64,000 nucleotides of DNA from NCBI GenBank assembly GCA_951406725.2, contig OX597819.1, positions 89,404,001 to 89,468,000 on the forward strand, given 5' to 3'. Each line of letters begins with the position of its first letter. The first letter of the stretch is position 1. The position numbers and the translations under genes were made by a program. Source of the stretch: Octopus vulgaris (Eukaryota). This document shows positions 1 through 64,000 of this stretch, piece after piece. The notes under the pieces were generated by a model. The model ran no database searches. It was not told the origin of the DNA and worked only from the letters and a program-made list of their open reading frames with translations.

Positions 1-98
1 TCGACCTCGGCGGAATTTGAACTCAGAATGTAACGGCAGACGAAATACCGCTAAGCAGTTCGCCCGACGTGCTAACGTTTCTGCCAGCTCTCCGCCTT
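1..98 (-). mobile_element. tRNA-derived SINE (family A), 5' part, truncated by window edge
   Basis: Reverse complement gives A-box-like TGGCAGAAACGTTAG and B-box GAGTTCAAATTCC; the same sequence recurs >10 times in the window. Confidence 0.85.
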
Positions 99-99
99 A

Positions 100-495
100 A
101 TGTTCAAGAGAACATTACCGTCTGGAGTTTTGCTCTAGGTACGGCCACCCCAGGCGATCCGATCTCCCGGGGAGGTTCCAGACTAACGGTGACTCATGGC
201 GCGTCGGTTTGTCGTCGAGATGACAGCCCTATCATCTAACTGTTCTGCAGAGGGCCAACAACCCAACTAGAAGAACCCTCAACCTGTTAGGACACCGACC
301 AGAAGAAACCGGAGGGCCCAACATCGGAACGGACCTCTGCATGCCGCTGATGTAGAGAGGCTGGCATAGGACCGCCAGCAATGGCACGGGGAGGTGCATT
401 GGTGGACCTGGTCGGCTCTACGCACGATGACGCCGCTGGGGCCACTAACCTGGGATGATCCCAGCCCTATCGAGCCAGAGTATGGCTGAGTGAGA
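100..495 (+). mobile_element. possible degenerate RTE-type LINE 3' end
   Basis: ~345-385 translates ADVERLA*DRQQW, like the LAxDRxxWR C-terminal motif of RTE ORFs. Confidence 0.3.
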
Positions 496-1003
496 TGTAG
501 TTCCCCAAAACCTAGTTACTATTGAAATATAGTTACTGCTGTTGCATAGCAACAGTTAGATCGAATTAAACAGACCTGTAATCAAAGGCACTCTTTTATC
601 TTGAAGTATAGCGTAATTAAGATTACATTACCTTTTTTGTCTTTCTTTTCTGAGATAGCAGGATGTAATTTGGTGGAGGTTTACTTGCTTTACGGGTCAA
701 GAGACCACAAAGAGGAATCTTTCGTTTGATTGAGATAGAGTCTTATAAGAAAGAAGAGTCCAGTTCTAAAGCTTAAGAGGATTCAAAGAAACATTTGTAG
801 AATTTTATAGTCTTGAATATTAATGAAAAACCACGATTAAGATTATCAGGAAATGGATTTACAAGTTAATGGGGTTTTTGAAATGATGGATGGCTTAAGC
901 ATCCATCTTTTTTTAATGTATTTATGATATGAGTAACAAAGTGCGATTCGGGGAAGCTAGCGCACTTTTAGTGTTGGTTGCGGTGCTAGGAAGAAAATGA
1001 CGT

Positions 1004-1017
1004 GGGAGAGGGAGAGA

Positions 1018-1087
<70 letters not shown>
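1004..1087. repeat. (GA)n microsatellite
   Basis: Direct inspection. Confidence 0.95.
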
Positions 1088-1088
<1 letters not shown>

Positions 1089-2867
1089 GCGTTATGTTCG
1101 AAAGCGAAAACTAACTGTCCTCAAAATATTCAGAGTGGGTTCGAATTTATACATGTTGGAAAGTTGGATGTAGGCCAGAGAACAATGGAAATTTAATGAG
1201 TTTGTCTCTACTGAACTATTTTAAACTTACGAATGTGTAACGATAATATGTTGCAAGGGGTTACCGAAAATTGTAATGAGTAAATAAATGAGTGGAAGAA
1301 AAATAATTAGTTGATATGACCTTTTATTTGATCGTTACAATGTTAGATACAACTTCTTCGATTTGTTATTATACATAGATTACCTGTCTTTCTGTTATTC
1401 TTTCTATAGGTAGCTATGTTCATCTATTGTCGACTGCTAGAAGAACGGATGGAAAAAAGGAAAAGAAAGAGTAAGAGAATTTAGACAAATAGAGAGGGTG
1501 AAAGTTATGTAGATGATGAGCCATACGTGAAGAACTCCTTTGGCCAGGTGCCATTCAAAAGGAAGTAGAACCGAATTTGGGTTCCGCATTTATATTTTTT
1601 CTCACTAAATTAGGTCAGGCTAAACAAAGGATTTTCTCTCTCCTATCTGCCCTGACCCAAGTTTGACTCGAACGGTCACAAGTTTGACTCGAACGGTCAC
1701 AGGTTAACAGTTGACACTCATAAATATCCTAGTGCAAAAACCAAGAACAACAGGAAAGAATCTGGTAGAAAAATTCAGGTTAAGTTTCGAATCATGACAA
1801 AGAATCTAAGAAGCTATTCGTTGCACTTTTGCTTTAATTAAAAAAAAAATATTATTTAATATTTTTTGTACAAATGTTAACTTACGCAATAGAACTGATT
1901 TAAGTGTGACAATTGACTCTCATTTCTAAGTTCTAACGACGAGAACAACAGAAAGGAGCTAATAGAAAAATCTAGACTTAGGTTTCGATTCCTGGCTAAG
2001 AATCCAGGAACGATTTACTTCAAACCAAACAACTGGAGTCGAAGTGTTAGAGAATAATATTCCATAATCGATATTTCAATGTCCTTAATCAAGACAGCCC
2101 ACATACTTGCAAGCTGGTATAATACACCGTAACAAGTAGTGAAAGCCAACGTGTGCTCGATTAGCTTGCAGCGATAGAGTTCCTCGCTTGAATATAGCTT
2201 GGAAAGAGATTAGCTTCACCAAACTGATATGCTCTGTAATGGATTCCATATCTTTAGTGGTTGCCAACGAAGTAATTGCTTATGAAAATCACCATGGAGA
2301 TTGTAACATGTAAAGTGTCGATTACCGCAAACTAACTATTTTCCCTTACATCTGAAGCACAACGGATAAATTTGGCAGTTTGGAATCTATTTTGGTAAAG
2401 AGGATCCACAGACGTGTGAAGTTTACTGCAGTATAATTAACGAAACTCTAGTCAAGGAGAAAAACTAATTGATTGTATCTATTTTTAGATAAGCGACCTT
2501 TAACGACATCTTAACGACACAGGATGATACGAGATATGCCTGTACAATCAACCCCAAACATGTGACACCTATCACGTATAATACAAGGCAGGAAGGGGAG
2601 GAAGAAAGAACTAATAGCTATTATGATCCCAATTTAGACTGAAGAGCTGTTCAGAGAAAACCTAGACATCATGAAGGTTTTTTTTTTAGAAATACCAAAA
2701 TTCACAGGGATCTCGTCGTTGCAAAATACTTTCAGTAGAAAGATATATTCCATGCAGTTATAGCAGAGCCTGCATATATAAACATGAAACCTAGAGATGA
2801 TGGATGGGGGCATTTACACGGTTGCTCGATTTGCTAGAAATAGCAACCACCACAAATCACACTCCAC

Positions 2868-3163
2868 ATACATACATACATACATACATACATACATACA
2901 TACATACATACATACATACATACATACATACATACATACATACATGAATGCTTACATATATACATACGTACATGCATGCTTACATACATACATGTATGCA
3001 TGCTTGTTTACATACATACATACATGACTGCTTACATATACACATACGTACATGCATGCCTACATACATACATACATACATACATACATACATACATACA
3101 TACATACATACATACATACATACATACATACATACATACATACATACATACATACATACATAC
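2868..3163. repeat. (TACA)n microsatellite with degenerate internal block
   Basis: Direct inspection. Confidence 0.95.
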
Positions 3164-3510
3164 AGCTGGCATATGTAACACACTGCCTAAATACCAATCT
3201 TGAGAAATTAGAAAGAAGAGGGCTAATTCGAAGACAACAGATCCAATCCATCACCAGAACTGTAAAGACCAGTAAAACTTTCCAGAAGTTTATCATTTAA
3301 GTATATATGACCTTGTCTAGATATGCAACTATATGCACGAGCATACATGCATAAAACAAAGCATACCAATTTGCACATATACATATATACATACATACAA
3401 AAATACACTGTTGGTGTTGTTGAAATTCTAATGACGGAGCCTTGGATCTAGATTAGGAACCACCTCATTCTCTACTAGCAAGATTTCTTGAAATAAAACT
3501 GTATAATGAC
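3164..3510 (+). mobile_element. 5'-truncated RLE-type (R4-like) LINE 3' end embedded in (TACA)n
   Basis: Translates LAYVTHCLNTNLEKL...LIRRQQIQSITRTVKTSKTFQKFII*, homologous to the C-terminus of the element at 44350-46230 (QLQGTVKICKTFEGF); (TACA)n on both sides. Confidence 0.55.
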
Positions 3511-3681
3511 ATACATACATACATAATACATACATACATACATGCATGCATACATACATACATACATACATACATACATACATACATACATGCATGCATG
3601 CATGCATGCATACATACATACATACATACATACATACATACATACATACATACATGAATACATACATACATACGTACATAC

Positions 3682-5775
3682 ATTGAGGAGACCATTTCGT
3701 TAACATCAGCTGTAAATCGCTACGTTTTGTAATTTTAAGACAGTTTTTCTTGGATTCTAGCACATTGTCAACTGGACTGAATCCACATTCGATAAAATAA
3801 GATGAAGAAAAATGAATCAATAGTTCTCTTGCTGATGTAGAGATGTTGGGGGTATTTTCTTTCAACCTCGTCACATAGCCACATATTTGCACCGTTCAAT
3901 TTAAACAAAGTCTTCACTGATTCATCATGTCGTAATTCGGATAACGCTTCTTGGTATTCAATTACAAGCATCAGAAATGAAATGTCAATCAGCAGTGGTT
4001 GAGTTAACCAATGGAAAAAAATAATTCATTGCCTTCAAATCACAAAATCTGTCGTTGAAGTCCTTTATTAAGATATTTAAATGGTCAATAATTACGGTAG
4101 CAGCATCATTTGTTATCTCAAGTGGTATAACTGACTGAAATTGCTTTTGGAAAGATTTTTTTGGCATATTTCGAGGGCTATAATGAATCCAAAAATCTTT
4201 GCCTTCGCACCAGCAAACATCATGTTTGCACATTGGAGTTGTTTATTCGAGTTTCCAAGTTTCTCAAAGATGCTGTCAAATAATTGACAAACGCTTTTCC
4301 ATCCGTTGTTGACAGCATTTTCATTTCACATTTATTACCGAAAAAGTCATTAAGCTGATCAAATAATTCCATGAACCTTTTAAAGTTATTTCCATTTGAT
4401 AGCCATCTTACTTCTGTATGAAGCAATAATTGAACATGCTCGGCACTTTGATTTACACAAAACTGCTTAAAAAGACGTTCGGCTTTGGGATTTGCTTTAA
4501 TGCTATTGACACATTTGATCACGGCTCGTAGAACCTCGTTAAGAACAGAGGAAGTTTCTTGGCAACCAGGTTTTCTCGGTGTATGACGCAATGGACAATC
4601 AGCATGTTTGGATTTTCATCCTCCATCATTTCTAAGCATCCCCTTTTCTTGCCCATCATAGCAGGTGCATCGTCAGCCGTGCATGACAGTAAGTTTTCTT
4701 TAGGTATTTTTCTTGTATCCAAATAATGTTTAAGTTTGCTGTGAATATCTTTTGCTGTTGTTGTTGTTTCCAATGATTCGCAAAACAACTTCGCTTCCTG
4801 AAAGCCTTACATAAGTCAATAACAGGGCCTCACTGTCCCGAAATGTGGATTCATCCATTTGTAATGAGAATTTTCGTGATTTTAATGTCTCAGTAAGCTG
4901 GTTTTCAACATCTTGCCCTATCTCATCAATTGGAGATAGTATTATTACTGAGTGTCATGGCCCTGACCTATCTATCATCATTTTGTTGTACAGTTTTTAA
5001 GAACATTGAGATATCTAGTTTAATCAGTTGCTCTCCAATAGCATGATTCTTTCTATGCTTTGTTCTAAGCAGAGAAATTTCGTAGCTGGCTTTGAGGGCA
5101 CGAGTGCGGGATGCATGTTGTGCAGCATATAGTGAAGTGAGTATTGTTCGGTTTTCAAAATTTCCTTTCAGTAATTTGAAGTTCTCCAAATCTGAATTAG
5201 AATTGTTGGGATGTCTTATCTTCAAGTGCGTTTTTAGCCTGCTTGACCTCATTGACTCATTTTCTGATGACACATTAAGCAGAACTGTTTACGCTCATTA
5301 TGGTCATCAGGAATAAACCCAAACTTCAAAAACTCCACCGAATATTGACGAGACTTCTTCTTGCTTTGTTTACTCATTTTAAAAGGGGCTGATACAAATC
5401 CAAGAAAGCGATGAAGTGATGGAGATCACAATTTTTGCACAGCATAGAAAGAAAGGGATTCGAAGCATCAATCAGCAATAGTGAGCAGAGTTGACTGCTA
5501 CTTTTTTTATAAACACTTGACGCTGGACGATAGATATTGAAACAGAGAAACAAACGCCTAACAAATGCAGATACCTCACTCGATTGGTTGTAGCTACATC
5601 GATTCCCACGGTTCAAGTATAAATATTGCCTGGTGATGCTTTTTTTTTCATTTCAATGCCCAAATATAGGTTTAGGGTCGACAAGTGTGCGCTCAAGTCA
5701 CTTGCAAAAATTTTCACAACCCACGCTAACGCACGCCCCACCCCAATTTTCCACGTCCCACGTAGAGAAACACTG
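3682..5775 (-). mobile_element. hAT (Buster/Charlie-like) DNA transposon, degenerate, 3' end lost
   Basis: Terminal CAGTGTTTCTC on minus strand ending at 5775, flanked by CCCTAACC (NNNTANNN Buster-type target); transposase fragments inside. Confidence 0.85.
3683..5377 (-). pseudogene. hAT transposase pseudogene (ZBED8/SCAND3-like family)
   Basis: Motifs across frameshifted ORFs: MSKQSKKKSRQYSVEFLKFGF, LKTHLKIRHP, CTADDAPAMMG, HCVIHRENL, LLLHTEVRWLS, HFSSSYFIECGFS. Confidence 0.85.
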
Positions 5776-6379
5776 CCCTAACCATTAAGTCATGCACTTC
5801 CACGTACATACATTTCTTCCGTCACAGCTGACCAGGAATTAATATGACCGAGCTGTCACACTGCTCTCCATAGGATTCTTCCCTGCATGTCGGTGTGTGC
5901 ATTACGGTCACTAACCAAAACGGAAGCGTAGTATAACCGGGAAGATGGATTTTGAGGTCTCACCTCGTCGTTTCATCGTTTGCATGACCACGTGTTTGCC
6001 ATAGGACTATTTATTCAGGACTGGTGCAGGTCTTTACACCACGACGACGACGACGTCCACCACAACGACGTCCACCACAACGACAACAACAACAACTGTG
6101 AAATAAGAATCTCTCGTGACCGAAGTAAGTATCCGGCAAAGAATGCTGAATATGCTATACTTGGAATATAGCTAGTTACATATACCATAAACTATTACAG
6201 GCAGCTTGTAATCAGAACCAAAATCTAAGTTTAATGAGTAAGCAAACGGGGGGACTCTGGTCTGTGACTGAACCACATTAATCTGATATATGATTGAGTG
6301 AATCGATCAGAAGATATTGATCACATATAAGAGAAGAGGTTTCTTCTTCTTTTACTTTTGATGACTGTAACTTTGACCA

Positions 6380-6870
6380 GATGTCTTCAGATGGTATCCA
6401 ACGATCATTGGATGTTTCAACCCCGAACCATTGGTCAGCATGGTGGTTAAACCACTGCTCATCATCTCCTTCTGGCTTCCAGCTTAATTCCTCTTTCTTG
6501 CTCTCTAGCACTGCCCCGCAGCTGGTATACCGCGGCACACTGATGTTTCCAGGAGGCGATGATAGGTGTGCCGCAGTGTAACCTGAATATAATTTTTTCC
6601 CTATACTTTTAGCTATATTTCTAGTTCAGGTGTGCCGCCGAATTTTGAATAGAATATGTGTACTGTAAGGGAAAAAAGGTTGCGGAGCACTGCTCTAAAA
6701 CCAACAAGAGCTTCATTTCTGCTGTCTCTCCTATCATACACGCTGCTACTTTTCGCCCTTCTCTTATTCCATTAGCTGTAAATATTCTCCAAACCGACTG
6801 AACAGAAAATCCTCTATAGCCAACTTCATGCAAACGTAAAAGAGTTCCTGCAACAGATTTGAACTTACAA
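6380..6870 (-). mobile_element. HERO/NeSL-like RLE LINE 3' fragment, interrupted by a MITE
   Basis: EVGYRGFSVQSVWRIFTANGI...IGETAE continues across the MITE into KEELSWKPEG, matching the EVGCRGF...W...WKP C-terminal pattern. Confidence 0.55.
6509..6692. mobile_element. hAT-type MITE
   Basis: Imperfect TIRs CACTGCCCCGCAGCT / AGGTTGCGGAGCACTG; internal CGGCACAC/GTGTGCCG motifs typical of Charlie-type MITEs. Confidence 0.65.
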
Positions 6871-7635
6871 CTCATCAACTGGCGGTCCAGTATCTTAATT
6901 ACACAATCATCTCGCTCTATCAACCCCAAAACCCACACAATCACTGAATATTGAAGAGTAGTGTTAAACTGTATTATCGGCACACCATTGCCGTCTTGTT
7001 TCTCTGCTCAAGGGGAATTCTCTGCCAAACACTTCATTCATTTGAGAAGTAAAGAAGTCATTCAATTTTAATTACTATGCTGTCGTAATAATGAATTAAA
7101 CACCTCTTCGTTTCACAACTGTTCTTTGGAGAAGATTTCACACTTGACCTTTATATATTAAATATTCAAATTATAGCTTTGGTTCGCTTTATAAGATATC
7201 TGGCAAGATTTTAACATCCCTTTTTATTATTTTCAAACTCGATTAAATCTTCGAGAGAATAACATACAATAAAAACCTGTGAAAACCGAACACGAGACAA
7301 CCGATTCTTTATCTCCTTGTAGAATAAGTTCTATATTTTGCTGCATTTGTCTTCATGAATACTATTCTCTCTATGAATAACATGAATAACAAATAAAGTT
7401 GGTCATCAAAATTAATACTAACACGACAGAATTCTGTCGTCCGTGTGTTATATATCTGATTAAATCTCGTGATGGACATGTTGCTGATCTGTACCCTCTA
7501 TTTACTTAATTTTTCTCAAATGGGAATTAAAATACGATGAAGCAGTTTGATGATCAAACGTCAAAATGCAGACAAGTTGTTGTCTGTTAAAAGTTCAAAA
7601 TACATCAAGGTTAATGCAAATAGTACAGAGAAAGG

Positions 7636-7720
<85 letters not shown>
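7636..7720. repeat. (GACA)n(GATA)n microsatellite
   Basis: Direct inspection. Confidence 0.95.
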
Positions 7721-7721
<1 letters not shown>

Positions 7722-8024
7722 GAAAGAGAAAGACATATGGGGTGGTGGAAATCTATGTTATTTGCACTATTAACCCCTCTTTGTATGTTGTAATTATTTA
7801 GTTGTCGTTTACTTTTGTTCAAACATATTCAGTAGGGACACGTTAAATCTATTCCCTCCGTAGGTTTTCCTTTCCTTTCCTTTTATATCTTATTTGATAA
7901 ACCCCACTGCACATAATTTCAACCTTGTTCGATCGTTTCTTTGCTAGAAAGGGATATTGAATTTTAAAGATCCACTTATTCTTAATTTCATTCCATAAAG
8001 CAGTTAAGAAGTTGAAATTTCATT

Positions 8025-8074
<50 letters not shown>

Positions 8075-8247
8075 CTTTTCTACTCTAGGCACAAGGCCCG
8101 ACTCTAGTACCCAACTGGTACTTATCGACCCTGAAAGGAAGGAAGGCAAAGTCGACCTCGGCGGAATTTGAACTCAGAAAGTAATGGCAGACGAAATACG
8201 GCTACGCATTTCGCCCAGCGTGCTAACGTTTCTGCCAGCTCGCCGCC

Positions 8248-8248
<1 letters not shown>
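8075..8248 (-). mobile_element. SINE family A between (TAA)n arrays
   Basis: Near identity to the copy at 1-98 and other copies. Confidence 0.85.
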
Positions 8249-8312
<64 letters not shown>

Positions 8313-8314
<2 letters not shown>

Positions 8315-10048
8315 CCTTTCCTTATTGGGTACAAGGGCCGAATACAAAAACATATAGACACAATACAAAACAAGTGACAAGTGGGGTTTAAAGCAGAAAA
8401 CGTGTAAGCAGTAAAAAACAAGGACAGTTAACAAAATATTTAAACAATAAAACTCCCACTAGGGGGAGTTCCACCCAGGGCCAACCAGGGCAGTCCACAC
8501 ATCCTGGCACCCCGACTGCCTAGGGCACGTCAGGTAGGCACCCCTCTTCCCCTCAACTGTAGAACTTGAAAAAGTCGACGAGGGCTCGGCCGAAGAGGAA
8601 ATTGTCTGTCTTCAGTCCTTTCAACCTCGTCCACCACGCTACCTCTTTCGCTATAGCCAAAGGAAAACTGCCTTTTCCTGTCGGCCAAAAGAAGGCCGTG
8701 GGGCGATCCTTACAATGGACTCGGCTGATAACTGGATCCGTCCTGCACGTGACAACAGCTGTTCGACAAAGCTCCACAGGTCGGTAATACACAGTCATTG
8801 GACGAGTGCATGCAGGATGGTTTCAACACCCTGCGCACACTTCGGACAAGTCCGTCTCACAGTACTTCCATGTCTGTAGAACTTGTTTCGAAGTGTCAGA
8901 ACTCCCTGGTAGCACTGTCAGGCTAGGGATTTCTGTAAGTTATCTATAGACTCTGGCCCGAGTGGGTCGTCTTTCTTTCCCTCCACTAATCCTCTATAGA
9001 ACTCTATGGTGGAACTTCCACCGACCGCGTTGCCCGACTGGCAGGAGACCGTGAGCGCTCCAGGTACCAAGCACCCGTTCTTGGTCTACAATTGACTCAG
9101 GACTGTAGCTGCACCAATGAAATGAGCTGCGGAAAGTCCCGTTTCACGAACGGCGACCGCACCTGCTCACCCTTAAGGAAACGCTGGAGATGTCGCAGCC
9201 TCAGTGCATGTCTGCGCAACATTAACCACGTTGTGCCCAGTCCTCCACACAGCAGCTGTTGACAGCTGATGGATCATATGACGAGCGGAACACGTCCCTT
9301 CCATAGAAAGTGGAAGAGCAAGTGCTCCAACTTTATCAGACACGAAGTGGAGCAAGGGACAACAGTCAGGCGGGTAGTAGATGACGAAAGCGATGTACGC
9401 ATTCGCCACCTCCGCCCGACCCTTCAGGAACAGCTTCCTCTTTTCCCATTTCTGAGTGAGATTGGCTACCCTACTCGTCACCTCCCTCCACTTCATGTCC
9501 ACCTGGGGGTCTGGACCAAACCAGACCCGAGCAATTTAACCGGTCCTTCCGTCCAGCGCCCTACAACGCTGTCGGTTGGCATGGACCTGCTTCTCCGAGT
9601 GCCGAGCTGCAGGCTCACTGACTTCTACTGGTTGATATTTGCTCCTGTCATCGCTTCATACTCCGACCACCTCGATTTCCGAAATGTCCGATACTATTAC
9701 TGTAACATCGTTCGCGTAAGCCAACACGAACCCTCGAAACATCCAGCTTCCGTAGTAATGGCTCGAGAGCCAATTCGTACAGAAAAGGCGAGAGTAGGCC
9801 ACCTTGATGGACCGAACGAGCGATGTTAAATGATTCCGATATGTGGCCATTTACTTTGACAACCGAACAGATGTCGCTGTACATTGCAGCGATCCAACCT
9901 CTGAAAATGGGACCGAAACCCGCTGCCTCGAGAACTGCCTCCAAGTATTGGTGGTGGACCCTATCAAAAGCTTCCGACTGATCCGAATTGATCAGGGCCC
10001 CACCCATGCCAGTTTCCTTACTGTTATGATGAGAATCATGATACACTT
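8313..10048 (-). mobile_element. Tx1/L1-clade LINE, ORF2 RT and C-terminus, degenerate
   Basis: GALINSDQSEAFDRVHHQYL, SVHQGGLLSPFLY, AYANDV (YADD-derived), C-terminal CPKC...ETILHAL zinc knuckle; 3' end abuts the (TAA)n array. Confidence 0.85.
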
Positions 10049-10342
10049 TGTGATAATGAACTAGCCGAACTAGAATAAGTAGCAGCGTGTTTGAGTGAGA
10101 GTGACAGATGAGAAATTGCAGGAAGTCGAAAGGTGTCGTGCATGGGTTTGTAGAGTCACAGGAAATTATTGAGAAGTTGTTATAGTTCGTTGAAAGTTGT
10201 TTTGGATTAGTTACAGTTATTGGCAGAATATTTGGTAATACATCAAGTGGAGACAGTTAGTGTCTACCCCGTTCCGTGGTACTGTATGCCACACTGTATT
10301 AGTGCACGACACTAAGGTGGCATATGCAGAAACCACGATATA
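10049..10342 (+). repeat. putative 5' LTR
   Basis: Begins TGTGAT exactly where the LINE RT homology stops and ends just before the PBS; no second copy to confirm. Confidence 0.6.
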
Positions 10343-10415
10343 AAAGTGGCGACGAGTGATTCGAAGCTTACGTTAGTTATTAGCAATTTTTTATGATACA
10401 AGAATTTCATTAATT

Positions 10416-13400
10416 ATGGAAGACCTATTAATTGACATATTGCAGTTGCAAAAGCAACAGCAACAGCAGCCACGGGAGTTGCACTATCAACTACAATAGC
10501 AACAGCTAGAACACAATCAGTTACTGGAACTGATGTTGAAGACGGGAAACATTGCAAGTTTGTTTTTGCCAGACGGTGTAGCGAGTGTTATAACTGAATT
10601 TAGTTATAACCCAGAAGAGAGTTCAATTTTTTTCGGCGTACTTCAGAAAATACGAAGAAATCTTCAAGGAAGACTGCAAGTGATGGGCAGACGATGAAAA
10701 AGTGAATCTACTGCTACGGAAACTAGGTCCTTCAGAACATGAAAAATACAGCAATTTCAATGTTGCCAAAAAAAGTAATGTGAAATTTGTTTCGAGGAAA
10801 CAATTGAATTGCTATCCTAAATGTTCAGTGGTAAGAATTCTCTGTTTAACACTCGCTGGGAGTGTTTGAACCTAGTAAAAGAAGAGGACGAAGATTTTGT
10901 CGGTTATGCCGGAATCGTAAATAAAATGTGCGAAAAATTTAAACTGAAGGAATTATTTCCGGACATGTTTAAATGCCTCATCTTTGTGCAAGGTTTGGCG
11001 GCAAACAAAGATGAAGAAATACGTTCATGGATTCTTACAAAACTAGAACAGGTGGACCAGAATTTAACCCTGCAGGCAGTAGCAGAGGAATGTCAAAGAA
11101 TTATCAACCTGCGACAGGACGTAAAGAAAATTGAAAAAAAAAATTTTTTCTCACAAGAACAGACATATCGACCGGAATAAATAAAGAAAAAAGAATGTTA
11201 TGACGAAATCCATGCTATGGGTATGGAAGTCTGCATTTTAAGAAAGACTGTTCTTTTAAAACTCGGAAATGCTTTAGTTGTAAAAAATACGACATAAAAG
11301 CTTGCACTGCAGAGCGAAACAAAAAAGATCGAGAAAAAATTCTTCTAAAAAGGTTTGTTCAACGAAAAATCATGACAGCATCCAAAACGAAAAAAAAAAT
11401 AAGTATGCGTATGTAAAAATAAACGACGTGTACGTGAAACTACAACTAGACACAGGTAGCGACATTACAATTATTGATACCGACACGTAGAAGGAAATTG
11501 GGAAACCTACATTAAAGAAAACACCGAAAAGTGCGCGTGGCGTTACCGGTGAAAGATTACACTTCTTAGGCGAAATGGTAAGCGATATTACATTTCGTGG
11601 TAAAACCTGTAAAGCGAAGGTGTTTATGTAAAAAAATGCAACAAACTAGTTCGATACTGGATGGAGTTGTTAGATTTATGGGACCTCCCCATAAATCTGT
11701 TCTGTAAAAACATAAATGATTGTTCTTCCAGTAAGAATAAGGCGTTAGATGAACTGAAGAAAAAAATTTTAAATGCTTTTCCAAAAGTGCTGTCGGATAA
11801 ATTAGGTTTGTGTACTAATACTGAGGCATATTTCCAAATTAAGTGTTCAAACCAAAAAGAACGGTACCTTTGCTGTAATAAAACATGTTAAGGAAGAATT
11901 AGACGGATTAGAGAAAATTGGAGTCATTCAAAATGGTAAATATACAAAATAGGCAGCTCCAATGGTGTGTATAAAAAAATCAGAGGAACAAAATTAGGGT
12001 GTGTGCCGATTTTCCCATTGGTTTGAATGAGTGTATGAAAACGTGTCATTATCCGCTACTACTCCGGAGGATATTTTTGAAAAATTAAACGGGGGGCAAA
12101 ATATTTTCGAAACTGTATCTCTCCGATGCGTACCTACAAATTAGAGCAGATGGGTAATGTTCAAAATGCCTAACAGTGAATACGCATAAAGGACTATATA
12201 GGTATAACAGATTACTATTTGGTCTAAAGGTCGCACTTGCAATTTTTCAACAGGTTATGGATGCAATGTTATCAGACTGTGAATTTACAATTCCATACGT
12301 GGATGATATATTAATTAAAAGTGGATCTCGTGATCAGCATGTCGAGCATGTAAAATGTGTTTTTGAAACAATAAGAGATAACGGTTTCACACTGAGTGAA
12401 GAAAAATGTAAATTTTCCTTACCTAAAATTAAGTATTTTGGACAAATTATCGACAGGAATGGACAACGACCGGACCCGTCGAGGGCAGACGCAATTAAAA
12501 AAAAAGCCATCTCCGACTAATATAAGGACCTTACAAATTTTTCTAGGTCTAGCGAATTATTATCAAAACTATATACCAAATATGCATGAATTGAGATCTC
12601 CACGAAGTAATTTGCTAAAAAAGAATGTGAAGTGGAATTGGCCAAATAATTGTCAAGAGCCGTTTGACGATATTAAAAAATTATTAATATCGGATTTAAC
12701 ACTGGTTTGTTTCGATCCTGCAGCGGAGATCGTTGTAGCTTCTGACGCTTCTGAATACGACATAGGAGCAGTAATGCTACACAAATATAAAGACGGTAAT
12801 ACGAAGGTGGTGGTTCATGCCTCACGTTCTCTGATAGCGGCAGAGAAAAACTATTGTCAAATAGAGAAAGAAGCTCTAAAGATCATTTTTTCGGTGAAGA
12901 AATTTCACAGATTTCTGTACGGTAGAAGTTTTCGGCTACAGGCAGATCACCGACCATTATTAACAATTTGGGGCTCGAAGAAAGGAATCCCTACCCATAC
13001 TACAAATAGGTTACAACGTTGGGGGTACGGTATTGTTAAATTACGACTTTAAGATGGAATATACACCATCCAAGATGTTTGGCCATGTGGATTGTTTATC
13101 AAGGCTAATTCCAAAAATACGGAACTATTCGAAGATACCGTGAGTGCCGCGTTCGAGCGGAAAATGAAATAAAAATACATTTTGTGTAACGTCATTCGGG
13201 AGCTGCCAGTAACTGTTCAAGATATAAAATTAAAGTCGGAGAATGTCAAATACATTGCAAAGATGAAAGAAACGTTGACAGTAAAAGAAAATAAAAATAT
13301 ACGCAAATGCGAACCATTTTTCTCTGTTTTAATGTGTTGGTGTACGCACTACAAAAGCGTGTATTAACGACTTTCATATAAGACACCCATGGATTTCAAG

Positions 13401-14384
13401 AATGAAATCTGTAATGAGGAGTTACGTGTATTGGCCTACTATGGACCATGATATTGAACAAATGGTAAAATCCTGAAGAGGTTGTGTTCTCGCAGCAAAG
13501 TCATCACAGGTGAAGTTCCAATCGTGGCTTAGTACAGACAGTCCGTGGTCCAGGCTACATATAGATTTTTCTGGACCGGTATACGACGCGTATTATCTGA
13601 TCATAGTAGACAGCTATACCAAGTGACCGGATATATGTAAGTGCAGTCAACCAGCATCGAAGGTAACAATAAGGTCCTTTCATGTTTTTTTTTTTGTGCA
13701 ATACAGTGTCCTGGACACCATAGTATCGGATAACGGAACGAAGTTTTCGGGGTACGAATTTTAAAATTTCTGTGAGAATTATGAAATCAATCACATCTCT
13801 ACTACATCGTACCACCCGAGATCAAATGGGCAAGGAGAAAAGTTCGTAGACACATTTAAGCGAGCACTAAAAGAATCTGGAAATGAATTAGGCAATGATG
13901 CAGCACTAATTCAATTCTTAAGGGTTTACAGGGTAACACCTAACCCGAACACCTGTTCAGGAAAGTCGCCCGCAGAGCTAATATTTGCCCGGAATATAAA
14001 ATCAATTTTTGATAAATTGTTACCTACAAAAAAAAAAAAACGTATAGTGAAAACCCTAGAAATACAACAAAATATTTTAATGTGGGAGATAAAGTTCATT
14101 TCAAAATATATAAGAATGGAAGACAAGGTTGGGCGGGTGGTATGGTGACAAAAAGAATAAGCAGTATGATGTACATAATAAAAGGTCAAATAGGAGAGCG
14201 CAAACGACATTTGAACCAGTTGAAGACCAGATATAATGAAGAACGAGAAGAAATGCCAATGGAAGTTTGCTATGACCTGCTCGATGTTCCAACGCCAAAA
14301 GAGGTTGAGCTTAGGCGGATCAGCAATAGAAAGCGTAAACAAACAGAACGGTTAGAAATAGTCCCTAAGCGAAAGAAGTATTAA
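10416..14384 (+). pseudogene. gag-pol pseudogene
   Basis: Protease LQLDTGSDITII, RT PYVDDILI, RNase H DASEYDIGAV/EKEAL/DHRPL, integrase IDFSGP, VSDNGT, YHPRSNGQ; many stops and frameshifts. Confidence 0.9.
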
Positions 14385-15470
14385 AACTTCTACGATGACA
14401 CGCAGTTCCACCCTGTTGGGCAGCTGGATCAGGTCCAGGATCTTCTCGATATTTTCTGGTTTCACATAGATTAATATTTCCAAGCACCAGTTCTCCCTGC
14501 TGCTTCTTTTTACCTCCAGGAGTGACTCTGGGTCCTACACCACACAAGCGACAGTTCAAAAGACGTTTACACTTGGTGGCATGTCATTTACCCTAATTCT
14601 GGTCGTTCTCTTTGAGAGGTAGGTGGGATAAATGACACACTCCCCAGTCTACCGTGGTTACACTGCGTGTCTTCGCCCGAGGTCCTCACTTTTAGAGAGG
14701 ACATTAATTCTGGCAAACTGCCTCCCTCTCTATATATGGGCTACATCTATTAAAATTTCTCTGAGGGCCTTCACAACATGACTGATGGACGCTATTTCAA
14801 CTCTCCTATTTTGCGTGTTACGCATCTGAAATATACTGTCTTCTCTTTTGCCTCTATTATTTCGGGAGGTACGAGCACTACAGTTTTACCCCCGCTCAAA
14901 TTTAATGATGTCTTTCACTTTTGAGAGTTCACGAGTTTTGTCATCGGGTGAGATGGCAAACGTTTCTCTCATTGTGCTCGCTTCATCAGCAAATCTTTTA
15001 TTTTTGCTATTGTTTTGTTGTCGTCATTGCTGTTGTTACTGCCACTGCTGCTGTTGCTGTTGGTGTTGGTGTTGGTGGTGAGGTTGTAGCCACTTCCACT
15101 ATTGCCACTGTCACCCACCACTGTCACCACTATTTTTCTCCACTCCGCCTTCAAATGTAGGATTATTTTTCCGCTAAAATCCGTAGTACTGTTGACGAAA
15201 CTGCTGTCTTTGCTTCTACTCTCACTACCACCACTGCTGCTGCTGTTGCTGTTTTCTGTGTTGCTGTTGCTACCCCTACTACTACTGCTGCTGCTGCAGT
15301 CACTGCTGTTGTTGTTATCACTGCTGCCTCTGTTGCTGTCACTGCTAGCACTGCTGCTGTTGATGTTGCCATTGCTGTTACTACGAGGTGGACTTTGTAC
15401 TTTTCGCCCCTTTTCTTCTCTCCTCTCATGTATTGTTGCCAGCAACGGAGGGAAGGGGAGGGAAATCTTC
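14385..15470 (-). mobile_element. putative ORF1/5' part of the Tx1 LINE
   Basis: Same strand as the Tx1 RT; degenerate coding-like sequence with a Ser/Asn low-complexity N-terminus; no decisive motif. Confidence 0.35.
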
Positions 15471-15824
15471 AGTAGCCTCTAGACCTGTGGGAGGGGCAGT
15501 CTTTTTCTTAACACTTTTAAGATGCGCTTGAATTGTATATGATTAAACACCCACCGAACTAATCTGTTGAATTGTATATGATTAAACACCCACGGAACTA
15601 ATCTGGCGGGCCGAATATAGCCCCACGGGGGCCAAACAAGCTCAGAAAACCGGTGACAGATTCCTAGTGATTCTCTTAACAACTTGGAGCAAAATATAAA
15701 CCGAAAAAACGGCACCAAACTGGTTTAAACAAATGGTTTAAACTGAAATTACTTGGAGCGTTCGAAAACACGTCCGATGTAATCCACAGTAAATATAATG
15801 ATATAATGATAATAATAATGATAG

Positions 15825-16268
15825 TCCTTTCTACTACGCCTAAAGTTTTGGTGGCGGGGGGCTAGTTGATTACATCGACCCCTGTATTTGACTGGTACTT
15901 ATTTTATCGATCCCAAAGGATGAAAGGCAAAGTCAACCTCAGCAGAATTTGAACTCAGAACTTAAAGACGAACAAAAGCATTTTCCCACTAAGCATTTTC
16001 CCGAGCGTGCTAATAATTCTACCTGCTCACCACTTTAATAATGATAGTAATAATGGTTTCAAATTTTGGCACAAGGCCAGCAAGTTCGGGAGAAGGGTTA
16101 AGTCGATTTCATGAACCCCAGCGCACAACTGGTACTTATTTTATCGACCCAAAAGAATGAAAGGCAAAGTTGAGCTCGAGCGAATTTGAACTCTGGACGT
16201 AAAGACGGACGAAATGCCGCTAAGCATTTTGCCCGGCGTAGTGACGATTCTGCCAGCTCGCCTCCTTA
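15825..16268 (-). mobile_element. two tandem SINE family A copies
   Basis: Two copies of the core CTGGTACTTATTTTATCGA...TGAAAGGCAAAGT and tRNA-like head. Confidence 0.8.
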
Positions 16269-16644
16269 CACGGAGACCAGTCATATTAAAATGCAATTTG
16301 CACAAGGTTTGAGCTCTGCATAAACATGCCTACGATCAAAGACATTTCCTCCACGGTTTTCCGTCTTCATCTTAGGCATTGTAATTGGGACAACATCATT
16401 CACTATTTCTTTTTCTTTTTAAGATGGTAGAGTATGATCTGAGGGATAGTTTGATATTTTTTCAAGCAGGTTGAATGACAACGTAGAAACTCCTTCGGTT
16501 GTGTCATCTACTCGATGTTTTCTAAGCAGGTTTTCAGTTCAGACTTTTGTTATTTATAACCTTTTTCATTTTTCTTCATTTCTACGGGGACGGCTCATCC
16601 ATTCTGAAATTCCTTTTGAAGAGAAAACTCTTTAGCTACTTTCT

Positions 16645-16864
16645 TTTACTCTTTTACTTGTTTCAGTCATTTGACTGTGGCCATGCTGGAGCACCGCCTT
16701 TAGTCGAGAAAATCGACTCCAGGACTTATTCTTTATAAGCCTAGTACTTATTCTATCGGTCTCTTTTGCCGAACCGCTAAGTTACGGGGATGTAAACACA
16801 CCAGCATCGGTTGACAAACGATTTTGGGGGGACAAACACAAACCCACAAGCATGCACACGCACA

Positions 16865-16961
<97 letters not shown>

Positions 16962-17126
16962 CGACGGTCTTCTTTCAGTTTCCGTCGACCAATTCCACTC
17001 AAAAGGACTTGGTCGGCCCGAGGCTATAGTAGAAGACACTTACCCAAGGTGCCACGCAGTGGGACTGAACCCGGAACCATGTGGTTGGTAAACAAGCTAC
17101 TTACCACGCTGCCATTCCTACGCCTA
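16645..17126 (-). mobile_element. tRNA-derived SINE (family B) with internal (CA)n(TA)n
   Basis: Minus-strand head TGGCAGCGTGGTAAG...GGTTCAGTCCC, CORE-like CCTTGGGTAAGTG; copies at ~20190, 35025, 35555, 38000, 39860, 47810. Confidence 0.85.
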
Positions 17127-18989
17127 TATAAATAAAATCTAATCTTCCATACATACTGCTAAATAAAATCTAAACTTCCATATATACCACTAAATAAACA
17201 AAACTAAATAAACAAAACCTACAACTAGCCTTCCATACTTATTCCGAACAGAAGCTCTAGTGTATGTTTAGGTTCACATAAGATGAAGTATAATCTAATG
17301 TTTTAGGTGTGGCCTAGCTTTACCAATATAAGGTGTTATATACCAATATAACACAGCAATGTTTGTTCCTGCTTTATCTCACGCCACGCTGCCAAACAAC
17401 CTTTTTTTTTTTGGTTAATGTTTTATTTCAATCAGAATTCTTGCCAACATAGACCACTCATTGTGACTATCCTTAATTATAATTAACTTAATGTGGAAAA
17501 AAAAATATGGTTTGGTGCATGTGAAATTGGAACTATAGTTGATGCATTATTATGAAATTGTCGACTAGAGTATTTCTTTATTCCGTATAAACGGGTTTAC
17601 TTCAACGGGCTAATTAAATTTAATGTTAGATTATCCAAGTTGTAAAGTTGTCAAACATATTTAACTAAATCAATTATCAGAAATTGAAACGAAAGTACGG
17701 CGTTCATCAGTCATTTGGTATTAACTTAAAGGAAGAGTGTCGTTTACATGACCCGGATATGAAAAGATCCTCGGCTACAGTTACTTATATTACAGCAATG
17801 TACACGATTACATGTAACGACATCACGAACGATTTAAAGAAATTATTTGTTAATTAATTTGATATTAATTCATTAATTATAACACAGTGAGGAAAAGAGA
17901 GTCGGTTTTTATTACTTTCTATCTTTTTTTTTTACACATGTATTATTTAATCCTTGTCTGCAGTATACTTTAGAGGGTGCAATGCTTATATGCGTATGTA
18001 CTGTTTGCACTATGTGTTCTAGGGTTATCTCAGAGCTTTTGAAGATAAAGTTAATAAATTATTGTGGTTTTGAGTTCGATTGTCCTAAAATAAACCCCAC
18101 TTGGATTAACTTCATGCTATTCATGAAGCCGGGGATAATAAAGAAAGTCTTGCAGAAGGAATTTTGTACAACCAGCCACAAATCTCCCTGATGGTAAATC
18201 ACTTCATCAGGCTTTTCTACGATTTGTTTTGTCAAACTTACCATCATACGTTACGTTGAACTCTGCAATACAACATTCTTCAACAGATCCCTACTTTAGT
18301 AGTGGTGAAATATGATATTGCATTCTTATCGTCTAGATTGGCAATAAAAATAAAATACATCTGCAGGCAACCTTATTTGAATCCAGTGCCATCACCGAAC
18401 ATTATATTAAATTAGTGGGCTAAAAGCTCTCTAAACATCCTTCCTGATATCCACTAGTTTTTTTTTTTCCTTATTCATGTATGGACTCATATATGCACAT
18501 ACTTACTTAGAAATATACACATACGAACGTTCTTAGAGCAGAAACCTGCTCTGAAATTCTTAGGCAATTCAACCGATAAAAGTTATTCTTGACAATGTGA
18601 AAACATTTCACTCTAAACATTGAATTCATTTCTCCCACAAGATATATCACCAAATTCCCAAGTTTTCATACCACATCTTCAAAATTCTTAGAAATGTCCA
18701 ATATATCAACTTGAATAGCCTAGTAAGCTGATTGTTGTTGTTGTTACTGTTTTCTAGGCCTCTCCTAAGTGAACTTTAAATCAAGCAACCTTTTATCAAT
18801 AATGCTCCAGCCAGCTGTAACATCCTGTTTTTTAAAGGATTTATGAGACGGCATTATTATCCAATTTATTTAACACGACAGTGTTAAGGAAGATTTAGAA
18901 GCTATTTCTAGCAAGCCGAACGAGCGCCATGTCGACGATCGCTCGATCGCTCACTGTTCTCTTGGTTGCCTGAGATGCAACGTTCGAGT

Positions 18990-19292
18990 CACTAGCGTAG
19001 CTAAAGTGTACCGCCCAGGGCGGCCCTTTCGTTTACTGTCCCCGGACTCCACAAAAAACACATATTACCTACACCAGACTCAAAAGTCGTTCATTTCCAG
19101 TGATTTTTTTTTATGATACCGGGAATTATCGCAAACCGTACTATTTCAATATAATCTATTCCGGCTTATAGCCCACAACAGGATGAAAAGTGCCGCCCCT
19201 TTTCAAGTTCCACCTTTTTAAAAGTGCCGCCCCTTTAAAAGTGCCGCCCGGAGCGGACTGACACTACCGCCCCCGCCACAGCTCCGCTAGCG
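18990..19292. mobile_element. hAT-type MITE with 8-bp TSD
   Basis: TIRs CACTAGCGTAGCT / AGCTCCGCTAGCG; flanks GTTCGAGT (18982-18989) and CTTCGAGT (19293-19300); three AAAAGTGCCGCCC subterminal repeats. Confidence 0.8.
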
Positions 19293-19439
19293 CTTCGAGT
19301 ATTTACACGCTGTCATTTATAGCTTTTTTGCTTCGAGATCCACACATTCTAAACTGATTTCACTATTAGTTATTTGCTGCTACTGCTGCTGTTGATGTAT
19401 GAATAATTCTCTCTCTTCCTCCCTCCCTCCTCTCTCCTT

Positions 19440-19792
<353 letters not shown>

Positions 19793-20189
19793 ATTTCTCC
19801 ACCTATACATACACTGCTACTCTCTATATGATTTAGTATTGGCAGTAATTTCTTATTCTCCGACAAAGGGGCTACCCGAAACACACCTCGTTTCTTCTTG
19901 TTTTCCTTTGTGGTAAACTGACTTCTTCCATTTAATGCAATCTCTTTGTATATATATTTATTATTTGCTTACACATACCATCACTAGTTTCCTCAGACTC
20001 TACTGTATCACCAATTTATTATATACGTGGGCGGGGAATCGGTAGAATCGGAAGAACCATTTGCCACCACCACCACCACCACCTTGCCGCCGCGGCCATC
20101 ACCTCACTACACCCGCCGCTTCCACCGCCTCCGCCTCCGCCACCACCGTCGTGCCACCACCACCAACCCAGTGCTGTTTTTTAAAGCCT

Positions 20190-20480
20190 GCTACTTATCC
20201 TATCTGTTTCTTTTGCTGAACCGTTAAGTTACGAGACCATAAACAAATCAACACCAATTGTCAAGCGGTGGTGGGTGGGGACAAATGAAGACAATAACAC
20301 ACGCACACACACACAGACGATGGGCTTCTTTCAATTTCCATCTATCAAATCCACTCGCAAGGTTTTGGCCAGCCCTAAGCTACAGTAGAAGATACTTGCC
20401 CAAGGTGCCATGCAGTGGGACTGAACCCGGAATCATGTAGTTGGGAAGCAAACTTCTTACCACAGCCACATTTGCGCCTG
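20190..20480 (-). mobile_element. SINE family B
   Basis: Homology to 16645-17126. Confidence 0.75.
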
Positions 20481-20559
20481 TGATACGAAGTTTAAGCTGC
20501 GTGTTGCCGCATATTAATACCAACACCAAATTGTGTTTTGACAGGCGTTTGATAAACTT

Positions 20560-21095
20560 TATTTCACTTTATTTCACGTTGCTCCAGTCCATTCAGCTGG
20601 CAAAAATAAGTAGAACCTGTATTTCAAAGAACCAGACTTGTCACATTCTGTGTCATGCTGAATCTCCTTGAGAACTACTTAAGGGTATGAGAGTCTGTGA
20701 AGTGCTCAGCTGCTTGCACATTAATTTCTTAAGCAGGCTGTTCCCTCGGTCGGATCAACTAAAACCCTCACCATTGTACCCAACAGACTGCCAGGTTTAG
20801 AGTACGTGGCTCACAATCGTAAAGTCATGAGTTTGATTCCAGGCCTCACATTATGTCCCTTGAGAAAGACACTTTATTTCACATTGCTCCAGTCCACTCA
20901 GCTGGCAAAAATGAGTAGTACCTGTATTTCAAAGAGCTCGCCTTATCACATTCTGTGCCACGCTGAATCTCCCCGAGAACTACGTTAAAGGCATGAGTAT
21001 CTGTGAAGTGTTCAGCCATTTGCACTTTAGTTTCACGAACAGGCTATTCCGTTAATCGGATCAACTGGAACACTCGTAAGAGACGGAGTGCCAGC
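20560..21095 (+). mobile_element. two tandem copies of a SINE (family C)
   Basis: Repeated CTTTATTTCAC.TTGCTCCAGTCCA.TCAGCTGGCAAAAAT...GGATCAACT; third copy at ~32800-33000. Confidence 0.7.
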
Positions 21096-22278
21096 TTACA
21101 TCACAATATTTACATAATTACACTGATGTTTGCCAGGGATGTATTGCAGTCTGTCAGCAGTAACTGGAGTACGTAGTTGAATTGATAGCTAAGAATGGCT
21201 TTGCACGGGAGGCGGGAAATACTCTGTTCTTCATAGTCGGCAATTCCTTTAATTTAAGATCGACTACCAACCAAGACTTGCTGTTTGTGTCACCTACGAG
21301 AGCCTATGGCTAAGAACTGGCTAGCTACTTATTTGTAGTTCTTGAGTCGATTACATCGACTCCAGTGTTCAACTGGTACTTACTTTATCGACCCCGAGAA
21401 GATGAAAGGCAAAGCCGATCTCGGCTGAATTTGAATCCAGAACGTAACGGCAGACGAAATACCTATTTCTTTACTACCCACAAGGGGCTAAACACAGAGA
21501 GGACAAACAAGGAGAGACAAACAGATTAAGTCGATTATATCGACCCCAGTGCGTAGCCCAAAAAGTGACACAGACAGACTGTATGTACCAAGAAAAAGAG
21601 GGGAAAGAGGACTTATTGGATGCGAACACAGCATTAGAACAAAAGAAAACAACATAGCATGGTATGTAAAAAAATGCCACAGAACTGCTATTATGAAAAG
21701 TAAGAAGGTCAGTGGTGAGGATATTATGTTCGTGGTACGTACTTGGAGAAGTGCATTGTAGCCGAAGAGATTCTTTTAAACACAGGTGGAGCAAGGACCA
21801 AGAATCCTGTGTTTGTCTGTTTTCTCCAAACCCTTCTCCAACCTCTCCGCTGATTCTGGTGCGCTTTCGCTTTTTATAGCATCCATTTACTCGGCAAAAT
21901 CTGGAGCTTTCGATAATGTGGCCAAAATGCTTGGTTGGTTTTCAGAGCAGTTGTCTGATCTTATGTGACCTGATCCTATTTCTAAACCTACGTGGTTTCG
22001 AATCTGAATCTAAGCCACGCTACATACCTGTCAGTCTGTCTGCTTGCTTGTTATCTAATCTTGTTCTTTACTTTTTAAAAAAATTTCTTTCTGTGATACA
22101 CGATCCCTTTTGATCGCCTTATATTTTTCCCGATCCCTTTTGATCGGAATTTTACATTTGTTCCCTTTTTTCCGTTTTTCTTTTCCATGTTCGAAAAGAA
22201 AAGCTCTACATTTGTATTTGTCCCCTCTGTGTTCAGCCATGTGTGGCCAATAAAGAAAGTTATCTGTCTGTCTGTCTA

Positions 22279-22367
<89 letters not shown>

Positions 22368-22749
22368 ATGTCTGCTTGCCTGCCAGTCTGTCTCCCACTC
22401 TCCCTCTCTCTCTGTCCGTGCAAGTGTGCGTTGTGATACAGGGGAATAGAAGCCTGGACTGGAAAGGTTAATTTTTATTCGTTTGTTTGTAGCACGAGGA
22501 ATTAAAATACTTTGTTTACATTGGTATATGGACATAAATTTGGGTTAAAGGTGGTTACTTGATTGAAATAACTTCAGCAAATAACTTCAGTATATGGCTG
22601 GATCATATTTTATCGACATTATTATTTCAATGTGAGATGAGGATGTAGAAGCAAAAACGGTTTGGGCTTAGAAACTAAATAGACATAACTAAATACTACA
22701 AGTAATTTAGTTTGGCTATCCATAATTTCTGCAATAATAATGATGATGA

Positions 22750-23000
22750 TGGTGGAGGCGCGTGGCTTAGTGGTTAAGGTGTCAGCTCCATGATAATAGA
22801 TTGTGGTTTCGATTCCTGGACTGGGCGACGCGTTGTGTTCTTGAGCAAAACACTTCATTTCATGTTGTTCCAGTCCACTCAGCTGGCAAAAATGAGTAAC
22901 GCTGCGATGGACTGGCGTCTCGTCCAGCTGGGGAACACACACGCCATTGAAACCGGGAAACCGGGCCCATGAGCCTGGCTAGTATTTAAAAGGGCGCATT
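22750..23000 (+). mobile_element. tRNA-derived SINE with V-domain-like segment
   Basis: A box TGGCTTAGTGG, B box GTTTCGATTCC, TGCGATGGACTGGCGTC V-SINE-like motif; relatives at ~53785-53930 and 55585-55893. Confidence 0.7.
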
Positions 23001-23318
23001 TATTTTATTGATAATGATGATGATGATGATGACAATAGCAAAAAACAACAACAACAATAAGGGCTTCAAATTTTGCTACAAGCGCAGCAGTTTTGGGGGA
23101 GGGGATGAGTCGATTACATCGACTCCAGTGTTCAACTGGTACTTACTTTATCGACCCCGAAAAGATGAAAGGCAAAGCCGATCTCGGCTGAATTTGAACC
23201 CAGAACGAAACGGCAGACGAAATACCTATTTCTTTACTACCCACAAGGGGCTAAACACAGAGAGGACAAACAAGGAGAGACAAACAGATTAAGTCGATTA
23301 TATCGACCCCAGTGCGTA

Positions 23319-24386
23319 GCCCAAAAAGTGACACAGACAGACTGTATGTACCAAGAAAAAGAGGGGAAAGAGGACTTATTGGATGCGAACACAGCATTAG
23401 AACAGAAGAAAACAACATAGCATGGTATGTAAAAAAATGCCACAGAACTGCTATTATTAAAAGTAAGAAAGTAAGGCTTGTGTAGGATGAAACATTGCAA
23501 AGATAAAGCACTCAACAAGCAATTGAAAACGAATGAAACTGAAAATAAGTAGGTAAAGAAAAGAATGTATGGACAATTTCATAGGGATGTTGAAGATAAG
23601 ACAGACAGAGAAAAAAGATGGATGACTAAAAGTGATTTAAAACCGGAAACGGAGGCTTTAATCTGTGATGCCCAAGAGTAAGCACTAAGAACAAACTACA
23701 TAGAATACAGAACAGACAACACATCAGAAAGTGATAAGTGCAGAATCTGTGGAGAAAATGGTGAAACCGTATGGCATATTACTAGCCAATGTATGCCACT
23801 AGCCCAGAAGGGAATATAAGGGACGCCACGACAATATAGCCAGGCTTGTCCATTGGACACTTTGCAATAAGTATGGACTTGACAGAGAATAAAATTGGTA
23901 CGACCACAAACCCGAAGGCATTATCGAAAATGATAATACAAAGATCCTGTGGGATTTTATGATTCAGTGTGACCATTAGATAGAGAATAGGAAGCCAGAC
24001 ACAGTCTTAATTGAGAATGAAAGCAAACTATGCTGGATCATAGATAAAACATGTCCAGCTGACAACAAGGTATGCGGTAAGGAAGAAAGAAAAGTCGAGA
24101 GATATGACAGGTTAGCTTGGGAGGTTTAGCAGTTGTGGTCGATGAAAAAGGTGGTAGTAATACCAATAATTGTCGGAGCTCTGGGAATAGTGAGTAAAAA
24201 TCTTGAGAAGTACATGGAACAAATAGGGGCTGCAATAATGGTGGAGCACTTGCAGAAAAGAGCACTACTTGGAACCGCTCGAATACTCCGGAAGGTGCTC
24301 GAAAAATTAGAGATGTTACTTTAGTTCACTGGTAATGAACAGCTGATTCCGTAGTATATCTCCAGCGTTAGAAGCTGTGCAAAGAC

Positions 24387-24452
<66 letters not shown>
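23319..24452 (+). mobile_element. R4/Dong-clade LINE 3' half with (TAA)n tail
   Basis: PKSDTDRLYVPRKR, CRICGENGETVWHITS zinc knuckle, RHDNIARLVHW, ILWDFMIQCDH, KPD, VVIPIIVGALG, LLGTARILRKVL (RLE endonuclease). Confidence 0.85.
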
Positions 24453-24453
<1 letters not shown>

Positions 24454-24847
24454 CTTTCAAATTTTGCCACAAGGGCAGCAAATATGGGGGAAGGGGATGA
24501 GTCGATTACATAGACCCCAGTGTTCAGCTGGTACTTATTTTATCGACCCCAAAAGGATGAAAGGCAAAGTCGACCTCGGCGGAATTTGAACTCTGAACGT
24601 AAAGACAGACGAAATACCTATTTCTTTACTACCCACAAGGGGCTAAATACAAAGAGGACAATCAATGACAGACAAACGGATTAAGTCGATTATATCGACC
24701 CCAGTGAGTAACTGGTACTTATTTAATCGACCTCGAAAGGATGAAAGGCAAAGTCAACCTCGGCGGGATTTGAACTCAGAACGTAGCGGCAGACGAAATA
24801 CCGCTAAGCATTTCGCCCGGCGTGCTAACGTTTCTGCCAGCTCTGCC

Positions 24848-24850
<3 letters not shown>
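24453..24850 (-). mobile_element. dimeric SINE family A
   Basis: Two cores joined by GAAATACCTATTTCTTTACTACCCACAAGGGG. Confidence 0.8.
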
Positions 24851-24910
<60 letters not shown>

Positions 24911-24974
24911 GTAATAATAATAATAATAATAATAAGAAGAAGAAGATGAAGAAAAGGAAGAATAGTTGTTATTA

Positions 24975-25039
<65 letters not shown>

Positions 25040-25399
25040 TCTAATTTTGGCACAAGAGAAGTAGAGTTTATCCTTTTCCTAACACCAAGTGTTCATACGT
25101 TGATTGTACCGTTCATTCATCTCATTAGTACTGAGTCTCATATATGTAGTTCCTCTGGGTACCATTAGGTGGAGTGTAAGTTTCCCTATATACAATGGTG
25201 TTGAACAGAATTAACTGGACAGTTGCAGACACTGCTTGGACTAGGGACTGTGTGGTTGCGTGTTGCCAGTTGTGGTTTTTAATTCTGGAAGTGATAATCT
25301 CTACGCAAGAATAGCTAACCTTAAAGTCGTGTACGTTAAAGAACTTATGATATTTATGTATAGTCGGAACTTTTAACTATATTCATATAGTATATCATT

Positions 25400-26579
25400 T
25401 TGAAGCGCAGATTGCAGCCTCTATTGATGTATACTCATGGTTTTGTTTTCAGTGTTTACATTTATTCGTTTATTTCTATATCTACATATTGAAATAAATT
25501 ACAGTAAATAAGAAAATCTGAGCAGTTTTATCGTATGAGTTCATAATAGACTGCAAAGTAGCGAAAATTGTTTGAGGTATTAGTTAAGCTTTTGGCTAGA
25601 AGACTTTCAATGAACGTACAGCTCAGCATTAATTCCAAAAATTTTCTACTGCAGAAGAGAATATTGAGCCTGAAGAAAGTTAGAGGTGACATTTTGCAGT
25701 TGACGACAGCTAAGTGAAGGTGGTTATTGAAGCGGACTCGCAAAAAACTGTAGAAGAGTTAAATGTTTAGAATTCAACAGTTGTCTGACATTTACACCAC
25801 AATGGAAATTATATATAAAAAAAAGAAGCTCGGCAATTGAAATTCGCATGAGCTAAATGAAAAAAAAAATGGTGTTATGAAGTCTGCTTAGTGCTTTTTT
25901 TTTTGTACAGGAAAAATTATTCATTTCTTGATCGTTTCGTGACTTACGGCGACAGATAGATACTAAACGACAACTGACAGTGTTACGTGCAGTAACTGGG
26001 TTCGAGGTGTAACAAAACACTTTTCTAAACCGAAGTTATATAAATAAAAAAAATATCCTCATTGTTTGGTAGTCTCAACACAATCTACGACAATTACTTG
26101 AATTCTGGCGAAACCACTACAGAAGAGAAGTATTTTCACCAAATGTACCGAGAACTGCAGTGTTTATGTCCAGCATTAGTTAAATAATAAAAGACCAATT
26201 CTTCTCCATGGCAACGCCCAACAACATGTTTTGTAAATGGCTCTGTACAACTAGAAGGAATGGAACTTCAAAACTCCACCTCACCAAGCTTACTCCCCAT
26301 ACCTCTCCCTGATCGAGTAACACCTTTTCAGGCATTTTGACTAATTCTCACAATGAGTTTTTAACAACCAAACAACAGCGTAAGATGAACTTCTAAAAAT
26401 TCATCGATTCCAGGACTCTGAATCCTATGCTACCAAAATAAATAGACGAGTGTCTTGTTAGCAAAAATGTATAAATTCCACTGATTATTATTTTGATTTA
26501 TAAAATTTATTCTGAGCTGAGATATTTTACTTTAAAGTTGATGATAAAAACTGGAATTATTTTTGCATCAATCTGGTAA
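25400..26579 (+). mobile_element. mariner transposon, degenerate
   Basis: Remnants of FLDR.VT.D, PILLH(D)NA, H.AYSP.LS; 3' TIR-like GGAATTATTTTTGCATCAATCTGGTA; 5' boundary approximate. Confidence 0.75.
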
Positions 26580-27749
26580 ATACAAAAACCAAATAAGGGC
26601 AACCATTCATGGACAGATGAAGAGCCAACATATGGGTTTGGTCAGGGCACCTCGCGATCCTTAATGGATTTCACCTGCAAGTAACCTGCATCCAGGTATT
26701 CAAAATGTTTAGTATTTATGGTGTCGCTAACTACTTCTAGGATCGGAGTGGCTTAGAAATTATTTTTTCTTGGTGGTTAGTGTTTAACAGACCATAACCT
26801 TGTAATGTGGTGTTCACCTGCTATCTATATCTTACAAACTTTACATAATCAAAGCTCATTTTTTCGAAGAGCCACATTGTTTATCCTTTCTTCAATCTTC
26901 TTAGAGCTCTTATATTTCGTCCATTAGTACCTTGTTTGCTATTGCAAGGATTATAAATTTCATAAGTTCTCGGGAGGAGTTTGGTTTCTCTTCGCCACGC
27001 CCTACTCGATTTTTGTTTGGATTCGATTTTTTCTAGTGATTTTTTTTTTTACTTTACTTCTGTTTCGACAGTGTGCCAGCTTTGTTCCTTCTCTATGTCT
27101 TCATCAGACAATAGGATGATACGGCTGGTTGTGTCCAGTTGTTTCACATAGGTTCTCTGGTCATCGACTGATCATGGAACCTCTGATAATCAATATCTGA
27201 CACTGGGAATGAGACGATTTCTTTCGTTATCCTTTGAGCTACAATAACCTGTGGTGCAACTGAAAATGGCAGCTTCTTATAACCTACTGTTGTCGCTAAT
27301 TGTGTTGTTGCCCACTTTCTCCTCTACCGTATCTTTTAAGCTCCTCTGGACAGAAAATCCAGAAATGGCTCTTATTTCCAAACATGTAACAGTCGGAATT
27401 TTTGTCCTACATCGCCAGTTTTATTGATTTTCTTTTCCCGTTCACAATGAAATGCAGGAGTAGATTTTTGGTCTTAGGGTATCATTAGGACCCGTATATT
27501 CCTTATTACTTGAAGAGAATGATGAGGGGTAGAGAGGGAGGTACTGCCTTCTAGTGTGTTTGTGAAAAGGTGGACAAGACTGGTGAGACTGAATGGATCG
27601 GTATTGACACTGAGTATACTTTTTCTGTATGTTATATATATTAGAAACCTGGAAGAGAGCACTTTCCCATGGTAGAGTATTCCAGGATTTTTGCATGGGA
27701 ATTACCACAAATTACCTGAAGTGGACTACTCCACGATTCAGGGCTCTAA

Positions 27750-28530
27750 TTATTTATTATTTATTTCTCTAACTTCTTTTATGTTTCTTTTGTCGTATCT
27801 TTTAATGTGGTTGTGACTCCTTTTGATTGATGTTAACCCCACCTGTTTTTGTTTTCCTTTTGTTTCAGTTTTTGTGTGTTGTAATTCATCCTTTGATGCT
27901 GTCTTCCATGTTTTTTCTGTTGTCATTTCATAGAGTTGGCATAGCTTCCAATGTATATGAATCCCAACTCTCTCATGTCTGTGAATATATTCCTTCTTAG
28001 CCAGGACTGGGCAGCCAGAGACAATATGATTTATTGTTTCTTTTCCATCATCACTTCTGCAGTTATTTGCATTTTTCTTCATTATGGATTTCTGGTGGGG
28101 AGGCCTTGATCTTGTGCTGAAATTATAATCTTTCAGTCTCTACTTTGATTCCTGAGCTTCTCAACCATTGTTGGCAGTTTACTTTGTCCATTTCTTTCCT
28201 GTTTAGTATATCCCAGTATTTGCCATATCAGGGCTTTTCTTGCCATAATTTTAGCATGGTATTTTGTCGTTCCAGTTTCAGTTTGGATTTCAGTTGTTTT
28301 ACAGCTTTTGTTGATTCCTCTTTTTCTTCATAGTTGTCAGTTACTATGACTTCTTTCCTTTATTTTTCAGCTAACATAAAGACAGAAAACAGTTTTTTAT
28401 TTTGCCCAAGTTTTGTGGCTATTTGTACCAGTTTTCTTTGCTTCTGAATTAGATATTTCTTTAATCCTATGATGATTATTTTATAATAGTTTTCTGCTTG
28501 TATAAGGCCTCTACCAACTTCAGTTTGATG
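27750..28530 (-). mobile_element. R4/Dong-clade LINE fragment
   Basis: QQWLRSSGIKVETE, CR...ETINHIVSGCPVLAKKEYIHRHERVGIHIHWKLC. Confidence 0.8.
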
Positions 28531-28580
28531 TATGTTATTATCATTATTATTATTACTATTATTATTGTTGTTGTTGTTTA

Positions 28581-28620
<40 letters not shown>

Positions 28621-28658
28621 GCTGATATTATTATTATTATTATTATTATTATTGTTGA

Positions 28659-28703
<45 letters not shown>

Positions 28704-28724
28704 GATTATCATCATTATTATTGT

Positions 28725-29023
28725 TTTACTTCTCAGAATGTTCGATCTTGTTTGCTCTGGTAGATTCTGTGAGAGCTGCCTGTTGTCAGAGGTCTCACAG
28801 GATCTCATTCCACACATTATAAGCTTCGATACTTGGTTGTTAATTATTATAAGAGACATTCAACATCCAAGTACCAATTTCAGAATCCTAGCTGTCCCCA
28901 TCAGCGCTGCTTTTTAGAGTTTCCTCTACTCTCATGTGAATTCCAATTTCTCTGACATATCTCACAGACTTGGCTGTTAGTGTTTCAAGTGCCCTCAAAC
29001 TTGGTTGTTAGTGCTTCGAGTGC

Positions 29024-29085
<62 letters not shown>

Positions 29086-29202
29086 TACTATTTATTGTCT
29101 TTGCACAGCGTCTAATACTGGAGATGTACTATGATGCCAACTGTTCTCTACCAGTGAATTAAGGTAACAACCCTTTTTTTTCAAGGACCATCCAGAGTAT
29201 TA

Positions 29203-29249
<47 letters not shown>

Positions 29250-29480
29250 GGTTTGGCCCAGGTTTGGTCTTATTCCTGGTAGGATTTATGTGGGTAGTGG
29301 GTTACTTGTAACCTTAGGTGTCCACAAGGTTTCAGCAGTCTTTCAAATGCTTAGAACCCTCCTGATAATCCTTGCTGTTCCTAAGAGACAAACTTTCTGT
29401 AGGAGCTCTACCAGGCAATTTATTTCAGTCTCCTTCAGCCATTTGTCCATATCATGGCTTACTGTTCCCAATGCACCAAT
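28725..29480 (-). mobile_element. cluster of three 5'-truncated R4/Dong-type 3' ends separated by (TTA)n
   Basis: KAALMGTARIL (28725-29020); tail homologous to 24300-24388 (29093-29200); IIGALG...QKVCLLGTARIIRRVLSI* (29250-29480). Confidence 0.75.
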
Positions 29481-29771
29481 TATTATTATCATCATTATTA
29501 TTATCATTATTATTATTATTATTGTTACAGTAGTGAGCTGGTAGAATCGTTAGCATAGCAGGCGAAGTGTCTGGTGGTATTTCGAGTGTCTTTAAATTCT
29601 GAGTTCAAATTCTGCAGAGGTCGACTTTGCTTTTTATCCTTTCGGAGTCAATAAATTAAGTACCAGTGAAATACTGGGGTTGATGTAATTGACTAGTCCC
29701 CTCCCCACAAAATTCAGGCCTTGTGCCTTTAGTAGAAAGGATTATTATTATTATTATTGTTATTATTATTA

Positions 29772-29814
<43 letters not shown>

Positions 29815-29817
29815 CAT

Positions 29818-30279
29818 TGAGTGAGAGAACAGTTCATGCCATCAAAGTGACACTGGGGTAAAATATACGAAGCCCAATATACCCATCATGACTACCCGTC
29901 TGATAAAGGTACACCAGGCACATGCATCACAACCATATGTGCGTGACATGGTGATCTCATATCAAGATAAACAGCACATGACCTTGCAGGTGGGGCCCAG
30001 TTAGAATTTTCTTCATTTTGAGTAGCCCATCCTGCTCAAACGGTCCCTGAATAAGGGTTGTTTAAGGATGTTGAAAGAACCACCCATATTTCCAGAGGTG
30101 AACTATTCAAACCCCAAAGAATCCCTCTCAACACATGGCTATGATGCTCCCCCACTACTTCTGCTCGTGATCAGAGATGCACATATCGTCAGCCACTAAG
30201 GGACATGCTCAACTGGTTATGGTCAAACAACTGACAAGCAAATCTGTGGTATTGAGCAGAATATTTGCTGTAGCCCATC

Positions 30280-30283
<4 letters not shown>
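29818..30283. mobile_element. unclassified ~465-bp element between (TTA)n arrays
   Basis: Complex non-coding sequence with sharp boundaries inside a TTA microsatellite. Confidence 0.4.
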
Positions 30284-30323
<40 letters not shown>

Positions 30324-30336
30324 TACTACTATTATG

Positions 30337-30383
<47 letters not shown>

Positions 30384-30410
30384 TACTACTACTACTACTA
30401 CTATATTATG

Positions 30411-30458
<48 letters not shown>

Positions 30459-30459
30459 T

Positions 30460-30672
30460 AGGTGGTGAGCTGGCAGAATCGTTAGCATGCTGGACGAAAT
30501 GCTTAGCGGTATTTTGCCCGTTGCTCCGTTCTGAGTTCAAATTCTCCTGAGGTCAACTTTGCCTTTCATCCTTTCAGGATTGATAAAATAAGTACCAGTT
30601 AAACACTGGGGTCGATGTAATTGACTCATCCCCTCCCCCAAAATGTCTGCCCTTGTGACAACATTTGAAACC
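30460..30672 (+). mobile_element. SINE family A
   Basis: TGGCAGAATCGTTAG A box, GAGTTCAAATTC B box, core GCCTTTCATCCTTTC; another copy at 29530-29740. Confidence 0.8.
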
Positions 30673-30690
30673 ATTATTATTATTATTATT

Positions 30691-30789
<99 letters not shown>

Positions 30790-31226
30790 CCAGTTATTAA
30801 TAATTAGTGAGATTAGTGACTGTGGTATGATATAAAGAAGAGACAGCATTGCGGTATTGATAAGACTGAATCATTTAACAAGTTTCTTGTTTCTAAAATA
30901 ACTGATGTTAGTTAAAACATTGATGAACTATTATACATAATATTGTTAATTAGGTTAATGGGCTAATTAGCTAGAGGATGTTATCTACCACAAAACACTT
31001 AAGACTTATTCTATGAAATTAATTCAAAGTAATTAATGATCCAACAGAAAAGAGGAATCTTTGTGTGTGAGGGGCGTATGTATGTATGTACATATGTACG
31101 TATTTATGTATGTATGTACGTACATATTTATGTATGTATGTATGTATGTATATATAGTCATATCCATACATCTCTCTGTCTAAATAATGTGTATGTGTGT
31201 GTGTGTGTGAGTGTTGTGTGTATCTA

Positions 31227-32448
31227 CAGGGTGCGTAAGATATTTGAGGACAGATTTATGTTTATAAAAAAAAACAGATATATAATAACAGATAATAACT
31301 TTATTTATCAAAAAATGCTATGAGGATAAAGATAAACCTTCTTTTCTATAATGTATTCAATAAAGCCACCTTCAGCTTCAACATCTGCTTCTATATGAAA
31401 TCTAAATCATCTACATGCTTGAATCAAGTGGTCCTGGTTCATTTTAGACGTTACTCTGATTATAGCAGCTTTCAAAGAGTCTTTGGTGTTTTGAGCGTGT
31501 TCATTGACCTCTCTCTCAACAACACTCCACATGTAATAGTCCAATGGATTGAAATCTGGGGAATTAGGAGGCCAAATGTTAGGGGTTATGTGATCATGAA
31601 AATTTTCAGCCATGCGTTCCTGTGTTACTAGAGTCATGTGTGATAGTGCAGAGTCTTATTGAAACACGTATGGCCTTCCATTGCATTGAATTATTTCCAG
31701 AAACTCAATGTAGGCGGCAGAGTTAACTCTAAGGCTTTGTGGAAAGAAGTAAGGAGGCATCACATGTCCTTCATTGCTGACAACCACTAAAACCATGACA
31801 GTTGCAGGAAATTTTGTATGCATAACACTTGGAACTTCAGAAAGGTCTGCACATAACCATCTGTCATTTCTTCTGTTAAATTTTTGATCTTGGTCAAGGT
31901 TTTTCATGTTTGAGAAAAGCCAAATCAAATCTTTTGCTGGATTTTTTTCAGTTTGTTTAATAGCCTTTTAGATCTGATGTAGTGATTTTCTTTTGCTTTT
32001 TCTGGCAAACTGACTTTTCTTCATCCCATAAGACTTATATCTGATGTCTTCATGGACATCGTTTCTGACTATTCCTTCTGAGATATGGAGAACTTTTGCA
32101 ATTGACCTTAGGGATTTCCTGGGACTGGTCTGTTGAAAGTGCTGGATAAATTCAAGTGTTCTGATGATTTAAGAGCGTTTAGTATGCTTTTTATGCTTTG
32201 ATACTGGTGATATGTCTCTTGCTCCCTACAAACTTTGTAGACAACAGATCTGGCAACTTTTAAAAATTGAGATATTTCTAAATCTCTATGCTCAGCCTTT
32301 ATAACCACAATAACAGCATGCCTCTTCATTTCTTGAGTAAGCTTAGGGTCTGCCATTATTATTTTCTGAAACAAAGATTATACGGAGTTAGCAAAAAATG
32401 CAACAATGACCCCAAAAAGGTATGTCCTCAAATACCTTACGCACCCTG
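31227..32448 (-). mobile_element. maT (DD37D) Tc1/mariner-superfamily transposon with both TIRs
   Basis: 26-bp TIRs CAGGGTGCGTAAG(A/G)TATTTGAGGACA, TA flanks; FQ*DSA...WPPNSPDFNPLDY with 37 residues between the last two Asp; ORF broken. Confidence 0.9.
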
Positions 32449-32697
32449 TATATATAAATGCATACATACATATGTGTATGAGCATATATCCTACATCCAG
32501 ATATTAACAACTAATCGTCTTATATGTAGAAGAATTCAAGATATAAATGGCTTAACAACATCCCAAGAGTTCGTCTCCATGTTCAATTTCCTATTTTCTT
32601 CTAAACATGACTTACTATCACGGATTAAAATCCTGGGAAATTTAAGCAACATTTAGCTACCTTGTATTTATTCCCCTGAATTTTTCCTTTATATATA

Positions 32698-32779
<82 letters not shown>

Positions 32780-33059
32780 CATACATTAAAAAGAATACTC
32801 CATTCCACTCAGCCGTCAAGAGTGAGTTGTACCTGTGATTCAAAGGGCCGACCATGTCACATTTTGTGTCATGCTGAATCTTATGCTAAAGGTACATTTA
32901 TCTGTAGAATGCTCAGCCACTTGCACATCAATTTCACAAACAGGCTGTACTGTTGATTGGATCAACTGGAACCCTCATCACCGTAACCAATAGAATGCCA
33001 GTATTGCATGATATTAACAAGCATCAGGATTGCAATTTTGTCATTTATTTATCCATCAT

Positions 33060-33930
33060 TTCAGGTGGGTTGCTAGGACCAAAATCACTCTTTCTCTCCA
33101 AGCATTCCTGTCATCCACGACATTTTTGAGGTCTTCAATTTGTGACTTGACATCACAAGGAAGTTTCTTATTTCTTATTTCTTTATTGCCCACAAGGGGC
33201 TAAACATAGAGAGGACAAACAAAGACAGACAAAGGGATTAAGTCAATTACATCGACCCCAGTGTGTAACTGGTACTTAATTTATCGACCCCGAAAGGATG
33301 AAAGGCAAAGTCGACCTCGGCAGAATTTGAACTGAGAACGTAATGGCAGAGGAAATACCTATTCCTTTACTACCCACAAGGGGCTAAACACAGAGAGGAC
33401 AAACAAAGACAGACAAACGAATTAAGTCGATTATATCGACCCCAGTGTGTAACTGGTACTTAATTTATCGACCCCGAAAGGATGAAAGGCAAAGTCGACC
33501 TTGGTGGAATTTGAACTCAGAACGTAATAGCAGATGAAATACCGCTAAGCATTTCGCCCAGCGTGCTAACGTTTCTGCCAGCTTGCCGCCTTTACATCTT
33601 TGACATCACAAGGGAGTTGATCGACGTATGTCATTCTGGGTCATTTGACATGAGAATTAACATGGCTCGGTATCCACAGAGAGAGCTCACTAATTCATCT
33701 TTGTTTTGATAGCAGTGACCTGCATCTCTTGTCCTTCGCTCTCGAATGATTGATGACATGTTGGGGATAGAGCTCCCCTTTCGTTGGATGTTGTTTCCCA
33801 TGGACTCAACAAATCAAGGTTACAATTTATGAAGCTTTGAATCAGGTTCCTATAGAAATGTCCAACTCTCAAAGTCAGGCATCACTTTGTATTGTAAAAT
33901 GACAGCTTCAATCAACTTGTGAGAACATTT
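33060..33930 (-). mobile_element. RTE-type LINE 3' fragment, degenerate, interrupted by a SINE dimer
   Basis: Remnant C-terminal motifs (TYVDQL...IEDLK...DRNAWRERV). Confidence 0.5.
33166..33592 (-). mobile_element. dimeric SINE family A with TSD
   Basis: Two cores; flanked by TTGACATCACAAGG(A/G)AGTT at 33147-33165 and 33600-33618. Confidence 0.85.
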
Positions 33931-34573
33931 AATGTAAACGCAATGAAATTAGTTATAATTGTGTCATACACACCTAACGCTAAATTGCAATTAGTTTTAT
34001 CTCTAACCTCTTGTGATAAAGTATTGTTGTTGTTAATGATGATGGTGATGATGATGATGATGATAATGATGATGTTGTTTGTTGGCTTCAGGCCACCTCT
34101 GACAAAGTGAACCTATAATCTAAGACATTCAAGAAATGACCATCATCAGGTAATTATATTTTTGTAACTGTTTACTTGTCTTGGTCATTGAACAGCAGCC
34201 ATGCTGGAGTACTGCCTCGAAGAGTTTTAGTTGAACAGCTCAACTCCCCCCGCCGCCGCCACGACCAGTACTTTTAAAGTCTGGTACTTATTCTATGGGC
34301 TTTTTTTTTTTTTTACTGAACTGCTGAGTTACAGGGACATAAACAAACCAACACCAATTGTCAAACAATGGTGGTGAGGAGACACACAGACATGAAGAAG
34401 TAGTATGAAAGTGCATTTCTGTGAGTAGCTGGCCTTTTAGAAATAGTAGAGAAGTTTAGCCTCACATTAGACTCTAATGTCTTTATGAAAGACACACTGG
34501 GGGGGGGGGGGAAGAAAAAAGAAAACTTAGTTGATCACAATTCCTGAAAAAGGAAAAATAAAACAAAAAAAAT

Positions 34574-34976
34574 AGTAATGTTTGTTGCCACTTTTACATG
34601 GCTGTTCCATGCAGAACAATGTTATTACATTTTAACCCTAGAAAAACATCTTTTCCAGCTGGTTAATGACACATAACCTATCTCTGTTATATTGCGAGTA
34701 AGGGAGTGAACCACTTCCCCTCCAGCGTAGCAAGACCAGCAGAGCAGCTGGTTTCTTGGCATGCACCCATCCTCAGTACTGGACACCTGCCTGCTAATGC
34801 ACCCAGAAACCAACTGGTTTGCCAGTCTTGCCATGCTGGAGGGGAGTGGTTTGCTCCCTTGCTCACAATATAACAGACACAGGTTGTGTATCATTAACCA
34901 GCTGGTTAACAGGGTTAAAATGTAATAACATTGTTCTGCCTGGAACAGCCATATAAAAGTGGCAACAACCATTACT
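34574..34976. mobile_element. foldback/MITE-like long inverted repeat
   Basis: ~185-bp imperfect arms, short spacer; internal TTAA-CCCT...AGGG-TTAA. Confidence 0.75.
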
Positions 34977-35024
34977 GTTCAGTACTGTTACTACATGAAT
35001 CTCTTTTAGAGATTTTAGAACCAG

Positions 35025-35254
35025 CTTACTCTTTTACTTGTTTCAGTCATTTGACTGTGGCCATGCTGGAGCACTGCCTTTGATTCGAGCAAATCGACCC
35101 CAGGACTTATTCTTTGTTAGCCTAGTACTTATTCTATTGGTCTCTTATGTCAAACCGTTAAGTTACAATGACATAAACACACCAGCATCGGTTGTCACGC
35201 GATGGTGGGGGGACAAACACAGATACACAAACATATACATACACACACACACAG

Positions 35255-35303
<49 letters not shown>

Positions 35304-35440
35304 CGACAGGCTTCTTTCAGTTTCCTTCTACCAAATCCACTCACAAGGCTTTGGTCAGCCCAAGGCTATAGTAGAAGACACTTGCCCAAGGTGCCATGCA
35401 GTGGGACTGAACCCAGAACCATGTGGTTGGTAAGCAAGCT
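35025..35440 (-). mobile_element. SINE family B
   Basis: Near identity to 16645-17126; a diverged copy follows at ~35555-35940. Confidence 0.85.
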
Positions 35441-36017
35441 AAAACTATATAAAATAATATAAAATGGATGGTCACTGCTGGAACAACCTTGATCACAACT
35501 ATGTACAATCAAAACTAATTTGAATATATACAACAACAACAGCAGCAAAATATATCTTTTATCTTTTACTTTTGTCTCAGTCATTGGACTGCAGCCATGC
35601 TGGGGCACCACTTTGAAGAGTTTAGTTGAATAAATAAATCAACCTCAGTACGTATATTTTAAATCTGGTACTTATGCTATTGGTCTCTTGCCAAATCACT
35701 AAGTAAACAAACCAAGATCGGTTTTCAAACTGTAGTGTGAACTCACACACACACATGCATTCACACACATACATTAATACGTATATGACATGTTTCTTTC
35801 AGTTTTCACCTATCATATCCACACATAAGGCATTATTTGCCTCGGGTTATAGTAGAAGACACTTGCTCAAGGCACCTTACAATGCGACTGAACCTGAAAC
35901 CACATGATTGCAGAGCAAGCTTGTTAACCACACAACCATTTCTATTATCAAATACATCTTTGTTTAATTCAAGTTTTATTTGTGAGAGATTAGTCTATTT
36001 CTGGCAGGTTGGGTAAA

Positions 36018-36237
36018 TATGAGGGAGTGCTGAAAAGGTTCTAACTTTAAGGGTACTGCAAAAGACCTGGTTGGAGGGTCAACCTTCAGAGTTCTTTAAC
36101 AGGCCTTAGAAAAAACTGAAGGGCCACTGCAATAAATGTATGAATCTAAGAAGGGGAATATGTTGAATAAAATCATAATTAACTAATCTTCCTGTATTTT
36201 CTCTTACTTAAATCCAGGATCTTTTCAGCATCCACTG
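36018..36237. mobile_element. mariner-type MITE copy 1
   Basis: TIR-like TATGAGGGAGTGCTGAAAAG / CTTTTCAGCATCC; homologous to 36623-36838. Confidence 0.7.
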
Positions 36238-36261
36238 GTATTTATTTATATATATATATGT

Positions 36262-36400
36262 AATATGTGACAATTATTCGGTAGCCATGATAAAACTCCA
36301 AGTGGCTACCGAATGATTGTCACATAATTCATTTACAGATAAATTCCTCTATTTACATAATATCGAGGTCTCTTTCTTTCTTTTGTTGTCTTACCATTTT
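36262..36400. mobile_element. short PLE-tail-related insert with inverted repeat, in (TA)n
   Basis: ATGTGACAATTATTCGGTAGCCA...TGGCTACCGAATGATTGTCACAT; resembles the 3' tail at 44016-44050. Confidence 0.55.
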
Positions 36401-36576
36401 TATCTATATATATATATATATATATATAGATAGATAGATAGATATAGATATATAAATTTAGGGGGAATACTTGATAAGTGTAAGCACCTGTATACGCCAG
36501 CTAGTAGCAGAGGTGAGAGGGTATATGTATCAAATGAAATCAAAAATAGAACACAAAGGATGTCGCGGTACTTGTG

Positions 36577-36607
<31 letters not shown>

Positions 36608-36622
36608 CACACATATATAGAC

Positions 36623-36838
36623 ATGAAGGGATGCTGAAAGTCCTGGCTTTAAGGTATCATGAAAGACTGGTTGGAAGTTCAACCTTCCAAGTTCTTTTAC
36701 AAAGCTTAGAAAAACTGAGGGACTGCTGCAATAATTGTGTGAATCTGAGAGGGGAATATGTTGAATAAAATCATAATTAACTGATCCTCCTGTATTTTCT
36801 TTTATCCAAAGCCAGGAACTTTTCAGCACCCCATCATA
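36623..36838. mobile_element. mariner-type MITE copy 2
   Basis: TIRs ATGAAGGGATGCTGAAAGTCCTGGCTTT / AAAGCCAGGAACTTTTCAGCACCCCATCAT. Confidence 0.75.
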
Positions 36839-37439
36839 TTTAAAAGTTTCCCATTGGTTCATATCATAACAGGCTGTTTTAAAGTGATGGCGGAAGGCTT
36901 GTTGACCTCTTTCAGAGGTCAGTACTTGTTTTGAAAAATTAATGAAAACTGAGCGGCATTTGAAGAAGACTTGCCCTCTGGAAGCACTCTAGCACTTGTT
37001 AATTTCCATTCTGCTATTATTCTTTTATTGTTCTCTCTCCCATTCCACCATCCTGCTCTGTTTCCATGTTACTCAATAGGTAGCTTTGGTAGTGTTTAGC
37101 ACCTAGTTTCCGATATAATCCTATCGTTGTTCATGATTGTTAAGTAGCTGATACTATTGTCTGCTGGACTGCTATTTATCAAGTAACAGTCACCAATAAC
37201 GTAAGTGATAATACAGACGAGACCTGTTAGAAATAGTAAGAAAATCTCCCTCGAATCATAGTCTGATGTTTTTACAAGAGACACAGTGGGAAAAAGAATG
37301 CTATAATCTGGTGATTACAATTCCTGAAAAAATGAAAAATTAGAAACAGAAAATAAAACAACCTTTTTAATAGATAACCATGGCTGGAATAACTTTGGTC
37401 ACCAGACTATGTTTGATCAAAGCTGATCTGGAGCACTAC

Positions 37440-37541
37440 AGTAGCAACAACAATAGCAGAAGCAGTAACAACAACAACAGCAGCAGCAATAGCAACAACA
37501 ACAACAATAACAACAGCAACAACAACAATAACAGCAGCAGC

Positions 37542-37621
<80 letters not shown>

Positions 37622-37722
37622 AACAGCAGTGGCAGCAGCAGCAACAACAACAGCAACTGCAGCAGTAGCACAACAACAACAAAAACAGCCGCAGCAGTAG
37701 CAGCAGCAACAACAACAACAAT
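37440..37722. repeat. (CAA/CAG)n trinucleotide array
   Basis: Direct inspection. Confidence 0.9.
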
Positions 37723-38896
37723 AGACTTATAGTAGTGGTGTTGGAGGATCAGAAAGTAAGAGGTATACGTACTTACTGAACACACAGGATATACGGTTTC
37801 AATCCTTAACTGAAAATAATAAATCTGAATATTTCGTTTTTGGATTTGGTTTGCAAGATTCTTTATATGAGTTCGTGTGTTGAAGCATATTCTGTTGTGT
37901 CTGGGGAGAGTCATTTTCTTTTTGTGCAAGACGCAACGCAAATTTTAGGAAAATAAAAATAAGAAATAAGTGGAAATTTTACTGGTGAGTGTGTTACATA
38001 GACATTGTCTTGATGGGTATTAGTCGAACAGATTAAACCTAGTACTTAATTTTTAAAGTTTGTTACTTATCCTATTGGACCTCTTTTGCAGACCTGCTAA
38101 GTTAGGAGGAACATATAAAAAAACTAACGCTGGCTGTCAAGTGGTGGGACACACACACACACACACACACATTTGAATGGCTCCTACACAGTTTCCATTT
38201 ACCAAGTTCACTCAAGAGATTAACTGGCCCCAGGACTATAGCAGAAGATAATGACCCAAAGTGATGCACACTGAGACTGAACCTGAGACCATGTGGTCTC
38301 AAAGCGAGCCTCATAACCACACAGCCATGCCTGAAGCTATTGATTTAAAAAAAATATTAAGATTGTAATGAATAATATGAGTGGTATGAATCTAGCTGTT
38401 ATTTCTAACAGATCAAGTAATCATGAAGAGGCTTCTCGTTTGATTTGTTAGTATTAATTACTGGGTATATATAAGGCAGCAAGGCTGGCAGAATTATTAG
38501 CATGCCAGGCAAAATGCTTAAGTGGTATTTCACTTGTTATTATGTTCTGAGTTCAAATGCGACCAGGGTTGACTTTACCTTTCATCTTTTTGGGGTCGAT
38601 AAATTAAGTACCAGTGAAACACTGGGGATCGATGTAATCGACTGGTCCCCTCACCCCCAAAATTTCAGGCCTTGTGCTTATAGTAAGAAAGATCATTTGT
38701 GAATATATAAGAAATAACCATCTCCTGTTACTCTTCTAAATACACCATCTGCTTAAAAAAGAAAAAAATGTATATTGTCAAATGATAAAGAAGAAAAATA
38801 TAAGTGAAACATTCGCCATTTTGGCTCTCTGCCCCAATTTTATTGCCTACAATCAACATTTTCTGTTTACACTCTGATTATTCTATGAATTATTTT

Positions 38897-38897
38897 G

Positions 38898-38993
<96 letters not shown>

Positions 38994-39540
38994 ATGTGTG
39001 TGTGTGTGCATGTGTGTGTGTGCATATGTGTGTATGTATATGTGTATGCATGTATGTATGTGTATATGTATGTATGTGTGTATGTGAGTATTATGTGTGT
39101 GTATGTATGTGTGTATGTATGTGTATGTGACTAAGTGTGTGTATGTATGTATATGTATATGTGTATATGTGTATGCATGTATGTATGTGTATGTGTATAT
39201 GTATGTATGTATGTGTGTATGTGAGTATTATGTGTGTGTATGTATGTGTATGTGAGTAAGTATGTGTATGTATGTGTGTATGTATGTATATGTGTGTATA
39301 TATATGTATGTACATATGTGTGTATGTATATTTGTATGTATATATGTGTGTACATATGTTTGTGTTTACATCTGTATGTATGTATATGTGTGCATATATA
39401 TGTATGTACATATGTGTGTATGTATATTTGAATGTATATATGTGTGTACATATGTTTGTGTGTACATGTGTATGTATGTATGCATGTATGTATATATTGT
39501 ATGTATGTGTATGTGTATGTACATAAGTATGCATGTATGT
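38897..39540. repeat. (TG)n/(TATG)n compound microsatellite
   Basis: Direct inspection. Confidence 0.9.
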
Positions 39541-39859
39541 TTTCTTGATTTTATTTTTTGATATTTTTACCAATGAAGAAGGAACCAATTCCTGACCTAG
39601 AAACAAGACTCATTGGAATTTAGACCACATTGACAAGGCAGTCTTATATGCATGCATGTATGTATGTATGTATGTATGTATGCATGTATGTATATGGGTG
39701 TATGTATGTATGTATATGTGTGTGTACGTCTGAATGTATGTATGTATGTATTTATTTATGTATGTGTATATTTATGCATGCAATAATGTATGCATATAAA
39801 CATGCATATTCATATATATATGTGTCTGTGTGTCTGTGTGTGTGTGTGCGTGTGGGTGT

Positions 39860-40093
39860 ATAGGCACAGGAGTGGCTGTGTGATAAGAAGATTACTTCCC
39901 AACAACATGGTTTCAGGTTCGGTCCCACGGCATTGTACCTTGTGCAAGTGTCTTCTACTACAGCCTCAGGCTAACCAAAGCCTTGTGAGTGGATTTGGTA
40001 GACAGAAACTGAAAGAAGCTCATTGTATATATGTATATATATATGTGTGTGTGTGTGTGTGTGCGCGCGCGCGTGCGCGCGTGTGTGTGTGTG

Positions 40094-40124
<31 letters not shown>

Positions 40125-40330
40125 CTGTCTGTGTTTGTCCCTGCCATCACGACTTGACAATTAATATTTGTGTGTTTATGTCCCTGCAACTTAGTGGTTT
40201 GGCAAAAGCCACCAATAGAATAAGTACCAGGCTTAAGTAAAAATTAAGTTCTGGAGTTGATTCATTCAACTAAATTGGTCAAGGCGGTGCCCCAGCATGG
40301 CCGTAGTCTAATGACTGAAACAAATGAAAG
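39860..40330 (+). mobile_element. SINE family B
   Basis: Head TGGCTGTGTGATAAG...GGTTCGGTCCC, internal (TA)/(TG) tract, tail matching other copies. Confidence 0.8.
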
Positions 40331-40441
40331 ATAAAAGATAAAAGATAAAAGATATATATATATATCCTCCTCCTCCTCCTCCTCCTCCTCATCATCATCA
40401 TCATCTTTGTTTAACGTCCGTTTTCCATGCTGGCATGGGTT

Positions 40442-40484
<43 letters not shown>

Positions 40485-40486
<2 letters not shown>

Positions 40487-40692
40487 GTTAAGTCTATGTC
40501 CAGTCACAGAGTGACCAATCGTTTTGCATCCACAAAGGGCTTAGCCCCATGGATGGCTCATCTGATTCTTACAGTTGAAGACAAATGTAACTCTTCATCT
40601 TGGCTTTAGAGTCTGACAAGCCATCTATGGGGCTAATCTCTTTGTGGATGTGAAACCATTGGTCACTCTATGACCGGACTTAGACTTAACTA
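40485..40692. mobile_element. palindromic element with degenerate hammerhead in each arm, next to (TA)n
   Basis: ~85-bp imperfect arms; right arm TAGAGT-CTGACAA-stem II-GAAAC CATTG GTC-ACTCTA. Confidence 0.7.
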
Positions 40693-41125
40693 CATATAAA
40701 TACATTACTGCTCTGTACTTTACTTCTGTTTTGGATATACGATACATTGACGACACACACACATACACACGCACACGCACACACACATACACACTTATAT
40801 ACATGCCTTCTCCTCAATTTATGACCAAATTCCGTTCCGAATAACAGGTTGTAAGTTGATCTGATTGTATGTTGGATTTATATTTTTCAACACTATTTTC
40901 ATTCATGCAACTGATGCTTGAATGCAAGTGAGTGAGAGACAGGGACAGGCAGTCGATGCCTAGGTCTGAGGGAGGCCTATGTTGCCAGATGTTTCCATAG
41001 TTATCATATGCACAGCTGCCCAATGTCTGAAAATCGATTTTTAATTAATTAATTAATTAATTAATTAATTTTTTGTGGTTGTAAGTGATGATGATTGTAA
41101 GTCACATAGGTCTTATGTTGAGGAT

Positions 41126-41172
<47 letters not shown>

Positions 41173-41329
41173 ACAGCAGCATTCATCCTATATTTCTGGA
41201 CTGCCATATTAGCTTGTCAATAACAATTAATATCCAGTATCACTGCTGTAGTTTCCTTTAGAGAGACTTAGCAATATTAATATATATATATGAACACAAA
41301 TATTTACCTCTATTTAACTATCTCACATC

Positions 41330-41377
41330 GTCTCTGATGAAGGGATATCCATAATATCCCAGGAACAGCTGTAAGAC
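41330..41377 (+). ncRNA. minimal type I hammerhead ribozyme motif (core variant GGAA)
   Basis: GTCT-CTGATGA-A GGGATA/TATCCC A-GGAAC AGCT GTA-AGAC: stems I and II and palindromic stem III present; one core substitution. Confidence 0.7.
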
Positions 41378-41645
41378 TATATCTATATCTTTTTCCTTAT
41401 AAATGTCCTGAAAACTCCTCACGGCCTCGGCTTTGTTATCTCATTTTGTCTAATCGCTAGCCACTACACATTCTTTATTTTCTCTCCTTGTTTCTTTCTG
41501 TGGTCCTTTCTGTCGAAGAGCAGAATAAATCACCTCCAATAAATCACCTCCCGGACGACGTTATTCTCAACTAAGAGCTAATACGACCTTTTGGGGATTA
41601 TCGCCTAACATCGGTTGAGGACTCTCACAAACAAAAGAATCTAAT

Positions 41646-43769
41646 ATGGACGCATATCATATAGATTATTCTATGAAAAATATACCGATCCCATCAAAGG
41701 ATTTTTACTCTAAGAAACTTCTGCAAAAAATTACTGATGTAATTAAGCGTATAAGATGGAAGGCTTTCTTTTTTGACACAGAAGCGAACACCAAGGAAAA
41801 CATTTGCTATCGGATAAAATCCAAAAATTCCCTCCTAGGATTAAAGGCTTGGAAGATTTCGAAGCGGACCTGCTGAAGATCATGAGCAAAATAAAGTTTC
41901 GTAAGTCTTTTAACAATTTCCAACATAAATTGAAAAAAGATATTGATCATATAAAAAGCTCCAAGAAAAAAGCACTTTTTTCGGATAAAACCAAGAACTT
42001 ATACCTGGTAGATAACAGCAAATACACACAACTCTTACACAACAGCATCATTAATAATTATACTAAGGCTAGGGCACAGACATATAACGAAATTAATAAA
42101 GAAGCTAGCGTCATCGCCGCTAAACTTAAATTAGATAAAAAAATAGAAACCCTCCCCAAAAAGAGGCCTTTATTACTATTAAAGACCACAAAGAAAACTT
42201 CCTTTCCAATCCTAAATGTAGGCTTATCAACCCAGCCAAGTCAGAACTAGGGATTATTAGCAAAGAAATTTTAGATAAAATAAATACGAAAATTAAGACC
42301 GATACTAGGCTAGTGCAATGGTCCAATAGTATAGAAGTCGTAGACTGGTTTAAAGCTATTAAGAATAAGAAAAAAGCGAGGTTTACACAATTCGATATTG
42401 TTGATTTTTATGCCTCTATCTCTAAAGAACTGCTAGATAAAGCCCTAATCTTCGCTAGTGACTTCATAGAAATTAGTACCAATGATAAGGATATAATCTT
42501 CCATGCTAGAAAGACATTACTTTTCAGTGAGAATGCAAAGTGGGTAAAAAACACCGACACGGAGGGCGCTTTCGATGTGAGCATGGGTTCATATGATGGG
42601 GCAGGCATCTGTGATCTAATTGGACTCTTTCTCCTAGATACCTTCAGTAAGACATTCCCTAATGTACATTTCGCCATCTACAAAGATGATGCCCTCGCCT
42701 TAACAGCTAATACAAATGGACCAGCACAAGATCGTTTTAGGAAGGATATTATCCAGTTAATGAAACACTTCGGACTTAGTATAACTATAGACACTAACCT
42801 GACGGTTGTCAATTTCTTAGACGTTTCCTTAGATCTTAATAATAATATTTATAAGCCTTATAGGAAGCCCAATGATAGACTAAGTTATATTAATGTAGGT
42901 TCATGCCATCCCCCTATAGTATTCAAAAATTTAGTTAAAAATATTAGTAAGAGGATTTCTAGCCTCTCATCTAATGAGGACATCTTCAATAGCGTTGCCC
43001 CAGTTTATAATAAAGCTTTAAAAGATAGTGGTTTTAGCGAAAAAATAAAATATACACCTATCACCAGCCCAACAATAAGGAAAAGGAATAATAGAAATAG
43101 GAAGGTCATCTGGTTTACGCCCCTTACTCACCCGAGGTGGCCTTCAATATAGGTAAATATTTCCTAGCACTGATAGATAGACATTTTCCAGTTAACCATG
43201 CTTATAGGAAACTCTTCAATAGACACAATTTAAAAATTAGTTTTAGTTCAACTACCAATTTTAAAAACATAATCAATCATAACATACAAAAAACACAAGA
43301 AGAAAACAGCTGTTCATGCAGGAATAAAGAATTGTGCCCGCTAAATGGAGCTTGCATGTCCAAGACCATCATATATGAAGCTACCGTAAACTCTATAACC
43401 ACTAAAGACACCGTTTCGACAAAGAAATACGTGGGCCTGACAGAGGGTAATTTCAAGGCCAGGTTCAATAACCACACTTTGAGCTTTAGGCACTGGAACA
43501 AAAGAAAAGCGACACAATTATCCAATCATATTTGGTCTTTAAGAGATAAAGGTGTCGATTATAACATACAATGGAAGATTTTGGCCAGATGTAAGCCCTA
43601 TACTAACGGCAGCGGAAGGTGCGGTTTATGCGACATGGAGAGATGGCTTATCTGGAAAAGCAGCTTAGACCCTACCACATGTCTAAATACAAGGACAGAG
43701 CTTTTCGGATCATGCCCACATGTGACTAAATTTCTGTTACGTTTTTGGTCCCCTAAAGAAAACGGATAG
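41646..43769 (+). CDS. PLE reverse transcriptase-GIY-YIG endonuclease (~708 aa after repairing three frameshifts)
   Basis: YSMKNIPIP, SDKTKNLY, RLINPAKSELG, FDIVDFYASI, SMGSYDG, YKDD, NFLDV, CSCRNKELCPLNGAC, IIYEA...YVGLTEGNFKARFNNH, CGLC...SCPH; no in-frame stop in the repaired frame. Confidence 0.8.
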
Positions 43770-43963
43770 AACATGCTTTCTGTGTTATGTCCCAAGAAGA
43801 TTTTATATATTTTTATATATTTTTATATATTTTTATGTATTTTTATATAATTTTTATGACGAAAAATGCGAGCGATGTATAAGTACGCAGGCAAAGCAGA
43901 GTTATAACAGAGTAATTTCCCTTCATTTTTAACGGTATTTTTTCATAACGTTTTCAAATAGCC

Positions 43964-44026
43964 AGATAACCGAAGAGATGGTGTTGTGGATTTCCACTTC
44001 GGCATCTGAAACTCAGAGTTTTATCT
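43964..44026 (+). ncRNA. hammerhead-like motif in PLE 3' tail
   Basis: Stem I AGATAA/TTATCT, core CCGAAGA...(T)GAAA, stem II GATG/CATC, stem III CTC-A-GAG, triplet GTT; non-canonical core. Confidence 0.6.
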
Positions 44027-44055
44027 TGACTACCGAGTAATGTAACATATTGTAT

Positions 44056-44101
<46 letters not shown>

Positions 44102-44349
44102 GTTCTGGTGTTTCCTGAATTTTTCTTGAGAGCATTTCTTAGTGGTAAGACCATAGCAGATCTACTTCTAGCATAAGGGTTGTCCACATTGTGGTCATCC
44201 CTCTAATATGTATATATATATATATACACACACACACATATATACAGACACACATACATGAGTGCATGCACGGATGTCATAGCATATGTAGATCTGTATG
44301 TTTTGACATATGTTTGACACAAACATATGTTTGCATGTCTATACCTGTG

Positions 44350-46230
44350 TATACACACATTTATTACATGCCAAAACCCCTCGAATGTTTTACATATTTT
44401 GACAGTGCCTTGCAGCTGAAACATCCTGACTAGTCCTTTTTTTTTTCTGAATTGGCAAAAGCCAGCTTCTCAAGGTTGATTCTAAGAAATGTGAGTGAGT
44501 ATCCAATAGCTCTGATAATTATAGATGAAAATCTAAAGTTATAGTTCTGAAGATGTAATTGCAGATTTCTTATCAGTTCGGCGTAAATGGTTTCTTTGTC
44601 ACTAATCTTGGAAGTGTACTCTTGGAAGTGTATTCACCAGGCAAACGATTTGATCTGAGACTACATATCGAGATGCAGTGGAATCATGTCAATGGCTAGG
44701 CTGTAGTTGGTGTGTTGAAAATATTAACATCAAAAATAAATGTTTAAGTGAATCTAACATTTCCTGTGTGCATTTTTAAATAACTAATATGTGTATTACA
44801 CACTGCAATCATTAATCATTGACAATTTGTTAACATCTACTAACTAGGCAGCTGATTTCATCTACTGTACACAATTTCTTTTCTATATTCTGAATTGGTC
44901 TGTTATGCTTACATTCACCAAGATCTTGACAAGAACATTTCACTGTTATTCTTTCATATTATGAGTGATTATAATTTCCACATCACTATAGTTTCTTATA
45001 TTTCTATCTCCAAGATTAGGCTTTCTATGTATTTCATTGTCTAATATTCTAGCAATGATATCATGCCTCAAAGGTAGATAGAATGAAATAACATTTTCAT
45101 ACAACTATTGGTAATTTGGGTGAATCTTCAGTATCAATTCAGACTGTATTGGGTGTCTCACCAAGATGGTATATCTACGCTCTCACCCCTTTTGTACACC
45201 AGGTATTTTGTTATTATTGCCTGCTTCTGCATTGCAAAAGCATATCCTTCAGAGTGAAAGCTGATATCCTGGTTGTTAAGGTGGCAAGCTAGCAGAAACG
45301 TTAGCATGCCAGGTAAAAGGCTCAGCAGTGTTTTGTCTGTCTATATGTTCTGAGTTCAAATTCCATTGAGATTGACTTTGCCTTTCATCCTTTCGGGGTT
45401 GATAAATTAAGTACCAGTTGCATACTGGGGTCGATCTAACTGACTGGCCCCCTCCCCAAAAACTGCAGGCCTTGTGCCTAGTGTAGAAAAGAATATCTTG
45501 GTTGTTAGTCCAAGATAGATGTATATACGTATTTTGCTTTTCTTCTGTTGTTTTCCTGAGTGAATATCCCTAGCCATCAATCAGGGAATACTTTCTGACA
45601 GCTCTTTTTCCAATTCTTATATTACCTGCCTCATGTATGCAAACTTGATTCAAGGTAGACTTTGACACTTGGTAGTTCAGAGACTTTGTCGAAGGGGTAT
45701 AGTGTAACATTCAAAAGTTATTTGAATCAACATTAAATTTCTGTTGTCTTGTTTTTGTTTAAAGTAAAGACAACCTACATAACTGTTCATATCAAAATTT
45801 CTGGAATGGGTTGGCATTTTTAGGGTTTTAACATCAATAACCCAGATTTCATCTAATGTTCAGCTGAGCCCAAATGTTGGTATGAGTATGGGTACACCAA
45901 ACACATTATAGGGTATGTACTGTATGCTTATACATTCCTTGTTACATGTTCCATCGTAGAAAATAGTTTCCTCTATCTCTAAGTACCTGTAGCTTTCACT
46001 CATCCGATACCAAAAATTGTCAAGTCATTGATAGAAATACAGTCAAATGACTGAAACAAATAAAAGAGCAAACTTGTTATTGTTCTTCCTCATTTTACAA
46101 CCATATAACATATGCCCAGGCCAAAATCCTTCTCTGTATCTTTTCAGAATGTCCTAACCGACTGAGTAAAGTTTTTTTTTTTCTCCATACCATTCATATT
46201 CATGGCATAGACTTTCAGATCATCCATCGG
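44350..46230 (-). mobile_element. degenerate R4-like RLE LINE (RT to C-terminus)
   Basis: MDDLKVYA (RT), ESYRYL, SEGYAFAMQ.QAIITKYL, C-terminal INLEKL...QLQGTVKICKTFEGF. Confidence 0.65.
45278..45493 (+). mobile_element. SINE family A with TSD
   Basis: Flanked by ATATC(C/T)TGGTTGTTA on both sides. Confidence 0.85.
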
Positions 46231-46309
46231 TATTTTTCGATGTTGTTGTTGTTGCTGTTGTTGTTGTTGTTCTTCTTCTTCTTCTTCTTCTTCTTCTTAT
46301 TATTATTAT

Positions 46310-46775
46310 TACTTTTTTTTTTCTTCTTTCAAATTTGCTTCCATTTTTGCCGAGTGTCTTCCCGACTCCTAGGGCAAAGAAACTCATAGTATACATTGGT
46401 AGGCCATTAAACCAAACTCAATAGTTCGTTCATTTTTTTTTTTTTTCTTAAGTTAAATTAAAATACATGAGCAGCAACAGTTCTCACATCGACAATGCTC
46501 TTCTCAATACATGTGATGTACCAATTAAGACAATCTTTTGCACTTCTTGCAGGGATGGTAAGCCAGGGATCATTCTCATATAATTTTCGGTTCCCTTCTT
46601 GATCATTCCTAGAGCTCCTACGATCACTGGTATTGTAACCGCCTTGAGATGCCACATTTTCTCAATTTCAATGAGTAGGTCTTTATATTTTCTGAGCTTG
46701 TCAAACTCTTTCGCTGAGATATTATGATCACAGGGGATGCTCATGTCGATCAATAAACAAACTTTATTGTTTTGA
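46310..46775 (-). mobile_element. R4/Dong-type LINE 3' end in (TTA)n
   Basis: IDMSIPCDHNISAKEFDKLRKYKDL...IPVIVGALG...QKIVLIGTSHVLRRALSM*. Confidence 0.85.
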
Positions 46776-46787
46776 TTATTATTATTA

Positions 46788-46847
<60 letters not shown>

Positions 46848-46848
46848 G

Positions 46849-47027
46849 TTCAGGTCACTGCATGGAATTGAACTCAGAATCTTGGGTTTGGTAGCCCATG
46901 CTCTTAACCACTATGCCATATGCCTGTGGTTATGGCATAGAGGTTAAGAGCGTGGGCTACTAACCCCAAGATTCCAAGTTCGATTCCAGGCAGTGACCTG
47001 AATAATAATAATGATGATGATGATGAA

Positions 47028-47099
<72 letters not shown>

Positions 47100-47330
47100 A
47101 ATAATAATAATAATAATAAAAATAATAATAATAATAGCAATAATGACATTGAAAAATACCTTAGGAATGAGAACCCAGGTTCAAAATTTCCCCAAGACAC
47201 CTGGTGAAGGCTGGAGGATATATCAGCCAAAATGCTGTGTTAACAACAAACAAGATGAGGACAAATATCTGTCAATTGTAAATAATGTGAAAAATGTACA
47301 TAATTCCTCATCTCTTAAACATAGAACTAA
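46849..47330 (+). mobile_element. tRNA-headed element with inverted head duplication, (TGA)n/(TAA)n spacer and degenerate hammerhead
   Basis: 72-bp inverted arms; A box TGGCATAGAGG, B box AGTTCGATTCC; ACAC-CTGGTGA-GGCTG/CAGCC-AAAATGCT-GTGT at 47197-47240. Confidence 0.65.
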
Positions 47331-48411
47331 AGCTGTAAACTATTTATACATAAGATTCTCAATGTAACTGGCCAGTAGTTTTGTGCCATGTGAGTGGGAT
47401 TCCTTATGGATATCAGATTTGGTTCCGCCAATGCCACCCATTTTTTAAATGTTTATATCTCAATTAGAAACTTGCTGATAGAGGTCAATAAGAGACTTCC
47501 AGTAAGATGGTCAGATTTTCATACCGGTATCTAATAATCACATCTCTTTCTAATGTTTTCCTGTTCTAGATTGTTTGAATCATAGTCTCAAGAGTGTCAC
47601 CACCGATGCTGTGTTCTTTTGGTCTGACAGAGAGAGAATATTTCTTTTAGATTTCTTCCAGCCACCTTACATTCCAGTTAATTTCCTTCACCTCACACAA
47701 GATTTTTCTCCAGGATAAATCTGTCATCTTGAGGAGGAACTTGTGTGACATTTATTCATTCTCTTTCCTCTCATATCTCTGTAAACTACTGATTGTTTTC
47801 GATTAGATTTCTTTTATCTTTTATCTTTTACTTGTTTCAGTCATTAGACTGCAGCCATGTTGGAGTACTGCCTAAGGGAATTTTAGTCAGGTGAATGTGG
47901 GGGGGGGGAACACTGTCATAAAGATAGACCCAAAGAGACACATATACACACATATATATGATGGGCTTTTTCCAGTTTCCATCTACCAAAACCACTGACA
48001 AGGCTGGACCCAGAACCATGTGGTTGGGAAGTGAACTTCTTACCACTCAGCCATACCTGTTAATTATTCTTCTTTCAACTACACTTTTCTGATGCTAGAG
48101 CTGCTTTTCACCAGCAGCTTTTAGCTCCTATTTAAGGATAATAAACTCACATTCAAGTTTTTCTTTTTAGTATTTAGCATTTGTTGGTGGATTGCGTTTG
48201 CTGTTTGCCTGTGTTAAGCAATATCACATAAATGATAGTTTTCCGAAATCAATTATGTTTTTTTTTTAGATTTACACTTCCCAAATCCCCAATGCCAGTT
48301 TTTCAATTATTATTTTGCTTTTCAGTGATTCTTTAATATCTCTGTGATGCTGCTTTGTGGTTGTCGAGAGGGTATATGAGCAGACATGAATTTAACAACA
48401 TGAAGGGTCCT

Positions 48412-48645
48412 TAGGTGGTGAGCTGGCAGAAACGTTAGCACTGCGGGTGAAGTGCTTAGCGGTATTTCATCTGCCGTTACATTCTGAGTTCAGATTCTGC
48501 CAAGGTCAACTTTGCCTTTCATCCTTTCAGGGTCGATAAATTAAGTACAAGTTACACACTGGGGTCGATGTAATCAACTTATTCCATTTGTCTGTCCTTG
48601 TTTGTCCCCTCTATGTTTAGCTACTTGTGGGCAATAAAGAAATAA
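48412..48645 (+). mobile_element. SINE family A
   Basis: Complete head, core and tail; further copies at ~38473, 57275, 61314. Confidence 0.85.
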
Positions 48646-48719
48646 GAAGGGTTCTTACACTGTTGTAAATATTGTCCCCTGATTTCATTGAGCATCATTA
48701 GAATCAGTTTCTTTAGATC

Positions 48720-48856
48720 AGTGGTTCCCAACCTGGGTCCATATGGCCCTTGGGAGTCCATACAACCCTTGGGGGTTCATACTGCCCTTGAGGGTCCATA
48801 TAAGATTTTATCTTTAAAAAATTTATCTGCAATAAATTGGTTATAATTCTACAATA
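48720..48856. mobile_element. hAT MITE left part, interrupted by Helitron
   Basis: Starts CAGTGGTTCCCAACC (Charlie-type TIR); ~22-bp internal tandem repeats. Confidence 0.55.
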
Positions 48857-51644
48857 CTAGCTGAATCACCCCCACCCCCACCCCCGGACAGTCGATTCAG
48901 TTAGTACATATCTAAACTCCTGTTTGCAGTTTGAAAGTAAAAAGTGAAACTTACTATAATTTTCTTAAAAAGTTTCCTTACAGACAACATTGTCAGTGTA
49001 GATTCTTTATACTCTGAGTCCAAAGCCAATATATGTACATTGTTCCTAGAACCAACCCTGCTGTTGGCAACATAGAACTGGCCATGTCTGAACATAGGTG
49101 TTGGCAGGTAAATTCCAACTTTTTCTCAGGTCTGGGCCTGTTTGATGTTATTCCAAAAGCTGGCTTCACAGGAAACTGCTTCCTGGAAAATGAGAATGGG
49201 TAGTCTTCAGTGGTGGTCAGTGGAATTTGTGGTATCATTATTCGGATTCCAGTATGTATCCCATTGGCCATTCCAGCTTGGAAACACTCCCTGTAAAATC
49301 AAGGAGAACCAGTGTGTGATGGCAGAAGAATGATTTTAGACCCTACGTCGTTCATGTCACCATTTGCAATAGCATCCAGAAGGCCGGGTACTTTTCAGCC
49401 TTAAGTTGTTTCTGATGAGTTCTCAGGAAATGTAATCGATCTTGTTCTATCTTTGCATATTGATCTACTGCATATTGTTGCATCTGACACCTACTTTTCA
49501 TTATGCCACTGAACTCGTCCTTTCTTACCTAAAGCTGATAAGAATAAAAGTCACATCCAGTGATGTTTTGCTTTGGCCATTGTTATTCAAGAGCACATTC
49601 CAGTCATCTTCCCTGTAGGGAAACAGAAGTACATAATGAAGAGGGTCAGAGCTTCTGTGGATTTAACTAATATAGTTTAACTTCCCATTGCTCTCACTGA
49701 ACTGTGTAATAACATCCACAGGTTTAATGCTTGGATTATTGGTATCATCTCCCACCATGATCACAGCAACTGCTGATGCAGTCAGTGGATTATATATTTC
49801 TTTACTACCCACAAGGGGCTAAAAGTGGATTATAGGTTCTCTCATGTGACCCAGTAGGTATAAGCCATTTGTCATGACTTGTAATAATATCACCGTTGGA
49901 ACATTTTCCTGGTGCAGAGTATTCCTTAATTATATCAATAGCCTGTTTAAAAGTTTTGACATATGGATTGTGCATATGCAGTGCTCTCTGCAATTATAGC
50001 TAGATGTTCTCATTAAGGTCAGTGTCAGCTCCTCTGAATGACAACCTGTTTCTCATCCCATTTTCAGTGTCAATGGAATATAGCTGTGCTTAGATTGGCT
50101 TGCTATTTACTGCTCTTAGAAGACTTCCTATGTGGCGGTACAACTTTCCTTGAAACTTGAAAGTAGAAATAAGAGAGCTACTACCCTGTGGTCCAACAGG
50201 TGGATTATCCAGTCCAAGTGAAGCCATAGCCAGTAAATTATTGTAGTTACAAATTTTGTTCAGAAACATTTGACCGCATAGATTAACATCATAGTACTTA
50301 GCTATTGATTCTGGGAGCTTTTTTTATCTGTGGAACTTTGTCATTGCTAATTTTTCCTTTGCCACAGCTGAGGGTAGATTTCTCAGCACTCCAAAGGTAA
50401 GCTTTGCAGTCAGGGCATGTTCTGTTCAAAATGTTTCCATAGTAGGGCAACATAAGGCTTGGGTTTCATTCTTTCTCATGAAAATCTGCCACATCAACTT
50501 CCATAGCCATTCTCACAGTGTCAGTTCTTTGCTGATGAAGTCTCGATTGGTATTGTGCCAGGTTGTTTGCTTGTCGCTGCTGAATTTGTGTTTCCTCAGC
50601 CAATCAGTATTTGTCCATGTTTCTGTTTCTTGTGATGTTTCCATTGCATGGCTTTTCTGTGTTCTCAGCCAGTTTTCATTCCTCTGTGCTTCGGAATCTT
50701 CTGGTCTTTCCATTGCATGGGTTTCCTATCTTCTCAGCCAATCTGCATTTCTCCATGCCTCTGTTTCTTCTGGTGTTTCCATTGCACAGGTTTCTTGCAT
50801 CCTCTTTCGCTTTACTTCGAGATACTGAGAAGAGCAAGGTCCTTGTCTTTCTTCAATTAGTGTCTGTTATCTTTGCCCAGCAATCTTTTGTGAATAGGAA
50901 TTTTTTCAGGACAGGCTGTTGCCCTTCTTTTTCTGAACATAGTGTACTGTTGAAAACGTGAATATTTATGATAATTACACAGTGAAAGTTTTGAGACGAT
51001 TCAGCTAGTATTCAAGCTAATTTCTCTGAACAGGAAGTTTCCATGGTATTAATTCTAAATATTTACCTTGGGTATTTATTTACAATTACACCACTCTCAC
51101 TAAACACTATTTTAGAGTGAAGTTTTCTGTTGTTGAAATGCTCTAAACGAATTTGACCATAAAAAATGTCTGAAATTTAGTATTTTTTAAAGTAATAGTA
51201 AAATTAGTCGAACCTATTTTCATGTAGTCGAATGAGTAAAGTTTCCGAAATTTTCATACTTTTTACGTCTGCTATTTCAGAATTCTCCACATGCGTGAAA
51301 TATCAGACGATGGTACATTCAATAACATACTCATACATGCAACAACATAAACAGGCACAAGAATGGCTCCAACAGCCGACGGCATGAAAATAGGTCTGAC
51401 AAATTTTATTGATATCTCAAAAAATACTAAATTTCCAACATTTTTATGGTCAAATTCGTTTAGAGAAATTCAATAACATAAAAATCATACTTTAAAATAT
51501 TGTTTAGAAAGTATGGTGTAATTGTAATTTTCGCCGAAGACTAACAGCATTTTCTTTTCAAAATGACACCCACAGAAACATTGGAAAGAACGCAATTGGT
51601 TAAGAGACAATGAAGTAAGAGAAGTAGTAAATATGTGTGTGAGT

Positions 51645-51719
<75 letters not shown>

Positions 51720-52380
51720 ATGTTGGGTAACATTGTATGAGAGAGTGAGTTCAATACGTAATATCTATACATATAAATTTGACATGGGTGTGATCAAACG
51801 GATGGGTGGAATTGTGTGAAAAATTACACACATATGTAGAATGATCCGGTGGTGATGCTGGGCTTTATATGTTTTACATTGCTCCCATGGTTACCGAGAT
51901 AATCTACTATAATAATACTCTTGTGCTTATGAATGAGAAACGAAGGGGTGATAGATGAATAAGGAAGGAAGGGGTGATGTCATACTTGGTAGTGGGATGA
52001 TGAAAATTGTACACTGAAAAAATAAATCAAACAGCATTCTAACTCTCTGTGAATATATGTGTGTATGTAAAAGGGGGTATGTGAATGTGTTTATGTGTGT
52101 GTGTGTGTTTGTGTTTGTATGTGTGTGTGTGTGCGCGTGTCGTGTGTGCGTGCAATAAAAGTGGGATGGTTCATCTTTGTTCGCTTAGTATTTGGGTTAA
52201 TTTTTTGATTTGGTTGAATCTTAGTTATTTTTTTTTTTTTTGTTGGTCAGTTATTTTTAGCGTTTTGACAGAAAAAAAATCATTCTAAAACTGTTTTTCA
52301 ACCTAAGTGTGCCCAAACACAGAGCAGGTTTTACAGCCACATCATCCAAACCGACCGGGTGAAACTGGGGTTAGCTGCTA

Positions 52381-52429
<49 letters not shown>

Positions 52430-52843
52430 AGAGAGAAACATCAAAGTAACACTGAAGGAGACATGGAAAAGTGTGCTACTGGTTAAGAGAGAGTGAGTTA
52501 AGAGAAGCAGTAAATATGTAGAAGGGAGAGATAGAGTTATGAGAAGTAACCTTGTCTGCAATTCTATCAATTACCACACCTCCCATTACAACTCTCAATA
52601 AGAGAAAGAAGTAGTAAGCATGAGGAATAGTTGGAGAGTCACTGAATAGTGAGAGAGGGGTAATTCATTTTGTTGGATTTTACAAGACTGGAACCAGACC
52701 GGTTAATTTTCATGAATCCCATATAGATGTTGACACTCTCCCGGTACCCACGGTTCCTCACACCAAGTTTGGTTGAAATCGGTCTAATGGACGCAGTGAA
52801 GTTTGTTGACACACAGACGTAAATAGTGCAGTAATAGTATAGA
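48857..52843 (-). mobile_element. Helitron with internally deleted RepHel and both termini
   Basis: Minus strand 5' A|TCTATACTAT (52843) and 3' CTAG|T (48857); PIF1 motifs RKQFPVKPAFGIT, FRHGQFYVANSRV; Rep-region NYNNLLAMASLG, FQGKLYRHIGSL, HNPYVKTFK, DPLHYVLLFP. Confidence 0.8.
51080..51527. repeat. long inverted repeat (~150-bp arms) inside the Helitron
   Basis: TTACAATTACACC...CTCTAAACGAATTTGACCATAAAAA vs TTTTTATGGTCAAATTCGTTTAGAG...GGTGTAATTGTAA. Confidence 0.8.
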
Positions 52844-52894
52844 TAACAAAATATTTTAACAATTTTTTAAATACATTTTCTTCTAATATCTAGT

Positions 52895-53203
52895 AAGTAA
52901 AGACCTCCTTCGATCATGAATGACTATGGAATTGCACCTAGAATGTTCCCCTCTGAGGTACAATTCTGGGCAAGGTTATTTATGGAAGACCAGTCTTCCT
53001 TCTCCACACCACTGATGTTATCCAAGGGAAAGGCAAAGGTCAATTCAGTTTGGCACCAGTGATGTCGCAACTCATTTTTACAGCTGAGTGAACTGGAGCA
53101 ATGTGAAATAAAGTTTCTTGCTCAAGAACACAACACACTGCCTGGTCCAGGAATCAAACTCACCACCTCATTATTGTGAACCTAACACTAACCACTAAGC
53201 CAT
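52895..53203 (-). mobile_element. tRNA-derived SINE sharing head/core with the 22750 family, different tail
   Basis: Minus strand TGGCTTAGTGGTTAG...GTTTGATTCC...TTCTTGAGCAAGAAAC...TTGCTCCAGTTCACTCAGCTG. Confidence 0.65.
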
Positions 53204-53934
53204 AATTCTAAAAATTTAACATGGTTTTTTTAACCTTGAATGGTTAGAAGGATCCACCTGAGTAAAATAGCCATCAAATGAATCCACAGGTAAAAAATGA
53301 TTGAAAAGCACCAATTTAGATTTTTAAAAAAATTATGTTGATAAAAGCAGTCTTTTATTTACTTTGAGTTTTCAAAATGAAATAATCTTTTGAAAGATTT
53401 CCTTGAAAATGCGCTCCAGTTATTCCTCACTTTTCGCTCGTATATATTTCATATTGTCACTGTTACTATAAAGTTCACTGACAGTCAGCCTGATTACGAG
53501 ATGATATATTAGCAGCAGAATGGTCAATCTGATTGTTAGGCATGCATAGGAACAGTGGGGTGCTTGGTTCCTTGTTGAAGTCATGTAATACCTGTGCAGT
53601 ATTATTTGAGTAGTGTTTACATTTTCAGGAATAAAATTACGCTCATCATTTTTCAAATTCTACATTGCATTCGACAAATGTTTGTGTCGTGCATGGGAAA
53701 TGAAAAGAGGTTCACCTACCCTCCTCTCTCGTCTGCGCCCGTCTTGTAGTAGTTGATCCGGCGAGCCTGCACTACTCCTTCATTTCACGTTACTCCTGTC
53801 CACTCAGCTGGCAAAAATGAGTAACGCTGTGATGGACTGGCGTCCCATCCAGCTGGGGAACACATAATCCACGGAAAACAGGAAACCGGGCTCATGAGCT
53901 GGCTAGACTTTAAAAAGGGCGTATTTATTATTTT

Positions 53935-55202
53935 AATAGTTTGAATAAAAGGTCATTTAGTGAATTTGATCAGAAGAATAACCAATTATTTAACAAGACT
54001 GACGTTTTTTTTATTTTCATTGATGGATCTTGCAACTTGTCTCTCCGTGTTACACCATTAGTTTGATACAACTTGTCCAATCATTCAATCTTTATTTTAC
54101 AGTTTTGATAATGAGTGATGAAAAAATTGCATTTAAAGCCTTTTTACGTTACCTGTGGAAAAAAAAGGGCTGAATGCAAGAGCAGCAGTAAAAGAAATTA
54201 ATGATATGGTAGGCCCAAGAACTGTTCAACGAACATGTGACACGAAACTAGTTTAGACGTTTCAAAGATGGTGATACCATCCTTGAAGACAAGCCAAGGT
54301 CAGGGAGACTTTCTGTTGTGGAAAATGAGGCCTTGTTTGAAATGGTTGAACAACGCACAAGCAAAAGCACTCGCACATTGTCGGCAGAACTTGGTTCTTC
54401 ACAAAGCACCATCAATCAAAACATCCATAAATTCGTCCTTGCGAAGTTCTTCATGAACTAACCAATAGCTAGGTTCAATGATGTGTGAACATTTGCAAAC
54501 AACAGCTGGCTAATCCACAAGATGTTTATTTTTGGCACTGAATTATAACTGGGGATGAAAAATGGATCTATTTTCGTAATTCAAAAAAGAAAAGTCAATG
54601 GCTGCGTTCCACTTAGGTTTCAGAACCTGTTGTCAATCGAGGATAGCTAGAACAGAAAGTCATGTTGTGTATTTGGTGGGATTTTGAGAAGTTGTCGCAA
54701 ATTTGAGCTTGTCCCAGATGGTCATGATGTGAACACTAACCATTATGCTCAACAGATGCAGCGAGTATGAGATGCTTTGTAAGCTCGCTACCCGGCATTG
54801 ATCAATCGAAAATGCGCGCTTCTGCAACATGACAATGCTCCAGTACACAATAAATATGACCAAGCGCAATCTCGAAGAACTTAAGGGGCTGGAAATGCTG
54901 CCTCACTCTGCATACAGTCCAGATCTTACACCATCAGTTTACCACCTTTCCCGAGCCATGGCTCATGTCTTGATCAACAATGTGAATGAGGTTGAAAACG
55001 ACTGCAGGGAGGTTCTTTTTTTTTTTTTGCCTCTAAACCAGTCAAACGCTTAAAGCGTGGAATTAAGCTCCTGGCACAACGATTGCAACAGGTGATATAA
55101 TATGTGGGATATATTTTGATGAATAAACAGTTTTTGTATGTAATTTGTTTCAACTATTAATCAAGGCTTAAAATACGAAATACCTTTAAACTCAACCTGG
55201 TA
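53935..55202 (+). mobile_element. mariner transposon, degenerate
   Basis: MSDEKIAFKAFLRYLW, IITGDEKWIYFRN, LLQHDNAPVH, HSAYSPDLTPSVYHL. Confidence 0.85.
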
Positions 55203-55584
55203 TTTTTAGCATTAATTTTAAAGATTATTCATCGTGTACTCTATAAATTCTTTCCCACTCCAAATATGCGGTCGCTCTCGTTAAGGATATGTATGTATGT
55301 ATGTGTGTGTGTATGTATGTATGTATGTATGTATGTATGTATGTATGTATGTATGTATGTATGTATGTATGTATGTATGTATGTATGTATGTGTTTATGG
55401 ATGGATGGATGGATGAACAGACGGACAGATGGATAGATGGATGGTTAGATGAAGAGATGGATGTAGTTTTCGATGTCACGAGTAATTTTGTACCTATCTT
55501 TCCTGTATTGGATTGGTGCTTCGGAAATATCTAATCAAATTGAATTAAAATATTATTTTGTAACCGAACTTCTTAACTATTTTT

Positions 55585-55893
55585 GTTATTGTTTGTTCCT
55601 TCCCGAGCCACGCCTGGCTCATAAGGGCCAGTTTCCCGGTTTCCTTGGCATATAGGTTCCCCACCTGGACGGGACGCCAGTCCGTCGCAGGTGAGCTGCA
55701 AGATGCAGGAGGAAAGAGCGAGAGAAAGTTGTGGCGAAAGAGTCAGCAGAAGTTCGCCATTACCTTCTGCCGGAGCCGCGTGGAGCTTAAGTGTTTCACT
55801 CATAAACACACACATCGCCCGGTCTGAGATTCAAACCCACGATCCCTCGACCGCCAGTCCGCTGCTCTAACCACTAGGCTATGTGCTTCCACT
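55585..55893 (-). mobile_element. SINE with V-domain-like segment
   Basis: Minus strand CCTAGTGGTTAGAGC...GGTTTGAATCTC, CCTGCGACGGACTGGCGTCCCGTCCAGG. Confidence 0.7.
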
Positions 55894-55984
55894 CTTAACT
55901 ATTTACAACATCATCTCTTACTAGAATTGATATGTTGCAGTTGCTTCAGAAATAATGATATGGAGAATAGTATAAGTGAAAATT

Positions 55985-56901
55985 ATGTAAGATTATACTG
56001 GACTGTCAGTTGAATTCGTTCATTTGTTTTTTTTTCAATTTATTTTATTCTTTAACGATTTTAACAAATCCGTCAATAATATATTCTCCTTCATTGTTCA
56101 CGACTTCATGCCAAAGTTCCACGAGCTTGCCAATTCCTTGTCAATAGAAATCATTGGGTTTTGACTCGAAGAAACCATCAAGTCACGATTTTAGTTCTAC
56201 TACGTCGTTGTTGAACGAAATGCCCTGAAAACTTGTAGAGCGATCGAAAAAGATGATCATCTGAAGGCAAGAGAATACGGTGGGTGCGGTAGAACTTCGC
56301 AACCGAGCTCTTGAATAGCATTTGCAGCCAAATTGGTGACGTGAGGTTGAGCGTTGCCGTGTTGAAGAAGCACGTCACGTAGCTGGTCAGATTGTTTCAG
56401 CTGAATTGCCCATCAAGTGAAGATAATGGGCAACGTTATCATGAGAGCATCCCATTTGCTAGACCCGTTTCCTAATGGATTGATGCGGATCCTCGTTGGA
56501 CGAACTCATTCAATCAATCTTCATTGAACTGAACCTGTTGGCCGGATTGCAGAGAATCTGTGAGGTTGAACTTCCGATCCTCGAAACGTGAAAACCAACT
56601 CTGTGCAGTTCTTTCAGTGATAGTGCATTCCCCGTATACGCCACTGTGACTTTGGCAGCTTTGAAAACTTGACTAAAAGTGAAGAGTTGCAGGCATTGAA
56701 AATGCTTGTTTTTCTAATTGGCACTTCTTTGTCATATATCTGAAGAGAGATAAAATTTATTCAAATTTCAAAAACGATAAACAAAAGTTGTAGAAGGAAG
56801 AACAGAGTTACAAGAAGCCATGAAATACTATGATAAAAATATTTTTGTGTTAATTCAAATAACATTGGAAAGAAGTGAATAAATTTATCTCACAACCTAA
56901 T
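55985..56901 (-). mobile_element. mariner transposon, degenerate and internally deleted
   Basis: HTH remnant VYGECTITERTAQSWFSRFE; end ATCTCACAACCTAATA resembles a mariner TIR. Confidence 0.65.
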
Positions 56902-58479
56902 AAATAATGAAAATAAAAATTGAATGATAATTCTTCAGCCTAAGGTTAAGTAAAACAAAATAACTATGATTCTCTCGTATGAGAAACAAGATAGATTAAT
57001 AGCTCGTGTAGTGACACATTATAGGCGCTAATTTGAGTTGATGAAAAATCCAGGGGGCACATTGGTATAATGAATAACACAGTTGTCCAGATTGCAACAA
57101 AACAGATGCGTAATTCGATTCTCGTTGTTGGTACTGTGCATAATTTTTCTTCTGATGGATTCATACTTGTAAAGTGTCTAATTAATTTAAAGAAAATTTC
57201 ATAATAAAAGAAATCTTAATCTTTTACTATATCATTCATTCAATATTATACTACTTCTAATAATAATAGTGGTTGTTTCAAATATTGGCACAAGACCAAC
57301 AAATTTTAGAGGGAGAAGCTTCGTCAATTACATCGACTCTGGTACTTGAATGGTACATTATTTTATCGAATCTAAAAAGATGAAAGGTTAAGTTAGCCTC
57401 GGCGGGGTTTGAACTTAAAACGTAAAGAATTGAAAAAATGCAGCTAAATATTTTATACGACATGTTAAAGATTCTGCTAGCTCACCACCTAAATAATCTA
57501 TTATAAAGCTGCAAAACGAATTAGCATGAATCGTGTAACTTTTACTAAAAGGAAGCAATTATTAAAGTCTACACTGTCTAGAAGCTACAAACGAATTAGT
57601 GTGAAATATGTAACTTTTACTAAAAGGAAGCAATTATTAAAGTCTGCACTACCTAGAAAATTCTTATAAATTCCCACTTAATATATTTCTTATTATCAAA
57701 ATGTGGTTTTCAGAATTCTTTTGTTATTAAAGACTTCGACTTCACGATTCAGTCATAAAAATAACTTTTATTCCCTACGACATACTCATCTTACACTGCA
57801 AGATAGTACCTTTTAACGTCAATTTTAATATTTCCTCTGGAAATAAAAAAGATTGCCCAAATCTTTGCAATGCTTCTTTTTAACAGACATATCACTAAAA
57901 ACATTCTCAAAAATTATAAGTTTGATTCAATGTCAGCCACATTATGTCAATTCCAATCCCCTTTCATATTTGTTAGGTGTTGTAGAGAAAATAGAAAGCT
58001 GAATAAGAAAAGTAGTTTTGATTTACTTATGTCAATTGAACCAAATACAAACATTTTTCTCATTTTTTTCAACTAAAGTAATTCTCTCTGAATTTGTTTC
58101 CTCATAGCTTTCTGAAAAAGGGATTTTTTAAAAGAAATTTTCTTCAAATATGTTTCAGATAGTGTAGATTACAATTATATTGAGATTTGTTGTGAAAAGC
58201 TTTTTTGGAGCGGGTGGTGGGGGTGGGGGTGGTGGTTAGGATTTGTTTCTTCAATACTTTCAGAAAAATGGGCATTTTTTAATGAAATTTTCTGCAAGTA
58301 CCTTAAAATTATATCTGAATTTGTCAGGAAAAACTTTCTCGTTTTGATGATGTAGGTTACAGTTAGGTTGAAAAAAAAGCTACTTTCAAGGACAAGCACA
58401 GACACAAAGACACAGGCAACACACACACACACACACACACACCCATATCTATTCCTCTATCTGTCTCTCTGCATATATA

Positions 58480-58801
58480 TATATCAAAAACAGTCATGAC
58501 TGAATGTATGTTGTGAACTGAAAGAATAGTTGGCAGTTGGTCTGGACCTTTTTATGAAGGTCATCACTATCGACAAAAGCTGGTGCTATGAAACTTGCAG
58601 AAGTGGAAGAGGTGAATAACCACAGAGGCGTTAAAAAGCATCACTTAGCAAGAATTCCAGCACTCATTCGAACAGTGGAAAACATGACTGGATCAATGCT
58701 TTACTTTAATTGGAGAATACTATGAAGGCAATAAAAGTGTAAACATGTGAAACTAAGGCAAGAAAATAATATTGCAAAATTCCAGTTTCTTTTGGGTACC
58801 C

Positions 58802-58808
<7 letters not shown>
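58480..58808 (+). mobile_element. mariner deletion derivative
   Basis: VITIDKSWCY and FEQWK...GEYYEG remnants. Confidence 0.45.
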
Positions 58809-58837
<29 letters not shown>

Positions 58838-58862
58838 TTTATTTAAAGCAGCAGAAAATTCA

Positions 58863-58914
58863 ACAAAATCTGTTACTCTGAGTTTCTCGTTGCCGTTCAT
58901 CAGACAGTTTTTGC
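58863..58914 (-). ncRNA. mirror-image hammerhead motif on minus strand
   Basis: Reverse complement of the palindrome's left arm gives the same core. Confidence 0.7.
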
Positions 58915-58924
58915 TAGAATTCTA

Positions 58925-58976
58925 GCAAAAACTGTCTGATGAACGGCAACGAGAAACTCAGAGTAACAGATTTTGC
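58925..58976 (+). ncRNA. type I hammerhead ribozyme motif with intact core
   Basis: GCAAAA-A-CTGT CTGATGA A CG GCAA CG A GAAA CTC A GAG TA ACAG-A-TTTTGC; cleavage triplet GTA at 58963-58965. Confidence 0.75.
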
Positions 58977-59071
58977 TGAATTTTCTGCTGCTTTAAATAC
59001 AGCATATTACTCTACCACTGGTATTTGAGTACTCTTTTTTCCACCTTGTTTCACATTTATGTGTTTACTCC

Positions 59072-59141
<70 letters not shown>

Positions 59142-59653
59142 TGTATCATTGTCATCATCATTTTTATATCCACTTTTCCATGCTCACATGGTTGAATGGA
59201 ATTTTGTTGAGGCAGATTTTCTACAGCCAGATGCTGATCCTGTTGTCAAGTAAGGTAAAATTTTCCTATAACCAGATGTTTCCATGGAAAATTTCGAATG
59301 AAGACACCTCTCTCATGATGTTGACATTTATATACAACTATAACATGATGTCAAGCCAAGGAGATAGAGACACATCATCATCATCATCATTGTTTAACGT
59401 TCACCTTCTATGCTAGCATGACACACACATACATATGAACACACACATACACATACAAACACACACACATACAGATATATGCACATAAAACAGGCTTCAT
59501 TAAGTTTCTGTCTACTAAATCCAGTCAAAAGGATTGATTTGGTTCTATAGCACAAGACAAAGGTGGTACACAGGGAGAATTGAAACCAGAACCATGTGAT
59601 TGGGAAGCAAGCTTCTTACCACACAGCCAAGCCTGCTCCTACATCATATATAC

Positions 59654-59767
<114 letters not shown>

Positions 59768-59907
59768 GAGAGAGAGAGAGAGAGATAGAGTGAAAGTGAG
59801 AAAGAGAGAGAGTGCCTCTGTCTGAATGCATTGCTGTATTCATGTCTTTTGTTTATGGCTGTTGTTATTTAAATATTTGAGCTATGTTCTTTTATGTTGC
59901 TTTGATA

Positions 59908-59968
<61 letters not shown>

Positions 59969-60291
59969 ATAAATTTGGTACCAACAAGTCCTTGGGTCAA
60001 TATGATTCTCTTTACACCCGAAGGCATTGCTTGACCAAAGTGGTAGTCCAATAACTGAAATTAGAAACAAAAATAATGAATTAAAGATTATAAAAAGACA
60101 GGATGGTCACTGCTGGAATGCGCTTCATCAAAGAGCTGCTCTCAATCAGGCTTGACCTGGGCTAAACAACAACTGCAGCAAACCAACCAAACAGCTATTG
60201 TCACATTTTCATGGCACTTTAAGACATACACAGTGATTTTACTGTCGTCGCTAATGCCAACATCTGACATTTCAGTGCTACATAGAATGCA

Positions 60292-60910
<619 letters not shown>

Positions 60911-61258
60911 GTGTGCGTTCAGCCTACTTGAGCAATGTTGAGAAAAGGACATCAAAAGAGAAAAGTTGTAAGTTATTTAATTTCATTGTCCTGGTGACAC
61001 AAGTCTCTCAGATGGTAAGAGCGATATCTAATCAATGTTTGCTTTACATCTTGCTGTGTTTATTGTTTTGTGCTTTGTTAGGACAACTAAAGACACATAG
61101 AGACCTTTGTAATTTGATTTTAAGCTATTGTATCTTACTGAATCAATCTTTAACGGGATTTAGAAATGATGGAGAGTATAACAACAGTGTAAGTAATTTA
61201 TTACTCTATAAGTTATAAGGTAGTTATCACATTGTAAGTTATTACTATTATTATTATC

Positions 61259-61315
<57 letters not shown>

Positions 61316-61819
61316 GGCAGCAACCTGGCAGAATCATTATCATGCAGGGCTAAATGCTTGCTAGCATTTTGTCTGTCTTCACATTCTGGGTCAACTAAGG
61401 TTAACTTTGCATTTCAGCATATGGGGGGGGGGGGTCAATAAAATAAGTACCAGTTGAACACTGGGGTCGATGTAATCAGCTTACCTCCTCCTCCCACAAA
61501 AATGCTGGCCTTGTGCCAAAATTTGAAACCATCATCATCATACTTACATGGGTCAGATGGAATTTGCTGAGGTAGATTTTCTCTTGCTGGGTCCCCTTTC
61601 TCTCACTCATTTCCAAGCAAAGTAATATCGGACCCATGGACAGATATGTTTATCTATGGGAAACTGGAAAGGAACATTGCTTGTATGATGGTGATGCTCA
61701 TTTGCAACCATCGTGTGATGTCAGGACACACATACACACACACACACACACACACGTACACACATATGCATATACACACACACATGCAAACACATACACA
61801 CACATACCTGCACATACAT

Positions 61820-62420
61820 CATCATCATCATCATCATTGTTTAACATCCACTTTCCATGCTGGCATGGGTTGGATGGTTTGACTGAGGACTGGTGAACCA
61901 GATGGCTGCACCAGGCTCCAATCTGATCTGGCAGAGTTTCTACAGCTGGATGCTCTTCCTGACGCCAACCACTCTGAGAGTGTAGTGGGTGCTTTTACAT
62001 GCCACTGGCACGAGGGCCAGTCAGGAGGTACTGGCAATGGCCACACTCAATTGGTGTTTTTACATGTCACCAGCACAGGAGCCAGTCCAGCGGCACTGGC
62101 AACACCCTCGTTTGAATGTTGTTTTTCATGTACCACTGGCACAAGTGCTAGTAAGGCTATACTGGTAATGATCATGGTCGAATGGTGCTTTTTACATGTC
62201 ACTGGCACGGGGGCCAGTCGGCGGCCCTGGCAACGATCACACTTGGATGGTGCTCTTAGAGTTCCACTAGCATGGATGCCAGTCATGTGGTGCTGTCATC
62301 GAATTTGATTTCAATTTCCCTTCCCTCAACAGGTTTTTGCAAGCAGAGTTTAGTGTCCAATGAAAGAAAGGTATGCCTAAGTGGGCTGATTACACCACTG
62401 GCATAGACCACGAGTTACGG
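61820..62420 (-). mobile_element. RTE-related non-autonomous retroelement with (GAT)n tail and internal ~65-bp tandem repeats
   Basis: Minus strand GGTTGGCGTCAGGAAGAGCATCCAGCTGTAGAAAC (RTE 5'-UTR-like); tail also seen at ~40390-40445 and ~59375-59420. Confidence 0.6.
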
Positions 62421-62693
62421 TCTCAACACAACAGGCAACTTTCAGTTTCAATCTACCAAATACAGCCACAATGTTTTGGCTGGCCCTCACCTGTACTAGA
62501 AGACACTTGTCCAAGGTGCCACATGGTGGGACTGAACATTAAACCATGTGGTTGGGAAACAAGCTTCTCATCAACACATCCATGGTTTAAAATTTTTAAA
62601 CTTGTCCTATCATCATGGTGAATAAATAAGACTAATATGAATGCAAACTCCTTTTTTTGTCTTCTCACTGTTAAAGAAAATAGACACAGAATG

Positions 62694-62973
62694 CAGACAT
62701 TTCTCCCTAATATTTTGGCAGGGTAGGATGAAGATAGCATTTGTCAGTTTGAAAATTACTGATCAAATTATCTGTACTCATTCGATTTAAGGCTTTGTAC
62801 TTAAGTTTTTGTACTCTCTTTCTTCTCTTCTCATTAATAAAGAATTCAGACATGGTATACAGACATTTCTCCCTAATATTTTGGCAGGGTAGGATGAAGA
62901 TGGCATTTGTCAGTTTGAAAATTACTGATTAAACTATCTGTACTCATTTACTAAATTTAAGGCCTTGTACTTA
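62694..62973. repeat. local ~110-bp direct duplication
   Basis: CAGACATTTCTCCCTAATATTTTGGCAGGGTAGGATGAAGAT... at 62694 and 62860. Confidence 0.85.
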
Positions 62974-64000
62974 TGTTAGAGGTCAATATTTCCAGTGATG
63001 TAATTCATACGATATCATATAGAACATTATGTGATACAACTTTTATTAGGATGCTGCATATCACAATATCATAGAATATGGTATGAAAAATACCTCTTAA
63101 TCTTAATGTTTGTTGGCTGATTCACTGTCAAAGGCTTCATCTTTGAATAGCGTGTTGAGAGCAAGTTAACTTGGACAGGGCCTCTTTGTCTTCAGAAGAC
63201 AGATTACTTGATGCAAATTTGTATTCATGTGTCGAAGCAGGGAATAAAGAGAAGGTGATTTAACTGAGAATAAGATTCCTGCATCCAGGCTCATTTTTCC
63301 ACTCTTGATAATATTCACAGTATATTCTTAGATGATGATGGTGTGTGGCATTTATAAGCTGATAAAATATGATATCTCTCAACATTGCTGAAGTAAGCTG
63401 ACTGTATAAACACACACATAAACATACACACACACATACACACACACACACATACACACACATGCACGTGAACACACACATGTGCACACACTCATACATA
63501 CACATACACACATGCACATACACACATGCACATATATGCACACACACATGCACAAACACACACATACACACACATGCATACACACATGAACACACATGAA
63601 CACAAACACACATGCACACACACACACACATGCACACTCACTCACTCACACACACATATATATACATATATATACAAGCACACATATATGTATGTATATA
63701 TGTATACATACATTTTGATATTTCTATTACTTTTATCTTTGACTTGTTTCTGTGCATTCTTTTATTAGACTATGGATTCACTTTCAAGTAGTGCAATCCA
63801 TATCAACCCAAGTATTTATGCTATTTGTCGAACTGCTAAGTTATAGCACATAAATTAGATGGTAGTTATATCATAAACTATGTATGACTTCATGTGGCAT
63901 GGCATGATGCTCTTAATGTTGTTGTTTAGCCCCAGGTCAAACCAGATCATATAGACCAGGGATCGCCAAAGAGGGTCTGAGGGATCCCATATGGGTCGGT

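What the first reader, a model, noticed from the sequence alone, without database searches (positions are those of the whole stretch)
41520..44055. Possibly intact Naiad-like Penelope retroelement hidden by three homopolymer frameshifts
Seen: the ORF fragments join into one ~708-aa RT + C-terminal GIY-YIG protein if one base is restored at each of three short runs (AAAAATTCCCTCC ~41825, CCCCAAAAAGAG ~42160, ACGCCCCTTAC ~43120). There are no in-frame stops, unlike every other transposon ORF here. Knowledge: DKT in place of DKG, a CxCx5C linker (CSCRNKELC) and a (TA)n boundary match the Naiad/Chlamys group of PLEs as I recall it. Inference: the frameshifts may be long-read consensus errors, so this could be a young, active element and the enzyme source for the nearby hammerhead elements.
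Basis: partly seen in the sequence, partly recalled or inferred. Interest (0 to 1): 0.75.

Follow-up and report, generated by a model that had tools for sequence, protein, structure and literature searches.

The report
Young Hydra-type Penelope jumping gene
This is one copy of a very young family of Penelope-like jumping genes (Hydra type, not Naiad) with at least 50 unbroken copies elsewhere in the same genome; its three breaks are likely sequencing errors, and the family's insertions suggest that both cut DNA ends are copied from two fixed RNA start points.

Summary
Observation confirmed; clade wrong. Window 41537-44060 is a Penelope-like retroelement whose ORF (41646-43769) is one base shorter than natural copies at three runs. 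At least 50 copies elsewhere carry the unbroken 708-aa ORF, about 0.3-0.4% apart. It has every Hydra-clade hallmark tested (C-terminal GIY-YIG, RWK, DKT, CxCx5C, CxxC/CxH, no CCHH, under 3 kb, (TA)n targets) and fails Naiad; an octopus Hydra family is already published. The short runs hit 7-24% of listed copies, follow a Poisson pattern, are not inherited with substitutions, and are not seen at 2% in four contig sets: likely assembly errors (about 0.75), but RT slippage remains possible and one control disagrees. This copy is probably not a source: it lacks the family's 62-nt head and has five private substitutions. The neighbouring hammerhead pieces belong to older, unrelated families. Of most interest: all 29 clean two-armed insertions end at one short and one long site, 66 nt apart. 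The hammerhead has a fixed U4C core, shared with a young 360-bp retrozyme in this genome.

The parts
41130..41170 (.). (TA)n tract upstream of the composite 5' flank
41171..41290 (+). Unassigned flank, ending in a short TA-rich tract
   Evidence: nearly all other hits of 41172-41523 begin at query 103-126 or later
41291..41454 (+). 3' end of an older, unrelated hammerhead-bearing repeat (family A); core CTGATGA at 41334-41340, GAAA read as GGAA in this copy; probably resident before the Hydra insertion (inferred)
   Evidence: best other copies 95% or less among 40 of 4638 candidates scored; natural 3' end followed by (AT)n; core comparison
41453..41522 (+). First 70 nt of another short hammerhead repeat (family B), cut off inside hammerhead loop II
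   Evidence: best other copies 97% among 40 of 518 scored; full family-B structure in L044-L050
41524..41551 (+). 14-nt tandem duplication at the 5' junction; the family's 62-nt head and upstream pseudo-LTR are missing in this copy
41537..44060 (+). Body of the Hydra-clade Penelope-like element (family unit about 2589 nt with head)
   Evidence: 74 matches at up to 100% identity, 30 of 6200 candidates scored; junctions
41646..43769 (+). RT-endonuclease ORF, 708 aa in unbroken sister copies, broken here at three runs
41754..41762 (+). RWK motif (Hydra hallmark)
   Evidence: R 100%, W 99%, K 77% in 111 relatives
41823..41827 (+). Break 1: A5 run (A6 in unbroken copies); short in 14 of the first 100 listed of 185 copies
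41984..41992 (+). DKT motif
42154..42157 (+). Break 2: C4 run (C5 in unbroken copies); short in 24 of the first 100 listed of 254 copies
42679..42690 (+). RT catalytic motif YKDD (YRDD in 99% of relatives; both aspartates kept)
43120..43123 (+). Break 3: C4 run (C5 in unbroken copies); short in 7 of the first 100 listed of 750 copies
43311..43337 (+). CxCx5C linker (CSCRNKELC)
   Evidence: C 100/100/99% in 111 relatives
43368..43721 (+). GIY-YIG endonuclease (IIY...YVG, R, H, E, N kept; CxxC before E, CxH after N; no CCHH cysteines)
   Evidence: Pfam GIY-YIG E=0.011, below cut-off; conservation
43964..44026 (+). Type I hammerhead motif with variant core CCGAAGA (U4C); predicted cut after 44020; cleavage untested
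   Evidence: only hit of a descriptor scan, 0-1 per shuffle in 20 shuffles; constrained fold -15.7 vs free -17.1 kcal/mol; no Rfam hit
44053..44098 (.). (TA)n target; this copy ends at the family's short site (about 44053-44060), without the 66-nt tail

Best explanation
This is a 5'-clipped copy of a very young, still-coding Hydra-clade Penelope-like retrotransposon, and its three one-base breaks are likely errors of the assembly's consensus at homopolymer runs. How the family works (known for the class, inferred here): read-through RNA from tandem copies makes the 708-aa RT-GIY-YIG protein; the endonuclease would cut both strands of a (TA)n tract; each freed DNA end would prime reverse transcription on the same template at one of two fixed sites 66 nt apart; the two cDNAs would stop at variable points and be joined head to head. 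This gives the inverted two-armed insertions with a tail on exactly one end. Shown: anatomy, copy numbers, intact ORFs, (TA)n targets, the one-short-one-long rule, shared variants between arms. Inferred: the error origin of the breaks, two-ended priming, present-day activity. This copy is single-armed, landed at the 3' end of older hammerhead repeats and lost its own head, so it is probably a passenger, not a source.
For: Intact family: 50 of 63 scored hits are full-length without stop (hand count; a floor); 11 of 41 ORF-spanning copies in a coordinate-order sample are open; mean pairwise difference 0.44% in 54 copies; shared variants 8 synonymous to 10 non-synonymous against 423 to 1701 sites. 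Hydra motifs match PMC8557442; fold pLDDT 93.8 with telomerase RT as top structural match. Error origin: 23 indels in 171 C5 copy-sites (22 deletions) against 0.08% singleton substitutions; per-copy counts 14/15/8/3/1 against Poisson 14.0/15.0/8.1/2.9/0.8, no link with private substitutions (rho 0.17, p 0.29); arms of one insertion differ at 0.23% of bases against 1.03% between insertions, but at 8.4% of runs against 6.2% (24 insertions); four runs laid on an unbroken copy list no deletion at 2% or more at the three sites, although X12 keeps minor substitution alleles near 1%; X19, X1 and X11 contigs carry the long form at all three sites. Two-ended rule: 29 of 29 clean two-armed insertions among 38 examined. 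A related PLE cuts and extends both strands and starts RT at two internal sites that define the tail (PMC11167929).
Against: All read evidence is from assembled contigs, which drop variants; no record bridges this locus's unique flank to a break. In one search X12 showed the long form in only 0.6%, 39% and 50% of depth (I read this as contigs ending at the runs; not proved). The C5 run of a young 360-bp retrozyme in the same assembly is short in only 1 of 191 units and the element's third C5 run in none, so there is no general C5 under-call. Short forms at break 2 are enriched in one young subfamily (P<0.001), though 19 of 39 near-identical pairs disagree. The sequencing technology is unknown to me. 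The window copy has five private substitutions, so it is not among the youngest. No tree with reference PLE clades was built.
Confidence: 0.75

Rival explanations
1. The short runs are real: the element's own RT slips by one base at particular runs on each pass, so about two thirds of full-length copies, this one included, are dead on arrival.
For: Independent per-copy events, discordant arms and no age trend fit RT slippage as well as sequencing error; the effect is site-specific; no such rate at the retrozyme C5 run (1 of 191).
Against: No deletion at 2% or more in four contig sets, including X12, which keeps rare alleles; 7-24% per pass is far above the slippage rates I recall for other RTs (recalled, no call); 4 indels in 43 multi-copy histone genes, which have no RT step, hint at residual assembly indels (small, enriched sample).
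Confidence: 0.2
2. It is a Naiad/Chlamys element.
For: (TA)n targeting is shared with many Naiads, including cephalopod ones.
Against: The endonuclease is C-terminal, the motif is DKT not DKA, there is no CxC before the RT and no CCHH, a hammerhead is present, and the unit is 2.6 kb not 3.4-4.4 kb.
Confidence: 0.01
3. The 5' flank (family A and B pieces) was captured by template switching during this insertion, i.e. this enzyme copies the neighbouring hammerhead RNAs.
For: Both pieces are in the same orientation and directly abut the element; 2-nt overlap at the A/B junction; family B is cut inside its hammerhead.
Against: No identical source copy among those scored (best 95% and 97%); family A ends at its natural 3' end, which normally sits on (AT)n, this family's target; no shared 3' sequence with the Hydra unit. 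Nested insertion with loss of about 125 nt of family B is simpler.
Confidence: 0.15

Closest known systems
Hydra clade of Penelope-like elements, nearest Hydra-1_Obim from Octopus bimaculoides (Craig et al. 2021, PMC8557442; read parts 1, 2 and 4 of 10, found passages, supplement parts 1-2 and passages of its alignments)
   Same: Single ORF of about 708-709 aa, C-terminal GIY-YIG, RWK, DKT, CxCx5C, CxxC and CxH, no CCHH, about 2.5-2.6 kb, (TA)n targets, 3' hammerhead. By eye 28 of the first 44 residues are identical to Hydra-1_Obim.
   Different: [quoted passage not shown]
PAc (Poseidon) from Anolis carolinensis (Frangieh et al. 2024, PMC11167929; parts 1-2 of 4 read)
   Same: RT plus C-terminal GIY-YIG; AT-rich targets; both strands cut and extended; two internal RT start sites that define an optional tail.
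   Different: Different clade; 30-40 nt tail; the paper saw no difference in start site between strands in vitro, whereas here each insertion uses one site at each end (29 of 29).
Naiad / Chlamys (PMC8557442)
   Same: GIY-YIG plus telomerase-like RT; inverted and tandem insertions; (TA)n bias in many Naiads.
   Different: N-terminal endonuclease, CxC linker and IFD, no canonical hammerhead; Naiad has DKA and CCHH and is 3.4-4.4 kb.
Animal non-LTR retrozymes (PMC7229834, passages seen; bioRxiv 10.64898/2026.07.22.740005, part 1 of 5 read)
   Same: Type I hammerhead, tandem copies, proposed to be mobilised by PLEs; a 360-bp one in this genome shows the same two-armed, two-site (TA)n insertions and a U4C core.
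   Different: Non-coding; no detectable sequence likeness to this element; its two ends are 44-46 nt apart, not 66.

Membership tests
Hydra-clade PLE | Single ORF, element under 3 kb | tested here: met
   708 aa, unit about 2589 nt
Hydra-clade PLE | C-terminal GIY-YIG endonuclease | tested here: met
   aa 576-693; Pfam E=0.011 on the fragment, below cut-off; Y, G, R, H, E, N conserved 99-100% in 111 relatives
Hydra-clade PLE | RWK motif and DKG changed to DKT | tested here: met
   aa 37-39 and 114-116
Hydra-clade PLE | CxCx5C linker; CxxC and CxH around the E and N; CCHH absent | tested here: met
   C557-C559-C565, C660-C663, C691-H693; no cysteine between IIY and YVG
Hydra-clade PLE | No N-terminal CxC, no insertion in fingers | tested here: met
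   No CxC before the RT; motif A to motif B collinear with Hydra-1_Obim by eye, not by a computed alignment
Hydra-clade PLE | Insertion into (TA)n | tested here: met
   both ends of nearly all insertions
Hydra-clade PLE | Canonical hammerhead near the 3' end | tested here: inconclusive
   Same place and architecture (stems I-III, palindromic stem III), but core is CCGAnGA in all 170 occurrences (overlapping loci counted more than once); U4C lowers activity in vitro (PMC3088659 passage); cleavage untested
Hydra-clade PLE | RT phylogeny with reference Hydra proteins | not testable with these tools
   Reference proteins were visible only as supplement text and were not available as tool inputs
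Naiad | N-terminal GIY-YIG | tested here: not met
   Endonuclease is C-terminal
Naiad | DKA motif, CxC linker, CCHH finger | tested here: not met
   DKT; no CxC before RT; no CCHH
Naiad | 3.4-4.4 kb, no canonical hammerhead | tested here: not met
   2.6 kb with a full type I hammerhead fold
Penelope/Poseidon, Neptune, Nematis | DKG and CCHH in the endonuclease | tested here: not met

The most novel reading that the evidence does not exclude
This Hydra family is a currently active retrotransposon that inserts by coupled two-ended priming, one enzyme subunit per cut DNA end and each at its own fixed site on one RNA, and it is the enzyme that spreads the young 360-bp retrozyme with the same U4C hammerhead and the same two-armed (TA)n footprint, giving a matched enzyme-passenger pair for the open question of what mobilises animal retrozymes.
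Probability: 0.25. Interest if true: 0.7.

Novelty: new member of a known kind. Interest (0 to 1): 0.4.

Why it matters
The class and clade are known, and an octopus member is published, so the element itself is no surprise. Its value is practical. No biochemical work on a Hydra element turned up in my searches, and this family offers dozens of natural unbroken ORFs. Its insertions give a sharp, testable rule (one short and one long end in 29 of 29) that extends the in vitro picture from the anole element. It is a candidate enzyme for young retrozymes in the same genome. It also shows that about two thirds of young copies look broken in this assembly, probably falsely, which would bias counts of intact transposons.

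Tried and rejected
Pfam on the whole protein: no family; Rfam: no hit in the window; profile against PDB sequences: nothing meaningful. The single-sequence fold was unfinished when last checked and was not collected. Sequencing-run search: no RNA holder listed on record; RNA labels are guesses. Counts of short forms among the first 30 loci (4, 15, 13 of 30) were dropped because the window query favours copies with the same deletions; the pattern counts and the coordinate-order sample replace them. My first idea that X12 is a noisy long-read run was dropped. Short elements sharing the 3' end (36 pattern matches, 12 read) turned out to be truncated ends of an older sister subfamily at about 90% identity, not a non-autonomous partner. 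No sequence likeness between this element and the 360-bp retrozyme (BLAST; start-site regions scored 56 against a shuffled mean of 59). Histone-gene control inconclusive: 4 indels in 43 genes, sample enriched for partial hits, no C5 runs. The window's 5' end coincides with the long start site, but 5' ends do not cluster there (8 junctions among 35 copies, none at that position). No rule that the short arm reaches further 5' than the long arm. Earlier findings near the window or by sequence: none. The methylation and nanopore explanation of site-specific errors was not tested; the papers listed were seen only as a search listing.

Full report
1. Observation. The window is G000:C6:89404001-89468000 of a 2.8-Gb genome. 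Window 41537-44060 has 74 matches, most at 98-100% identity, with only 30 of 6200 candidates scored. Four of the 30 loci fetched hold one unbroken ORF, exactly 708 aa from its ATG (P0001). The window copy is one base shorter at A6, C5 and C5 runs (41823, 42154, 43120) and has no stop. The host is probably an octopus; I infer this from the closest described family and the genome's size, and did not determine the assembly.

2. Family. A protein search scored 63 of 38,182 candidates: by my count 50 are full length without a stop, 8 have one stop and 5 are short at the 5' end (a floor). Exact patterns count 185, 254 and 750 copies at the three sites, the 3'-rising series expected from 5' truncation. 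Fifty-four copies differ by 0.44% on average (median 0.33%; a score-selected sample). In the first 60 of the 185 site-1 copies in coordinate order, 41 span the ORF: 11 open, 2 with a stop only, 28 frameshifted. Variants shared by three or more copies are 8 synonymous, 10 non-synonymous and 1 stop against 423 and 1701 sites, which suggests selection on source lineages. A published annotation of Octopus vulgaris lists 30 recently active Penelope families without naming clades in the main text (PMC13282606, passages; supplements not seen, so this family may be in its library).

3. Clade. Craig et al. (PMC8557442) define Naiad by an N-terminal endonuclease, DKA, CxC, IFD and CCHH, and Hydra by a C-terminal endonuclease, RWK, DKT, CxCx5C, CxxC/CxH, no CCHH, under 3 kb, (TA)n and a hammerhead. 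P0001 has all the Hydra protein motifs, conserved in 111 relatives. A search found 1027 relatives, the best at 52% identity, none of the 120 listed named. Hydra-1_Obim is closer by eye (28 of the first 44 residues) but has another hammerhead, so this is a separate family. The fold is confident (pLDDT 93.8, pTM 0.90) and matches telomerase RT best (E 5e-9). No reference tree was built.

4. Are the breaks real? For error: short forms are 14, 24 and 7 of the first 100 listed copies (hand counts). Indels hit 23 of 171 C5 copy-sites (22 deletions), 26 of 500 A6/T6 sites, 4 of 547 A5/T5 sites and 5 of 23,262 sites in runs of four or fewer; singleton substitutions are 0.08%. Counts per copy fit a Poisson law and do not rise with private substitutions. 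In 24 of the 29 two-armed insertions (tandem and very short-armed ones left out), the arms differ at 61 of 26,225 bases (0.23%; between insertions 1.03%) but at 15 of 179 runs (8.4%; between 6.2%), so run length is not inherited from the template. Laid on an unbroken copy, four runs show no deletion at 2% or more at the three sites, though X12 keeps substitution alleles near 1% and X19 and X6 do report a deletion in the 3' UTR. Against: these are contigs, which drop variants; X12's tallies were ambiguous (0.6%, 39%, 50% long form); break 2 is enriched in one young subfamily (P<0.001), though 19 of 39 near-identical pairs disagree; the third C5 run is never hit and a retrozyme C5 run in only 1 of 191 units; the histone control is inconclusive. 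I put assembly error at about 0.75 and RT slippage at about 0.2.

5. This copy. It carries five substitutions seen in 1 of 54 copies: one in the 5' UTR, three synonymous and one M36I (codon positions worked out by hand). It lacks the 62-nt head and upstream pseudo-LTR; 27 of 35 comparable copies keep both as far as the fetched edge. A 2619-nt contig of run X1 (RNA status a guess) spans the unit and runs through the 3'-to-5' junction, unit length plus 30 nt. It lacks the window's private changes and matches the substitution pattern of unbroken copy L057: a weak hint of read-through or circular RNA from another locus. Upstream of the body lie a 14-nt duplication, 70 nt of a short hammerhead repeat cut in loop II (family B, best other copy 97%) and the 3' end of another (family A, best 95%, GAAA read GGAA here). 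Neither shares sequence with this family's 3' end or head beyond chance words.

6. Mechanism. Copies end at one of two places: the short site (about window 44060) or 66 nt further, after the head (43 and 54 ends, overlapping loci counted more than once). Of 38 insertions fetched, 29 are clean two-armed inverted structures, 4 are compound or disrupted and 5 single-armed or gapped; all 29 have one short and one long end. The arms cover the same 3' region and share variants: 27 are private to both arms of one insertion. [quoted passage not shown] The simplest model is coupled priming of both cut ends, one at each site (inferred). One targeted search found only a general review, which I did not read, so I cannot say that the strict rule is unpublished.

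7. Hammerhead and retrozyme lead. The 3' hammerhead (43964-44026) is the only descriptor hit in the window. Its core is CCGAnGA in all 170 occurrences; all Hydra hammerheads in File S2 have CTGA; 2 of 12 ends of an older sister subfamily show CTGA. U4C lowers cleavage in vitro but is tolerated in a viroid (PMC3088659 passage). Earlier AI notes pointed to a young 360-bp retrozyme. I checked it: it has a CCGATGA core and two fixed ends, one of each in all 12 of 20 arrays where both ends were seen. But its ends are 44-46 nt apart and it has no sequence likeness to this element. A PLE enzyme is likely; this family is a candidate, not shown.

8. Verdict. A real, new family of a known clade: Hydra, not Naiad; young, with many natural intact copies; breaks probably artefactual; this copy probably passive. 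Interest 0.4, mainly for the two-ended rule and the retrozyme lead.

Noticed in passing
window 25248-25400 (-): Decayed remnant of another Hydra-like ORF (profile hit E 2e-7 to positions 505-555, with stops).
   Followed up: partly
window about 27060-27107 (-): Hammerhead-like core (CTGATGA...GAAAC) without a good stem I; about 1.7 kb from the remnant above; not assigned.
   Followed up: no
window 10821-14381 (+): Broken Ty3/Gypsy-like element in short ORF pieces (gag-, RT-, RNase H- and integrase-like by eye; no family search run).
   Followed up: no
window 3431-4615 (-): Pieces that look like a decayed hAT-type transposase (by eye).
   Followed up: no
window 21400-21700 and 23150-23500 (-): Two near-identical copies of about 300 nt, roughly 1.8 kb apart, each ending in a SINE-like repeat; possible local duplication.
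   Followed up: no
L153:719-4989 (G000:C6, 5.54 Mb before the window) and L223-L242: Young 360-bp retrozyme arrays with a U4C hammerhead and two fixed 3' ends (unit 310-312 and 356-357), one of each per two-armed array.
   Followed up: partly
L141-L152: Short, mostly two-armed ends of an older sister subfamily (about 90% identical), with the tail again on one arm; 2 of 12 have the canonical CTGA core.
   Followed up: partly
L273, L275, L279, L283: Four histone genes (three H3, one H2A) with one- or two-base indels at short runs; errors or pseudogenes.
   Followed up: partly
L035:1673-2880: Tc1/mariner-like element inserted in the TA tract right after a family-A end, another sign that these tracts are insertion hot spots.
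   Followed up: no
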